A stretch of 64,000 nucleotides of DNA, from the NCBI GenBank assembly GCA_965637545.1, contig OZ281495.1:32364001-32428000 (forward strand), written 5' to 3'. The stretch comes from Phallusia mammillata. Lineage: Eukaryota. Position numbers and translations under genes: made by a program. Shown here piece by piece: positions 1 to 64,000 of the stretch (position 1 is its first letter; each line of letters starts with the position of its first letter). The notes under the pieces are model-generated. The model was not told the origin of the DNA and did not search any database. It saw only the letters and a list, made by a program, of their open reading frames with translations.

Positions 1-88
1 GAGGTAGGAAATAATAATAATGGAACCATGTGAGAAGACGCGCATCGACTGTGACGTCACAGTTAAACGTCTATGTGACGTCACAATG

Positions 89-435
89 CTAGCAGTGTCC
101 GAGCATGTGTGACGGCATATCGGCCGGGTTCATGGGCGTTTGTCCGTGCAAATGATGACCGTGCTGCGGATGACCCATGCCCGCTGCCGCCACCGTGTGA
201 CTAGCGGCGGCAGCAGCAGCGGCCACGTGGTGGGGCATCATGATCGCAGCTGCTGCAGCGGCGTGGTGGTGGTGATGCGATCCTGACAAGATCATGGCTT
301 GTGAGGGCGGATGACGTAGTTGATGATGCAATTGATGGGAGGGAGATATAGTGGAGGGCGTGTTGAATGTGTTCCCTGCCATGGACATGTTGTGCGCTGC
401 CATCATGTCTGCCGCGCCTGGCATTCCCTGAAATC
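89..435 (-). CDS. Meis: Meis terminal exon 12 (GFQGMPGAADM...poly-His/poly-Ala...HMLGHC*)
   Basis: ttttgtttctgcag acceptor puts the His/Met/Ala-rich ORF 89-424 in frame; TAG at 89-91. QGMPG resembles the Meis b-type C-terminus. Confidence 0.88.
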
Positions 436-637
436 CTGCAGAAACAAAAGCCGGTTTAAAAATCCGTATTTCTTATGTTTCACAATATACCAGGGCTATA
501 GTACCCAACTATTTCATGTTTACAAAGACGTTGTACTAGTGTGTCTGTCATGACCTTAGCAGAACGAAATCGCAAGTGTTCTAGTTCTAGCCAAGTATGG
601 AAATCATTGACTTTAAAAACAGGAGTTTTGTTTTTAC

Positions 638-742
638 CTGACGGCCATCCTGGGTGTCGCATGGACATGTGATGGGGTTGGCCGTCCATAATAAAACTGC
701 TCATCGATTGACCATCGGGACTGTACGGCCCCATATTGCTGA
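638..742 (-). CDS. Meis: Meis exon 11 (VSNMGPYSPDGQSMSSFIMDGQPHHMSMRHPGWPS)
   Basis: PY.PDGQ.M..F.MDGQ Meis C-terminal motif; cattgcag acceptor, G|GTAAAA donor; 105 nt phase 1 to 1. Confidence 0.93.
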
Positions 743-1084
743 CTGCAATGAAAAAAAATCAGGTTATTCGTTGCCTGATGTACACATAGAATCTAAATGC
801 TGAGTCTAAAGCGTTCCTGAGCTTTACTACATCAACAAGCGTTATTAGTATTCAAACATACTCTTCCGTGAAAGTTTTTAGGTCTGCGCATCAATAACTT
901 TTACGTTTTTAATTTAGTTATTTAATTTGCTTGCTAAAATAAACTTGAGAAATGCTCTTTTTTTCAAACCCCACACTTACTTAGGCCTGATAACTAGCTT
1001 AGTCAAGGCAAGTTTTAGAACTGCTATACACCAAAGCTTATTGTAGTCGAATGTTTTATGTTATGAGTAAAAACAAGAACCTAC

Positions 1085-1143
1085 CTGCTCGATTAGACTG
1101 GTCAATCATCGGCTGAACAATCCGCCTTCTCGCGTTAATAAAC
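1085..1143 (-). CDS. Meis: Meis exon 10, recognition helix (FINARRRIVQPMIDQSNRA)
   Basis: WFINARRRIVQPM motif; tttgcag acceptor, G|GTAGGT donor; 59 nt. Confidence 0.98.
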
Positions 1144-4100
1144 CTGCAAAACAGAAATATAACGTTACATTTATGCCCGAAATTTTTTTTGATAATTTCT
1201 TATTGTAGCATTTACTTGTTAGTTAAAATTTTTGTCTTGTGTGGGTTAAAGTCGATTTGTGACGTAACAAACACGTTATGGCACAAGGTCGCGATGACAA
1301 CGCGTAGAACAACAATAGAACAAATCATGAAAGCACCGACAACGCGTGAAATCCGAGAAAGAGTCAATTTGTTTAACCCCGAACTGCGAAGTGGGGCCGC
1401 GGACCCGATGGGCGTTCAGCTGTAAACTGAATCACTCCAATGCGCTGCTTGTCCATGGTTGGGGCAGGCGGGGGTGGGAGGTGCAAGTAATGATGCGTGC
1501 ACTTGTTGGTGCATTGTTCCAGCGTTCGACGGCGTCGCCATTACTACGTCACAAACGGGTTGCTTGTTTTCTCGAATTCGCGCGAGATTTGGATTGTCGA
1601 ATGCCGTGTGCCGCGTCTAAGCGAAAACTGTCAACAGGATAATCGCATTCCGCGCAATTAGTCGAGGTCAGCAGGTCGCGCCTGATTGGCTCAGCTGACA
1701 GTCATGTGACCAATGCAAACACGCACTGATTCGGGGACATCGGGGTCGGGTGACGGCTTAGCGCGGGGTCACTTGCCCAGGGGGCAGGGGGTATGTGCAG
1801 ATTAATTAGTTTTGCTAATTTTCGGACGCGCCAGCTTTTCCCAAGCCGTAACGCCGTTGCGAGATAAAGCTTCAAGATAAGAGGGGCAGTGCCAAAGCTT
1901 CTCACCCCCCGATCTAGCAAAGTTGTGTTTCGACAGCAAACCACTAGTGCAGAGGCGATACTTAAGCCGACGCGATAAGACATGAGATAAGGTTGACAAA
2001 ATGCAGACCCTACGTTCCCTGCCAGACCTCTAAGCATCACTCCGACTCACACATCAAACTGTGCCAGACTCTGAATCCGATCCAACGAAAATAAACAAAT
2101 CTCAGCGTGCGAAAATGTACAAGCGCCCAAGCCTGGCCGAATCCCTGTTTGCTTTTTTATGAAACCGACTCCGGACTTTGCTAATTGGACTCCTTTAGTC
2201 GGTCCGTGAAGCTCCAGCGGTTTTAAGGATCTGACAGTTTACAGCGATTTCCATGAAAATTACTGATTTTTAACAAACTAAAATTTATCGTTTAACAAAA
2301 AAGAAGTTTTCTAGTTAACACTCACAAATTTATACATTAATTAAACACCGTGTTTTAAAAATATTTCGTTTGAAGAATCTGTTTCTCTGATTTATCCAAC
2401 TCTAAACTTTCCAGTGAAGAAAGCAACTCTCCCAGTTAAGTCAACTTTCGAAATCTCAGTTGGGGGGTCGCGACCCTTGCGCGATTTTTCCACGCAAAAT
2501 TGAGAGATCGTGTGCGACGTGGTACCAAGACAATAGAGATTATGGAAAAAGCGACGTCGCGATGCGCTTTATTTCGTCACAATGGGGCGCTCGTCACGCT
2601 AAAGTGCATTCGCAAACGCAGGAGCGGATAAAGCAGGCGTGACGCGAGATCTGTGTGTGATGTCACAATGAACCCGCAGCTTCGAGCATCCTTTGCCGCT
2701 GCGAAGCTGGTAAACACGAGGTCGGGGTAAAAATTCTTATTTATCTTCCGCACAAGGAAAGCGGACCCCAGGATTGACCCCACTTCTGGTGGGGGGTGGC
2801 GGACCAGCGCAGTACACGTGAAACCGACCGAAACGAGGTCCGCATTCCGACTTGGAGCACTTTGTGAGGTAAACAATCCTCTTTCTCGCTCTGTTTCGTC
2901 ACAAAGGCGATCGGATGGTGGGGGGAGGGTGAACCTCCTGCGGGCAAATTATAAATCGTGATTTTCGCGCCGCGCGATATTTTATTCGAGAAAAATCGTG
3001 GCGCAAATCGGGGGAGCATGCACCAGAAATGAAATGCGCCGATTAATATGCGAAGGTGTTGAGCGACAACATGACGCGACAGATTTTGCTTATTCCCGTT
3101 GCTATGGCTGCGGTTGCTTGGTTACCCGAAGGGGTCTGGGTTTTACCTGAAAGTGGGAATAATCGGACAAGCGCTGTGAGGCGAACCGGGGTCAGAACTA
3201 GGGGCACTTGACAAGAATCACAACTCGTATGCTCGATTAATCGTTACTCATCGCGCAAATATGGCGGCGCCAGCAGGCCCGGGCGACCCCACAGCTCGCG
3301 AGACGCGTCACACACAAAACTCATTATGATGCAACAAACAGGTGGAGTGTTATCCGATACATAAACGACTTTCACCGGGGGCGAGTTACTTTGACCGAAC
3401 CCGCACGTTCATATCGCCACAACTCGGGCATTAACGGCTCTCTTTCGCTCCGGATTAACGTTAATGCAAGGCGTCATGGACTCAGACGAAAATAGGGGGT
3501 TCGCGCCTTGACTTTGAACCTCCATCGGGGTCCGGCCCCAAGCCCCCACTGGGTAAACCGATCGCTTTGGTTTTACCGCGAGAGTTCGTCAGAAGTTTAT
3601 CGGGGTCAAATTTCTTCTCGCTTTTTCGTGAGACCCCGGCCCCACTTTACTCCTCAGCCCCCTTACCCATGGGTCGGTGATTGATTGGCATGTACGAGGT
3701 TTATAAAGCCGGAATCAGTTTGCGCCGCGCCTCAGGACTGTCACGTTTGGCGGCTTAATGCGAATCGCGGCTTCATACTTCAAACCAGACTTTCCGACAT
3801 TTTGTGTCTCCGCATGGTGGTGCGCAAGGGTCAATGTCAAGTCGCAGAAACTGTGCCTGAATTTACTCCAGCGCTTTATACTTCTGACCAGATCGTACAA
3901 TCTTCAGTTTTTCACTTAAGAAACCGAAAGACATTTTTTTTGCCTAGCTCATTCACATGCTTTTCGGGAATGTTTAAAACCTTTCCCTGCACACGCAACA
4001 AGATAATCACTTCGGCAAACCCGTGCCTTGCTGCTAACGATAAGTGGATTAAATGGGGGAGGGGGGCAATGCCGGTGGTCCAGGGGTGGACAGTATTATG

Positions 4101-7100
4101 ACGTCACTGTGGAGTTTATAGTTAAGTCCGCGACCCCTGACTCAGCCGTTCCGCGGTCGTTCAACTCCGGAATCGCGTTGCTTGATTCTCACGTCATAAT
4201 TGGCTTATCCTTGTGAACCGCTGTCCTGTTTTTGTGCCCGGCTCGCGAAACAAACTTGCTTCAGCGCTGTTGTGAGGTTGAACCGATTTAAGACGTTTTT
4301 TCAAGTAGATATTCGTGAAGCGCGATTTATTTGTCCTTCCCTCCCCTCACTTTGCGTGTCATCCTGCACAATCGGGAACAATACTAGAACGCGCTGCCGT
4401 GTTTGTCTACGGGCGGCGCGCGCTATGACGCCACAATGGCTTCGGTTGCTTCGACAAACCCCAACGCGTTCAGATGACAATGCCAGCATATTCGGGAATC
4501 TATTTAGACAGAGAGCAAATATCGCTTACGATAGGAATGCCGTCGTTCTCGAGTGGAACTCTGTGATTCTGATGGATCGCGCGGCGCGACGAACGCGACG
4601 TGAATCGCGACAGAGGGAAAAGCGATTGTGAGCGAATAAAGCGTCTAGTTAAAACAAGAATCGGAATTATGACAGGCAGGGCGCGCGGTGGTAAATAAAT
4701 GCTCCCTGGATATGTGACCGACACCTGAGTGAACTCTATGCCTCGCAGGGGGTGGCGACGGTCGCGCGCTACTCTCTTGTGACGTAACAATGCAAATAGA
4801 AGCCAGGGTGTGGCTAAACGAGTCTCATTAATTTTGTAAAAATAACTACAACTTTTAGGAACAGCCTGTTTTTTTCCATGTTAACACAGTGATGCCGCGA
4901 AAATGTAACGTTTATGTTGTTATTTACGTAAATATCATTGTTCCAATGTATCAGTTACTGCCCATTGTCGAATTCGAACCTAGCCGCTTGTTGGGTTTCC
5001 TTGACAATCGACGCGCGGCGCCTTTCAACAACACGTGACCTTCGCAGGTATGTGCAATAACAAGCCACAGACAGACAGCGTATTTTCTTGCAGCGGTCAG
5101 TGATGAATGGCCCAACACCTGGACCACATTAGGCGGCCTTCGGGTGAATTTTTCACGGCGAATTAACGACCTCGTACGCCGATCCACCGCCCAATACTAG
5201 CTATGCCTTTAAGTGACCGCTTTAGTGCCCCGATTTTGAGCCGCTTGTTCTCATCCGTCACTGTGTAGTGTTTGGCGACCTTGTTTGTCATTCCAAGGAT
5301 CGCCGGTAAACGTTTGTCGGTTTTGACTGGATCCACTGAGAGTGTTGTTGCACCCGTTTGTCGCGACCAAGACGCTGATGTTCTTGTTAAAAGTGCGATG
5401 AAAAAATTGGCGACAAATTTAACGAAGTATCTGAAAGAATTGATTTGGCCAAACTAGGAAAACTATTTTCGTTTTTTCTGTTGTATAATCACAACTGGTA
5501 GCTGCTAGTTTATAATTGATTCGAATGATTTTTGCAAAAAGCAGAAAAAAGGCGATGTTACAGAGACTTGAAGCAACTTAACGACCGATTTTCCGAATAC
5601 AGCTTTTGCTTCGCTTTGTTTGTAATTTGGAAGCTTTTTTTTTCGGGTGCATTGTAACTTCTAAACCTTCACATCTAACCCCCATAATGTGGGGTTTACA
5701 GAGTCAACCGGAATAAATCCCGAACACAAGCGATCGCGCGCTTCAGGGGAGGGAGGGCCACCACACGCGAAAGCGGAAATTCGTAACAACCGAATCCGAG
5801 CAATTGAAGCCGATAATTTGATCACGTGACTCGTTACGCGATACGGAAATAGACGTAGAATCGACGGCGATTTAATATCACCTGATCTCATGCATACGAG
5901 GGTTGGATTTGCTCTCGAAAGGTGTTAAGTGATAAAGCGCGATATTAAAAACTGAATTGCCATGTCAAATATAGTCTACTTCCTTAATGGAAGAGTGGAT
6001 TTCTCTGGTTTAGTTGTTGACAATTTCGTCCGGTTTTATCCTGGCACTACTTCAAAGCTGCTAGTTCAAGAGCATCGCCTAAAAAGTCAGTTTAAAAACG
6101 TCGTCGACTCGACTAAGGTAATCGCATTACGACATAAATTCACACTCGGGCAAAACTCAGCACAAGATGAAATTTCAAAGAAGCGGTGTGGAGCGCGAGA
6201 CAGCGCGATTCATGTTTGTGACGTGATAAAGTGGCTTTGTCTTGTAGTCGCGACAGTTATTCTGCAAATCGTTTGACAGACGTGGGATCAGTGCTCGCAT
6301 ATGTGATACAGTTTCTTGCAGTGCAGATAATTACACCTCAAAAGCCGTAATCGGATTTTTCGCAGCGGTTATGGCTTGCTGCTTTGAAGCTTGGTGCCTC
6401 TTGGTAAACAAGACCGACGTACGTGGAATCAACCAGGGTGGCATCCCACATGAAACGACTTATAAGTCGTATAGTTAAGGTTGAAACAATGACGCATACC
6501 CGGCGGTCTCACCTAGCTCCACTTACGCATACTTGTAAACATAAGTGTTGGGCATAGTGAACGGCAGCTCGACTATTTATAACTCATCATGGCTAATTAT
6601 GTAAGTTATTTTCTTGCTAGTGATAAAGAGATGTTAAGTACTTAGTTATATGCAAAAATAATTTCATTTCTTAGAATATAAGCATATCTTTTTGCCAGCA
6701 ACATTGTATCTCTTGATTACTTCATGGTTTTAAATATTAGCAGCACAAGTCCCTTAACCCCCAAGAACACTTCACCTACCCCAATCCCTAAAGGCACGTT
6801 GGGGCTTTTGGCAAATCCCGGACCCCACAAAACTCGGATCCCTGAAGCTGGTAGTTAAAATGTCGGGCACATGTCGTGGTTACGCTTCACCGACATCCGT
6901 ATTACAGCGTACCAGAGAGCTGCACATTTTCATAGCGAAAGTAGTACTACCAACATGCAGACTTATATCGTTTAACCCGTAGCTTTACAGACATAAGCGG
7001 TCTTTAAAGGTTTTGCTCACATATCTGGCCTGTAATTTTGTGTTTTACGATTATGCGTTGGGCCAATAATTGCTTTTTCACGTGCCCGCCTCACAAAGCG

Positions 7101-7772
7101 CCTTTCAGGTTTCAAATCTGGTGCAAATTGAAAGTCGAAAAGTGTAAGGCGATCTAGTCCACCTTGTTTACTCGGCAATTTCTTCGGCGCCCTGCACAAG
7201 ACCAAAAAAGCCGAAAAAAACGTCTGGAGTGATTTCTGTCGACCGCATAGTTTGCCTGATTAAGAGAAGACCCACCGCTCCAGTCGACTGTGACCAGGTT
7301 TCCTTAAACTGGCATGGCGGGAGGTCGGGCTCAGTGAGGCCCGCGAATGCTTTGCAGCCGCAACAACACCGGATTATCGCAGTATTATCCTCAGCCTGGT
7401 CAAGCTGACTTCATCCCTTCACCAGTTCTTGGCACAAAACGCGCTATAATTTTTTTTGCCTTTAGTGTCAGCTGCGTTTACAGTGTTTGGATGCGTTCCC
7501 TTAACCGACCACCCTTAGTCAAGTTAGTTTTGGTTTCGTCACCATTTCACAAAACATAAAACTTCTTCCGTTATTTCAATAACGCAGAATTAAATTCCCA
7601 ACAAACAACTATCACAACGGAACTTGCGGTAATGGGTACGTACACACATTACCGGCTAGTGACAAAATTAATTGTCGCAAACTCGATTTTATGAGATGAC
7701 TCTATTTCGTCTATTTACTAAGCAGTTCTCTTTACTCAAAGCCCGACAATTTACTATTTTAAGGTATCTTAC

Positions 7773-7849
7773 CAATTGTTCACTTGTAATATGGTGAGCC
7801 CGGTCTGATTCGCCAACGATTTTTTCTGGTCTTCCGAAGGATAAGGGTG
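7773..7849 (-). CDS. Meis: Meis exon 9, TALE loop and helix 2 ([26 protein letters not shown])
   Basis: PYP TALE loop; ttcttcag acceptor, TG|GTAAGA donor; 77 nt. Not in the ORF track. Confidence 0.98.
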
Positions 7850-9544
7850 CTGAAGAAAAAATGAATTGTAGGTTAAACCTTCAAATTCGTTCACAAATTT
7901 TGTTTTTAAGCCAACCCCTATTGGTTATAATGTGTTGTGAACTCAACTGGGGTTCCAGAACGTGGTTGCTTGGCAACGGGCGCGCCCGTTAAAAAAACGA
8001 ATTTCCATCAACATTAGGCGAGACAGAGTCGCGACGGAGACCGAAAACACAGTGAAACAAGAACAACTGTCAACGCCTCGTCAGTGACGTCACAATGCGA
8101 TCGATGCCCAGGCAGAATTTAATCAGGAACAAATTTGGCTTGGCGCTCAGTAATGGGGGGTTGTATGTTCGATTAGCCCGTTACACGCCGAGAATCGCTG
8201 GAGCGGTCACGGGGATTACCCGATTAAGCGCCCTTGGAGAGTATGAGCGCTCGGTAATAGTTTCACACGGGAGGATGAGCGGAGGCGGCTTTAACCGGAT
8301 TAGATGGGCTCAATATGTCGCGTGTCACATGATCCCAGTGATATCTCCACGGAAGTCAATATCTTGTTGCCCAACGCTTTTGATATTGTGAGAATTTGCC
8401 TGTCAATTTGGTAAGGATTTTTAATCACCTGATTTTGCCACTTTCGTTTTCTTGTGAAATCTAAATCTTCTTTCTCATAAACCAACATACTTGTTACCCC
8501 ATCATTTTTAAACGACTTTCTTCAGTTTTTGTTCGCTGATTTTTGTTTGAATGCTTTCGGTTCAAGTTGTCATTAAATTTCAATTGTTGTTTAAAGAATG
8601 ACGGTCTTGGATAATTTGCGATTGAAGTTGTTTTTAGTTGTGAATATATTTTGACTTATTTTATCTGTGTTAAAGTTAATAAAAATCGAGTAAAACAGTG
8701 AATGCGATCTATAATGAGGTGTCGAAGCGTCAATGGAAGGCTGATTGCTAATTTGTAGATCAACTTAAAGACTTCATCAATCTCAACTCTATTACAGATC
8801 GGGCTCCCTAAGCGGTTGTCTGTTAATCGTCAATCCGTAAAACTGGTCGAATGTTTTAATTCTCGAACATCGACGCCGCGCGTAATTGCAATCCATCAGT
8901 CACGTGACAAATACGTTATAAGCGATTTGACGCATGCGCGCGCTACAATATGGGAACGCAGCACGCTTGTCTGATTTCGAGAATTGAAAAGCTTTGCGCG
9001 ACCGAACCGTGATTATGAAATAAACAGGTGAAACCGGCGTCGCGCGTCCCTGGGGGGAGGGCCGCTATTCGAGAATGCCCCGCTTTTAGCGGAAATTCAA
9101 CCATGCTAAATTGTGCAGTGAGCGACAATGGGAGAAACTTATTCGACAGCTCTGGGTCCTAATGCTAAAAACGGTTGGGAGCCACATTGCACAAAATATT
9201 AACATTTAACCTAAATTGTTAAGTATTTAATTGAGTTCACACAATTAAGCTTATGATGGCAATCACAAAGTTGGAAAGTAGCTTGATAGTAAGAATTAGC
9301 AGCAAGAGACTTAAATTTATTCCATTTTACTTCATGAGTTTCAAAAAGTGACCTTTTGTTGATCGTTTTTCACTGCTACCGATTTTATGGATTACTAAAT
9401 TTTCTTGGCAAAAAACAATAAAATAATAGATGTTCACAGAACAGTTTAAAGTGTTTTTCTTAAATTTCGCTTTGCCGGAATTCACGATTTCTCTTTTGTT
9501 TGTTATTTTCTTTCAAACTGCTTCAAACTTGTGTGAAAACTCAC

Positions 9545-9693
9545 CGTTAAATTTTGGAAGAGCCACGCCCTCATAATATTGGTCGCCTGCTTGGGAAAAA
9601 TTCCCCTTTTCTTCTGCTGGGGCTTTTTTCCAGGGTCCGAATCGTCCTCGCCGCCCCCGTCTCCGGAGTAAGTGCTGCCCTCTAGTGTGCTTC
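9545..9693 (-). CDS. Meis: Meis exon 8, acidic linker and homeodomain helix 1 (GSTLEGS...[23 protein letters not shown])
   Basis: [19 protein letters not shown] motif; gttacag acceptor, GTGAGT donor; 149 nt. Confidence 0.98.
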
Positions 9694-10838
9694 CTGTAAC
9701 AAATTCTAAATTTAAAATCATAGAAATCGTATGTGATTTTAGTACAAGTTAAAAATTCATTACCAAGCAAATCGAATTCAAATCTTTGCTCAAAAACATA
9801 TATTTTTGCCTCTGTATTTAAAAACTGTTAGTTAAATTTCTACACAATATAGCACTGAAATATTGACTAAGGTACGTAAGCACATTATTGGGCAGGGTTT
9901 TACTCATAGTTGTCAGGTCCCTCATTAACAGACGATGCCGCACCAATTAATCGACATTCTGGAATTGTCATTCGCGCGCGTTTGTATTCGAAAGCAGATT
10001 ATCCCATGTCCAGCTGCAGTGCTTAGCCTAATCCCCGAACCCCGGTATTGTTTACGCTTTCCATAACGAACTACGCAGACTGAGATTTTCCTTCAAGGGC
10101 AGATGTTCGGTTGATGAATTAGCTTCACATCTTCACGACTTTAAAGCTCTAATCACGTGCTACTAGCCTCGGAGCAGCTGCAAGCGACAACTGAGATTGA
10201 TGACGCATCGATTGTGGCTTGTTGGGCGGTCGGGGGAGTGGGGAGGGAGGGCAGTGCAATAAATGACCTTGAATGGTCAGCGGTGACCTTGTGATAGGAG
10301 CAGCTTGTTTTGTCAGCTGGTAGCAACGTTTAAACGGGGAGTTTTCTCCGTGATTTGCCCGTGAGCTATAGAGATCATTCTACGATCAAATGTTACGTCA
10401 CACAGGCGATTGTTCGATAATAATTGTTTCGAATTATTTGACGCTTTTAAGGTTCCTTTTGAGCGCTGTACAAAATTAACAATCGGCAAAAAGTTTAATT
10501 TCATTTGGCGAACAAAAGTTTTACCCACAAAAAGACTTTTACCAAATTTTTCAAACAAATCGGACTGCCTACAACTTAGCAACACAACCAAGATTGTTTC
10601 GTCTGAGTGAACAAGGGCGTCTCACTGGTAAAAGTTTCCCGCCAGATGTCTATTAGTGGCGCGGAGAGCATTATTACGCGAATATCGATTATTACATCAC
10701 AGTTTGAATTCTTGCTACTGTATTGGGTGCTCGTGGCGCCGACAAGGAGTCAAATATTGGCAATTATTGCGGCGCAGTAGTTTTTAATTTTCCCCAGTCG
10801 TGAGGAAAGTAAATAACTTTCATTGATTGTTGGTGTAG

Positions 10839-10852
10839 AGGTCAAGGGGTCA
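10839..10852 (+). promoter_or_regulatory. Perfect DR2 AGGTCA ag GGGTCA in intron 7
   Basis: Exact consensus match. Confidence 0.5.
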
Positions 10853-13180
10853 CCTGTAGCTTTGCAATATCAGAGAGTTTATTGTATTGCCAAGCGACGG
10901 ATGATTTAAAATAATATTTTTTAACTTTTCTAGTTTGCAATTGTTAAATCGATTTATGGGATCTTCGACACTGCAAAGCGTTGTTTGGTAAATTTGCTAT
11001 GTACAAACCAATTATACAGTGTTAAGGTTCCTTTATATATCTTTGAACAAACAAAGACGAACGTTGTATAATCTTGTTAAGATGAACATAAATTCATAAC
11101 TGGGATCAGCCCTGAAGTGTCTATGCAGACCTTGTATAATCTTGTGGTGTTAAAATCAAATTTATTTGTTATTCATTAAATATAACTGGGGGCAACACTT
11201 CTTGCAAACATATACTCCGTCGCAGCGTTTAAAATCCAGTTATTTTTCAACCGATCTCGACGTTTTAATTTGATTCCCAAATATACAGCTGTTTGTCGTC
11301 TTAACATTTTCAATTGATTTCAAAGCAAACCATATCCAGGAAACGGCCTGTTGCGCTCCTAACACGTCGAGCTGTCGGAAAACGTGTTTTGCAAGCTGAA
11401 ATGTCAGTAATGTGAGAATGCATTGGGTGGTGTGTTGCAAATCGCAGCTCTATTGAATCAGAAAACAACTCGACACCAACGGTTAAAACACGCAGCAAAC
11501 ATGCGACCACAATTTAATCATTCAAATTTCAATCAGAGCTCAAATGGAGCACGCAGCGCGCACCCAATGCGGTGGATTGCAGCTATAAAGCCGCCACCAG
11601 TGCTTTGTTGAGGAAGTGTGGCAGCCTAGCGCTATACCAGAGTCGGTGAAATGTTATATTCGTTGAAACGATAGGAAGAATATATAGCTGGGCGCGTTTA
11701 CCGTGTTCTACCGCGCCAATAGTTTCCGCTAAGTTCGAGTTGGCTCCGATTAATCACGGCACGCGTTAACGAGAGCGGGAAAACGTAAATCGACAATGTT
11801 TCACTCGCTGCAATGCAATGTGTTGAGTGTTTTATTTTTTACTTCGATTCTGACTTTTTCCTCTGTACTTCACGTTTATTTTTGAAAAACCCTTGAGAAA
11901 AACCGCAAGTAATATCATTGTATTTTCAACTTACAACCCAACATGCAAGTATCCGTTGTTGTTATGCCAGGTAAAATTCCCCTTGAGCACAAAAAACTTG
12001 CAACTTACAGAATTCGTTGGTTCTAAACTTTTTAAGATGTTTGTTTCGCCTTAACTGAAAACATATATAGAGTGACTTTCCATAATTTGTTGTAGCTCAG
12101 AGTTTACCGACTGGCATTAGCAGTTCGTGTTGTTTGTGATTTTCACTTATCCCCAAATCAAAATGGTGGATGCCGTCGGCCATTTTGAGTAAGAAATCCT
12201 GTATTGTTTAAGTTGAATACATTGAACTTTGAAATTTGGCACCTAAATTCCATTCAAACAGTTTACAGCAAAATTCCCAGTCATGAAGCAACGAATCAAA
12301 ATTCACCAAAACCGAGGCGAAAACTTCAAATACATGCATTCAGCACAACTTAAAGGGCGAATCGTGGTGGAGATTACAGTTTTGTCCAACAAACAAGGCT
12401 TTGAATCTCATTTTTATCGGCTAGGAATCCTTTTTAGATCCTCTCCCGAACCACGAGTGCACCGGGGACACGGGAGGCATTAGAAGCACCGCATATACCG
12501 GCAGTGATGAAATATTAATAACGGCCTCACTGCATGCGACTTATGACGCATTAAAGGGCGCATTTATTCCATCACCGACACCCCACTATTGCGACACAAT
12601 GCCTGACCTGGTCGTAATGGGTTTCGTCCCGGAGGTACGACTCCCCAACATTTTAGCCCAAAACGAAAATGTGAAAAGTTTTTGCTTTATGCCGGAGAAG
12701 CCTTTTTCACTAAGGTTTAGATTAACGATGTAAAGCGCATAAGGGTACAGATCATATCAATTAATGGAAATTTTAATAGTCTTTACAAACCTAGTCGAAA
12801 TTGGCCGCTTCAATAGTTGTACTGTGTAATTTCTTCCAATATTTCGCATTAACATATTGTTTAAAGTTTGCAGAATCCGCAAGCAATCATAACGTCAGGT
12901 TTCGTTATCCTGCGTGTATTTGAGCGTTTGTTGCATGTTAAGGAACATGACTCGGTTCAGCGAAACGAACAAGTGGGGCTTAATTTTTTTCGTGCTTACA
13001 GTCGCACTCTGCTCATCCGATTTGTTTGCGTTTAGTTCCAGAATAATTGGTTAAATCTGTAAACCAGCGCGCGACCGGCGAAACAACAATGCCAGCGCGG
13101 CCCCGTCGCGTCATGAAATATTCATCCGCTATCGATTTCAGGAATGTTCCGCCAAACGGATAACAACACGTACGGCCTAA

Positions 13181-13240
13181 TAATGCATTATGACCTCTGA
13201 CCCCGCCCGGAACGTTGCCTGGCAACGCCGTGATTGACAG
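13181..13240. promoter_or_regulatory. Dense intronic enhancer candidate (P2 homeodomain site, DR1, GC box, X-box-like palindrome, Pbx-Meis decamer)
   Basis: TAATGCATTA 13181-13190; TGACCTcTGACCC 13191-13203; CCCCGCCC 13201-13208; GTTGCCTGGCAAC 13214-13226; TGATTGACAG 13231-13240. Confidence 0.55.
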
Positions 13241-14709
13241 CGCATGGAGACACAACGTCTGCTTTTCACAACGGTTCATTATGCGACCCAATGTTGTACG
13301 CTGCCCGGCATGCACGGGACGCAGTGAAAATAACGCTGACGACAATTGCAGACCGATTGAAATTGGATTGTTGTCGTAATAAAGCATTATTGTCTTGTCA
13401 TTATTGCGTTTCTGTCCATGGCATTCGATTTTGATGTAAATGTTAAATCGTTGACCCAAAGCGGAATTTCGGGGTCGTACAAAAAAACCAGCAAACCCCG
13501 TTGCTCCCAACAAAAATCCCCTCTAGGAAACGATTTTTATCGATGACAATCATAAACCATGCTAACAATGCTTCAATGCTTAATCCACTTCTAGCGCTTG
13601 CGTCTCTCTGGCACTGAACAAAACGCCCGGATTTCTATTACTGGAGTCGGGAGCAGAAACGCGTAAAGTGCATTTTCTCGAGTTTTTACTTCGACATTTT
13701 CGGTCTTCGCCGCTCGGCAGTTATGCGCGCCCCATGAAGTGCAGATGCAAAGCTCTAGGGCCCGACTTGTTGCTGTATTGATTAACATGGGCGAATATAA
13801 GGGACATTAATGATCTTCTGGGCAGGATCGATCGCTGTGAGTCCTGTTCGATCATTAGCACTTATCTGCGCTTCTAATGGATTAAGCATTTACTGGCGAC
13901 TCCGCACGGGGAAGATGCTTTTCCAGTGGGAAAAATACATATGTGTTGCCCTGTTGGGCCTAAATGGATAAACACAGGCGCAACAGTGTACAAAGATTGT
14001 AAACAACCAAGTTAACAGTCGTGCCGAATTGAGCTAACTTAATTGTTTGACATATTTATTGATCCCGAATTCCCCTGTATTAATTTGCATATTTATCGTC
14101 AAAAATTTAACTATAAATTTCTGCAATAAAAAGTGTTTCTTTATAACTTATAAACTGAATTAGATTGATGAACTCTTTCTTGTACGAGTCGTATTGAGTT
14201 CAATTCAGAGAGCGCATAACCAACTTTCTAAGGTATCTAATTGTTTTGAATAATCCACATACCACTGCAACATAACTAAGATAAGGTCAAAACGTTCACC
14301 GAACAGGGCGTTGAATTCCTCTCATGTGGCGCGTTTTAAGTTTTACGCCGAAACTTCTTAAGCCAACAAACATAAGTTCAAATTTTCATCTATTTCCCAC
14401 AATACGTGTCGAATAATTTCAACAAAATATTGTCAGTAGTGGTTAAAAACAATATCTACATTCCAAAATACGCTGTTGTCATGCTATGAATAACTTTAAA
14501 CCCTTAATATTTCAAACATAGTATGCCAGGCCTATTGAAATCATCCCAACTTCAAATTTTAAGATACAAAACTATGCTTGTACAAAAATCTTTTTGAACC
14601 AACGTATACTCAAAAAGACGAACCGATTTACGGATAATTAATCTTATTAAACTAAAAGCTTTAGTTACATTAAATGTTTAGTGTCACAAAAATTCCCAAC
14701 TTAACCCAC

Positions 14710-14917
14710 CTGTGGGACTGGAACTGTCGGCGCTGTGGTGATGATGTTGAGGTTGCTGTTGAGGGTGTGGGTGGGGTTGCGGGGGCTGATGATGATTCAT
14801 AGTACTTGATGGCCCCATAGGGGTCGATCCGCTTGCCCCCATAACTGAGGGATGAATGTTGCTGCTTTCCCCCGAAATCTGGGGCCGAGACGATGGGGCT
14901 TCTTGGGGGTAAAACGA
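14710..14917 (-). CDS. Meis: Meis exon 7, low-complexity linker (SFYPQEAPSSRPQISGE...HHQPPQPHPHPQQQPQHHHHSADSSSPT-G)
   Basis: Open 208-nt frame between ttttcag acceptor and G|GTGGGT donor; phase 0 in and phase 1 out fit exons 6 and 8. Identified by phase and composition, not strong homology. Confidence 0.85.
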
Positions 14918-16340
14918 CTGAAAATCATAAAAGATAAATCATTAGATTTCGTTTGATACTCTAGTTCCGGTAAAGCATTAAATATTGGTCGTCAATCGAC
15001 GTTTTGCGACGTAGCAATAGTGTGGTTGTAAAAATAGAACACTTAAATCACGTAATATTAGCATACCTAGCAACGGGATTTGTTACATGACTATGATCTC
15101 TTTCATTGCACAATTCGAGCAATTTGCATATTACACAATACACACTATACTTGACACTTTAGATTTGAGGATTTTATCACTAAGACGTTAATATTCCTGT
15201 TTGAAATTGAACATGAAACAGACACTGTCGTATATATATTGTCGCGGAAGGGTTGATTTTCACGAAGTCTATCATTTTAACCTAAGCGGTCGCGTTACTT
15301 ATTTAGCTTGTAGTAAATGAGCCGCATCCCGAAAAGCCACGGAGCAAGACTGGCAAGCTGAAATAAAACTTGTCCTGTGTCACGACTTATTTGAAATCCG
15401 AATGATTGATTGGTCGTTCACAAATCACGTGATTCAACGCACAAATCAAAGCCCCCGCGCGCTCTGTCTCTGTGTTATTTATTTCCACGAGGAAAGTAAA
15501 TACAAAAACACGCAACACATGGTTCGAGCACAGGTGCACAGCAATGCGAGCTTAGATCCGATGAGATAAGGCTAACGACACGGAGGTGGGCGATAAATCT
15601 ACGGACTCTTGTATTTACGGCTCAAAGTATCGTTGCACTTCAGGGAAGAAATGTTTCACTGCGTTTTGTTTAGTCAATAAACAGTTTGCTTTCAACCCGG
15701 CGTTAGCACATTTACCGCTTGTGTCAAATAAACAAAAACAAATTTGACAACCTGACATCTGGCAACGAAGCATTCCTTTGTCAAATTGCTATTTTCTACA
15801 AACGTAACTTGCGTACTTACCATATTTAGTGACTCTCTACAAATTCGTACTGGTATATTAACAGAGCTAATGTTTGATTGATCTACGCAAGTAAACAACG
15901 GACAGATCTGAATGAACGCAGCTAACCATCAACAGTTTATATAACAAGCGCATTCGTATCACGCAATGACATTAATTCGGACGTTACTCAGTTGATCTTT
16001 GCCAGTTAATCCCCTGCTTGAACATGCAATGTACAACAGGTGCATTTGACAACAACGTCACAATACATCGCGACGTGACGACACAATGGAAATCGGTGAA
16101 TGCGGAAAACGCGATCGGATTTATCCAGTAGCGACACGTGGCTGATATGACTTAAAAATTCGACTTGTGTGCTTTGTATGATAATGTTTGTGTTCATCTG
16201 TTCTAGTGTACGATGGAAATACGCCAATTGGCATGGAGAGAAAAAAGATTATGATACTCGAAAACTGAATCTAAAAACGTTTACTGGTTGTTTTCGTACT
16301 GTCAAATTTACTGTTTCTGCATGATTCCGAATGTTTAGCG

Positions 16341-16356
16341 ATTCTATTTGAATAAG
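16341..16356 (+). other. Exact copy of the Ciona-type 16-nt spliced leader (ATTCTATTTGAATAAG), no GT donor; SL relic candidate
   Basis: 16/16 match to the SL sequence as I recall it; followed by AAATCG; in Meis intron 6, antisense to Meis. Confidence 0.6.
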
Positions 16357-19300
16357 AAATCGATGATTTTGTTTTTTGCAAGCCATATGCACATACCTGT
16401 ACGAATATACATTTATTTAATTCATTAAGGCAACTACTAGGACATAGAATTTGTTCAACAAAAGTGTTACTACACAAAGTTGTAGGAACACTGACTCAAA
16501 AATAAGCGTTGTAAGACACTTTGTTGCCAAAGCAGCCAAACTCGATATCGATTTAAACGGTTTTTATGCAAAGGATTTGAATTGAATAGATTTCGAACCA
16601 AGGTTTTAACCGCAAGCAATTCGTGAAGCTAGTGCGAACTTGGCTCCATAAGAGAGCTGCATAGGAAACGGCCTTGTCGTAAAATTGACAAAATATCGAG
16701 TTTTCTTATCAGCCTGAACGATCTTATACCCGGGCCGATAACGCAGCGCAAAACGGCGGGCATCGTAACAAGTAAACCTGCCTGCAATATGGGTGGCCTT
16801 ATATCAGCACCTGCCCGTGATTCGGCTTCTATGCCAATTTTCCGTAATACAAGTCCGCTCTGACTTATGCTGGACTTGAGCGGATTTCGACCCCCTAGAA
16901 GCAAATCAGTTTTACGTTTGAAATCCAACGCAAAAGCGAATTCGATAACACGATTTTTTCATTAAAATCGACATTTTTAATAGCAGGGAAGACATTTTAG
17001 CGCTCGATTTAAGAATAGGACGCTTTATCTTTGTGTGTGGCAAGGTTTTTTGTGTTCAAAAAAAAAAAATTGTGACAATGTGTTGACTTTTAAGTACTTA
17101 TTTGAACTTGATGTAACAAAAATGTAAAACATTTTAAACCAAATGCCTCAAGTAAATGGAAACCATTGTTTCACAAACCTAAAAAAAGTGTTTTAAGGTT
17201 TAACTTTCACAAGTTTTTTTCTGCATTTAGATTAAGCCTGTTGTCGGACGTTTAATTGCATTTGGTGATGTCAGCTTCTAAACGGGGCCAAGAGAGGAAA
17301 AACGCCAAGCTCTTTCACAGGTAATTATCGCTTTAGGCTGCTATCAAAACAATGTTGAAGTGCAGTGGGATGGCACTGAGTGAAAACGAACAAAGGTTGT
17401 GGATTAAAAATGCGCGGAGGTTTCAATATTTCATCGAATGTTTAAGCGATGCTATCTCGTGTTTAACTCAGGCGCGTATTGTGGCCCTTGCTGGATGATG
17501 CATAAAACATAACGTTTACGGGCAGGGAATAAGCGGCTGGAAGCTGATGTATGAATATTGGCAATCGGTGAAAAACCTTTGTCAACTTGTGTCATAAATC
17601 ACAGGCGCTGAAACTCAAATATCGAAACTACATAACTTTCTTTGCTGTGCTGTTCCTTTTGATGGGAATTATCGTGCACGTAGCAAGAGTTATACCACAT
17701 TTACATTATACCTTGCATCAGAATGCACAACACTTTATATCAGCTTAAGAAAACATTGGCACAAGATTTTTGAAAGAGCTTTTTATCGTTAGCCATTTGC
17801 CATGCTACTTTTACGTTGCCAGTGACAGAACAGTCGTGATCACGTGGCTGAGGGTGTGCTACGCCCTGTCATCGAACCCAGCGTGCCCGGGTAACTGCAG
17901 TTTGCGTGTAAACAACCACATCAGTATTTCCGACAGGTTTTTTTGCCTAATTAATTGCCAACATCCCTTCACCAGCGCTGAGGGTTTCAGGGATGCTTAC
18001 AAATACACAAACAACATAGGTTGGGAGGGGCAACATCCGGACACCTGTCACGATGGCACGTGACTTTAAAAACGATGCTGATTGGTTCACTCCCTTAAGT
18101 TTCAAAACAATGTAAATTTTAACATTTTCAACATGACTTTGTCATCAACTGGGATAAGTCGAAAAGACGCGCAATAAAACAGGGATTTAAGAATGAACGC
18201 AAAACTGCCATAATTTATTCCCCGCTCTAAACCGCAGAACACTAAGAACGAAATGAATCAAGTCTGTTTCTTCACTATAAATATTGACAGAATTTTGCGA
18301 TTGATTCTTCAAGAAGAGATCAGGGGACTTTTCATAATTTGATTCTGTTAACTCGGTTTACGCCGGCAATGTATGGGTTTTGCGCAAGGAAGACTTGAAA
18401 GCCTGCGTCGGCTTGTTCTAAGGTTTTCGAGACGATTTTTCGAATGCATCACGCCCTGAGCAAACCTATGTTACGATAAGAGCAGGCGCATCGCGCGTCG
18501 GACGCTTAAAACAATCGCTTAGCTGGCGCTTATATCCTTGCCGGTAAATATTTGGCCGCGTATATTGGTATAAAAGGGAATCAATAAAAACAAACTTTGT
18601 TTTAGGCGCAGGCGGTCGGTTCGTCGTGGCAACGTTCGCTTATTCGATCGGCTCTTATTGGCCGAACACTCCAACTGCTAGTTAGATCAGAGAACGCGCG
18701 GCTTATTCAAAGGAACAATTAATGATTGTCGGAGACTGGGGGGAGGGGGGCGGTCCAAAACGTCCCGTGTCGCGAAACAGACAAATATTGATACTTGTAT
18801 AACGCTCGATGTACATAAGTGTATGCTCTGGTGCCATAAAATAATGCGAGGCAAGGTTTCTGTTGTTGATTTGTCGCTATTATTAACGGCGCTTTGAATT
18901 GAGACTTGCTCTGACTTGCTTTGCTAATGAATTTGCGTCTTGATCAGGCGAGTATTGAAGGCAATAACATGTAATGACTTGGACTTCACTCACTATAAGT
19001 AAACGTAGAGGCAATATTACCGGAACTTGTAAGTAACAAAGGCCGATCTGTTGGTGCGACGTGTTTGCTGGAAATTGAACGTGTTTTGTTTTACTAAAAT
19101 GGTGAAATAACAATAGTAAATCAATGCTTGCGAAAATAACTAAGCCAGAAATAGTTCTTTATAGGAAACAAAATTTAATCATGTTGAAATTATTAATCAC
19201 TTTTCCAAATAGAATCCAGTGATAAGAGTCACTCTTGACAAAATCCCAATACTCTTCTGTCTACTTTGTCTATTTCACAACACAGTCCATTATAAAGCTA

Positions 19301-21614
19301 GTTTAGCAACGATGTGACTTTGTGCTTCGAAAGTGCGAACAACCCATCGGTCAATGTCCTCTGCAAAGCCTCGTTTGCGGTTCGGGAGAGCGCAAGCATC
19401 CAGCGATGGTTTCTCTGTCTGTTGGCATCGTACAGAGCTGAGCGGTTATCTAAGTTTGGCGCAGTTAAATCAACAGCAGGATTATGGAAAGTGGGTTGAG
19501 ATGATAACTCGGTCTTTCACTCGTAGAGACTTTCCACAAAATCCTGACTGCTTGCATTACATTCAAAGGTAATGTTTCTAACAGCCAAACTAACGCCCAA
19601 GAACTTGGAAGGCCACAAAACTGCTGATTTGCTGTCTAAATCTTCTTCTACTTCTACTCAACCAATACTTGTACTGATGATGCTTGAAGCGAGATATATA
19701 AATATCTCAAAATCTTAAGGACGAATGACTCGATGTTTTTTTCATAAACTTAACACAACCAAGATTCGTAACTAGATCAACGATGACGATAAACGCTCCT
19801 TGGTCAATTTGTGTATGTTTAAATGGAGAAATACATATGTGACTTTTGGCATTTAACAAATAACCTTGTAAAACTGCTTGCGTTTGCAACATGTATGCTG
19901 GCTTGTGGTGGGAACTTCGACACCATGAGGTGGAGTATTGCGTAAGCTCGACTTAAGGTCGGTGACATATTGCGTTGCGTGATTGGCGCAACCGCCCAGA
20001 CGACGTAATTAGCGGAGCTATGATATACGACTTTGTCCACGTCGTGTAAGTTATTTGTACGGCGATCTTTACGATATTTGAACAAGACAAGGCGGGTTAG
20101 TTGTGCCGCTACCGCCTTTTGTTTGTCAGCCATTCCACAAATTGATGCAATACGCGCGATGCTTGCCGATAATGTTTGATGTCCCTCCTCAGAAATCGAT
20201 CCAAGAACGTCGACATTATGTTGCTACTGTGATGTTACAAAGACGAAAGCTTCCAAACGCGATTTTTATCAAAATTCATGAAAATCAAATGCATAAAGAA
20301 CGAAGTTCCATATTAGACTACCACCGTTTTGAGATAAATTACGAAAACTTCTCGATTTCATTGTGACGTCACTATATAATCAACTGATCTTCTGCGTTTT
20401 TTAAATTTTAATCACTTCGATTTTGTTTGGCAATTTTAAGTTTTTTGGTCGCGCGTCTTATTGTCGCGTCACAATGTTCGACGCCATTTTATTACAATTA
20501 TGACTCTTTACACAAACAATTGTAAAACGTCACCTTATGACGCGGGCGTTGAACCGACGCAAAAAAAACAAAAACAAGTTTGTTACCATCAAAGACCAGC
20601 AAGTAATATAAAAAAGGTGGACCACTTTCTATGCTATCAGTGCCTATGTTTATCATGTAACGAAACATTTTAAAGTTATTACATATCTGTCACCAAATGT
20701 TGCAAGACACCACTATGTGTTTATAACTGGCAACGAAATACAACCATAAGCCAATAGCCAACATAAATGTGCCAAGTTTGCGTTCTAACAAACTGAAATT
20801 GTGTTACAGGACATGGAAGGGTGGAGATATATCAGTAGTCTGCAAAGTCAAGTGCAACACAGGAAATGTCATTCTTACAAGGAACCCCACAAAGCGAAGC
20901 AATTAGATTAAGGTAAAAAAAGAAACTGATTTGATTTCGAAATTGATGCGACCCCTGGAGTTTTTCCCTTTGGACTTAACTTAGCAATATCGCCATTGCC
21001 ACGACACACAGGCAGCTTTATTGTGTCGCTGAGCTTTTTCTGGAAATCAAACAATGACAGAGCGGCTTCTTTAATTACTTTTTGCCGCCGATATATCATG
21101 CGTGCGTTCAGCCAACTTCAAACTTAATATTTTGCCATCAAATACTGGCAGCCGTAAATCGTACGGCAGCTTTAATCAAAGCCGTATACCGAACGGCGCG
21201 CTGCTTGGATTTACGGTTGCCGACAAAATGTTTTTGGTCTTGTTGAGATGTTGACGAAAGACGAGTTAAGTCGATCGTAAATCTTGGAAATAACCCGATG
21301 GAAAAATCATTCTGGAATCTTCAAATAGCGGGAATTTTTGCTATTTGCGTTGCAAGTGTTGTTTGACAGATAGCGGATAGAAATAATACAACACACCCAT
21401 CGTAAAAAGCTACCAATATTTTTCTGTCACACCTTTCCAAATCGAAACATGCGGCCAAATGTTTTACCAAAAACTTTGGTTCAACTTTTAAAAACAAGAC
21501 AAAAACAACGTAATCTTAAAAAATCTGAATATTTTCGAGAACCAACCAACAACCTACATGAGCTAACTAATAAGTGTTATTGTGGCAAAACAATGGAATA
21601 ATTCTAGTTCCCAC

Positions 21615-21758
21615 CTGTCCGGAGCTTCCCCCCACATCAAGGCCCTCCGATTTTGACGTCATAGCACCGTCACGATCGTCTATGACGAGATCAATGGGCA
21701 TTTTCCCTTTAAGGCAGTTGATATACCGAGACGTGAAGTTTTGACACAATTCGTGAAC
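21615..21758 (-). CDS. Meis: Meis exon 6 ([31 protein letters not shown]...GSSGQ)
   Basis: Diagnostic [21 protein letters not shown]; tttatag acceptor, CAG|GTGGGA donor; 144 nt phase 0. Confidence 0.96.
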
Positions 21759-22025
21759 CTATAAAGTGAATAGCTTGTATTTAATATCCTTTGCAATTAC
21801 GCTGATGTAATTGGCAAACTTGTACAACTGCGATACAGTTTTTTTGTCTGTTGTATTTGGTTTGTTCAATGCAGTGTTTCTTCTAAAGTTCTCACTCAAT
21901 GAAGCTTTCATTTGGGTATTTATCTCAGAATTAGACGTATGTAAATGTCTTGTTCACTCTTGACTTATAAACTTTAGCATGACTGCATGCCTAAAATAGA
22001 AGCTTGATAAATTAACATAACTCAC

Positions 22026-22076
22026 TTTTTCGAGTTCCAGAAGATGAAACCTCAGGACTTGTATCGACAAAATCAT
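22026..22076 (-). CDS. Meis: Meis exon 5, HM2/MEIS-B (MILSIQVLRFHLLELEK)
   Basis: Diagnostic IQVLRFHLLELEK; ttttag acceptor, GTGAGT donor; 51 nt. Confidence 0.98.
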
Positions 22077-22753
22077 CTAAAAAAGTAATCATAAATTTGT
22101 AGACCCGAAATTGACATAATTCATGCACCTTCAAACTTCCTTGTACGATACGGAAGAAGTCTTAAGGGTTTAATTTTCGCACCAGAGTTCCTCAAACAAG
22201 GAACGAAACAACAACTGAGGCGGCCTGGTATCGGTTAATTAATCACTCGTGTATAGCTCAAGCAAATTCGGTATTCCAAGGTAGCTTTGCACAGGTTTCT
22301 ATAGCCTTCCTATGACGGTATTTTTCCCAGTACCCGTCGTCGCACGTGGCAAGAAATATTGTAATAGGAGCCAGCAGGAAAACAGGCACCTTAATTGACG
22401 TTATTACAAGCCGACATGAAGTTAATCAGCCTAAATCAGCGAACCTCGCGCGGTTTTCTATACGTTGCCGCACGTTAAGACTTGGATGGCGAAAAAAATA
22501 AAACACACACAAAGGACACTCTGGCCAATCTGTGCAAAGTTTCACTTTAAATTTAGAACGTAACTAACTGTTAAATTATTTTCAACTTAATTGTTAAATC
22601 TTGAATTTCAAGATGTAGCATGTGTTTCTAGATGATCTACAATCAAGGGTATTTTGTGTTCGATTTGGTAAAGGCCAACACAGATTTCGGTCGTTCATAC
22701 ATTATCCATTATTTTTCTCCATTACTTTATTTTGTGTTGAGTCTGTTACTCAC

Positions 22754-22810
22754 CAAGTTGTCGATTTCGTTGTTGGGGTCAAAGGTGAGAGGTCGATTTT
22801 CCGCCTGTAT
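22754..22810 (-). CDS. Meis: Meis exon 4 (IQAENRPLTFDPNNEIDNL)
   Basis: Acceptor ttttag, donor GTGAGT, 57 nt phase 0. Aligns with vertebrate IRAEKPLFSSNPELDNL. Not in the ORF track. Confidence 0.93.
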
Positions 22811-23819
22811 CTAAAAAGGTTGAAACAATGAGACCAATGAAGGCATTGGCATGTATTTTATATCTTTATAAATAATGTTATAGGAGCAAAGCACTTTGCT
22901 GTCTGCTACAAAATATTGAGTTATTTGTCACTACTGCTGTCAAAGTGACTGGCATGATCTATATTCCTGATGTTGTTGCAAGTTTCCAGTTTTCTCTTGT
23001 TTCGTATGTCGTTGTAATAAAAGTATTTTGTCTATTCGAAGAATTTCGCTGAGCCATCTTACAAACCGTTTGACACTCAATCTTTCAAGTCAAGTTCAAG
23101 TCTTTCAAGTTAAGTCTTTCACCCACGTTTCCTGGCCTTGCAGAATTTGCACTTGCGTGAAAAGCATTTAAAGATTTTTCTTGATGTCATTTAAGCGATT
23201 CAACATTATGCATCGAGGAGTAAAGGGAAGTAAGATTCGAAACAAGCGCAAAAAATCCCTTGTTTTTCATTCTTATCGCAATTTAACAAGTCTGGATCAG
23301 CCTCAGTCGCTTCAGGAAACTTTGCGTCGGGAAAACTAGGGTTTCCGTGGGAATACCGCCCTGTCATCCGAACTAGTTGCGTCAAGCCTTCACGCTCCAG
23401 CTAGCAGCGTTCAAACAAACAGGGCGCCGCGTCGGTGTCACTGTGAGGTCACATAAGCGGCGGCGTCGCCCTGGGCAACGGCCTGGAGTGTCCGCGCATA
23501 GTGTGAACTTTGGATGACTCCGTTTAAGTGCCCGTTACAACGTAAGCAATGATGCGACGAAGCCCGGCCCTGCAAGCCGCGATTGCCTCGAACGTGCGTC
23601 TTGTCCATTGTCGCGAGATTTATTGCGCATGCGCAAGTTTTATTGGCGACATTACCCAAGGTCGAGGGGTCAAACCTTCGTGGGCCGTATATTAGGTTTT
23701 GTCAACCATGCCACCGCCCTACTGAGTTTAAGACATTTGAACTTTGCGTAAAAATACAAACACACAAGCTACAAACTTAAGAACTACAAACACAAAAGCT
23801 ACAAACGAAAACAACCGAC

Positions 23820-23961
23820 CTGCTTTGCAAAACAGGCGATGTCGTCGTTGAAGGAATCCGACGAACAAACGTCACTTCCGGTCACTCCAGGGTCACGTGG
23901 TGTGCAGGTGGCCAGCTCGCACTTTTCGAACACAAGCGCCAGAAGCGGGAACAGTGGGTGT
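23820..23961 (-). CDS. Meis: Meis exon 3, HM1/MEIS-A domain ([47 protein letters not shown])
   Basis: Diagnostic [17 protein letters not shown] motif; acceptor cacag, donor CAG|GTCGGT; 142 nt, phase 2 to 0. Confidence 0.98.
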
Positions 23962-24883
23962 CTGTGACGTAACAATAGTAAAGTCATTACCGGTGCAGTG
24001 GCTCGAAAGTTCGTGTGGAGGGCGAGCAAAAGTTCACCACAATCGAGTGTTAGTAAAAACATCTAACTAGGTTTTGTGTTGGTTGGCACCAACTGAGATG
24101 AACATATACGAGAGGATTCTCAAACCTGTGTTGCATTGGTCAACAAAACAGCTATTTATCAAAGGATTTGAAAACATTTTGCCAATCTTTATTTACCAAC
24201 ATCTTCAATATTCATTTAATGACGATCTAACTTTTTCAAATTCATGTAAACTGGCTTTAAAAAACCAACAAATACACAGGCTTTTTAGCATCAACATGCA
24301 GCAGCTGAACTGCAGTGAATCGAAAATCAGTCTGCGGCAAAAAAGGCGTTGAAAATCGTTTCGACCGCTTCATGTTCGTGCAGAGCGCGGAACTTTGTTG
24401 TGGTGAAAATGCAGCAGTAAACAAAATCTTCACATGCTCCCGCCCGCTGTGTAATCGATTGTTACGTCACAATTAGCGTGCTCGCGGCGCGCCACGCATG
24501 GGCGGAGGTAACGAGTTGCAACAAGCAACAGCGAAACAGGAACAAAAAACAAACAAAACCGCGCGCACTTGTTCGCTGCGATCGTTCACGGGTCATTGTG
24601 ACGTGGACAATGAGCGACATGACCCTTTTTGCGTCACAAACAAAAAGTGACCGGGTCATGCGTAGGGGGGCGCCCGTAGAGCGAAGGCATCGAGCTTCTT
24701 CGCTGTTGTTTTAGCGAGCGAGTAAAAATGGCGACCGATGCTGGTTCTCACGGCGCAGATCGATTCCCAGATACGATTCTAGCGTTAACATGTTTCTAGG
24801 TGTCAGAGAATTGAATCAGTCCGCCTTGATACATAAGATCCCTTGCTTGCACTTTGTCCCTTTCTAACTAACTTAATTTGTTC

Positions 24884-25049
24884 AACAAATTTGTCGTTCA
24901 ACTGGTCTGATGCTAAACAAAATACTAGTTGTTGTTTCAAGAACTTGTATTTTTGAAAACAACAACTAGTATTTTGTTTAGCATTACACCAGTTGAATGA
25001 CAAATTTGTTAAATATGCAACCTGGCGGACGAAATGCTTGTTCAGTATT
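24884..25049. repeat. Foldback element copy A: 127-bp palindrome (24884-25010) plus ~40-bp tail
   Basis: Long near-perfect inverted arms around a short centre; homologous to 61385-61559. Confidence 0.9.
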
Positions 25050-28000
25050 TTCTAACTTACTTTGTGATGGAATGATTAAGCGATGACGATTGGTTTTGCT
25101 GAAACATTGTCCAAAACCGTTGTATAATGTACTAACAAGGGGACCTTGAACCGCACAATATTGATTGCTTTTCCAGAATTCATGCAATTAATACGAAACA
25201 AAGCATTTCTTTGACGTCATAAACGAGTGCGCCTACGTATTTTCATTACTAATCTACCGAAAATGAGATGAGAATCTCACTAACACCTGTTTCGGATCAA
25301 CTTAAATGACAGAAACCTAGGATGGATTACCTCATAAACCTCGCTGTACTAAGCAACCAAACTTTTCATTAGTATATTTTCTGTGTAAAAGATGGCCGAA
25401 AAAATATCTTCGTTTTAGCTCCTTTATTAAGTGTTTCCCAAAATCTTTTTAGATATGAACATTTTAATCTGCTTGATGAGGTTAGCTTGACTGTACCACA
25501 CTTACAAGTTGAATCAAAAAGCTTGTAAACAATAAATGTGCCCAGTGGCAAAATGGAAATTTGCGCACACAAAATATTTTAACGTTCATATTGTGGCCAC
25601 AAACTTACGTCTCGAGTTCTTGCGTTAAATCAGACACGAGTTTTTCAATCGATGTTTCGAGTTTCACCAAATTAGCAAATTTGAAAGAATTAATTCCGTG
25701 GGGAGGAGAGGGCGGTGACTTCTAATGCTCGCGCGGAAGAATATCAAAGACGCGAAACGGATTTTTCCGCTTTAAAATCGATTTGTCGCTTTCCCGAAAT
25801 TCCCAGATTGTCGCATCGAGGCGAGGATAAAATCGCGTCCCTGGGAACGAAGTCCAGAGTTTCAACGACGTACGCTTTATAACGTCACAATGGCGCTTGA
25901 CAGAAAGACAAGGAGATGTCAGTGATCCAATACACATCATGCACACGTAACAATGGGAAGCGAGAACATAATCCGGAATTAGATTCATTGTTTTGTCATA
26001 GGAAAATCGAAGGTGGGAAAATGGGGAAAGGGCATTTTTTGGCGCCGTCTAGGACCTACGTATTATTGTCATGGCAATGTAGGTATGATACAGGCTAATA
26101 TACACCCGGGGCGTGAGACCCTTTTAAAATTGAACACGGAAAAAAACCTATCAATGTAACACATTTGGGTACATTAGATGCTCAATCCAATTTCAACTTG
26201 TCTCCCAATATTCTTTTACCTTCTGTTTGATTCACGATTGTATCCTCCCAACTGGCACCATGTTTTCGATTTTACGACTTTTTCAGTGCAAAGTGCAGCT
26301 TGACAGATTAACTGAACGGCCCGTTTGAATGAAACTTCAACCAACTTTGCTTGTGTTTTGAATTTTTTTACAAAATTGTGAACATTCAATTAATGCTATA
26401 TAATCCCTGCAACTCGAGTTTGTATTATTGGCAATAAAACTGGAAACGTGCTATATAATCCCTAAACTTCACGTTTGTTATTGATATTAGAAAACTAGAA
26501 ACTTGAGCAACTTAATCAAAATAGTTTAGGCTCTGATATTTTTCAATTATGGTAACAACGGCGATTCTGGAAAGTTAACAATAAAATACATTTACTACTG
26601 ATCTAAAGAGTGTTATGTCTGCGATTGGTCAGTTGTTTTAGTGCATTGTTTTTAAGGTAAAATGGCTCCTGTTCTGTACAAACCACATTCGTTTCACCGC
26701 TTCCGCACACGAATTTGACGAACTTGGGTGACTAACTAATAACATGAGTAAACATGAGCGTTACACCGCCCAGTCAATGACACTTCAGGGTTGTAACACG
26801 GGAGAATTTACCAGCAAGGGGTTTTATTAAACTCTCGGCGGCTCTGGTGTAAAGGCGCATCACTCAGCAAGGCTTACAAACCCTGACACAGAAGCACGGG
26901 TTGTCAGGTATCGTTGTGCGTCTTCTCACACCGGTTCGTGACCGTGCGCGTGCAGATTGGAATCAACCGGTGTGAAATTATGATTGCGGTGGAATAGATC
27001 AACACCCGCACAGGTGCGAATATTAGTGGAAGGTTATAGAATGCGACCCATTGTCCCCCGATCGGGGCCCAACCCCACAACTGCTTCCCATCGATTCTCG
27101 AATAAATAAGGAAATATTACTTCAAAGTTTTTTTTTTCAAAAGATTGAATTCGTGCGCAACCCGAACTCGCTTCAATGAATGTACAGGATATCTTGCAGA
27201 TATTTGGGAATATGAACTAAATAATGTAAATTATTTCTAGATATAAATCTTTAATAGCCAATGGGGTAAACCTTTATTAATTTGTAGACTTTAATATGGA
27301 AGAATTAGACTCGTTTCCAATTTCTACAAGCGCTCAATATAAATTCAACTAAAAAGAAGCCACGGATTAAGAAAAACTAATAATATTTTATGTTCCAAAT
27401 TACCCTTTGAGTTTGAGACCTAAGTTAGCTTGCAAAACTTTCCATTCAAACGCTTTTTGTCACCGCATTCGAAGCAAAAACATTGAGAAAGTACAAAATT
27501 CGCCTTATTTGTGTTCGCTATTTGCGCTTTGGTTTTTCACGCCTCATCACCTCGTTCGCCACTATTACACAAGTTTCTCGTAAAACTGCTCAATCTCATT
27601 TGCTGAAAGTTTTTTTCCAACACTCTCCCTCGTTATCACTTTAAACAAAGAAATTGAAACAAAAACCGCATCAACAATCATAAAATAAGTTTTCACATAC
27701 GGTTTTCGTAGTAGATCCACAAAAAAATCAATTTGAAAGTGTAAGACATAAGATATAACAGTTTAAAGTGATTTTAACTTAGTTTTTTGGTTAAGGTGTG
27801 AAATGCACAGTAATCCAATTGCAACTTATCACATGACTGACTTCTTCGGGCTTTTGAACAAAACAAATATTGAAACAACTGTCGACTTGTCGCGCAAATC
27901 TAAGTAACAGAGAAACATTCGAAACGACTTCCCCTTGTGTATGTGGAAACAAACGGGATGTGGAAGCGATCAGAGGGCAAGGAACACTTCTTGCAAATGC

Positions 28001-30663
28001 AAACAGCGAAATGCACACGACTAATACCATTACCAGGGAAACCTCAAGACTCGGAAAAGTGGCACGTTGAATATAGGGCAAGATACAGGCCGGACAGAAG
28101 TGTGTTGGACTCGTGTAAATCTAACCACCGGCTTACACAAATTGACAAACTCAAACACGTTCGGAAGGATTTTAATTTTTTCTGAAGTATAGTCGATCAT
28201 CAATTTGGCAGATGTTTATTGAAGTTTTTTGCTAATTTATTGTAAGTATTGGTTAATATTAGCTAAAATTAAATATTACAAATTGCAACCGATTTCCTAA
28301 ATGATTGCATAATATTGTTGAAAACAATTGGGCAGAACTTGGGTACAATTTCCTTAGGAATTGCCTAGTTTGGTCATCAAACCAACTTTTAGACAAAGGG
28401 CTAGAACTATATTCCCAATCTCGAATTTTGTTTATTGTCCTAACAACGACTCCCAACAGGTTGGAAAATTTCAAAACTATAAAGCACAGTTGAAACACCG
28501 AGTTATTCCGGTTTAAACAGACCTGACATTGCATTGACCAAAATACAGGTGTGTGTTAGTTGCCCCTGTGTGCAGTAAAGCTAAGTGACCCGTTTTCACA
28601 GTGTATTGCGCCCTGTGCTTATTTGTCCTGCTTATCAGCCGACACGTTTGGCATGGCACGGATGTTTAAACAAACGCTTACCGGCCACCAAATCACCGAA
28701 AGCCCTCAGAAAATGCAACGAGCCCCTTCCCTATTGTGCTTCGACCGTTACTACTTGTTTCAAACAATTGTCTTTCTCGCTGACGGTGTTAAATTCGAAA
28801 CAAGGAATTTTGAGTGGTTTCTACGATAAAACCTACACGCAGGCTTCCTTTTGCTGCATTCAATCTATATTTGATTGCAGTAATAGTTTGTAGGCATTGA
28901 CAAAGCAAAAATAAGAAAATACAACCTTATACCTTACTTCACAAAGTCAAAGCATTTAGCGAAAATTTACGAAATATTGATAATAACTTATTTGAAATTT
29001 TTGGTTAATATTTTCAAACACACCCTTCTTCCTTAAACAAATAAATTCTAAGTAGTTTTTCGTTGGCCTATGAAATTTCCGAGTTTTAATTGCGTAGACA
29101 ACATGTCAGGTTGTTTGATGACACAACAAGTTTGATCAAATTTATCCTGGGTGGTTTCAGCCTTTGCGGCTGGCAAGTAAAACAAGCGAATAAGTCGGAC
29201 CAAAATCCGATTTTAGCGTGACGGCAACTGTGATTTGAATCTGTTAAAGTCTCGCAGTAGTACGCGTGGAAATAAGCAACTAATGTTTCAAGTAACAAGG
29301 GATAATCTTGTCTAGCTGTGAGAAAGGGAGCTATCATTATATCGCAGATGAATTGTGAGAACGGTATAGAATTGTAAGAGGATTTGACATGGAGCTGATG
29401 CCAACTTACAATACGATGTGAATCTGTTATCTTAAGGGCGAACATATGTAACCAATATTGTCCGCTCTCCCGCCTATAGCTGGAATTTAATTTGTAAGCT
29501 ATTGTCCCATATGTTCAACTTTCTTGGTCTTGAGCTTGTTAAGATAGGACTAACATTATGGCTACTGTTTTAACTTGTCAAGGCGACAAAAACAATGTTT
29601 TAAATGACAAATCTTATTTATCAACCGATGTTTTTTTCTAACCCTTTGTTTTTAATTTAAAATTATTTTTCAAATTTTGTCAAAGAAAGTGCAAACCAAC
29701 ATTTTATTCAATGGACCAAATTTAAGGCAGAAACTGAACCATGTTGAAAATATTGCATCTGCCAAAAGCCTACACTCTTATAAGAGGTCACATATCCCTG
29801 CAAGGCGCCTGCAACGATTGCAAACCAAAACGTGCAGGAAAAACGGCATGTATTGGCATGAATACAAGTCTGGCGATTGCGTACCTCCAGGTTGAATACA
29901 ACACGGCCTGTTATGAGACTACTTTAACATAGGAAAATTTCATATACATCCACATTTAAAATGTTGCAATAGTTGGTTATTTAAATCCGTATTGTATTTA
30001 GTAGAAAGCGTTGAAACCGAACACTAAGTTGCAGAGACTTGTTGTAAGTGTTGCCATGCTCTGTAGTAATGACCAGCTATCTGTGCAGCTAACTAGTAAT
30101 TTGGGTTTCGACAGCTTATAAGCCACAACAGCCAACCGAAAACTGCGTCATAAACAGATCTCGAGCAACAGACGATGTCTGTGTCGTCATAAAGCTTAAT
30201 GCCACATAAGGACGCAAACACATCACATTAATGTTTATGGACGGGAATGCGAGTTAACAATGGCGCGCAACAAACTAGCAGTTGTCGTTCCGGCGCAGCC
30301 AGGTATCGCCGCCATTTTGCCGCGCAACACAATCGCTAACCCATTGTTAACATCACCAACAATGTTCCGTTCCACCCTTGACATTGGCGCGCACCGCCAT
30401 ATTGTGACGTAACACAGGATAATATCAAAATTCGTTTGCGGAAACGACAATACCTTGCTTAGTAACAGACAAACCTAAAATAAAAGGTTAAATCAAGTAA
30501 AGGGGAAAACAGAACTTGGTAAACTAATTTTGGCGACTTTTTCTGAAAATTAGCTTCTCGCGTCTAGAATGAAGTCGTTTATGAGGTCACAAGTAACTGC
30601 GCATTGTAAGGTGCCACGCGCGCTTGCATGAATTATTCAAACAATATTTTGCAGCGCTTAGAC

Positions 30664-30966
30664 CAGTGGTTCTCAACCTTTTTTCTTTCGTGGCCCACTT
30701 TCATTGCAAAAAAATTCTGTGGCCCAGTAAATTTTTTTTTTTTAAGATAGAAAGAAATCAACTATAAAATAGGTTCAGAACAAAAAACAAAACAAAAACA
30801 TTCCTTCTCAATTCCTCCCCAAGCCATTATTCTTGTAAAATTGAGTGTAGTGATACAAATGAAAGTAAATTCTTAAAAAAATCTTTCTATTTGGTTGGTC
30901 TGTGGCCCAATCAAAATGCTTCCATGGCCCACCAGAAGGCCATGGCTCACTGGTTGAGAACCACTG
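30664..30966. mobile_element. Non-autonomous hAT (Charlie/Buster-type) MITE, 303 bp, in intron 2
   Basis: TIRs CAGTGGTTCTCAACC / GGTTGAGAACCACTG; perfect 8-bp TSD GCTTAGAC at 30656-30663 and 30967-30974. Confidence 0.95.
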
Positions 30967-31117
30967 GCTTAGACGAAGACAAAACTGTAGTTGTGACAAC
31001 AACTTGGCGAAATAAAGCATTAAAATATACAAACTAAACCACTACTGGGAAGTGTGGAAATAAAACCGATTTCAACTTTTTTAGCTTATACTTTGAAACA
31101 ATTTAATTTGTACTCAC

Positions 31118-31407
31118 GTGTAAATTGCATCTTTATCTCCTTTGATAGCCATTCTGTCGGAATCGTTTAGTCTTTCTTCAATAGCAGTAGAATTTCCGGG
31201 GCCTTGACTCGTGTGCATAGGTTGCATAGCGTGAGGTGTTACAGGTCCACTGGCACTGTAGTTTGACGGCCCGTGAGGAAGATGAGAGATCGGCGGCATA
31301 GAGCGACTCAAATCCCCGCCGTATAAACCGGCTGAGCCTGATGTCGACGCGGTAATATCCCGAATTTCGGGCATGCCTCCGAAATGTGCCATCGTGTCGT
31401 CGTATTG
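31118..31407 (-). CDS. Meis: Meis exon 2 (QYDDTMAHFGGMPE...IKGDKDAIYT)
   Basis: Acceptor ttttctccggcag, donor AC|GTGAGT (phase 2), 290 nt. YDD..H.GGM and DKDAIY are Meis N-terminal motifs. Confidence 0.95.
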
Positions 31408-31610
31408 CTGCCGGAGAAAATACAACACACAACTTTAGTTAGGATTAATGTTCAACCAAGAAATTAATTCCTCTTGTCTGGGCAATTAGCGTTTATTTGT
31501 TGAAGGTGCGCAAATACAAAATGGAATCGGCACTGACGTGAAAGCAAATATTGGAACCGAATCATATGTGTCCAGCCGTTAATATCGAGTCACAAGCAAG
31601 CAAGACTCAC

Positions 31611-31628
31611 ACATGTGGCAGCTGCCAT
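31611..31628 (-). CDS. Meis: Meis coding exon 1 (MAAATC)
   Basis: ATG in AAACATGG context, 18 nt, then a consensus GTGAGT donor (phase 0). Joins in frame to QYDD of exon 2, matching the very short first coding exon of Meis genes (MAQR|YDD). A different first exon cannot be excluded. Confidence 0.75.
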
Positions 31629-32089
31629 GTTTCTCCGCTACTTCGTGCTAAGGAAGGTATCCACGTGATTTCAGAATCAAGTACAGCAACTAGTTTTACT
31701 CAAGTTACTTTTCCTGAAACCTGCAGGTCTGTATCAGTTAGTTTGACTTCTGTACAACTTGAACATTGCGCCGCTAACTCAAGTTCTTTGCACAATACGA
31801 AAGATATCTGCTTCTTTGTTCAACCCCCCTTGTCTTGTAAGTCTCCTTCTGTTTCTTAAACCTCACATTTCTTTTCTCCTTCTACACTATTTGCGCTGAT
31901 ATGAATCAGGGTTAGGGCGACATAGTCTCGTCGCCTGTAGACCAACAATATAACGTCCCTTTCATATCTCTATAAGCTTAACAATCCAACACAGGTGTAA
32001 AATACAAACACTTCCCTCCTTCCAGTTACTAAGTAATCGCGCCCTTAGCCTCGATGCAAATGAATTGCATGTTCGGGTTTTCGAAATTG

Positions 32090-32460
32090 TTGGCTGAAGT
32101 CTCTGCTGCGTTTGATTGCGTCCAAACCGGGCGCGCGCATTCTACAATACTGCGTCAATCCAGAGAGCGCGTCGCAGAGAGAAGGGCCTTCGCACTTCGC
32201 TTGGTGAAGAACGCGGCGCGCGTTGTGGGGGAAAAAGAATCTCGAATCGCTTTACCAGTGGACGTGCGCCTCGACGAATGGGAGGGGAGGACATCAAACG
32301 GGCTTGACCGCTACGACGTTCGACTCGTAGCGCGTTGCCACAATTCTACAATTACATTTGCGACCGAGCCGCGATTGATGAATGGTATCAGAACACGGGG
32401 GAATAGAATCGCAGCGTCGCGATTTCTTTGGGTTATTAGCGCAGGAAATATTAGCTAGCA
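32090..32460 (-). promoter_or_regulatory. CpG-rich proximal promoter candidate of Meis
   Basis: CpG-dense block 0.5-0.8 kb upstream of the ATG, bounded by AT-rich DNA. TSS cannot be determined from sequence. Confidence 0.4.
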
Positions 32461-35121
32461 TGACTGACATGCTATCAGTGTTTTAATATATTTCCACACT
32501 TGAACCTGAACGCAAGGGGTCAAATGTAAAATGTAATTTTAAAACGCAACAACCGCATTTACTTTTCCATAATGGACAACAAAAACAATGCCAACCAAAA
32601 TATTAAATTCATTGAACAAATAAAAGCAATAACTTCCCACATTGCTCAAAAGATACCTGAAAAAAAAAATGAAAACAAATTTGCTTCTTCGACAAGCAAT
32701 TATTTATTTTTTGTCTTTTACAAAAAAAACACCAATTATAATGTAAACCTCAGATACTTAAGTCAAGTTTATATTATTTCGAGTTGTATTTGGCCTAAAA
32801 CCAGATGCCTTTATATTTTTTAGACTTTGATTTTGTACGAGTTCTTATCCGTTAGGTGGCAGTCGACACCTCTTTGTCGAAGGCGCTACAGATTGAAAGG
32901 CGGTTGTTAGGTGAATAGCCCATTATTAGGCAACAATGCGTGAAGATAGATTACATTGTGACGAAATAATTCGTTACGTGAAATAACTTTATGACGTGAC
33001 AGCTCGTGTCTAAATAAATAATTATTTTATTGAATAATATTTTGTTAATTGTTCCAACATGTTTGAATTTTATATATTTCATTCGGAAATTGATAAGTTC
33101 AAAAATATTTCAAACACATACTTTGTTTTTATAGGGTAAGACAAAAAAATATTTGCTTTATAGCCTACCAGCAAACTATAAAAAATAAGCAAATTCAATC
33201 AAAACATTTTAATAGTTATCATGCTGCAACTATTACCAAACAAATATTGCTCCTAAAATTGGTGAGATATTATGATCGCAGCGGCAACAACCTTCTCTCG
33301 TTAACCGACTAATTTCGTGTCTGCATTGTTTGTCAACTGTGTCGTAACAATAAGAGACAATGACGTTGAGATTAACGAGCTCGCTTCGTTTGTTTTGTCA
33401 TAAAAGACGCGCCGACACTGTGACGTCACGTGCAAATCGCGACTGGAATTGTCATTGAATCGCGATTATGGAATGACGAGCGCTTATAACGACACGGCAA
33501 AATAATCACTGATTATTACGTCATTGACGGTTGTAAGCACGTGTTGTTAACGAGAATATTAAGACAAATAATCTCGAATCGCGATTGTTCTTGAATGCTT
33601 AAACAACAATAAGCCAGTTCTACAATTGCAGCTGTTCAGATTTGCATCTTAAACGCGATTTGCGAATCTGTCAGATTTTGAGGATCAGACATTTATACCC
33701 AGCATGAAGTTGAGGTAATAGCCATCTGTTAAAAGTTCCCGAAACCACATCGTTATACAGTTACATCTTGTAGGCTTTTATTCTGTGCAAGCTTGGCTGA
33801 CCTAGCTTTGGTAAATCTTAAATGCATATATCAACCTTAACCTAAAAACGCAATAAGATCTGCGCCGTCTGTTGTTGCCAATAAAGTGCATTGAACCTAA
33901 AATAATCCTTACATGCAGGCTGTGCAGCATATATTTGCTCCCTAATATGAAATACATTTCTTGCGCAGCTATTTCCGACTTGGTGATACGCAATTATGTC
34001 GCTTTTTCACCAAGCGAAATAAACTCTATTAATAATATTCCATGGTATTGCTAACCGGCGAACCTGTGCTTGGCTTGGCATCGTCTTGCGATATCTTGTG
34101 CCAATTTCGAATTGTCGAATGTTCAACGCGGGCGCGATTACTTCGCTAAGGCCGAGCGTCGTCGATTTGTGTTTATCATAGCTCGGATTACTTTTACTCG
34201 CTCGATGTGTGGCAAATCGCCCCCAGCACTCGCGCGCGATCGACGCTCTAGCTCTATGACGTCACAAACGGCATCGCTAAACTTGAGCGACGTATCGCGC
34301 TTTCGCTGCAGTTTTCGAATAACTGCACTTTTGCAACTGCATAGCTCGCTGTTAAAAAGCTTGAGTTAAAATGCTCTCTGCATCAACCAAATTTTGGTTC
34401 GATTTTATGAAGAGAAATGTATTTAATTGCATGCAGCTTGATCGGTCTGGCCAAGATTTGAACGCTTGACCTTTTGCTTGGAATGTACCGCAAAAAATCA
34501 ACGTGTGCAAAAAATATTTTTTTTTGTGGTACGATTTGAACTTCTTGCACCTCAAGTGAAAAATGACATTTATACGAAGTTTTCGTCTAATTGATTATAA
34601 GATTTTGTCCGCATGCGGCGACATGGAGCGACTGTAATAAATATTCTTGGTTTTGGCAGAAACATGTTTGTCCTTTGACCTGATGTAAGCGGCAGTTTCC
34701 CGTCAATAATGGGTTGTTTATGCAAATTAGTCAGACTGTACGTGATGTATTGTTTAGGGTGGGTTTAACTTGCTACATAGTTCCGGTTAAAGAGGATGGA
34801 TACCCACTTTGAATACCTGATTCAACTTTTTAAACTAATAAAACTTTCCTTATTGTTCTTCTGTCAAATATTGATAAACGAAAAGAAATATTATGTAATA
34901 TTCCCGGCAACAATACTGTATCCAACTTGTATATTATATTATTTCTTATTGTTTGTGCGTAGCTACCAACAAAATTGCTATTAAAAGAGCATAATGCGAA
35001 GTCGTTTAATTACTTAAATACTTCAAAAAGTTTAAACATCCAAGACTTAGATTTATCTGTTTTCGGTGGCAATTTAGTTCTAGGTTAGATACTCCAATTC
35101 CGGGTATTATATGTCCTAAGC

Positions 35122-35335
35122 CAGTGGTTCTCAAACTTTTTTTTGTTGCGACGCCTCTGGAAAAGTTTTCTGGACTTGGGACGCACCATCAAATAAAAGT
35201 TAATGAGGAAACTTTTTATTAAAGTTGTGTTTATTGATACAACAACAAAAAGCCACGAAACGAATATTCTGCGACGCCCTTGGAAAATTCAAACGACGCA
35301 CCAGGGCGTCGCGACGCACAGTTTGAGAACTATTG
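35122..35335. mobile_element. Non-autonomous hAT (Charlie/Buster-type) MITE, 214 bp
   Basis: TIRs CAGTGGTTCTCAAACT / AGTTTGAGAACTATTG (2 mismatches); 8-bp TSD TCCTAAGC at 35114-35121 and 35336-35343; subterminal GACGC repeats. Confidence 0.93.
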
Positions 35336-37167
35336 TCCTAAGCTTCATACATTTAACAACAACTACCACCCCTATATTTTAAAACTTTTCTTTCAACTCC
35401 GTTTAGTTAACAATCAAAACAAGTCTTCTTACCCCTGTTTCCATCGTTGCTCGTATTGCGTTGTTTTCTTCAGCACTTTGATATATTCCTTCGACACATG
35501 CAGTACTCATATGTGTCGGTTACTCTTGTACTTTCAAACATCAACTAATGGTTGCAACAAAACTAGATACCTAGTAAATTGCCTAACCAGACCGAACCTG
35601 CAAATGACACAAAGTTTTTACTCAAATAATCCGTCAAATATGTAAATCTTTAAAACATAACACCAACAGATGCATTTTTTAGTCAAATTACCTGACTCTA
35701 TTACCTAACAAGAAAGATTTAAACACAGAACTAATAAGATAAAACTATGTCCAAATGCTCAGGTGCGTGTCAAGGTGAATTAAATCATGTTATGTTTTTT
35801 AACATCTCAAAAGTGGTCATTCTACCCTCACATTTTTGAACTTTTATCACTAATAGTGCCTCCATATAGCTTACATTTGACAAATACGCATTGCAAAATT
35901 TTCCACAAGCTAAAAAAAATTGTTCAATGTTTTGCATCTTTACGAAAGAAATCGTGAAATTTTTTCTCCTACATATTGACCAAGGCACTTGGATTTTACA
36001 CAACAAACCGATTTACACCTGCACCCGAATTCGTGGCGCCAAAATTTTCTGTCTAAATATCATATTAAACCGTAGAATGTAATAATTGTTTCGCAACAAA
36101 CAAACAAACTCATCCAGATAAAATCAGCCACCCAAAGTTGCTGTGACGACACGCTTTCTACTTCACAAATTGTTCACGTATAATGCTGTCATCGATAATC
36201 TTATGTTTTTGTTACATTTTTGGATGATTTGCTGGGGGCTTGTTTAAATCATCAGGTTGGTACCGACTTGTTATTACTAAGACTCTTTTAATAGAAACTG
36301 TAGCTTCTTAGTAAAGTCCGTTTTTCTTTGCGTACAAAAAATTTACTTTTTGACCAAAAAAAATTTACACTGTTGACGATAAATACCAGCGTAAACCAAC
36401 AAATCTTTTCGATTGAAGACATTCAAAGTTACTAAACAAATGTTTCTTCCACCAGCTTGCATATAAGTTTTACGTCCAACTTGTGTAAAGGCATACACTA
36501 AATTCGTTAGTTAAACAATTTGCTTTGAACTCCATATAATGAAACAAATCTTAAACCAACAACTACTTTTAAAACTATTATTCAGGCATGTCCACTTCAA
36601 ATAGAATCAAGCACATAAAGGAGCACCGAGTTTTAATTTTTTGTACAATTGTTGACTCGCAAAAACTAACATCAAATTCGTAAAATATTCACACCAATAT
36701 AACAGCACCCTATCAATGTTATAGCGGCCTATTATAGCGGCCTTCCCGGTACAGCAAGGTAGTAAGCGAGACACACAGGTCGAAATCGCCCAGTTCGTTG
36801 TTTGTTGCCTGATCGGGATTAGCAAAGCTTATGGCTTCATTACGTCGGAATTGAAGTCGCTCTGCACAAAACTAATCGCAAGCTCGCCACGCCAATCATC
36901 ATCAAATCTGCTTGGCGTGGACAACTTGCGCAAAACCGACGCCACAGTGTGACGCAGGTGACGCTCATCTCTTGCATTAAAAGCTTAATATGCAGGAAAG
37001 TCTCCATCTCAAGTTGTGGGGACGCTCAATCCTACTTTGCTTATATCGCCATTTTTATTGTGTGAATGTTCACGTGAAGATTTTCGATTACTGTCTGTTT
37101 ATTTGTAGCGAAAAACCGTGGACTTTCTATCTGATTTTCGTGTGACATTTATTGAAGCCCTACCTGA

Positions 37168-37309
37168 AACTTTTTTAGTATCCAACTAAAAACAACCTAG
37201 ATTCAACTAAAGCAACCTAGAACTTTTTTAGTATCCAACTAAAAGCAACCTAGATTCAACTAAAGCAACCTAGAACTTTTTTAGTATCCAACTAAAAGCA
37301 ACCTAGATT
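37168..37309. repeat. Minisatellite, 53-bp unit x ~2.7
   Basis: Unit aacttttttagtatccaactaaaagcaacctagattcaactaaagcaacctag, itself built from two caactaaa(a)gcaacctag subrepeats. Confidence 0.92.
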
Positions 37310-39364
37310 GTCTTGAATTTAGTAACTTTCCTGACAATCATTTCACGATCTATTTGAGTCTGACAAACGCACAAGGCACAGCTACAAGCGACATGTACTT
37401 CGAAACAACGTAAAATTGAACAAAGAAAGAAAATGATTCAGAATACTTTACACTTTTCATGAAACTTGCAGTCTATCTATCTCTATCTCTCAGTTAGAAA
37501 ATTCCTGCTGGAAAGCTCTCAGAACAGGAACCTGCGTAAACGGTCTCTAGTTTGCACTACAGAATAAAGCAAGATTGCCATAAAGTGAACAAGTCTTGCA
37601 CTCCTTGACATTTCAAAGCTGCTAGCAACCTTTCGGGCAAGAAACAAAGCAAAACAACAAACATTCGGCTCAGTTTTACGCAAAGAAACTCGATTTCTCG
37701 GCAAACGCTGCATCTGCCAAATCACGAACTCAACAATTGCGCTTTGATTGTTACGTCACCATTTCTCGTCTCGAACAGAAACTTCCGGTAAGTTTGAGGA
37801 GCGCGAACTCTCCTAACATTCAACAACATTGCGCGAAATATGCTGCTGATTCTCGAACGGTGTTGGCGTTCCCTTCTTGTTACATCACAATGGGCGCCGC
37901 TTTTGTCATCTGTTCTTCATTAATGGTGATTCCACAGCGGCACTATGACCTCACAGTGACGTTTTCGCGACCGCGCTGCGATGGTTTTAGAACGTGAGGA
38001 CGCGTAAAGGTGAAAAGAGTTACGAGCGTCAAGCGATTGTGATGTCACAGAGATAGTGGCGCGGTCGAATGCATGCGACCCGAGCAGATTTGAAACTAAA
38101 TTTTACTTTTTTTCGCATGTTGTATGTTTTCAACATGCAATTGTGCAAAACACAACATAGATAAAGACAAAATAGGGTAGTTGGCGCTTTTAATGCCGTG
38201 AATGATTTATTTTATCGGAACAAACAAATGTCTAAACTTTTCTAATTAAATCTGCCTCGCATAAAACCTTACTATCATGGCAAATGGTGCAAGACTATCT
38301 GTATTTCCGCAACATGCGTACTATTCAAACAAAAGCTCTTTTCTGCTGTTTTTTGGTTCTTATTCTACACAAGCTTCCGACTTTCACATTCAAAATTCCA
38401 AACCAACAAACGAACAATTTCTTGCTTGTCTTTTTTCCCACGTATCGCACACAAAACATCTTTCTTTGCAATTGTCGCAATCACAACGTTCTTCTATGTC
38501 TGCCCAATGAATCGACTCCTTATATGACATCACTATTGCGGGTATTGTGACGCAGGGACGGGGCATGACCGCTTTGTGACCTCATCAGCGCGAGGGCACC
38601 GCCAATTTGCGAATTGCAATGTAAAGTTTACGACTCTTACGGGGCCGGCGAGGCAAAATGCAAGTGGGACTGAAAACTGAAGATAGTTGTCTTGTATTTT
38701 TTCAGATCTTTAAGCGGAAGAAAAAATGGCGGAAATTGCTTCAAAGCCAAGGTTATAACAATTTGTGTGCTGAAATAAAATTGTTTGCTGAAAATCTAAA
38801 TCAGTCCGAATCAGGTTTGAAGCAGTATCTATATCTTTGCTAATTTTCTTTTTTGTTTCGAATTTTGGCATTGAAAAAAACTAGAAAACTAAATTGACAA
38901 TTGGGTTTCAAGTTAACGGCACGAAATATGTAAAAATGACTGAACTTTATCTAGGCCAACATAAACGACAGTTTCTCACACCAGTATGAGCTTAAAACAT
39001 TTACTCAGACAGCTCGTCTATTTCGTAACAAACAAATCAGAACGAGTCACTTGTTGGTGACGCACAATGGGATTTTCTTGTGCGTTTGTTTTTTTTGGCT
39101 GACTTCCCGATAAGTCAAATTGATCATTCAACACATCATCCAACATGCTTTGCATAAAATCAAATACTTCAAAGTAACAAAGTATTTAAATGTTTTGTAG
39201 CAAAGTTTTGTGCGTGATAATCACAAAAATATTCTTAACAAGTCCTGTTTATCATTCACTGATTCAGGAAAAATTGATTTGATTTCCTTCATTCTTTTCT
39301 GTTGTCTCGCAGTTAATCTTCAAGGAGATTTTGGTTAGGAATACTATACACGGACTTGAAAAGT

Positions 39365-39479
39365 AATTTAATCAAAAACATAACTGCTAGAGTACTTGTG
39401 CTTATAGAATGTATATCGTATTAAAACGTTCGCAGTCTATGTACACAAGTGCTCTAGCAGTTATGTTTTTGATTAGATT
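39365..39479. repeat. Inverted repeat/hairpin with ~35-bp arms
   Basis: taatcaaaaacataactgctagagtacttgtg (39369-39400) pairs with cacaagtgctctagcagttatgtttttgatta (39444-39475) with one mismatch. Confidence 0.85.
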
Positions 39480-40617
39480 GTAATCATTATGCAAATGCAA
39501 TAGGGCAAAGCAAAACTTATCTACTGTCTTTTCGAAACAAAACTAAATGAATCTGACTGTTTGTTCTGACCTTGCAACACACGACAAATAATCTTATTGT
39601 CTCATTTGCCTGTCACAATTGTAAACTTAACCGGCCGATGGCAAAGAGAGGATGCTGTTGGAAAAACAAATGCTAGGTTGTGGTTTGTTTATGGAGGGTG
39701 CCGAAGTGAAGAGAGAGGTGCAAACGGTTTTAACACCGAAACCGGGACGCAGATGTTATTGGGAGAAAACGCTGCCACTTTAGGCCAATGCTTGGTTGCT
39801 CAATATATGCGTACAATGCAGAATACTAATAGTTGAATTATGATTGTTTTCTTTGAAGATTTCATGTTTTCTGCATAGATTATAACCTACCAATTATTAT
39901 AGGTAGCGCATTGGTGACCTTGATTACCCGCCCTTTTGCAAAAATAGTAGCGTTGATATCTTGGTCACGGGTAGTTCATAGTTACATAACAAAATGGCAC
40001 AAATTTCTCATAAAACTGTAGCATAAAGAAAGATGCGATTTCATGCCCGTTAACCAGGTTTCTGCGAAAACGTATTTGGGCAATGCTTTCTGCATGGCCA
40101 AAGGTCTGATTCAAAAAAGTCAGCTTATTGCGTTGGGGTTTGCAATGGGTCTTGTGCTGCCGGGCATCCCTGCTACCAAGAAGGGAAACACTAAATCCTT
40201 GCATATACCATTGTCTCACGACAAGCTGGTAATCGCAAAACATACGGCGATCCCGCACAAGCAACAGCTCACAGATTTCGTGTTAAGAATTTGCTGCAAC
40301 TGGGGGATATACGGGTTGTGTGCTGTATAGTAATTTGAGCTCAAATCGGAATTAGAGGCTTCGCGCTTGTTTGATGCATATACTATTGATGGCAGCGGGA
40401 AGCGGCTTGTCAGTTGGTCGTCGATTGCTGCCGATTCTATCAATACCGCGTAGAGTCGCGCGCGTTTTAGTTCGAATAGCAAACGATCTGAGGCTGTTGG
40501 TTCGAGATTGAATGAAGCGGGCAAGACGACAAATCGAGACGTTTGCGATTTCAATTGCTTCCTTTCGTGTATTCTCTAACTGAGCGTATGCTTCCAAAGT
40601 GACAAGCCGACGACATT

Positions 40618-40889
40618 TGATATGTAATACTCTTGGAGGTTTACAAATCTGATTTTACCGATTCTATAGGTGTCTAATGCCATCGAATTGCCTGTCTTGA
40701 CAGTTTTCATTAGATTTCAGTAATTCTGCTCTATGTATTGCTTTTCAAACGACTTAGCTGCCACAATTACACTTGATATGTTTTAAACTCGCGTTATACA
40801 TTTACATTGATATACATTTACGACAAGTGATATGTAATACTTTTGGAGGTTTTCAAATCATACTTTTACCACTTCTAGGTGACTAATGC
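40618..40889. repeat. Degenerate direct duplication, 210-bp offset
   Basis: tgatatgtaatactYttggaggtttWcaaatc...taggtgWctaatgc at 40618-40680 and 40828-40889. Confidence 0.8.
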
Positions 40890-43800
40890 TTTTAGATACA
40901 ATCTTTTTCTTGTTTCCCTTAACAGTTTTCCTCAAATTTTTTCAAATTTTTTAGCTGTATTTTTCCTCCTCCATCGACTATAAAGTCATAGTTAAATGTG
41001 ACATTTCTTAAACTAGTATTCTAGACTGATTAGACTTGCAACGAACCAATAAAAAATTGCTTACAAATGCAAACAAACAACACTCTCGAGTGAAATCAGG
41101 CGTCAGGAATGATTTCAAAAACATATTTGAAGTATATTTCTTGCAACAAATCCGACCTTAAACTATAGTAACGTTTAAGCAGACGCTACCTATGAAGTTA
41201 CAACAACAAAAACAAACAAAAAACTTGCGCAAAATAGACTTTCATCAATAACGTTTTCTTTAATTGTTTCTTTGACATCTATAAACGATAAATCATTCTG
41301 AACTGAAATGCTACTGACACATTGAAATAGATTAATAGAGGTAAGATGAAAAGTTCATCTCATATTTCTTCAAAATGCGAAGGAGATAACAAGAAACAAG
41401 TGCTTGTCATGTCTCCTCCCATCACGCAATGTTCCAGGGTACGAGTAACCGACTCCTGCTCAATTAACCTTCCTACCTCAGCATTCCTTCAACTTCCTAC
41501 CTGCCGTGGTTCTATCTCCAGTCGCAAATTTAGCAACACGACCCGCATTGAGACAGAGAAAGTGACAGGTGACGGGTAGAATAGTGGGGAAGTCGATCTA
41601 CGACCCCCAAGTAACCGTTCGCAAAACATGCTTTCACTTGCAATTCGCACGCAGGAAGACCTTGCCTGATTGACGCTTCCATTCACACGTATCCGTGCGA
41701 GATTGTAATAAACCGGCGGTGTTGTTGTGCCCCAAACCTTGTGTATACACCTAATACCGCTCCTTTCTACGTAAAAATGTCTCGACAGCAATACTTGGGA
41801 ATATTCCAAGCTGGATTTGCCGCTTGCAACGCTCGCCAACCTTCAAACCAAGAAGATATGGCAGCAGGTCAAACTATCCCTTGAAAACTGCGATTTACAT
41901 TTACACGTAATGTATGATATTTATGTGTGCAAATCTTGTTATTGATTTTCTTTGCCGTCTTTCAATTATTACAATTCTTTCAGTAATCTTTCACATCTCA
42001 AATATAACTTCACACCCGTAATACTTACAGAGCACCGACTTGACTTAACTCAACAATTTTCGAAACCAAACTTCAAGCAAATTTCCTAAACAATTTACAA
42101 ACATTCCGTTTGGACAACCGTTTTTAACCAAGTCAAAAAAGAAAACTGATTCTTACGTCTATCAAGAGCCTCTAATATCCAATACTTCTTCAAGACCTTC
42201 AACTTACAAGGAAGACAGGAAGACCTTCAACTACAAACATATTTGTGAAACAACACGTTCAAAAATCAATCACATCCAAACGAAGCTTAACATTTAGGGT
42301 GGAGTCTACATTATTAACGTCATCACCCCCAAGTAGCAGGTGATTCGGCCAAGCAAAGTGATAAATACCTGTAACCTTACTGAGATTAGCAAATGCAAAT
42401 TAGCAAATGACCTTCCTTGTAGCTTTCGCTATCTGTTTTGTATCAAGGACGACACTGCACTGTAACAGGGATGTTGTGCAGAGGTGGAACCGTCGATGGC
42501 GGGTTAAAAAAGTCCGGAAAAAGTGGTGATTTGTTAGAGAGCGAACTATATAACGGAAGAGCTTGGCGTTTCCAGGGGTTGGTGTGCGTGATGTGAGTAA
42601 CGGTGCTTGTTTTGTTCATGTCTGTTCGTCAACGCACTTCTGGGATCCGAGCATCAGTTGTGGGTATTTGATCAAATGTAACACAATAGCTGGCGGTTTC
42701 GCTTTTGCTGCGCCGTAATTAAGATTAACAAATTCGAAACCGCACCAACTTCAGTTGACTGATGTGTTTTATCTGATGCAGCGCTGTGATGAAACTGGCT
42801 TCCACATTTGCTGCGTAAAACGCATACATGTATCACTCTTTAAAGACGCATTTTTATCATCAAACAAACAAAAGCTATTTTCGTTTAATAATTTTGTGTC
42901 ACAAACTAATTCTGCCTTTGTCAAATTTATTATCCTAAGTTCATTCGGAAAAAATCTGAAAAAGCAGAAAAATACAGAACATCACCTGAAAGTGTGCAGG
43001 TTGAACAACAATAAACATAGACTTGGGATTTGTGGCCAAAATACAGCACACTATATTTTTGTTACTTGCTGTACAGCGTATTTGTGAAAAACACAGCTTG
43101 CAAATATTGTCGCCTTAAGCAAAGTCCAAATTTCCAACAAGGGTTAAACTGTCAAAGGGTAAAGCTATTAAAAAACTAAAAAATCTACGACGTCGGTTTT
43201 GAACTCGCGACCTTTCAACTTCCGAAACAGACGTGGGACAAACCCAACATAATAAGCGGCCCCCTACTGGCTCCGTCTGACGCCAAGCGGGCCCAGGAGG
43301 GCTGGCGGCTTGCAAGAAAAACAAACAAAACACGATAGGCTCCTAGCAGACACACGGTCGGCCATAGTAACCGCAAAGCAGCCATATACGCATCGAATTA
43401 GGGCATAATAGCTGCTCACGACTCCTAACCCTCTTTTGAATAAGTCAAATACAAACACCGGGTCGTGGAGAACGTTTTTTAAGTTGGGTAATTGTGCTTG
43501 TTTCAATGCCGCCCGTTCAGGCGTAGATTACGACCGGCCGGTATTATGATGTAACAACAGAGTAAATTGTGATGTAACAACTGGGTGGCCTGCGTGTTCG
43601 TGGGTTAGATCAAGAAATGCAAGGGTTAGTGCGGCACCTAATGGTGGTTGCATCAATATTTTTTTAAATCACCTCGCCGTTTTAAAAACAATTTAAGTTC
43701 TTAAAGCAGATGTTTGCATTCTGCTTATCATCGCATTACCAGATTTACACAAAAGAACCACATAGAGCTAATGTCCAAAAATTGTTACATTGTCTGTCAT

Positions 43801-44907
43801 GTAATGTGTATTAAAAATGTATTTTATTTAAATGTACAAAATAAATAAAAATTGGAAAGCAATTTAAAAATTTTACTGCAACACGTTTTACTGTATTGTA
43901 GAAAACTAATTTTCAAAACTATAACCGTAACCTACAGTGCGCAAATACACGAGTTTCATTTTTACAACGTTGCGCAAAACGCATCGAGTCAAGTTATAAA
44001 ATGGCTGCTGTCTGGGGGAATATACACGAACAATGTCGTTCACACCATAAAAGCTAATCGATTTTTAACGCTAAGACTTTCGCCCAGTCCAACGGTCAAT
44101 CACCGTTCACTTTTATTACGACACAAAACACTTTTATTATATAACGCGATTGTTATGTCACATAATCCAGGATTATCACGTAATAATCCCATATGGTGTC
44201 GTCATTGGCCGGTTGACCGAACGCTCGGCTGTGTGAGATATTCCGCAGCGACATATGTGCTTGCTGGGCGCAACACAAGGCCTAATCCAATCTCTAGCTT
44301 ATTTCTTTGACCGCTCAAGGGCCTGCGAAAGATCATCAACAGGTCAATTGGCCACTAGGAGGTGTCAAGAGGGTGCCGGAGCTACTTGTGTTTTCTATGG
44401 TGCTCGACCACTCGAGGCTATTGAAGTCGAGCAAACTATTTTGTCGGTGTTTTTTTTTCGCACCGCGAATGAGTGAGTCCTTATCACTCGGCTGACGTTT
44501 GGTTGTTTCCAGTGGTCGGTTTGACTCACTGGAATTAATCCCTTACAAGTTTATACAACCGACAAAAGTCAAATAAACTAAAACTTAGTATTTAACCCTC
44601 AACTTGAAACAATAGATTTCAGAGCAGCAAATATTTTTTACAAACACAGCATTTCAGCAAAATTTAACTAAACCAATATATGTAATTTTGAGCACAGTAC
44701 AACTCGCAAAAATTGTGCAAAATGTTGGACAAATTTTAAAACCAATCACCACAATGTCTGGCAAATTACTTTTCGCATTAATGAAATAAAACCTCAAATC
44801 TGAGGCTTGTACATTCACTTCACACCAAACCCGGGGTAATTTGCGCGTGAAAAACAACTTTCAGCCACTTGAAGCTGGTCACAAGATAAACACGTGGTCG
44901 CTAGCGG

Positions 44908-44924
44908 AGGTCAGCTGAAGGTCA
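44908..44924 (+). promoter_or_regulatory. Perfect DR5 (RARE candidate) AGGTCA gctga AGGTCA
   Basis: Exact consensus match; E-box CACGTG at 44891-44896. Function not demonstrated. Confidence 0.6.
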
Positions 44925-47851
44925 AGAGCCGGGACGAAAGTTCGGAGGCAACTCGTCGCCTGTTTAAGCGAGCGATCGCAATTACCCGAAACGAACTGGG
45001 GCGATAATGGTTTTGGAACAACGAACAATGCCCTACGCCATGTTTGCAAACAACCACTCAAATTTCACGAATTTGTCATCAAGTTTCCACTGATTTGAAA
45101 TCTTATTTTTAGACAACATTTTCGTTACACATAAGGACCCACATCCAGTTTTTTTTTTACAAGACAAACACTTCGACAACATTTCATTTATTAGTTCGTT
45201 AATAATTACCCAGACATAGTAATTTTTCTTGACAAAAAAAATTGTCCTCACATAAAAATGATTTTCTACGTCGATCTCTCATTTACACCTTCCAGCATTA
45301 ACAAATAACCCCCGAAACTAACCGCAGTTTCATTTTACTTGGGCGAAGTCAAGGAGATTTTACCGCACACAGCAATATTGCCTTTATCGTGACAAAGTAT
45401 GGTAATAAAAACTGGCGAAGCAAGCCTAGGGAGTCATCACGTTGTGTGGGCTCGAGCTAAACGCACAGCAAGTGTTGGCGCAACAGAAATGACCATAAAA
45501 CTGTGTCACACTCTCGTCTCCGATGGCAGGCTCACAACAAACTCGAAACAGCGATTACTTTGATGATGCCAGGGCCAAAATAAACGTCGATTTTCTGGCT
45601 CACATTAGTTGAGGTGTTCGCTTTGCATTCCTCTGGTGCTTCGAACGCTGAGCAATTATCCTAATAGTTGTGTTGGAGCCGGCGCGTTCGAAAATTGATT
45701 ATTTATTCAAGGCTCGCGCGAGAGGGGTGGTCTCGTTCTACGGCGTGTGATACAATGCAGTCGAAAACCAACGCGCGATGTTGACGCCATTTTCCCCATT
45801 GTGACGAATCAATGATACGCGATGGTTAAGTTCGAAACACGGCGTCGTCGTCGACTACACATCGCGGCTGCGCGGAGACTAAACTCATAGAAATTAGCGG
45901 CTGATCTTGAGTGACTGCTTCCTTGTTTCGTCACCAAATATTCTGGAATCAGATAAAAAGCGTCGCGCGCCCGATCAAGGCACTTGTCACGTCACAATGT
46001 CGTGACGACACAATCGCTTGGATCTTGAGTGGACCAATCAGCGATAAGCTAAGACGAGAATCTGGGAATATTTGCGCGAAAACTGTTGCGCGGTTTCGGT
46101 AACTTTCTCCTGCCAGGATTATAACGCGCTTGAAATTGTTCTGCGACCGCCAATGCACGGAGCAGCATGATAGAAAAGTTTGATGTATAAAGTCACAAAA
46201 CCGCGAAAGGAATTTGACCCAAGTCCATGGAAAAATTATGTTAAAAACGCTGCAAAAACGACCCCAGCATAACCCATATGCTTTCTGTGAGTTACCTTGT
46301 TAAGCCTAATTTAACTGGTGACATGAGCAAGAATAAAAAAACATGAAGCCACATTTTTCACTGGAACACTATATACGGATATGTTCAATACAGTAAGGCA
46401 CGTCGCTTTTTTCGTATATTTGGGCCGTTATTTTCATCATTAAGATTATCATTATTTTACCATTTCCAAACAAAAATATAAGAAGTAAAAGCTTCCTTTT
46501 CTTGGTGTTCTTTTCCACTTAAACAAAAAACAAATGAGCAAAGCATAAAACGGCATGAAAGAATTTCGAAGTTGTTTTGTCTTGAGTCTAAAGCAGCCAC
46601 AATTTGTAGCAGAAGCACATTATAAAGTTGTTGATCGTGGGCTCGTGTGATCACTTTCACCACAAAGTGGAAAATCAAACGATTTCTCCTTTTAGAAAAT
46701 TCTTTACTTCGGTCAAATGAAGTTCTCGCGGCCAAATAATTCACATATACCCGCAAATTATCTTATAAACGTGACCAAACGTTTGAGGTGCGACTGCCGG
46801 GCACTGCCATGTGTTTACGATACATCGATGAGAATACCTTCAGTACCATGTCATTGATCTTGCGGTGCGAACAACACAGGTTAGATTCGATTTTTCCAAA
46901 CCAGTCGGAAATTACGATCGAAATTTTCTATATTACCTCTGCTAGGTGCTGTAAAAACAACATGTTTTAAATCAGACAATCTTTACACAAGGTATTAAAA
47001 CTTCAAGTAAGTTTCACTAAAACAATAGCATTGTTAACATGCACACTCCTTTCACTCTTTTTGTGTCCAGAACAGTAAAACCGAAATATTGATTTTTACT
47101 TTAGCAAAATAAAATTGCAAATATTTTGCAAAGAACTATGTGATTTTGTTGTGTTCTTGTTTTGTTCTGGGCACAAACACGTTTTGAAGTGCTAAGACAT
47201 TCCCATACAATCGAAAACTTTCAATTATTAAGTACCTCAAACAACAATAAAACTTCCAGAGTATTGCCCAACCATTCAAACAGTGAAAGGAATTTATTAC
47301 AACATAATTCTTGTCTCAACAAATCAGCAAGAGCTGTGAGGCAAATCATTCATGCTCACACTACACCAACAGAACAGAGGTTTTTCACTTGAGTTATTAT
47401 TCCCCAAATTGGCAAATTTCACATGAATGAATTTTATTAAGCAAAATTTTGTCAGTAAGCGAATTGTGTCAAGAAACCTTGTGACAAATTTTTTCATTAT
47501 GAGAACTGCCAAAGGTTAGATAAAAGGAAATGGCTGTAAACCTATGGAATTGTATTACTTATAAGTTTTGTTCTGTTCCTGTTTTAATGCTTTTACAACC
47601 GACCTGAACATAATCAGACTTAATTGTCGTTTGAAAGAAGGTCAAATGACAGAAAGTTGAATTAAAAATTCATTATTGGCGCAAAGTTTGACCTTGACTA
47701 GAAGGTCACGAAACGTCAGGCATAACGCCAGAATGTGTTCTGAATCTTTGCAATATCTAATCAAACCTGACCTTAAAATGCATGCCATATTTGTCTCATA
47801 AAGACATCACCGCAAAATTTTTATATAATGGACAGGGAATTGGCTGTAGAT

Positions 47852-48299
47852 CAGCGCTTCCCAACCGGTGGTCCGCGGCCCACTGGTGGGCCGCGACGTT
47901 CTTTCTCGTGGGCCGCGAAACTTGTCAAACTATTATCATACCAAAATAGAAGTGTAAAAGTTATACAGTTCGTGTGAACATCGTTTCAAGTTTAACTATA
48001 TTATCAAATAAAAACATATTACTCACTATAAAAGCCGCATGTGGTTTTAAGTTAAAAAAAACTTTTATTACACACCCAAGCTGCGATTGTCACGTCACAA
48101 CAGTACTTGTATTACTTGTAAAATCTTGATGCCAGAACTCTCTTTGTTAGCTTCATTTGGACCCAGAACACGTCAAATACGGTTTCGTAAAGGCAAGAAG
48201 TAAATTTGAGGCAAAAGTACAATGTGTTAAAACAGTGGTCCGCCAAAAAATTATTTTTTCAAAAGTGGGCCGTGAGCTGGAAAAGGTTGGGAAGCACTG
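47852..48299. mobile_element. Non-autonomous hAT (Charlie/Buster-type) MITE, 448 bp
   Basis: TIRs CAGCGCTTCCCAACC / GGTTGGGAAGCACTG; 8-bp TSD CTGTAGAT at 47844-47851 and 48300-48307; subterminal GTGGGCCG/GTGGTCCG repeats. Confidence 0.95.
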
Positions 48300-48373
48300 C
48301 TGTAGATGATAGTAACCTTAACTCTGGTTATAGGTAAGTCATTTATTATCGGCGTTAGACGAATCATTTTCAT

Positions 48374-48419
48374 ATTCGACAAAACATGATAAACCCTGAA
48401 TACCTTATTCAAATAGAAA
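48374..48419 (-). ncRNA. SL-RNA-like orphon or SL-like exon with intact donor (TTTCTATTTGAATAAG|GTATTC...)
   Basis: 15 contiguous SL bases (48404-48418) followed directly by GT at the expected SL junction. No canonical Sm site recognised; the 3' boundary is nominal. Confidence 0.4.
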
Positions 48420-51400
48420 AGATTACTTGAACCTTGTCACCTTAATATGTGACTGCAATGTCATGTAAAAGACGAGCAACCGCAGAAAATATGTAAAAAC
48501 CCATCTTAACTGTAGTTCCGAACGAGTTGAGAGTTTGGGCTAAGTGTCTGTTGGGCAACTTACAAGAACCTCACATAACGTATGGCTGCATATGCGGTTT
48601 TCTGTCGGGTCGGATAAACAGCTTTGCCTCGCTTGATTACAAGGTTTTAAATGTTAAGAGTTCATTGGCATAGATTCTGTGGTGAGTGTGGCCACTGTCG
48701 GCGTCAGAGATATAACTGCAATTAAAACGATGACAAGGGCATTTAGAGGTCACCAGTTAGCTCCCACGATGCACTTTTGTAACTTATTTGCATGCATAGA
48801 AACAAAATCTGACGATACTTTAAAGTACCCACTAAAACTTTGCTCAAAACCAGTGTCAAAGGAATTTAGCACAAGTTAAAAAATATTCGATTTTTTTATC
48901 TTGGCAACGACTATTTTTTATCTACTCAATGAAAACAACTTTTAACCCACAACATTAATCAAGGCTTCACCACACAATAATTGAAACAACAAAGCTAAAA
49001 TGGAAACCAAATGACACACACTGCGAAGGCTAAACACAGTAGCTTAACAGCAAACAAAGTGCGAGGTGGTTACTTAAACTTAGACATTTTGTCTCGAAAC
49101 CAGACTTTTATGTTGACACAATAGCAAATTGGCAATTTTGCTCTCAGCGAACTAACTGTTGTTTTGCCAAAATTAAGTCTTAATTGTTTCGAAAAAAAGT
49201 TTGCCATTTTGTACAAAAAATTTCAAACATGTCATTAGAAGATAGAATGAATATGAAAGTGAAACAAATTCTCTTTGCATTTTCAGCATCACAGTCTGGC
49301 TTTGACTCCGGTGACGTTAATTTTATGTGGATTGTCGCTTAGATGGAAGATGCGACTTGCCTGTTGGGAAATCACTTAAGGTAAGATGGAAGGGGGGAAA
49401 TGCGTGATTATGTTTCACCTTTCAACCCCGGCTGGCGTTGCACTTGTGTATTGATCGATCGCGTCCAACACAAATGCGCTTTAGCCAGGAAAACTACAAA
49501 CATCGATCAGACGATCAGCTACACGGGAAGGTTTTTGCGATTAACCTGACTCTGAAACTCGACGGGTTTTCGCAAAAAGCTAAACGACTCCACTTTCGAT
49601 CGATAACTAAATGTCAGTGAAACGATCTGGCCGCGCACCTAACGCCTTCCGTGTGTGTTTAAGGCACTCTCCTGTCGTCCCATAAAGCCTTATTGTGTCG
49701 TTAAATCGCACAATAAATTCCACTTGTCCGTCAACAATCCCCAGGTAACACGTGATTGCCATTTGGGCGCCAGCTTTAAATCGAGACCCGAAGTTTAAAT
49801 TTTATTACAGATTGATGCAAAACCTTTGAGATTAAACAAAAATACGCAATCTCTTAGGTAATATATCCTTATTTTTTAGAATAAATCGCTTTCACACAAG
49901 TCAAGCTTCAAAAGAATCTGCCTACCACCATTTTCAAACGTGTAGTTTTATTTGAGTTAAAACCTGCATTTCCATTTTTTTGCAAACGCTAAATTTCCGC
50001 TTAGCAGCTAATTGTCGCTAATAAGACAAAATTGCAAGTTAATGCAAAGCGTTTTCAGTCAAAGGTAAAAAAAAATTTGGTTTCCAATTCTAAATTACAA
50101 ACTCGGAAGGTTGTGAAATGTAGATCAACAGTTTGCAAAATTTTTGCTCCCTTGCTCCGTTTTATCAGCTAAGTTTATGTTTGAAACATGTAAAACCCTG
50201 ATTAAGCATTCAAAACAATCAGTGTCACTTAATCTGAAAACACAATGTTGGTGAGGTTCAACCAATCAGGGACAGCATCTCGGTGTGCAATATACACACG
50301 CACGTGGTAATGTGTGGAGAAACACGTGTTGGCTCAAGGTCACCATGTTCCCAAGGTCAGAAAAGCTTGTGCAGCGACATAAGGTGATGCCTCGTCTAAT
50401 GCGACTCCTGTGTAGCTGTCGGATTAAGCTCAACCCGCCAGATTCAGCATTTTGATAAATAACAACGTCTAGTTTTAATCAAATAAACTCTGCTCGCCTT
50501 CGTAAAGCAATGTGCCAGAAAATGGTCCTTATCGGCTCTGAGTAAAAGGATGCGAAAATTTTTGCGCATTTTTTAAGGTCTTCGTTTGTTGCGAGTCAAG
50601 CTTACAACGATTGAAGGAAAATCGTTGACGTATGTCCCGGGTAAGCCCCCGCTGTCCAGGTAAAGGGCAATTTTTTTTTGCATTGAACACAACTTTCAAA
50701 TCAGTTAAAACGAACTTAAATCGCTATTTAAGCGGATTTGTATTAAAACGCTCACTTTTTGATTTTTTTTCTTCTACTTTACGATTTAATTTGCCATATT
50801 CAGAACAAAATGTAAAAAAAGCAGACAGTTTTTGACACGTTTTGACAAAGCCAATAATATGATTAGAGCAAGCACCAGTAGTATTTTACTGTTATTTGTA
50901 ACGGCGAGCAACAATCTTTCCTACAACTTCGCGAATAAACGTTGTGATTGAATTAAAACAATTCAAGTAAATGCAACCCTAAACTTTAAATACGGATCAG
51001 TCGTACTTGTTTTTTAAGTCAGATTCTTGTCATTTTTTATTATTTAGCGAACTGATATCTAACCACCATTATGAAATAACTACACACATGCTCCTAGTTG
51101 TATAATAAACAAACAAAAATATTTCATAATGAATTTTTGTAATCTTAATGTTTAGGCCGATTGGTTGCATATTTAGGATTCCTAGCATTATGACCTCACA
51201 GACGCCAAACACTGACCTGTGTGTCGTCATATTAGCATAACCCCTGACCGTACGAAGATTTGTCTAAATTGTGCTGCTTCGGCGTCTCCTGTTGGACGTT
51301 AATAGGATTACCCGCAGTGGTTTGTCCAAATTATTCGCCAGACAAACTCAGGAGGGTCCGCATGAAGCGTTGTGACAGTGACGTATCGGGGTGTGTGATT

Positions 51401-54400
51401 AGCCCCCCTCATAATCCCGAACCCCCGCCAGGGGTGGTCTCTGGGGCCCCGAGCGAAAGTTAATCGGCTTCCAACCTTCAAACTTGTCAGGAATTTAAAC
51501 TTGTTTACTCAGTCTAAAAACAAAGTCTGATTTGTTTTCAAGCTCTGTCTTCAATGTTTTGTTGTGTTTACAACCAACTTCGGTTTATCGATTTTCAAGC
51601 GATTTTTCAACGCTTAACGCAATTTTGCCGAAACAAAATGGCCGACCTACACCTTAAACATCCACAGACAGCAAACTTTCCACCTGTTTCAAATTTCACA
51701 ATCAGTTCTGCCTACTGAACCCGACTATGATGCTTTGAAACCGCAAATGACCACAAGCAGCCACAAATCGCATCAAAAATCACGGCATGTCAAAACCTTC
51801 GCGTATTTTTACCGACAAAGCTCCGGCGTAAATCCGGCCGAAGCAAAACGCCAATAATAAACAGGATGAGCGGTGGTGTTAATCCACGACCAGACAGTCC
51901 AGTGACACTGGGGTCAGCTCATCCGATCGGCTCGACGCAAATTTGCGCACTGTTATGTCAACGGACGGACGAGTCAAAACAACAACCCTGTCTCTACCCT
52001 AGCCTTGAGCATTGAGATACGAGATCCCAGCGAACTTTGCTTGCCCTGTTCAACCCACTAGACCCGTTCCCGGGACTCAAACTTCACAAATTTCGAAGGT
52101 ATTCACATTAGCAACGTGAAACTTCGGCAATCGGTAACATGAAGAATCAGTGCTGGTTATTCTAAACGTCCTGGGTCGAAAGTTCACAGTCGCTTCATCT
52201 TTGAGGCTAAAAATTGACAAGCTGTTGGGATGCGCGATGCAAAATGCAGGCCAAAATAAACACCACAGGCTTGTCCTAAATGTTTTAGCAAGTTTAATTT
52301 AGCGGTTAATAATCACGGCAAATTTTCCAATCCTTCTTTACTTCAATGTCATAACCAAGTCACATATTTAATGCCAACACTTAAGTTTTAATTGACAAGT
52401 GTTCCAGATTTAATTCTCTTCTTTACATCATAGATTTCAGCATTGACATTTATTCTACTTTGCGCTATCCACAAATATTTATAAAAAATCATTTGGTCAA
52501 TAGCATCGATTAAATATCATCACTTGTCGATTATAAGCCATGGCTAAACTATACATATTGATAGGTTTGTTCTTCTGTGTTATTTGCTGTAATGCAGGGT
52601 GTGTAACTTTCTGTAAAAATGCTTATTATGGGTTTCAACTATATAAAACTTCATCACATTTAACGACAAATTTATCAAACAACACAACTCCACAGTTTGG
52701 TGAGAACTAATTATTTTTCAGTGTATATTTAATTCAATAATTCGCTGTAACTTAAAATGTACGTGTCACAGGACGAATGTTAAAGTTTTTTTATAGCAAT
52801 TTTGCTTTTGTATGCTGACAGAAACTAATCGTAAAACTTAGTTCTACATTTTATATCCACTCAAAAATATTTCACTAAATGAGCTCAGATAAGGACACTT
52901 AAATCCAATACACTTCACACTATACAAGTCAATAACATAAATGCATTGGAGCGATTCGTACAGTATACGATTAATTTGCCAGTCACAGCATTTAAAAACA
53001 TTTAAGAAAGCTTAGTTCTCTCACACAATACACCATTTTCTCCTGCACACTTTTTGCTTGTGTTTTTCAACAATTTGTGCACTCTGCTTTAAACAAAATA
53101 GTCTCAAAACAAACACATTTCATATCAGCAAATCAGGTAATAACAGACAGAAATCTGAGCAGATCAGTCACAACAACAATCGTGCTTTCGTTTCTAAACT
53201 ATACGACCAAGATAGACGGTAACACTCTAGCACATAAGATACAACTTGTCTTAGTTTTTACTTGCTCCCCTAAACCCTGTCCACTGTCAGACGAGATAAA
53301 ATAATAGGAAACGATCTGAAAACCTTCTCTAAACAAGAGCCCTAGTGCGATTCGGGGGTCAGTAAGGCTTGTTTACATAAGCCGAGTGCTTAGCACGTAG
53401 TAAGGGAGTCCGATCTTAAACCGTTCAGTCCAGCTCAACAACTTGCCATAAAAGGTACGATATATTTTCGAGATTATCGTTAAATGCCTGCCGAGATCCA
53501 TAATCGGATATTGTCAAAGTTTGGCGAGCAATTCACGATGCGAGGCGCCTTCGCAGGCAATGATGACTGTGTGAACCCGAACCTTAGCACCTTGACTGGG
53601 AAGCTACCAGCAGTTTAGGCGGGATGCTTTCGAACCAGACGCGACAGAATGTCGGTTGGGACTGACAGCAAGCCCCTTCACATTCCCCACACAGATCTTC
53701 GCATGATCTTTTCGGGCTTCCAGCGTCAGTTCTTGCCAAGCCGCAGTGACGTAAATCGCTTGTTTGTTACGTCGAACGTCGTAATGCATTGTGACGACAC
53801 TGACAAAATGGCGTCGCTACAATCGCGGTGATGTTCTGCGCCAAGAAAGTGACAATTTATGAAATAACGGCAGTCAGCTTGTCTGCGGAACCGTTTCCTG
53901 CCCGACCGCTTATAGGCCATGCAATGTTGCAGTTCCAAAATCAAGGGAACTTCGGAGTAATTAAGTTTAAGATTTGGCCGGACTTTTGAGCGGAAAATCC
54001 CGCGGAAATAGTGTTTGCACGACGATGTTTTGGATTTAAACAGCCCAGCGTTCAGTTGACATTTAAGTATTGTATAATCCCGTAAATTTATCACGATCAC
54101 TACAAAATGGTGTTTTCGTTTCGAATATAATAGTTCGAAAATATTATTTTGCAAGAATTACGCCCTATAAAACCACAATGAAGTTGTAACTAAACTTAAT
54201 ATGGAATGTCAGCCGTTAAAGGCTCGGTTAAGTGTCATGTATATGCAATGATAATTTAACTGATATATCTTTTCCTGCTCGGTAAGATTGCTTTACTCTT
54301 AACATCAATATAGTCAAATGATACTTGGGCGTTTGTGCCGAAAACAACAAGGAAAACTTTTAATCAAAAAAGGAAGCATAAAATGTGAATTCTAATAAAC

Positions 54401-56534
54401 GCAAAGCGTTATAATAATTTGTTAAACGTCGGAAACAATAAGTCAAAGTAGAACCGGTGGCCACCTGGCAATCTTGTCCACTGACACAAAGTTGTGGTTC
54501 TGGTGGGATTCTACACTGTTCTCGTAATTTAAACCACGTTTCTGTGGTGACATCGTCCACCCAGTCTCAATCCACAAGCGCGACAGGTCCGGCTTTGTGG
54601 TCAATAGCGCCCTTTATTGCGTAATAATGGCTCGTTCACCGGTTCTTCTCTGGCAATCGAAGGAAATTGTTCGACAGCGGTCAGTATTATGACGTCATAT
54701 AGGCAGACGCGGTGTCGGGAGGGTGAAGTGTGACGCAATAAGTTGTGGCGAGTCATAGGGGGTAGTGACGAGGTGAAAAGTTCGACGTCGCAATTCATCG
54801 TTTGTTTGTGATACAATTGCAAAGACATTCAGTCCGCAAAACATGCATCATGTGGCAAGTGCAATCGTAAGGTTGGGGGGTTCGAAAACCACCTCTACCT
54901 ATCGTGTTTACGTATAATATTAGTTTTGGACAAGCTAGTACGTGTTTAGAATCAACCAATTGATAAACATGTTTTAAAGGTTGCATGGAATTTTATTTCT
55001 GACACTATTTATTCTATTCGGTTTCAGTTTTGTTAAACATATGTTGCATCTTTTTATCTTAAACTGTTCCCAGTTTTAATGGCATGACCTTTGAAAGTCG
55101 CCATTTTAAACCAAAATCGTATGATTATTGCAGGATTGTTGTATGCGAATTGCGAACTGGCCTGGATGTTTCAAACAAACTTTGGAAACATGGCTACTCA
55201 AAACACAACTAACATTAACTTTGTGTTCACGTTAAAATCCTGGCTTGAGTAACTAGCAAAATTATTTTGACAAGAAATTTCATCTTAATCTGTGCTGTTT
55301 CAGCGTCGTGTGCGAAAAGTCAGAAATCCAAAACACAACATTACAAGTTTTGACAATGAAGTAGCCGCTCGTTGTGTTGGATTTCTCTTAAACTTATACC
55401 ACTCATAGAATACACAATTGTCCGGTAACAATGGCCTTGTGTGACGTTGAAACGCGATCGCAGACAAACAAGACACGTCACGTTTCAATGATTTCTTCGC
55501 TAAAAAGAACAAAAATCGACGTTCTTATGTTATTTATTATCCATTGTGTCATCACAATAGTCTCGAACGTTTTTTATCACTAAAACCGAGCGCAAGTTGT
55601 GTTTAAAATGCATTCACAGATACTTAATAAATTTTGTCACTTAGTAGGACATTTGAAAGTTCAATGTTATTTTTTGTCAATCATTCGCCAATAGCAAACC
55701 TTTACCTGATTTAAAAACATCCACACACGACCGTGCACTTCATATAAGAATCAAGTAATCCAACCACTAAAACGTGGTAAAATATCCGAACGTGTTTGTA
55801 GCCGCTCACAGTATCCAATCGTTTTCTCACTGCGCTTGTCTGCCACCTTGTGTACAAAACTGCCGCAACATGTTTGATGTAAACAACTGATACACGTTGT
55901 TGTGTATGTGACGTCTTTGCAATTTCATTCAAACATGAACAGCCTCAAAACATCGCTTAAAAGTAGCATTCACAATTCAGTTTTCCTGCACAACTTTTAC
56001 ATTAATTTAACGGTCGCTCCTAGGTAGTAAATCTATCGTAAACCGTAAATAAAACGTTTAATCACGTCAAATTTCACCACTTACTTGGCTATTGTTACCA
56101 ATTTAACGTTTTGCGAAATCGAAAAGCCGCAAGAATATTAATGTCAATTCTATTCTGTCGTAAGTCTGAAATCCTCAGCTCAGGCATCGCTCACGAAAAG
56201 ATATCAAACACTCCTTTATAGCGTTGAATTATGAATTTCCGCAATTAAACATCGCTATTTTATTCTCTAGCTGGTGTGGTGTGTGTGATGTGAAATCCGG
56301 ACTAGCATAATTGATAGCCAACCATCTGTCTCTCATCCCATCACGCTACTCCGTGCCACCAGGGTCAAGGCCTCGTCCGGACCTCTGCAGCTCCAGGTAT
56401 CGATTTTGTTTCTATGTTGGATTCGTCGTTTGTGTAGAATTAAAAAATGGCCTAGCGCGCAAAACCATCCATTAGGCGGAGGTCGCGCCCAAAAACCTTC
56501 GGAAAATGCAATTCTGCTCGCGCGCGAAATGTCT

Positions 56535-56795
56535 TGACCCCGATTTGACCTCGACGCCGAACTTTCGATTCACTAAATGACGTCACAATGCCTTGCTGCG
56601 ACGTAATAAAGCGACGTGCAGAGATTTATGGGCGCCCGTACAACGATGTCGTCTGTTGCCATGTAACAATGCTCGTCTGTTACGTTGCAACGGGCATTGT
56701 GACGTTGCATGTAGTGGTGAAAGGTTCAAACAAAGGTCGTGCGACAAGTGGAAGTGTTTTTGTGCAATTAGAACGTCTGAAGGTCACCGTGACCT
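56535..56795. promoter_or_regulatory. Nuclear-receptor site cluster: perfect DR5 (56535-56551, minus), near DR5 (56723-56739), perfect IR3 (56781-56795)
   Basis: TGACCC cgatt TGACCT; GGTTCA aacaa AGGTCG; AGGTCA ccg TGACCT; CRE TGACGTCA at 56578-56585. Confidence 0.6.
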
Positions 56796-58782
56796 CAATG
56801 CGGGCGTTTGTGGAGGAGCGGTGCGTTAATTTCGTGATGGATTTTGGAACGGTTTGATAGAACGATTCGGGTTATCAAAAGATGAAATGTTTACGAAACT
56901 AATGATGCACTTTGTATCCGGTCCAGCCTTAATTGTTTTTGATTTTGAGAAATCAAACCACTACAGGCTGCAATTACATTACACACCCAAATACATAAAA
57001 CAAAAGAATGCGAATTTATTTTGCTTAGGGTTTTGGAAATCCCCATCCTTGGGGTTTCGATTTTTATGACAGCATTTTGTCATCACTTTGAATTAAAACT
57101 TCAATTGTCGTTATCAACCAAACCTTATCGACCAACAAAATAAAAGACAATCTTGGGCAATTATCCGACGGGTAAAATGTAGGGAAATTTATTTGGCAAA
57201 AATAAAAAAAAGTTTGTGCAACTGCATTTAGAACTGGCAACAAAAGTCCGCAGAACATCATGTGGATCATGGTACGGAGACGACCTTCTGTTTGACGTAA
57301 TGCGATCAGAATGCAAAATACGGCGCTCGTTTTTAAAGTTGTAATTCAAAATCGAGACAAGCCCTTAAAATTGCTGCTTACAGTGAGGCCATGAATTCAT
57401 TGCTACCGGTGTTAAGCTATAAAGACCAACATTTTCTAGCGATCAAGTTCAGACAAAGCTGTTTGGAATTTCGATTTTGACTTTGTAAACAGGTTCACAG
57501 GTCTGGGTGTGTTCTATCTTTAGCATTTCACGATCATTCTTACCTCGAGTGCCCGCCTCTTCAGTCCACCTTCCGCGCTGTAATTAAGTTATTAAGACCT
57601 GACTCTGATTGCACGTTATTACCGCGCACCGGCCCATCGCACAAATACTGCTCGTACGACACACACCGTTACGACACACAGGTCTATTATGACGCATTAG
57701 TTGTTTCCCAGTAATGCAGATTGCGCAAAGTTCACTAGAGGGCGCATCGTGCGCTTTTCGAGTGCGGATTTTCGGATTAAAATTCAAACAACTATTTTGG
57801 AGTCGCAGCGACAAGACGTTGAAGTGGAGAAAAACCACTGAGCCCTCTTGTCGTTTTACCACAAACTTGTAAGGTACGGTGGCGAGGAATCTAATGCATT
57901 TCACACTGAAGAGTAAAAATTAAAATTATTTTAGCTTGTAAGTGATTTTTAGTCGTGAGCTTTTCAAGCTACAACGTTAATCGAAGTCTTGTTCAAGTAG
58001 ACACAGGACCACACACAAACTGATGGTCGTATAAACACCTTGCTATCATCTGCATTAGTCAGATTCTTGCTTTGTGAAACATAAAGTTTTACGGTTTTCA
58101 CATCTTTAAAGTTTAAATTAAAACGTGACAACTTTCAAGGCATTGCAAAAAAACTTGGTTAAAACCATTTTTCGAACGCAAACAGACCAGCTTGAAAAAT
58201 GCCAAAAGTTTAAATATGTTTATTCAAAAAGTTAATCAACAAAAACCGCATTGTTTTCATCTAACTGATAATTAATTAAAAGTTTAAAAATCATGTGCAA
58301 CATATTGTCCTTAAACTCTCAAATTATCATCAGTATAAAAGTCCAAGTTTGCTTATAACGTTAGTTCCACCAACTAAAAATGGAAACTCAAACCGTTTTC
58401 GCAAACAGTCTGGAAAAAACTTAAAAAACATCATGGCTATTTTTAGTGGCAAAGCAATATCACAGACAATGGTATAATGTATGTACAGTGGTAAAGAAAT
58501 TGTCTCAAATTATCCTACAATGCCATGTTCGAAGTTTGTCCGTGTTTGCCACAAGAAAATATGTTAAACTAAAATCGTTTTGTAAATTGCCGGGAAACTT
58601 GACTTAAAAGCTTTGGGCAATATCACAAACAATCTGAGCATTGAGTTTCGGAATATTAAACAGCTGTAAAGCGTTTCACGTTTTAGCCTTGAAATGTCAC
58701 AGTTTTCGTCACAATTGTCGTATTCGGTAGATATTATTATAAAACAGCGAAGCTCCCCAACGTGCGGATAATTAAATCGCAA

Positions 58783-58799
58783 AGGTCAAATAAAGGTCA
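58783..58799 (+). promoter_or_regulatory. Perfect DR5 (RARE candidate) AGGTCA aataa AGGTCA
   Basis: Exact consensus match. Confidence 0.6.
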
Positions 58800-59693
58800 C
58801 ATTTGAGATCTAAGTATCAACAAGCCTATGTCGCGTCACAATAGCGAAGGCTCATTGTGGAAACTGGGCGGAAATAAACGAGCCGTGCTCCCACGGGACA
58901 CGTAATTGTGTTAGCGTCTTCCCTTGGTTCGGACTTGCAAGCAACGTTTCAAGTAATAGAATCAGACCGCCTCAGGTTAAGCGATCGCGACGGGTCCTCG
59001 TCGGTTGATCCGCGGGAAATTCGATTACATTTCACCGCAAGACTTGTAGATTTTTTACTGATGTTTGGGTCGGCTTGAAGGTCAAAATGGCTGTGACAAG
59101 TGGCTTTGGGTTTGTCATTTTTAACCACACTTACAAATCCTTACACATAATGTCAGGTTTTTAATTTTTACTTATCTGTGAGTCAAAACAGCTTCAGTGT
59201 GATATTTTTTCTGCCTTTCAACCCCTACAACGCACAGGACTAATTTTTTTGTACATTGATGCCACCCAAGAAACATCTGTGATTTTAATCACAATTCAGG
59301 AAAATTACAGAAAAACTAATATAAAGTAAAACATGTTCGTCGAAACAATAACAATATGTTTTTATACAATATGTTAAGTTTTATTTAGATGCATGGCATC
59401 CTATTGTTTCTTTTATCAATTGCATTAATTTTATATTTTACACTTTCGGAACTTCCAAACAATATTTAACGCTCTGTTTGAAATACGCTCTTTGTAATCT
59501 AGCAAAGTATACTCTATTGTTTTTCATATAATTTGAGTTTTATTACCTACTTAAACTATGGTGTATATTTTATTTAACTTAGAAAAGAAAAAAGAAAAGA
59601 ATATGCGTTTCGAAGCTATTTTGCGCAATGACAACCTAGGAACGGTTTGAGCAAATATTTAAGTGATGAAACACAAAATATTTGGAAAAGTTT

Positions 59694-59846
59694 GGCCCCG
59701 CCCTAAGAGCTCGATGATTGGCTTAGAATTTTTTTGCAACCAATCAGCGCTCAGCCTCTCACATTTCGTCAGCAGAGCTTCACATGCGAATTCGGCGCAA
59801 CGGACTTGACCTTGAATGTGCTGACGTAAGCGGTTGCCATGGTTAC
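59694..59846. promoter_or_regulatory. Orphan promoter-like module (GC box, two CCAAT boxes, CRE-like site, RFX X-box)
   Basis: GGCCCCGCCC 59694-59703; TGATTGGCT 59715-59723; AACCAATCAG 59738-59747; TGACGTAA 59822-59829; GTTGCCATGGTTAC 59833-59846. Confidence 0.45.
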
Positions 59847-61384
59847 GGTCAGGGTGTGTCGGTAAACGTGGGTGCGATGAATGAAAGTAGAATACCCAAT
59901 TATAGGTTGACCTGTTCACAATGTATTTCGGACAAGGCGAAAAGTATTTTTGTGTCATAACTTATTGCGATAAAATCTATAAATGATTTATTTGACGACA
60001 GTCGTTGACAAACAGTTTAAATTTGAATGCGGGTGTGTGTATAACCTTAATGGTTATTTAATGCCATTAGCGTATTTCCTTACTTAGAGACGATGTAAAA
60101 AGTTATGTGCGGATATACATAATGCAAGGATTCACAAGCTTTTAATTGTTTACAGCCTCACGAAAGATCCTTTTTGTTTATCATTTACAGCCGTAAAGAT
60201 AAGCCCAGAATGACGCCCTAACTTTATTTTCAAATTTGACCGAACGATTTCACAAACTGTTTATGGCGTCACCATCTGTATTGTTGCGCTTGAATTTACT
60301 TGTTTATTCCACACAGTTCGAAAATAATGCGCTTACACAAACCAGTATGACAACTTGGTGTTGAATATAGCTTCTAAAATCCCGCAGACAGGTTTCAAAA
60401 AACCAAACAATCTAGCAGAATTGGTTCTATTCATACACGGTCCAAAGTACAAATAATTTAACGTACATGTGCCTCATGCATTCGTCTTTGCCGCGGGTTA
60501 CTTTGGGTATATATAACGAAATTCTGTCGCTCGTAGGTTCAATGCTAAAATATTTTCAAAACGTGCTTCCAACTGTGGCCCTTGCGTCTGATTTGAAAAC
60601 CCCAGCCCAGTTCACAATCGTCAGACTCACGCTGACCCATTTGCGGGCTCAACAATGACGCTGGAATACTTAAAATCAAAAATTAATTGCGAAATGAGAT
60701 GGTTGGCCCTGGCAAAACAGTGTTATCGAAATTACAACAATATTCTTATTTTATTATGTTCTTTTGTTTTAAGGAGTTTCCAGGAATAATCGAATCGTGA
60801 TGCAGACAATCGATTCGAATTCTGAACGTCGATGCCGTTCGTCACGGTAAAGAATAAATACGAAATCAGATCAAACATTCATTTAACGAATTCAAACCTT
60901 AATTTTTTGTGTAAAACAACAATTCTGAACGAAAATTCAGTTAAACTATTTTTAACCAAGGTTATGCATAAGGACAGTGACTCTATGTAAAATGCACCCA
61001 TAAACAATTTGTTTGTGTTTTAAAGACTGAATGCCTATTCGAGTTTAATTCATGCTGGGTAAAAGTATGGAATTCATGTCAGAAAGTTGTTTAAAATGTG
61101 TCATTTTCGTGCTTAATTCAAAATGTGGTCTAAAATTTAGAGCTATGTCTACTATAAGAGTGACCGTTCCTCAAACTACAGCAGAAAAATGTCGGTATTA
61201 ACCAAACAATCTGGTTTTCTGTTGTGAAGCTAACGTTTGTTACCGTCTTCCACATGTTCGGAGGCGTGAATACTTCTTCTGTATAGTATACAACACAATT
61301 TTTGTAAGTAATATAGTACACTTTTTGTTTCTCCCTTAATAAAATTAAATAAAACTTTGGTTGTTGCGGATAACTTATGTGGCA

Positions 61385-61559
61385 TTGCATTTAAATAAAT
61401 TTTTCGTTTAACTGGTGTAATGCTAAACAAAATACTAGTTGTTGTTTGCAAAAATACAATTTCTTGAAACAACAACTAGTATTTTGTTTAGCATCAGACC
61501 AGTTGAACGAAAAATTTATTCAATATGCAACCTGGTGGACGAAACGCCTGTTCAGTATT
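61385..61559. repeat. Foldback element copy B: core palindrome 61394-61520 plus the same tail
   Basis: Same arms and same right-hand tail (aatatgcaacctggYggacgaaaYgcYtgttcagtatt) as copy A. Confidence 0.9.
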
Positions 61560-64000
61560 GCCTTTAAAGGCGGACATTGTTTTAACTTTTTGGGGTGGTT
61601 TTTAACCTGGTGACGCTAATTTTCCATATTAACGGGATTTGGCGCTGTAGGCATGTTGAAACATTAGTTAACTGTCAATTACAATTATGACTTTAAATTT
61701 GGTAAAGAAGTGAAATAGGCTACTCCACGTGGCGTGGTTGCGAATAAAAAACACTTTACGGAAAAAAGAACGGAAAATCCAAATTATATGTGGTATTTGT
61801 CACCAAATTTTATTACTAATGTTAATTGATATTTATTACTTATAATTAGGCTTAGATTTGCTAAAATAGTTAAATATAGGTTATAAATGGACGCGTTTCT
61901 GTTCTTACTTCTTGGGCATTTATATCCAACAACTCAGCAGCCCCATCTAACGACAAAACTTAAACATTTTTTTTATCAGTTTTATACTTTTGCGGCAAGA
62001 AGGTTTGGGAAGCGCTACAACACACTTGCCTGGTTTATAAAACAAATCAAAAGTAGGTAAATCAAAAGTAGGCCTGTTGGTAAACGTTTGGCGGACCGGA
62101 CCCAAAAGTTGCAGTGCATAACATTACCTTTTAAATGTAAATTATTAAAACCTAAATCGTTCAATCAAAACGTGACATCCTGCAAGCGTTAGACAGAAAA
62201 AGAGAAATGCGTACGAAATTAACTTGTGTCTATTATTTAGTAATGTTATTTGCTCAAGGTTTTATTTTATTTGAGTTTTCTAAACAACAGCTTTGTAATT
62301 CGGAATGGTCTTTAAGTCGACCTTCTTTATTGTTTTCCATTGGGATTATAAATGCGTTTCCTTTGGAACTTTTTCGCCAAAATTATTTAAGCTGCCGGTA
62401 TCCACCAGTCACTCTTTGTCGATTTAACACATAAACACGTGTAGTTAATACATTTTCGTCTACTTTTTTGACGAACTGTCCCCCTACTTCCTTCCTCTAC
62501 TGCTAAAACCGACCACAAATGCCCACAAAGCGCCGTAGAAGTGTCAAGGTTGGACAACAAACGATTATTGGAACTAGAAAAATTAAAATCACAAATCTCA
62601 AACTGAATCCATCAACTTGACCTTGTTTTCGAAGCTGTAGAATAATGAGACAATCCACAATTATTTATGCCCTTGTTGACGTCACAATTGCGCCACCTTG
62701 TCAAGGTCGAAGTCAAACAAATGGATTTAGGTAACTCGCTTATTTTAAGTCAACTCAAAACTTTGTGGTCCAACGAGATGTTGATTCTAGAATATTGCGA
62801 TTTCCCAAACAACAAAATAATTTCCAACCCTGCATTTCTGTGGATAGCTTTACTTGTTGACAGTAAAATACAGTTTTCCTCGCCTTTATTTTAAACATCA
62901 TTTAGCACAAAATGAAAAAACAGCGTACTTTTTTAAACATCGTTTTAACAACTTACTTGTCGTAAAATTCAACAATATAATGGATCTATTTTGGTATTTT
63001 TACAGTTAAATTGCTGACGTTTTTTACAATTCTGAATAGTTTTTAAGCAAGCCGCCATATCAGCATGTTACGAAGCATCTTCCAAAACGCAACTGGTGAA
63101 AATCACTTCAATATCAAACAACTCAAAAAATCACAGTTTTTTCACATTAAACACTTTTCTCATTTCTGCTTAAATTTCTTAATACAGACAAACCTCGAAA
63201 TAGTCCACGCGCGGGATTTACCAAAACTTTTCCCAAACTCATAATGATTCATAATCTCATTGGCAAAATAGAAAACTATAAAGAGAAGTCAAATATAGAA
63301 GAGACCTTCTGACGCTGATCGAGTGGAAATGTCTGGAAAATGTCAAACCCTGAACCCAACCCGCCTTGAACGCAGAAAACTACAGCGAATTGTTTCAAGT
63401 GCTTAAAGTCAGACACTGGGTATTCGGGGATTTCGATTCTTGTTCTTTGAGAAAGTTCCAAATTTATCACAGACTAAATATGCGGCAAATATTTTAATGC
63501 GAGAATTTTCCCTAATTTCCCAACACGTTTCAGGAACAATTTGTTCAATTTATCATCAACCGTTTTTTTTTAAAAAAAACATTGCACCTTGCTAACTCTT
63601 TGTTTAACTTTATATTGTTCACGCAATAACCTTAAAAATATAACATTAAAAAAAAGAATAAATTAAATTTAAACAATTTAGGATAAATTTGTTTTAATGA
63701 TTTTTTTCACACAACAGAACTTCAATACATAAATACGTGAACATTTAGGTTTTACAGATATGACTTTTTGCGCTATCCAAAAAAAGATGTAGAAATAGTT
63801 CAAACAAAAGTATCGTAAGTCTGGACCATGTTGTAAGCGACAACAAAATTCGTTAAGACAATAGCAACAAAAAAACGCCATTCATTTTTTAGATTTTTTT
63901 TGGGGGGGGGGGGTTAATGTCAAGTCGGTTCTCGAATTATTATGAAGACGCGAACCTAAGAACTTTTGCCAACCATGTGGGAGTTTGTAAGTGCGGGTTT

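What the first reader, a model, noticed from the sequence alone, without database searches (positions are those of the whole stretch)
48374..48419. Spliced-leader-like exon with an intact GT donor on the Meis strand, ~17 kb upstream of Meis
Seen: the minus strand reads TTTCTATTTGAATAAG|GTATTCAGGG, i.e. 15 contiguous bases of the ascidian SL followed by GT exactly where an SL RNA has its donor. The junction sits in a small hairpin (TGAATA-AGG-TATTCA). It lies ~100 bp from a hAT MITE and is not in a tandem array. Known: Ciona mRNAs receive a 16-nt leader ATTCTATTTGAATAAG by trans-splicing. A rough hand estimate of a chance 17-nt match in this window is about 1e-4 or less under an independent-base model. 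Inference: either a dispersed SL RNA orphon, or a locally encoded leader exon that could be cis-spliced onto Meis and mimic trans-splicing. The first base differs from the SL (T for A), which would mark such transcripts. Caveats: this species' SL is unknown and I see no canonical Sm site.
Basis: partly seen in the sequence, partly recalled or inferred. Interest (0 to 1): 0.8.

Follow-up and report, generated by a model that had tools for sequence, protein, structure and literature searches.

The report
Orphan spliced-leader copy upstream of Meis
A 15-base copy of the sea-squirt spliced leader followed by GT does lie 17 kb upstream of Meis, but it is one of roughly a thousand leader copies scattered through this genome and shows no sign of being a working leader gene or a Meis exon.

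Summary
Observation confirmed. Window 48404-48418 (-) reads TTCTATTTGAATAAG, preceded by T and followed by GTATTCAGGG. The junction sits in a 6-bp hairpin, 104 bp from a 448-bp hAT-type MITE and 17 kb upstream of Meis on its strand.

The species does use this SL. At least 2,671 tandem 553-bp units on another contig encode ATTCTATTTGAATAAG|GTAAGCATCATACTCC, then a hairpin and a U-tract. The genome also holds roughly 700-1,100 dispersed SL copies, against about 2 expected by chance. Sixty-eight are non-A + SL15 + GT, and 41 carry the window's exact 18-mer. Many head retro-elements: intact LINEs, short CTGATGA...GAAA repeats, and an intron-less mRNA retrocopy. Others, like this one, have unique flanks.

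The window copy matches the true SL RNA gene for only 18 nt. It has a weak donor and folds no better than shuffles. It has no paralogue, ORF, duplication or tail, and no RNA contig covers it. Meis has its own plausible ATG exon near 31.6 kb.

Verdict: an orphan, most likely inert SL relic. The GT is probably incidental, since about 13-15% of dispersed copies have GT. The scan had already found SL-headed LINEs and SL-hammerhead repeats elsewhere in this genome. Low interest.

The parts
48404..48418 (-). 15-nt copy of SL bases 2-16 (TTCTATTTGAATAAG). Base 48419 is T instead of the SL's A.
   Evidence: This is one of 4,176 exact copies in the genome.
48401..48403 (-). GTA directly after the SL copy. 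Identity to the true SL RNA gene (…AAG|GTAAGC…) ends here, for 18 nt in all. The donor context AAG|GTATTC lacks the +4 A and +5 G of the real gene.
   Evidence: Sixty-eight loci have non-A + SL15 + GT, and 41 have the same 18-mer TTTCTATTTGAATAAGGT.
48397..48411 (-). 6-bp hairpin TGAATA-AGG-TATTCA with the exon/GT junction in its loop.
   Evidence: The 62-nt and 102-nt folds are no better than shuffles (z -0.76 and -0.33).
48301..48400 (-). Unique sequence between the SL copy and the MITE. It has no paralogue, no ORF, and no similarity to the SL RNA intron, LINE 5'UTRs or the CTGATGA-core repeat.
47852..48299 (.). 448-bp hAT-type MITE with an 8-bp target-site duplication ATCTACAG (48300-48307 and 47844-47851). 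It is unrelated to the SL copy.
   Evidence: Diverged copies in RNA-type contigs end at 48299/48300.
16341..16356 (+). Second SL copy in the window, 16/16, followed by AAATCGATGATT with no GT. It is antisense inside Meis.
31117..31407 (-). First recognisable Meis coding exon (QYDDTMAHFGGM…KGDKDAIY). It begins at a canonical acceptor, tattttctccggcag|CAATAC.
   Evidence: The exon limits are inferred from sequence only.
31611..31628 (-). Putative ATG-bearing Meis exon end (ATGGCAGCTGCCACATGT|GTGAGT). It is in frame with the next exon, so Meis needs no leader from 17 kb upstream.
   Evidence: This is inferred from sequence without RNA support.

Best explanation
The site is an orphan, most likely inert DNA copy of the species' spliced leader. 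It is one member of a genome-wide population of roughly 700-1,100 dispersed SL copies.

What is shown: that population is fed by reverse transcription of SL-bearing RNAs, namely trans-spliced LINE RNAs, a short CTGATGA...GAAA repeat, and ordinary mRNAs.

What is inferred: at this locus only the leader head can still be recognised (15 nt, or 18 nt counting GTA). It was probably pasted in as the 5' end of such an RNA, or as the 5' end of unspliced SL RNA. The GT after it is either the start of the SL RNA intron or, more likely, incidental.

It is not an SL RNA gene, and nothing shows that it is an exon.
For: 1. The true SL RNA gene is defined. There are 3,179 copies of SL16+GT, mostly at a 553-bp period on contig C3. 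Of these, 2,671 have the intron start GTAAGCATCATACTCC, and none lie on C1 or C2. The unit sequence carries a hairpin and a U-tract.
2. The window copy matches that gene for only 18 nt. The post-SL alignment to the intron scores 2.0 against a null of 2.8 +/- 1.5, and the upstream region is unrelated.
3. Dispersed copies are abundant. The 15-mer occurs 4,176 times against 0 for the reversed control and an independent-base expectation of 2.0. Non-A+SL15+GT occurs 68 times, 41 of them with the window's 18-mer.
4. The mechanism is shown at other copies:
   - Intact LINEs with ORF1 and APE-RT ORF2 begin exactly at the SL.
   - Homology between paralogues starts at SL base 0 to -2.
   - L025 is an intron-less retrocopy whose parent is split by a ~66-nt intron.
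   - L002 is an insert of about 215 bp with a 15-nt SL head lacking the first A, bracketed by a 12-bp duplication.
5. 'SL + unique flank' orphans are common. L020 and L028 are also single copy.
6. There are no functional signs here. No RNA-type contig covers 48301-48434, the folds are not better than shuffles, and no ORF or Pfam remnant lies downstream.
Against: - No target-site duplication, poly(A) tail or parent sequence was found for this copy. The retro-insertion origin is therefore inferred from the population, not shown at this locus.
- A perfectly preserved 15-mer implies a young insert, so a parent exon should be detectable if more than the leader had been inserted.
- The TSD test also failed on the LINE controls, so it has low power.
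- The RNA evidence comes from assembled contigs of small runs. These cannot show starts or short RNAs and cannot prove silence.
- The 6-bp hairpin across the junction is mildly unlikely by chance. I estimate a few per cent, and I did not simulate it.
Confidence: 0.78

Rival explanations
1. A functional dispersed SL RNA gene (orphon) that donates a variant leader beginning with T.
For: SL 15/16 plus GT at the right place. The junction sits in a small hairpin. The same 18-mer recurs 41 times, including four copies at 89-bp spacing on C7:22.68 Mb that I could not inspect.
Against: No similarity to the true SL RNA intron, hairpin, U-tract or upstream region. The donor is weak. The fold is not significant. 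The locus is single copy and not in an array. No RNA contig covers it. True SL genes are confined to arrays on C3 and small contigs.
Confidence: 0.04
2. A DNA-encoded leader-like first exon that is cis-spliced onto Meis and mimics trans-splicing.
For: It lies on the same strand, 17 kb upstream of Meis. GT follows the leader. Acceptors exist at about 31648 and about 31408.
Against: No contig covers it or is joined from it. The donor is weak. Meis has a plausible local ATG exon with a strong GTGAGT donor 200 nt upstream of exon 2. About 145 comparable dispersed SL+GT sites exist genome-wide, so lying near some gene on its strand is expected for many of them.
Confidence: 0.03
3. A chance match with no relation to the SL.
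For: The flanks are unique and no insertion hallmarks were found. About 2 chance 15-mers are expected genome-wide.
Against: About 2 are expected against roughly 700-1,100 dispersed copies observed, and the reversed control gives 0. Other orphans with unique flanks are frequent, far more than chance can supply.
Confidence: 0.04
4. The DNA-encoded leader works as a 3' splice or trans-splice acceptor (a pyrimidine-rich TCTTTTCTATTT followed by AAG) rather than as a donor.
For: The SL is pyrimidine-rich and ends in AG. SL-headed LINEs could regenerate their head this way (inference).
Against: There is no RNA evidence at this locus. This is speculation only.
Confidence: 0.03

Closest known systems
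This species' own SL RNA gene (553-bp tandem unit, contig C3)
   Same: 18 contiguous bases, TTCTATTTGAATAAGGTA, covering exon bases 2-16 plus GTA.
   Different: The first base is T, not A. The intron diverges after GTA, with no CUCC…GGAG hairpin and no U-tract. The upstream 60 nt are unrelated. The locus is single copy and not in an array.
Ciona SL RNA pseudogenes / SL-related dispersed sequences (Yeats et al. [quoted passage not shown]
   Same: A dispersed SL sequence with a GT, outside the tandem repeat and without an Sm motif.
   Different: This is a different species and repeat unit. I could not read the primary paper, so the comparison rests on the secondary citation.
DNA-encoded SL relics at the 5' ends of retroposed genes in dinoflagellates (e.g. 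PMC12014239)
   Same: In this genome the SL likewise marks the 5' ends of retro-copied RNAs. Tandem relic SLs occur (L006, L009, L010, L031) and an intron-less retrocopy exists (L025).
   Different: At the window locus no retro-copied body can be recognised behind the leader.
SL-headed LINEs of this genome (L074-L077)
   Same: They carry the same leader head. One intact LINE (C1:716191) even has the identical 18-mer TTTCTATTTGAATAAGGT.
   Different: No ORF1/ORF2, no 5'UTR similarity and no repeat family follow the window copy.

Membership tests
Ascidian SL RNA gene | 16-nt SL exon ATTCTATTTGAATAAG | tested here: inconclusive
   15/16, with the first base T instead of A. Leader heads of 15 nt also occur on retro-inserts.
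Ascidian SL RNA gene | GT donor immediately after the exon | tested here: met
   AAG|GTATTC. However, +4/+5 are TT against AG in the real gene.
Ascidian SL RNA gene | Intron-like part related to the species' SL RNA (GTAAGCATCATACTCC, hairpin, U-rich Sm-like tract) | tested here: not met
   Alignment score is 2.0 against a null of 2.8 +/- 1.5. There is no comparable hairpin plus U-tract.
Ascidian SL RNA gene | Residence in the tandem repeat unit, or a shared upstream region | tested here: not met
   The locus is single copy. Array-type genes are found only on C3 and small contigs. The upstream sequence is unrelated.
Ascidian SL RNA gene | Expressed as a small capped RNA that donates its leader | not testable with these tools
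   Only assembled contigs of putative RNA runs were available, and none covers the site.
SL-headed retro-insert (LINE, CTGATGA-core repeat, mRNA retrocopy) | Recognisable retro-copied body directly behind the leader | tested here: not met
   No paralogue or parent. No ORF or Pfam hit. No match to model R1. No similarity to 55 other post-SL segments.
SL-headed retro-insert (LINE, CTGATGA-core repeat, mRNA retrocopy) | Target-site duplication and/or A-rich tail | tested here: inconclusive
   No exact duplication of 9 nt or more within 8 kb. The same test failed on the four LINE controls, so it has low power.
5' exon of Meis | Same strand, upstream of the gene, with a splice donor | tested here: met
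5' exon of Meis | RNA joined from 48404 to a Meis acceptor | tested here: inconclusive
   No contig and no joint at the site in 4 runs. Contigs cannot prove absence.

The most novel reading that the evidence does not exclude
The leader copy is a live, DNA-encoded first exon. Transcripts starting just upstream would be cis-spliced from 48404 onto a Meis acceptor (about 31648 or 31408). The resulting Meis mRNAs would look trans-spliced except for a T at base 1. If so, retro-pasted leaders could be recruited as alternative promoter exons.
Probability: 0.03. Interest if true: 0.65.

Novelty: new member of a known kind. Interest (0 to 1): 0.15.

Why it matters
In itself it matters little. It is one more stray leader copy in a genome littered with them.

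It is useful as a caution. In this ascidian an SL 15-mer followed by GT is not evidence of an SL gene or of a hidden exon, because about 145 dispersed sites of that form are estimated to exist. True SL genes can be recognised by their intron, hairpin, U-tract and 553-bp array.

The wider pattern is the interesting biology: host leaders heading LINEs, short repeats and mRNA retrocopies, plus many 'leader-only' orphans. The scan has already reported it on other DNA of this genome.

Tried and rejected
- **Rfam.** The window at gathering thresholds gave no hit. Fifteen loci at E<=1, including a true SL array unit and the CTGATGA-core copies, gave no SL family and no hammerhead. Rfam's silence is therefore uninformative for tunicate SL RNA, and I could not confirm the hammerhead reading.
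- **Decayed member of the CTGATGA...GAAA class.** A sequence-only model (R1) of the post-SL part found nothing in 48300-48403 at E<=10.
- **Head of a LINE.** No ORF1/ORF2 and no Pfam hits downstream.
- **Retrocopy of an mRNA.** No paralogue was found for 48301-48480 or 47300-47851. The first 24 nt after the SL are unique even with 3 mismatches.
- **TSD or tail search.** Negative, but with low power.
- **RNA support.** One read-laying run on 45450-51400 laid only diverged MITE and repeat pieces.
- **Primary papers.** Yeats 2010 and Vandenberghe 2001 are not held.
- **Not done.** I did not inspect the four TTTCTATTTGAATAAGGT copies at 89-bp spacing on C7:22,680,487-22,680,771, or the L025 parent's acceptor. 

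Full report
**1. What is there**

On the minus strand, window 48418->48404 reads TTCTATTTGAATAAG. Base 48419 is T where the ascidian leader has A. Bases 48403-48402 are GT, followed by ATTCAGGG. The small hairpin TGAATA-AGG-TATTCA is the local minimum-energy fold.

A 448-bp MITE lies at 47852-48299, with TIRs CAGTGCTTCCCAACC... and an 8-bp duplication ATCTACAG, so the leader copy is 104 bp from it. Meis is on the same strand:

- The HM-domain exon is at about 23960.
- The homeobox exons are at about 9610 and 7846.
- The first recognisable coding exon (QYDDTMAHFGG...KGDKDAIY) starts at 31407, behind a canonical acceptor.

The window also contains a full 16/16 leader at 16341-16356 (+) without GT, and a 14/16 copy at 19200-19215 (-).

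**2. Does the species use this leader?**

Yes. The 16-mer plus GT occurs 3,179 times, mostly at an exact 553-bp period on contig C3. Of these, 2,671 copies have the intron start GTAAGCATCATACTCC with at most 2 mismatches. They lie on C3 (about 10.97 and 11.11-11.19 Mb) and on at least one small contig. None lie on C1 or C2.

The unit reads ATTCTATTTGAATAAG|GTAAGCATCATACTCCTCGGAGTAACTTTTTTCC... This is a strong donor (AAG|GTAAGC), followed by a 5-bp hairpin and a single-stranded U-tract.

That the leader is joined to mRNAs only at the RNA level is shown by DNA copies of spliced RNAs. L025 is an intron-less copy that begins with the leader. Its parent on C5 matches from about base 5 after the leader and is interrupted by a ~66-nt intron.

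**3. The right background**

The independent-base expectation is 3.3e-5 for the 17-mer in this window and 2.0 for the 15-mer in the whole genome. The genome actually holds 4,176 exact 15-mers, against 0 for the reversed control. The breakdown is:

| Class | Count | Call |
|---|---|---|
| All exact 15-mers | 4,176 | 6 |
| Array-type SL genes | 2,671 | 20 |
| 15-mers not followed by GT | 929 | derived from 6, 8, 60 |
| SL15+GT on C1 and C2 together (70 Mb), no array gene present | 43 | 8, 60 |
| Non-A + SL15 + GT | 68 | 60 |
| The window's exact 18-mer TTTCTATTTGAATAAGGT | 41 | 60 |

This gives about 3 dispersed copies per Mb, or roughly 700-1,100 in all, and about 0.6 SL15+GT per Mb, or roughly 145. 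About 13-15% of dispersed copies happen to be followed by GT. One of the 41 copies of the exact 18-mer is the head of an intact LINE. A 64-kb window is thus expected to hold about 0.2 dispersed leaders and about 0.04 leader+GT sites. The locus is not chance, but it is not rare either.

**4. What the dispersed copies are**

I sampled 59 distinct copies.

(a) *LINEs.* At C1:2615372, C1:716191, C1:990145 and C2:5650823, the leader is followed after 38-107 nt by an ORF1 of 227-258 aa. This ORF1 is coiled-coil, and two copies carry the Pfam Baculo_FP_2nd domain. An ORF2 of 1,043-1,099 aa follows, with RVT_1 in all four and Exo_endo_phos in three. Between diverged paralogues the homology starts at leader base 0 to -2. 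LINE RNAs are therefore SL trans-spliced, and the leader is copied into new insertions.

(b) *A short repeat.* Its form is leader + RAA + CTGATGATGCC-loop-GGCGAAATATA. It has at least 49 exact-motif copies on all eight large contigs, and only 2 of the 49 have GT. L002 is an insert of about 215 bp of this class, bracketed by a 12-bp duplication, whose head is the 15-nt leader lacking the first A. Earlier notes of this scan call these hammerhead-bearing Penelope-like tails. Rfam gave no hammerhead hit in my hands, so I leave that name unverified.

(c) *mRNA retrocopies*, such as L025.

(d) *Tandem or inverted leader relics*, in L006, L009, L010 and L031.

(e) *Orphans.* The 250 nt after the leader in L020 and L028 are single copy.

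**5. Which class is the window copy?**

It is an orphan.

- Bases 48301-48480 and 47300-47851 (beyond the MITE) are single copy.
- The 24 nt after the leader occur nowhere else, even with 3 mismatches.
- The 103 nt after the leader resemble none of the 55 other post-leader segments I hold (best local score 23, null 22.7 +/- 2.5).
- They do not resemble the true SL RNA intron either (2.0, null 2.8 +/- 1.5).
- The model of class (b) finds nothing there.
- No ORF or Pfam remnant follows.
- No target-site duplication or tail was found, though that test also missed the LINE controls.

Identity to the real SL RNA gene is limited to 18 nt, TTCTATTTGAATAAGGTA.

**6. Function?**

Nothing supports it.

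- The donor AAG|GTATTC lacks the +4 A and +5 G of the real gene.
- The 62-nt and 102-nt folds are no better than shuffles (z -0.76 and -0.33), and there is no hairpin plus U-tract.
- In four putative RNA runs of the same species, the only pieces laid near the site are diverged MITE copies ending at 48299/48300. No contig covers 48301-48434, and no joint leaves 48404. These are assembled contigs of small runs, so this is absence of support, not proof of silence.
- Meis does not need a distant leader. About 200 nt upstream of the 31407 exon lies ATGGCAGCTGCCACATGT|GTGAGT. It is in frame and gives MAAATC-QYDD..., which I compare from memory with vertebrate MAQRYDD. A further acceptor-like site lies at about 31648 (sequence inference only).

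**7. Verdict**

The two functional readings, SL RNA orphon gene and cis-spliced Meis leader, are not supported.

The best-supported reading is an inert orphan leader relic, probably the pasted-in 5' end of an SL-bearing RNA. Whether that RNA was spliced or was unspliced SL RNA cannot be told from 18 nt. The GT is most likely incidental.

Dispersed SL pseudo-copies are already described as 'rife' in Ciona (PMC7986045, citing Yeats et al. 2010, which I could not read). This scan has also already reported SL-headed LINEs and SL-plus-ribozyme repeats elsewhere in this genome. I reached the LINE result independently before reading those notes.

Noticed in passing
L074-L077 (G000:C1:2615372, C1:716191, C1:990145, C2:5650823): Apparently intact LINEs in at least three diverged lineages. 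Each has ORF1 of 227-258 aa and ORF2 of 1,043-1,099 aa (RVT_1 in all four, Exo_endo_phos in three). Their 5' ends are exactly the 16-nt (or 15-nt) host spliced leader. Because the leader ends in AG, a DNA-encoded head could itself serve as the next trans-splice acceptor (inference).
   Followed up: yes
G000:C3:10966031-10969380 (-) and 11108338-11189727 (+); L071: The species' SL RNA genes form tandem arrays of a 553-bp unit, with at least 2,671 copies. The array is interrupted by gaps of about 4.7-5.1 kb that I did not inspect.
   Followed up: partly
window 16341-16356 (+): A full 16/16 spliced leader inside Meis, antisense, followed by AAATCGATGATT. That is a degenerate start of the CTGATGA-core repeat, but model R1 does not score it.
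   Followed up: partly
window 19672-19705 (+), extending to about 19760: A leaderless copy of the CTGATGATGC...GCGAGATATA core (R1, E=0.007). It continues into ...ATCTCAAAATCTTAAGG...TTTTTTTCATAAACTTAA, the same repeat as the SL-headed L047. The family therefore exists both with and without the leader.
   Followed up: partly
window 19200-19215 (-): A 14/16 leader-like copy, ATTCTATTTGGAAAAG, followed by TG.
   Followed up: no
L020 (G000:C1:3235461) and L028 (G000:C1:5010337): Exact leader copies whose following 250 nt are single copy in the genome. 'Leader-only' orphans seem common (2 of 3 random singletons, plus the window copy), and no mechanism shown here explains them.
   Followed up: partly
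L025 (G000:C1:4556148); parent G000:C5:12028711-12029017: A leader-headed, intron-less retrocopy of a multi-copy gene. The parent is split by a ~66-nt intron exactly where the copy is continuous.
   Followed up: partly
L010 (G000:C1:2319418), L006, L009, L031: Tandem relic leaders directly 5' of a full leader, plus a ~250-bp head-to-head inverted pair of leader-headed units in L010. This is reminiscent of the recycled SL relics of dinoflagellate retrogenes.
   Followed up: partly
G000:C7:22680487-22680771 (+): Four copies of the window's exact 18-mer TTTCTATTTGAATAAGGT at 89-bp spacing. This could be a small tandem cluster of a T-variant leader unit.
   Followed up: no
genome-wide: Among the 68 sites with non-A + SL15 + GT, the preceding base is T in 41, G in 21 and C in 6. 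T is over-represented and C is depleted relative to base composition.
   Followed up: no
window 31611-31628 (-) and 31407 (-): A probable short first coding exon of Meis (ATG GCA GCT GCC ACA TGT | GTGAGT) lies 200 nt upstream of the QYDD exon's acceptor. An acceptor-like ccttccttag|CACGAAG lies at about 31648 and could be a trans-splice site.
   Followed up: partly
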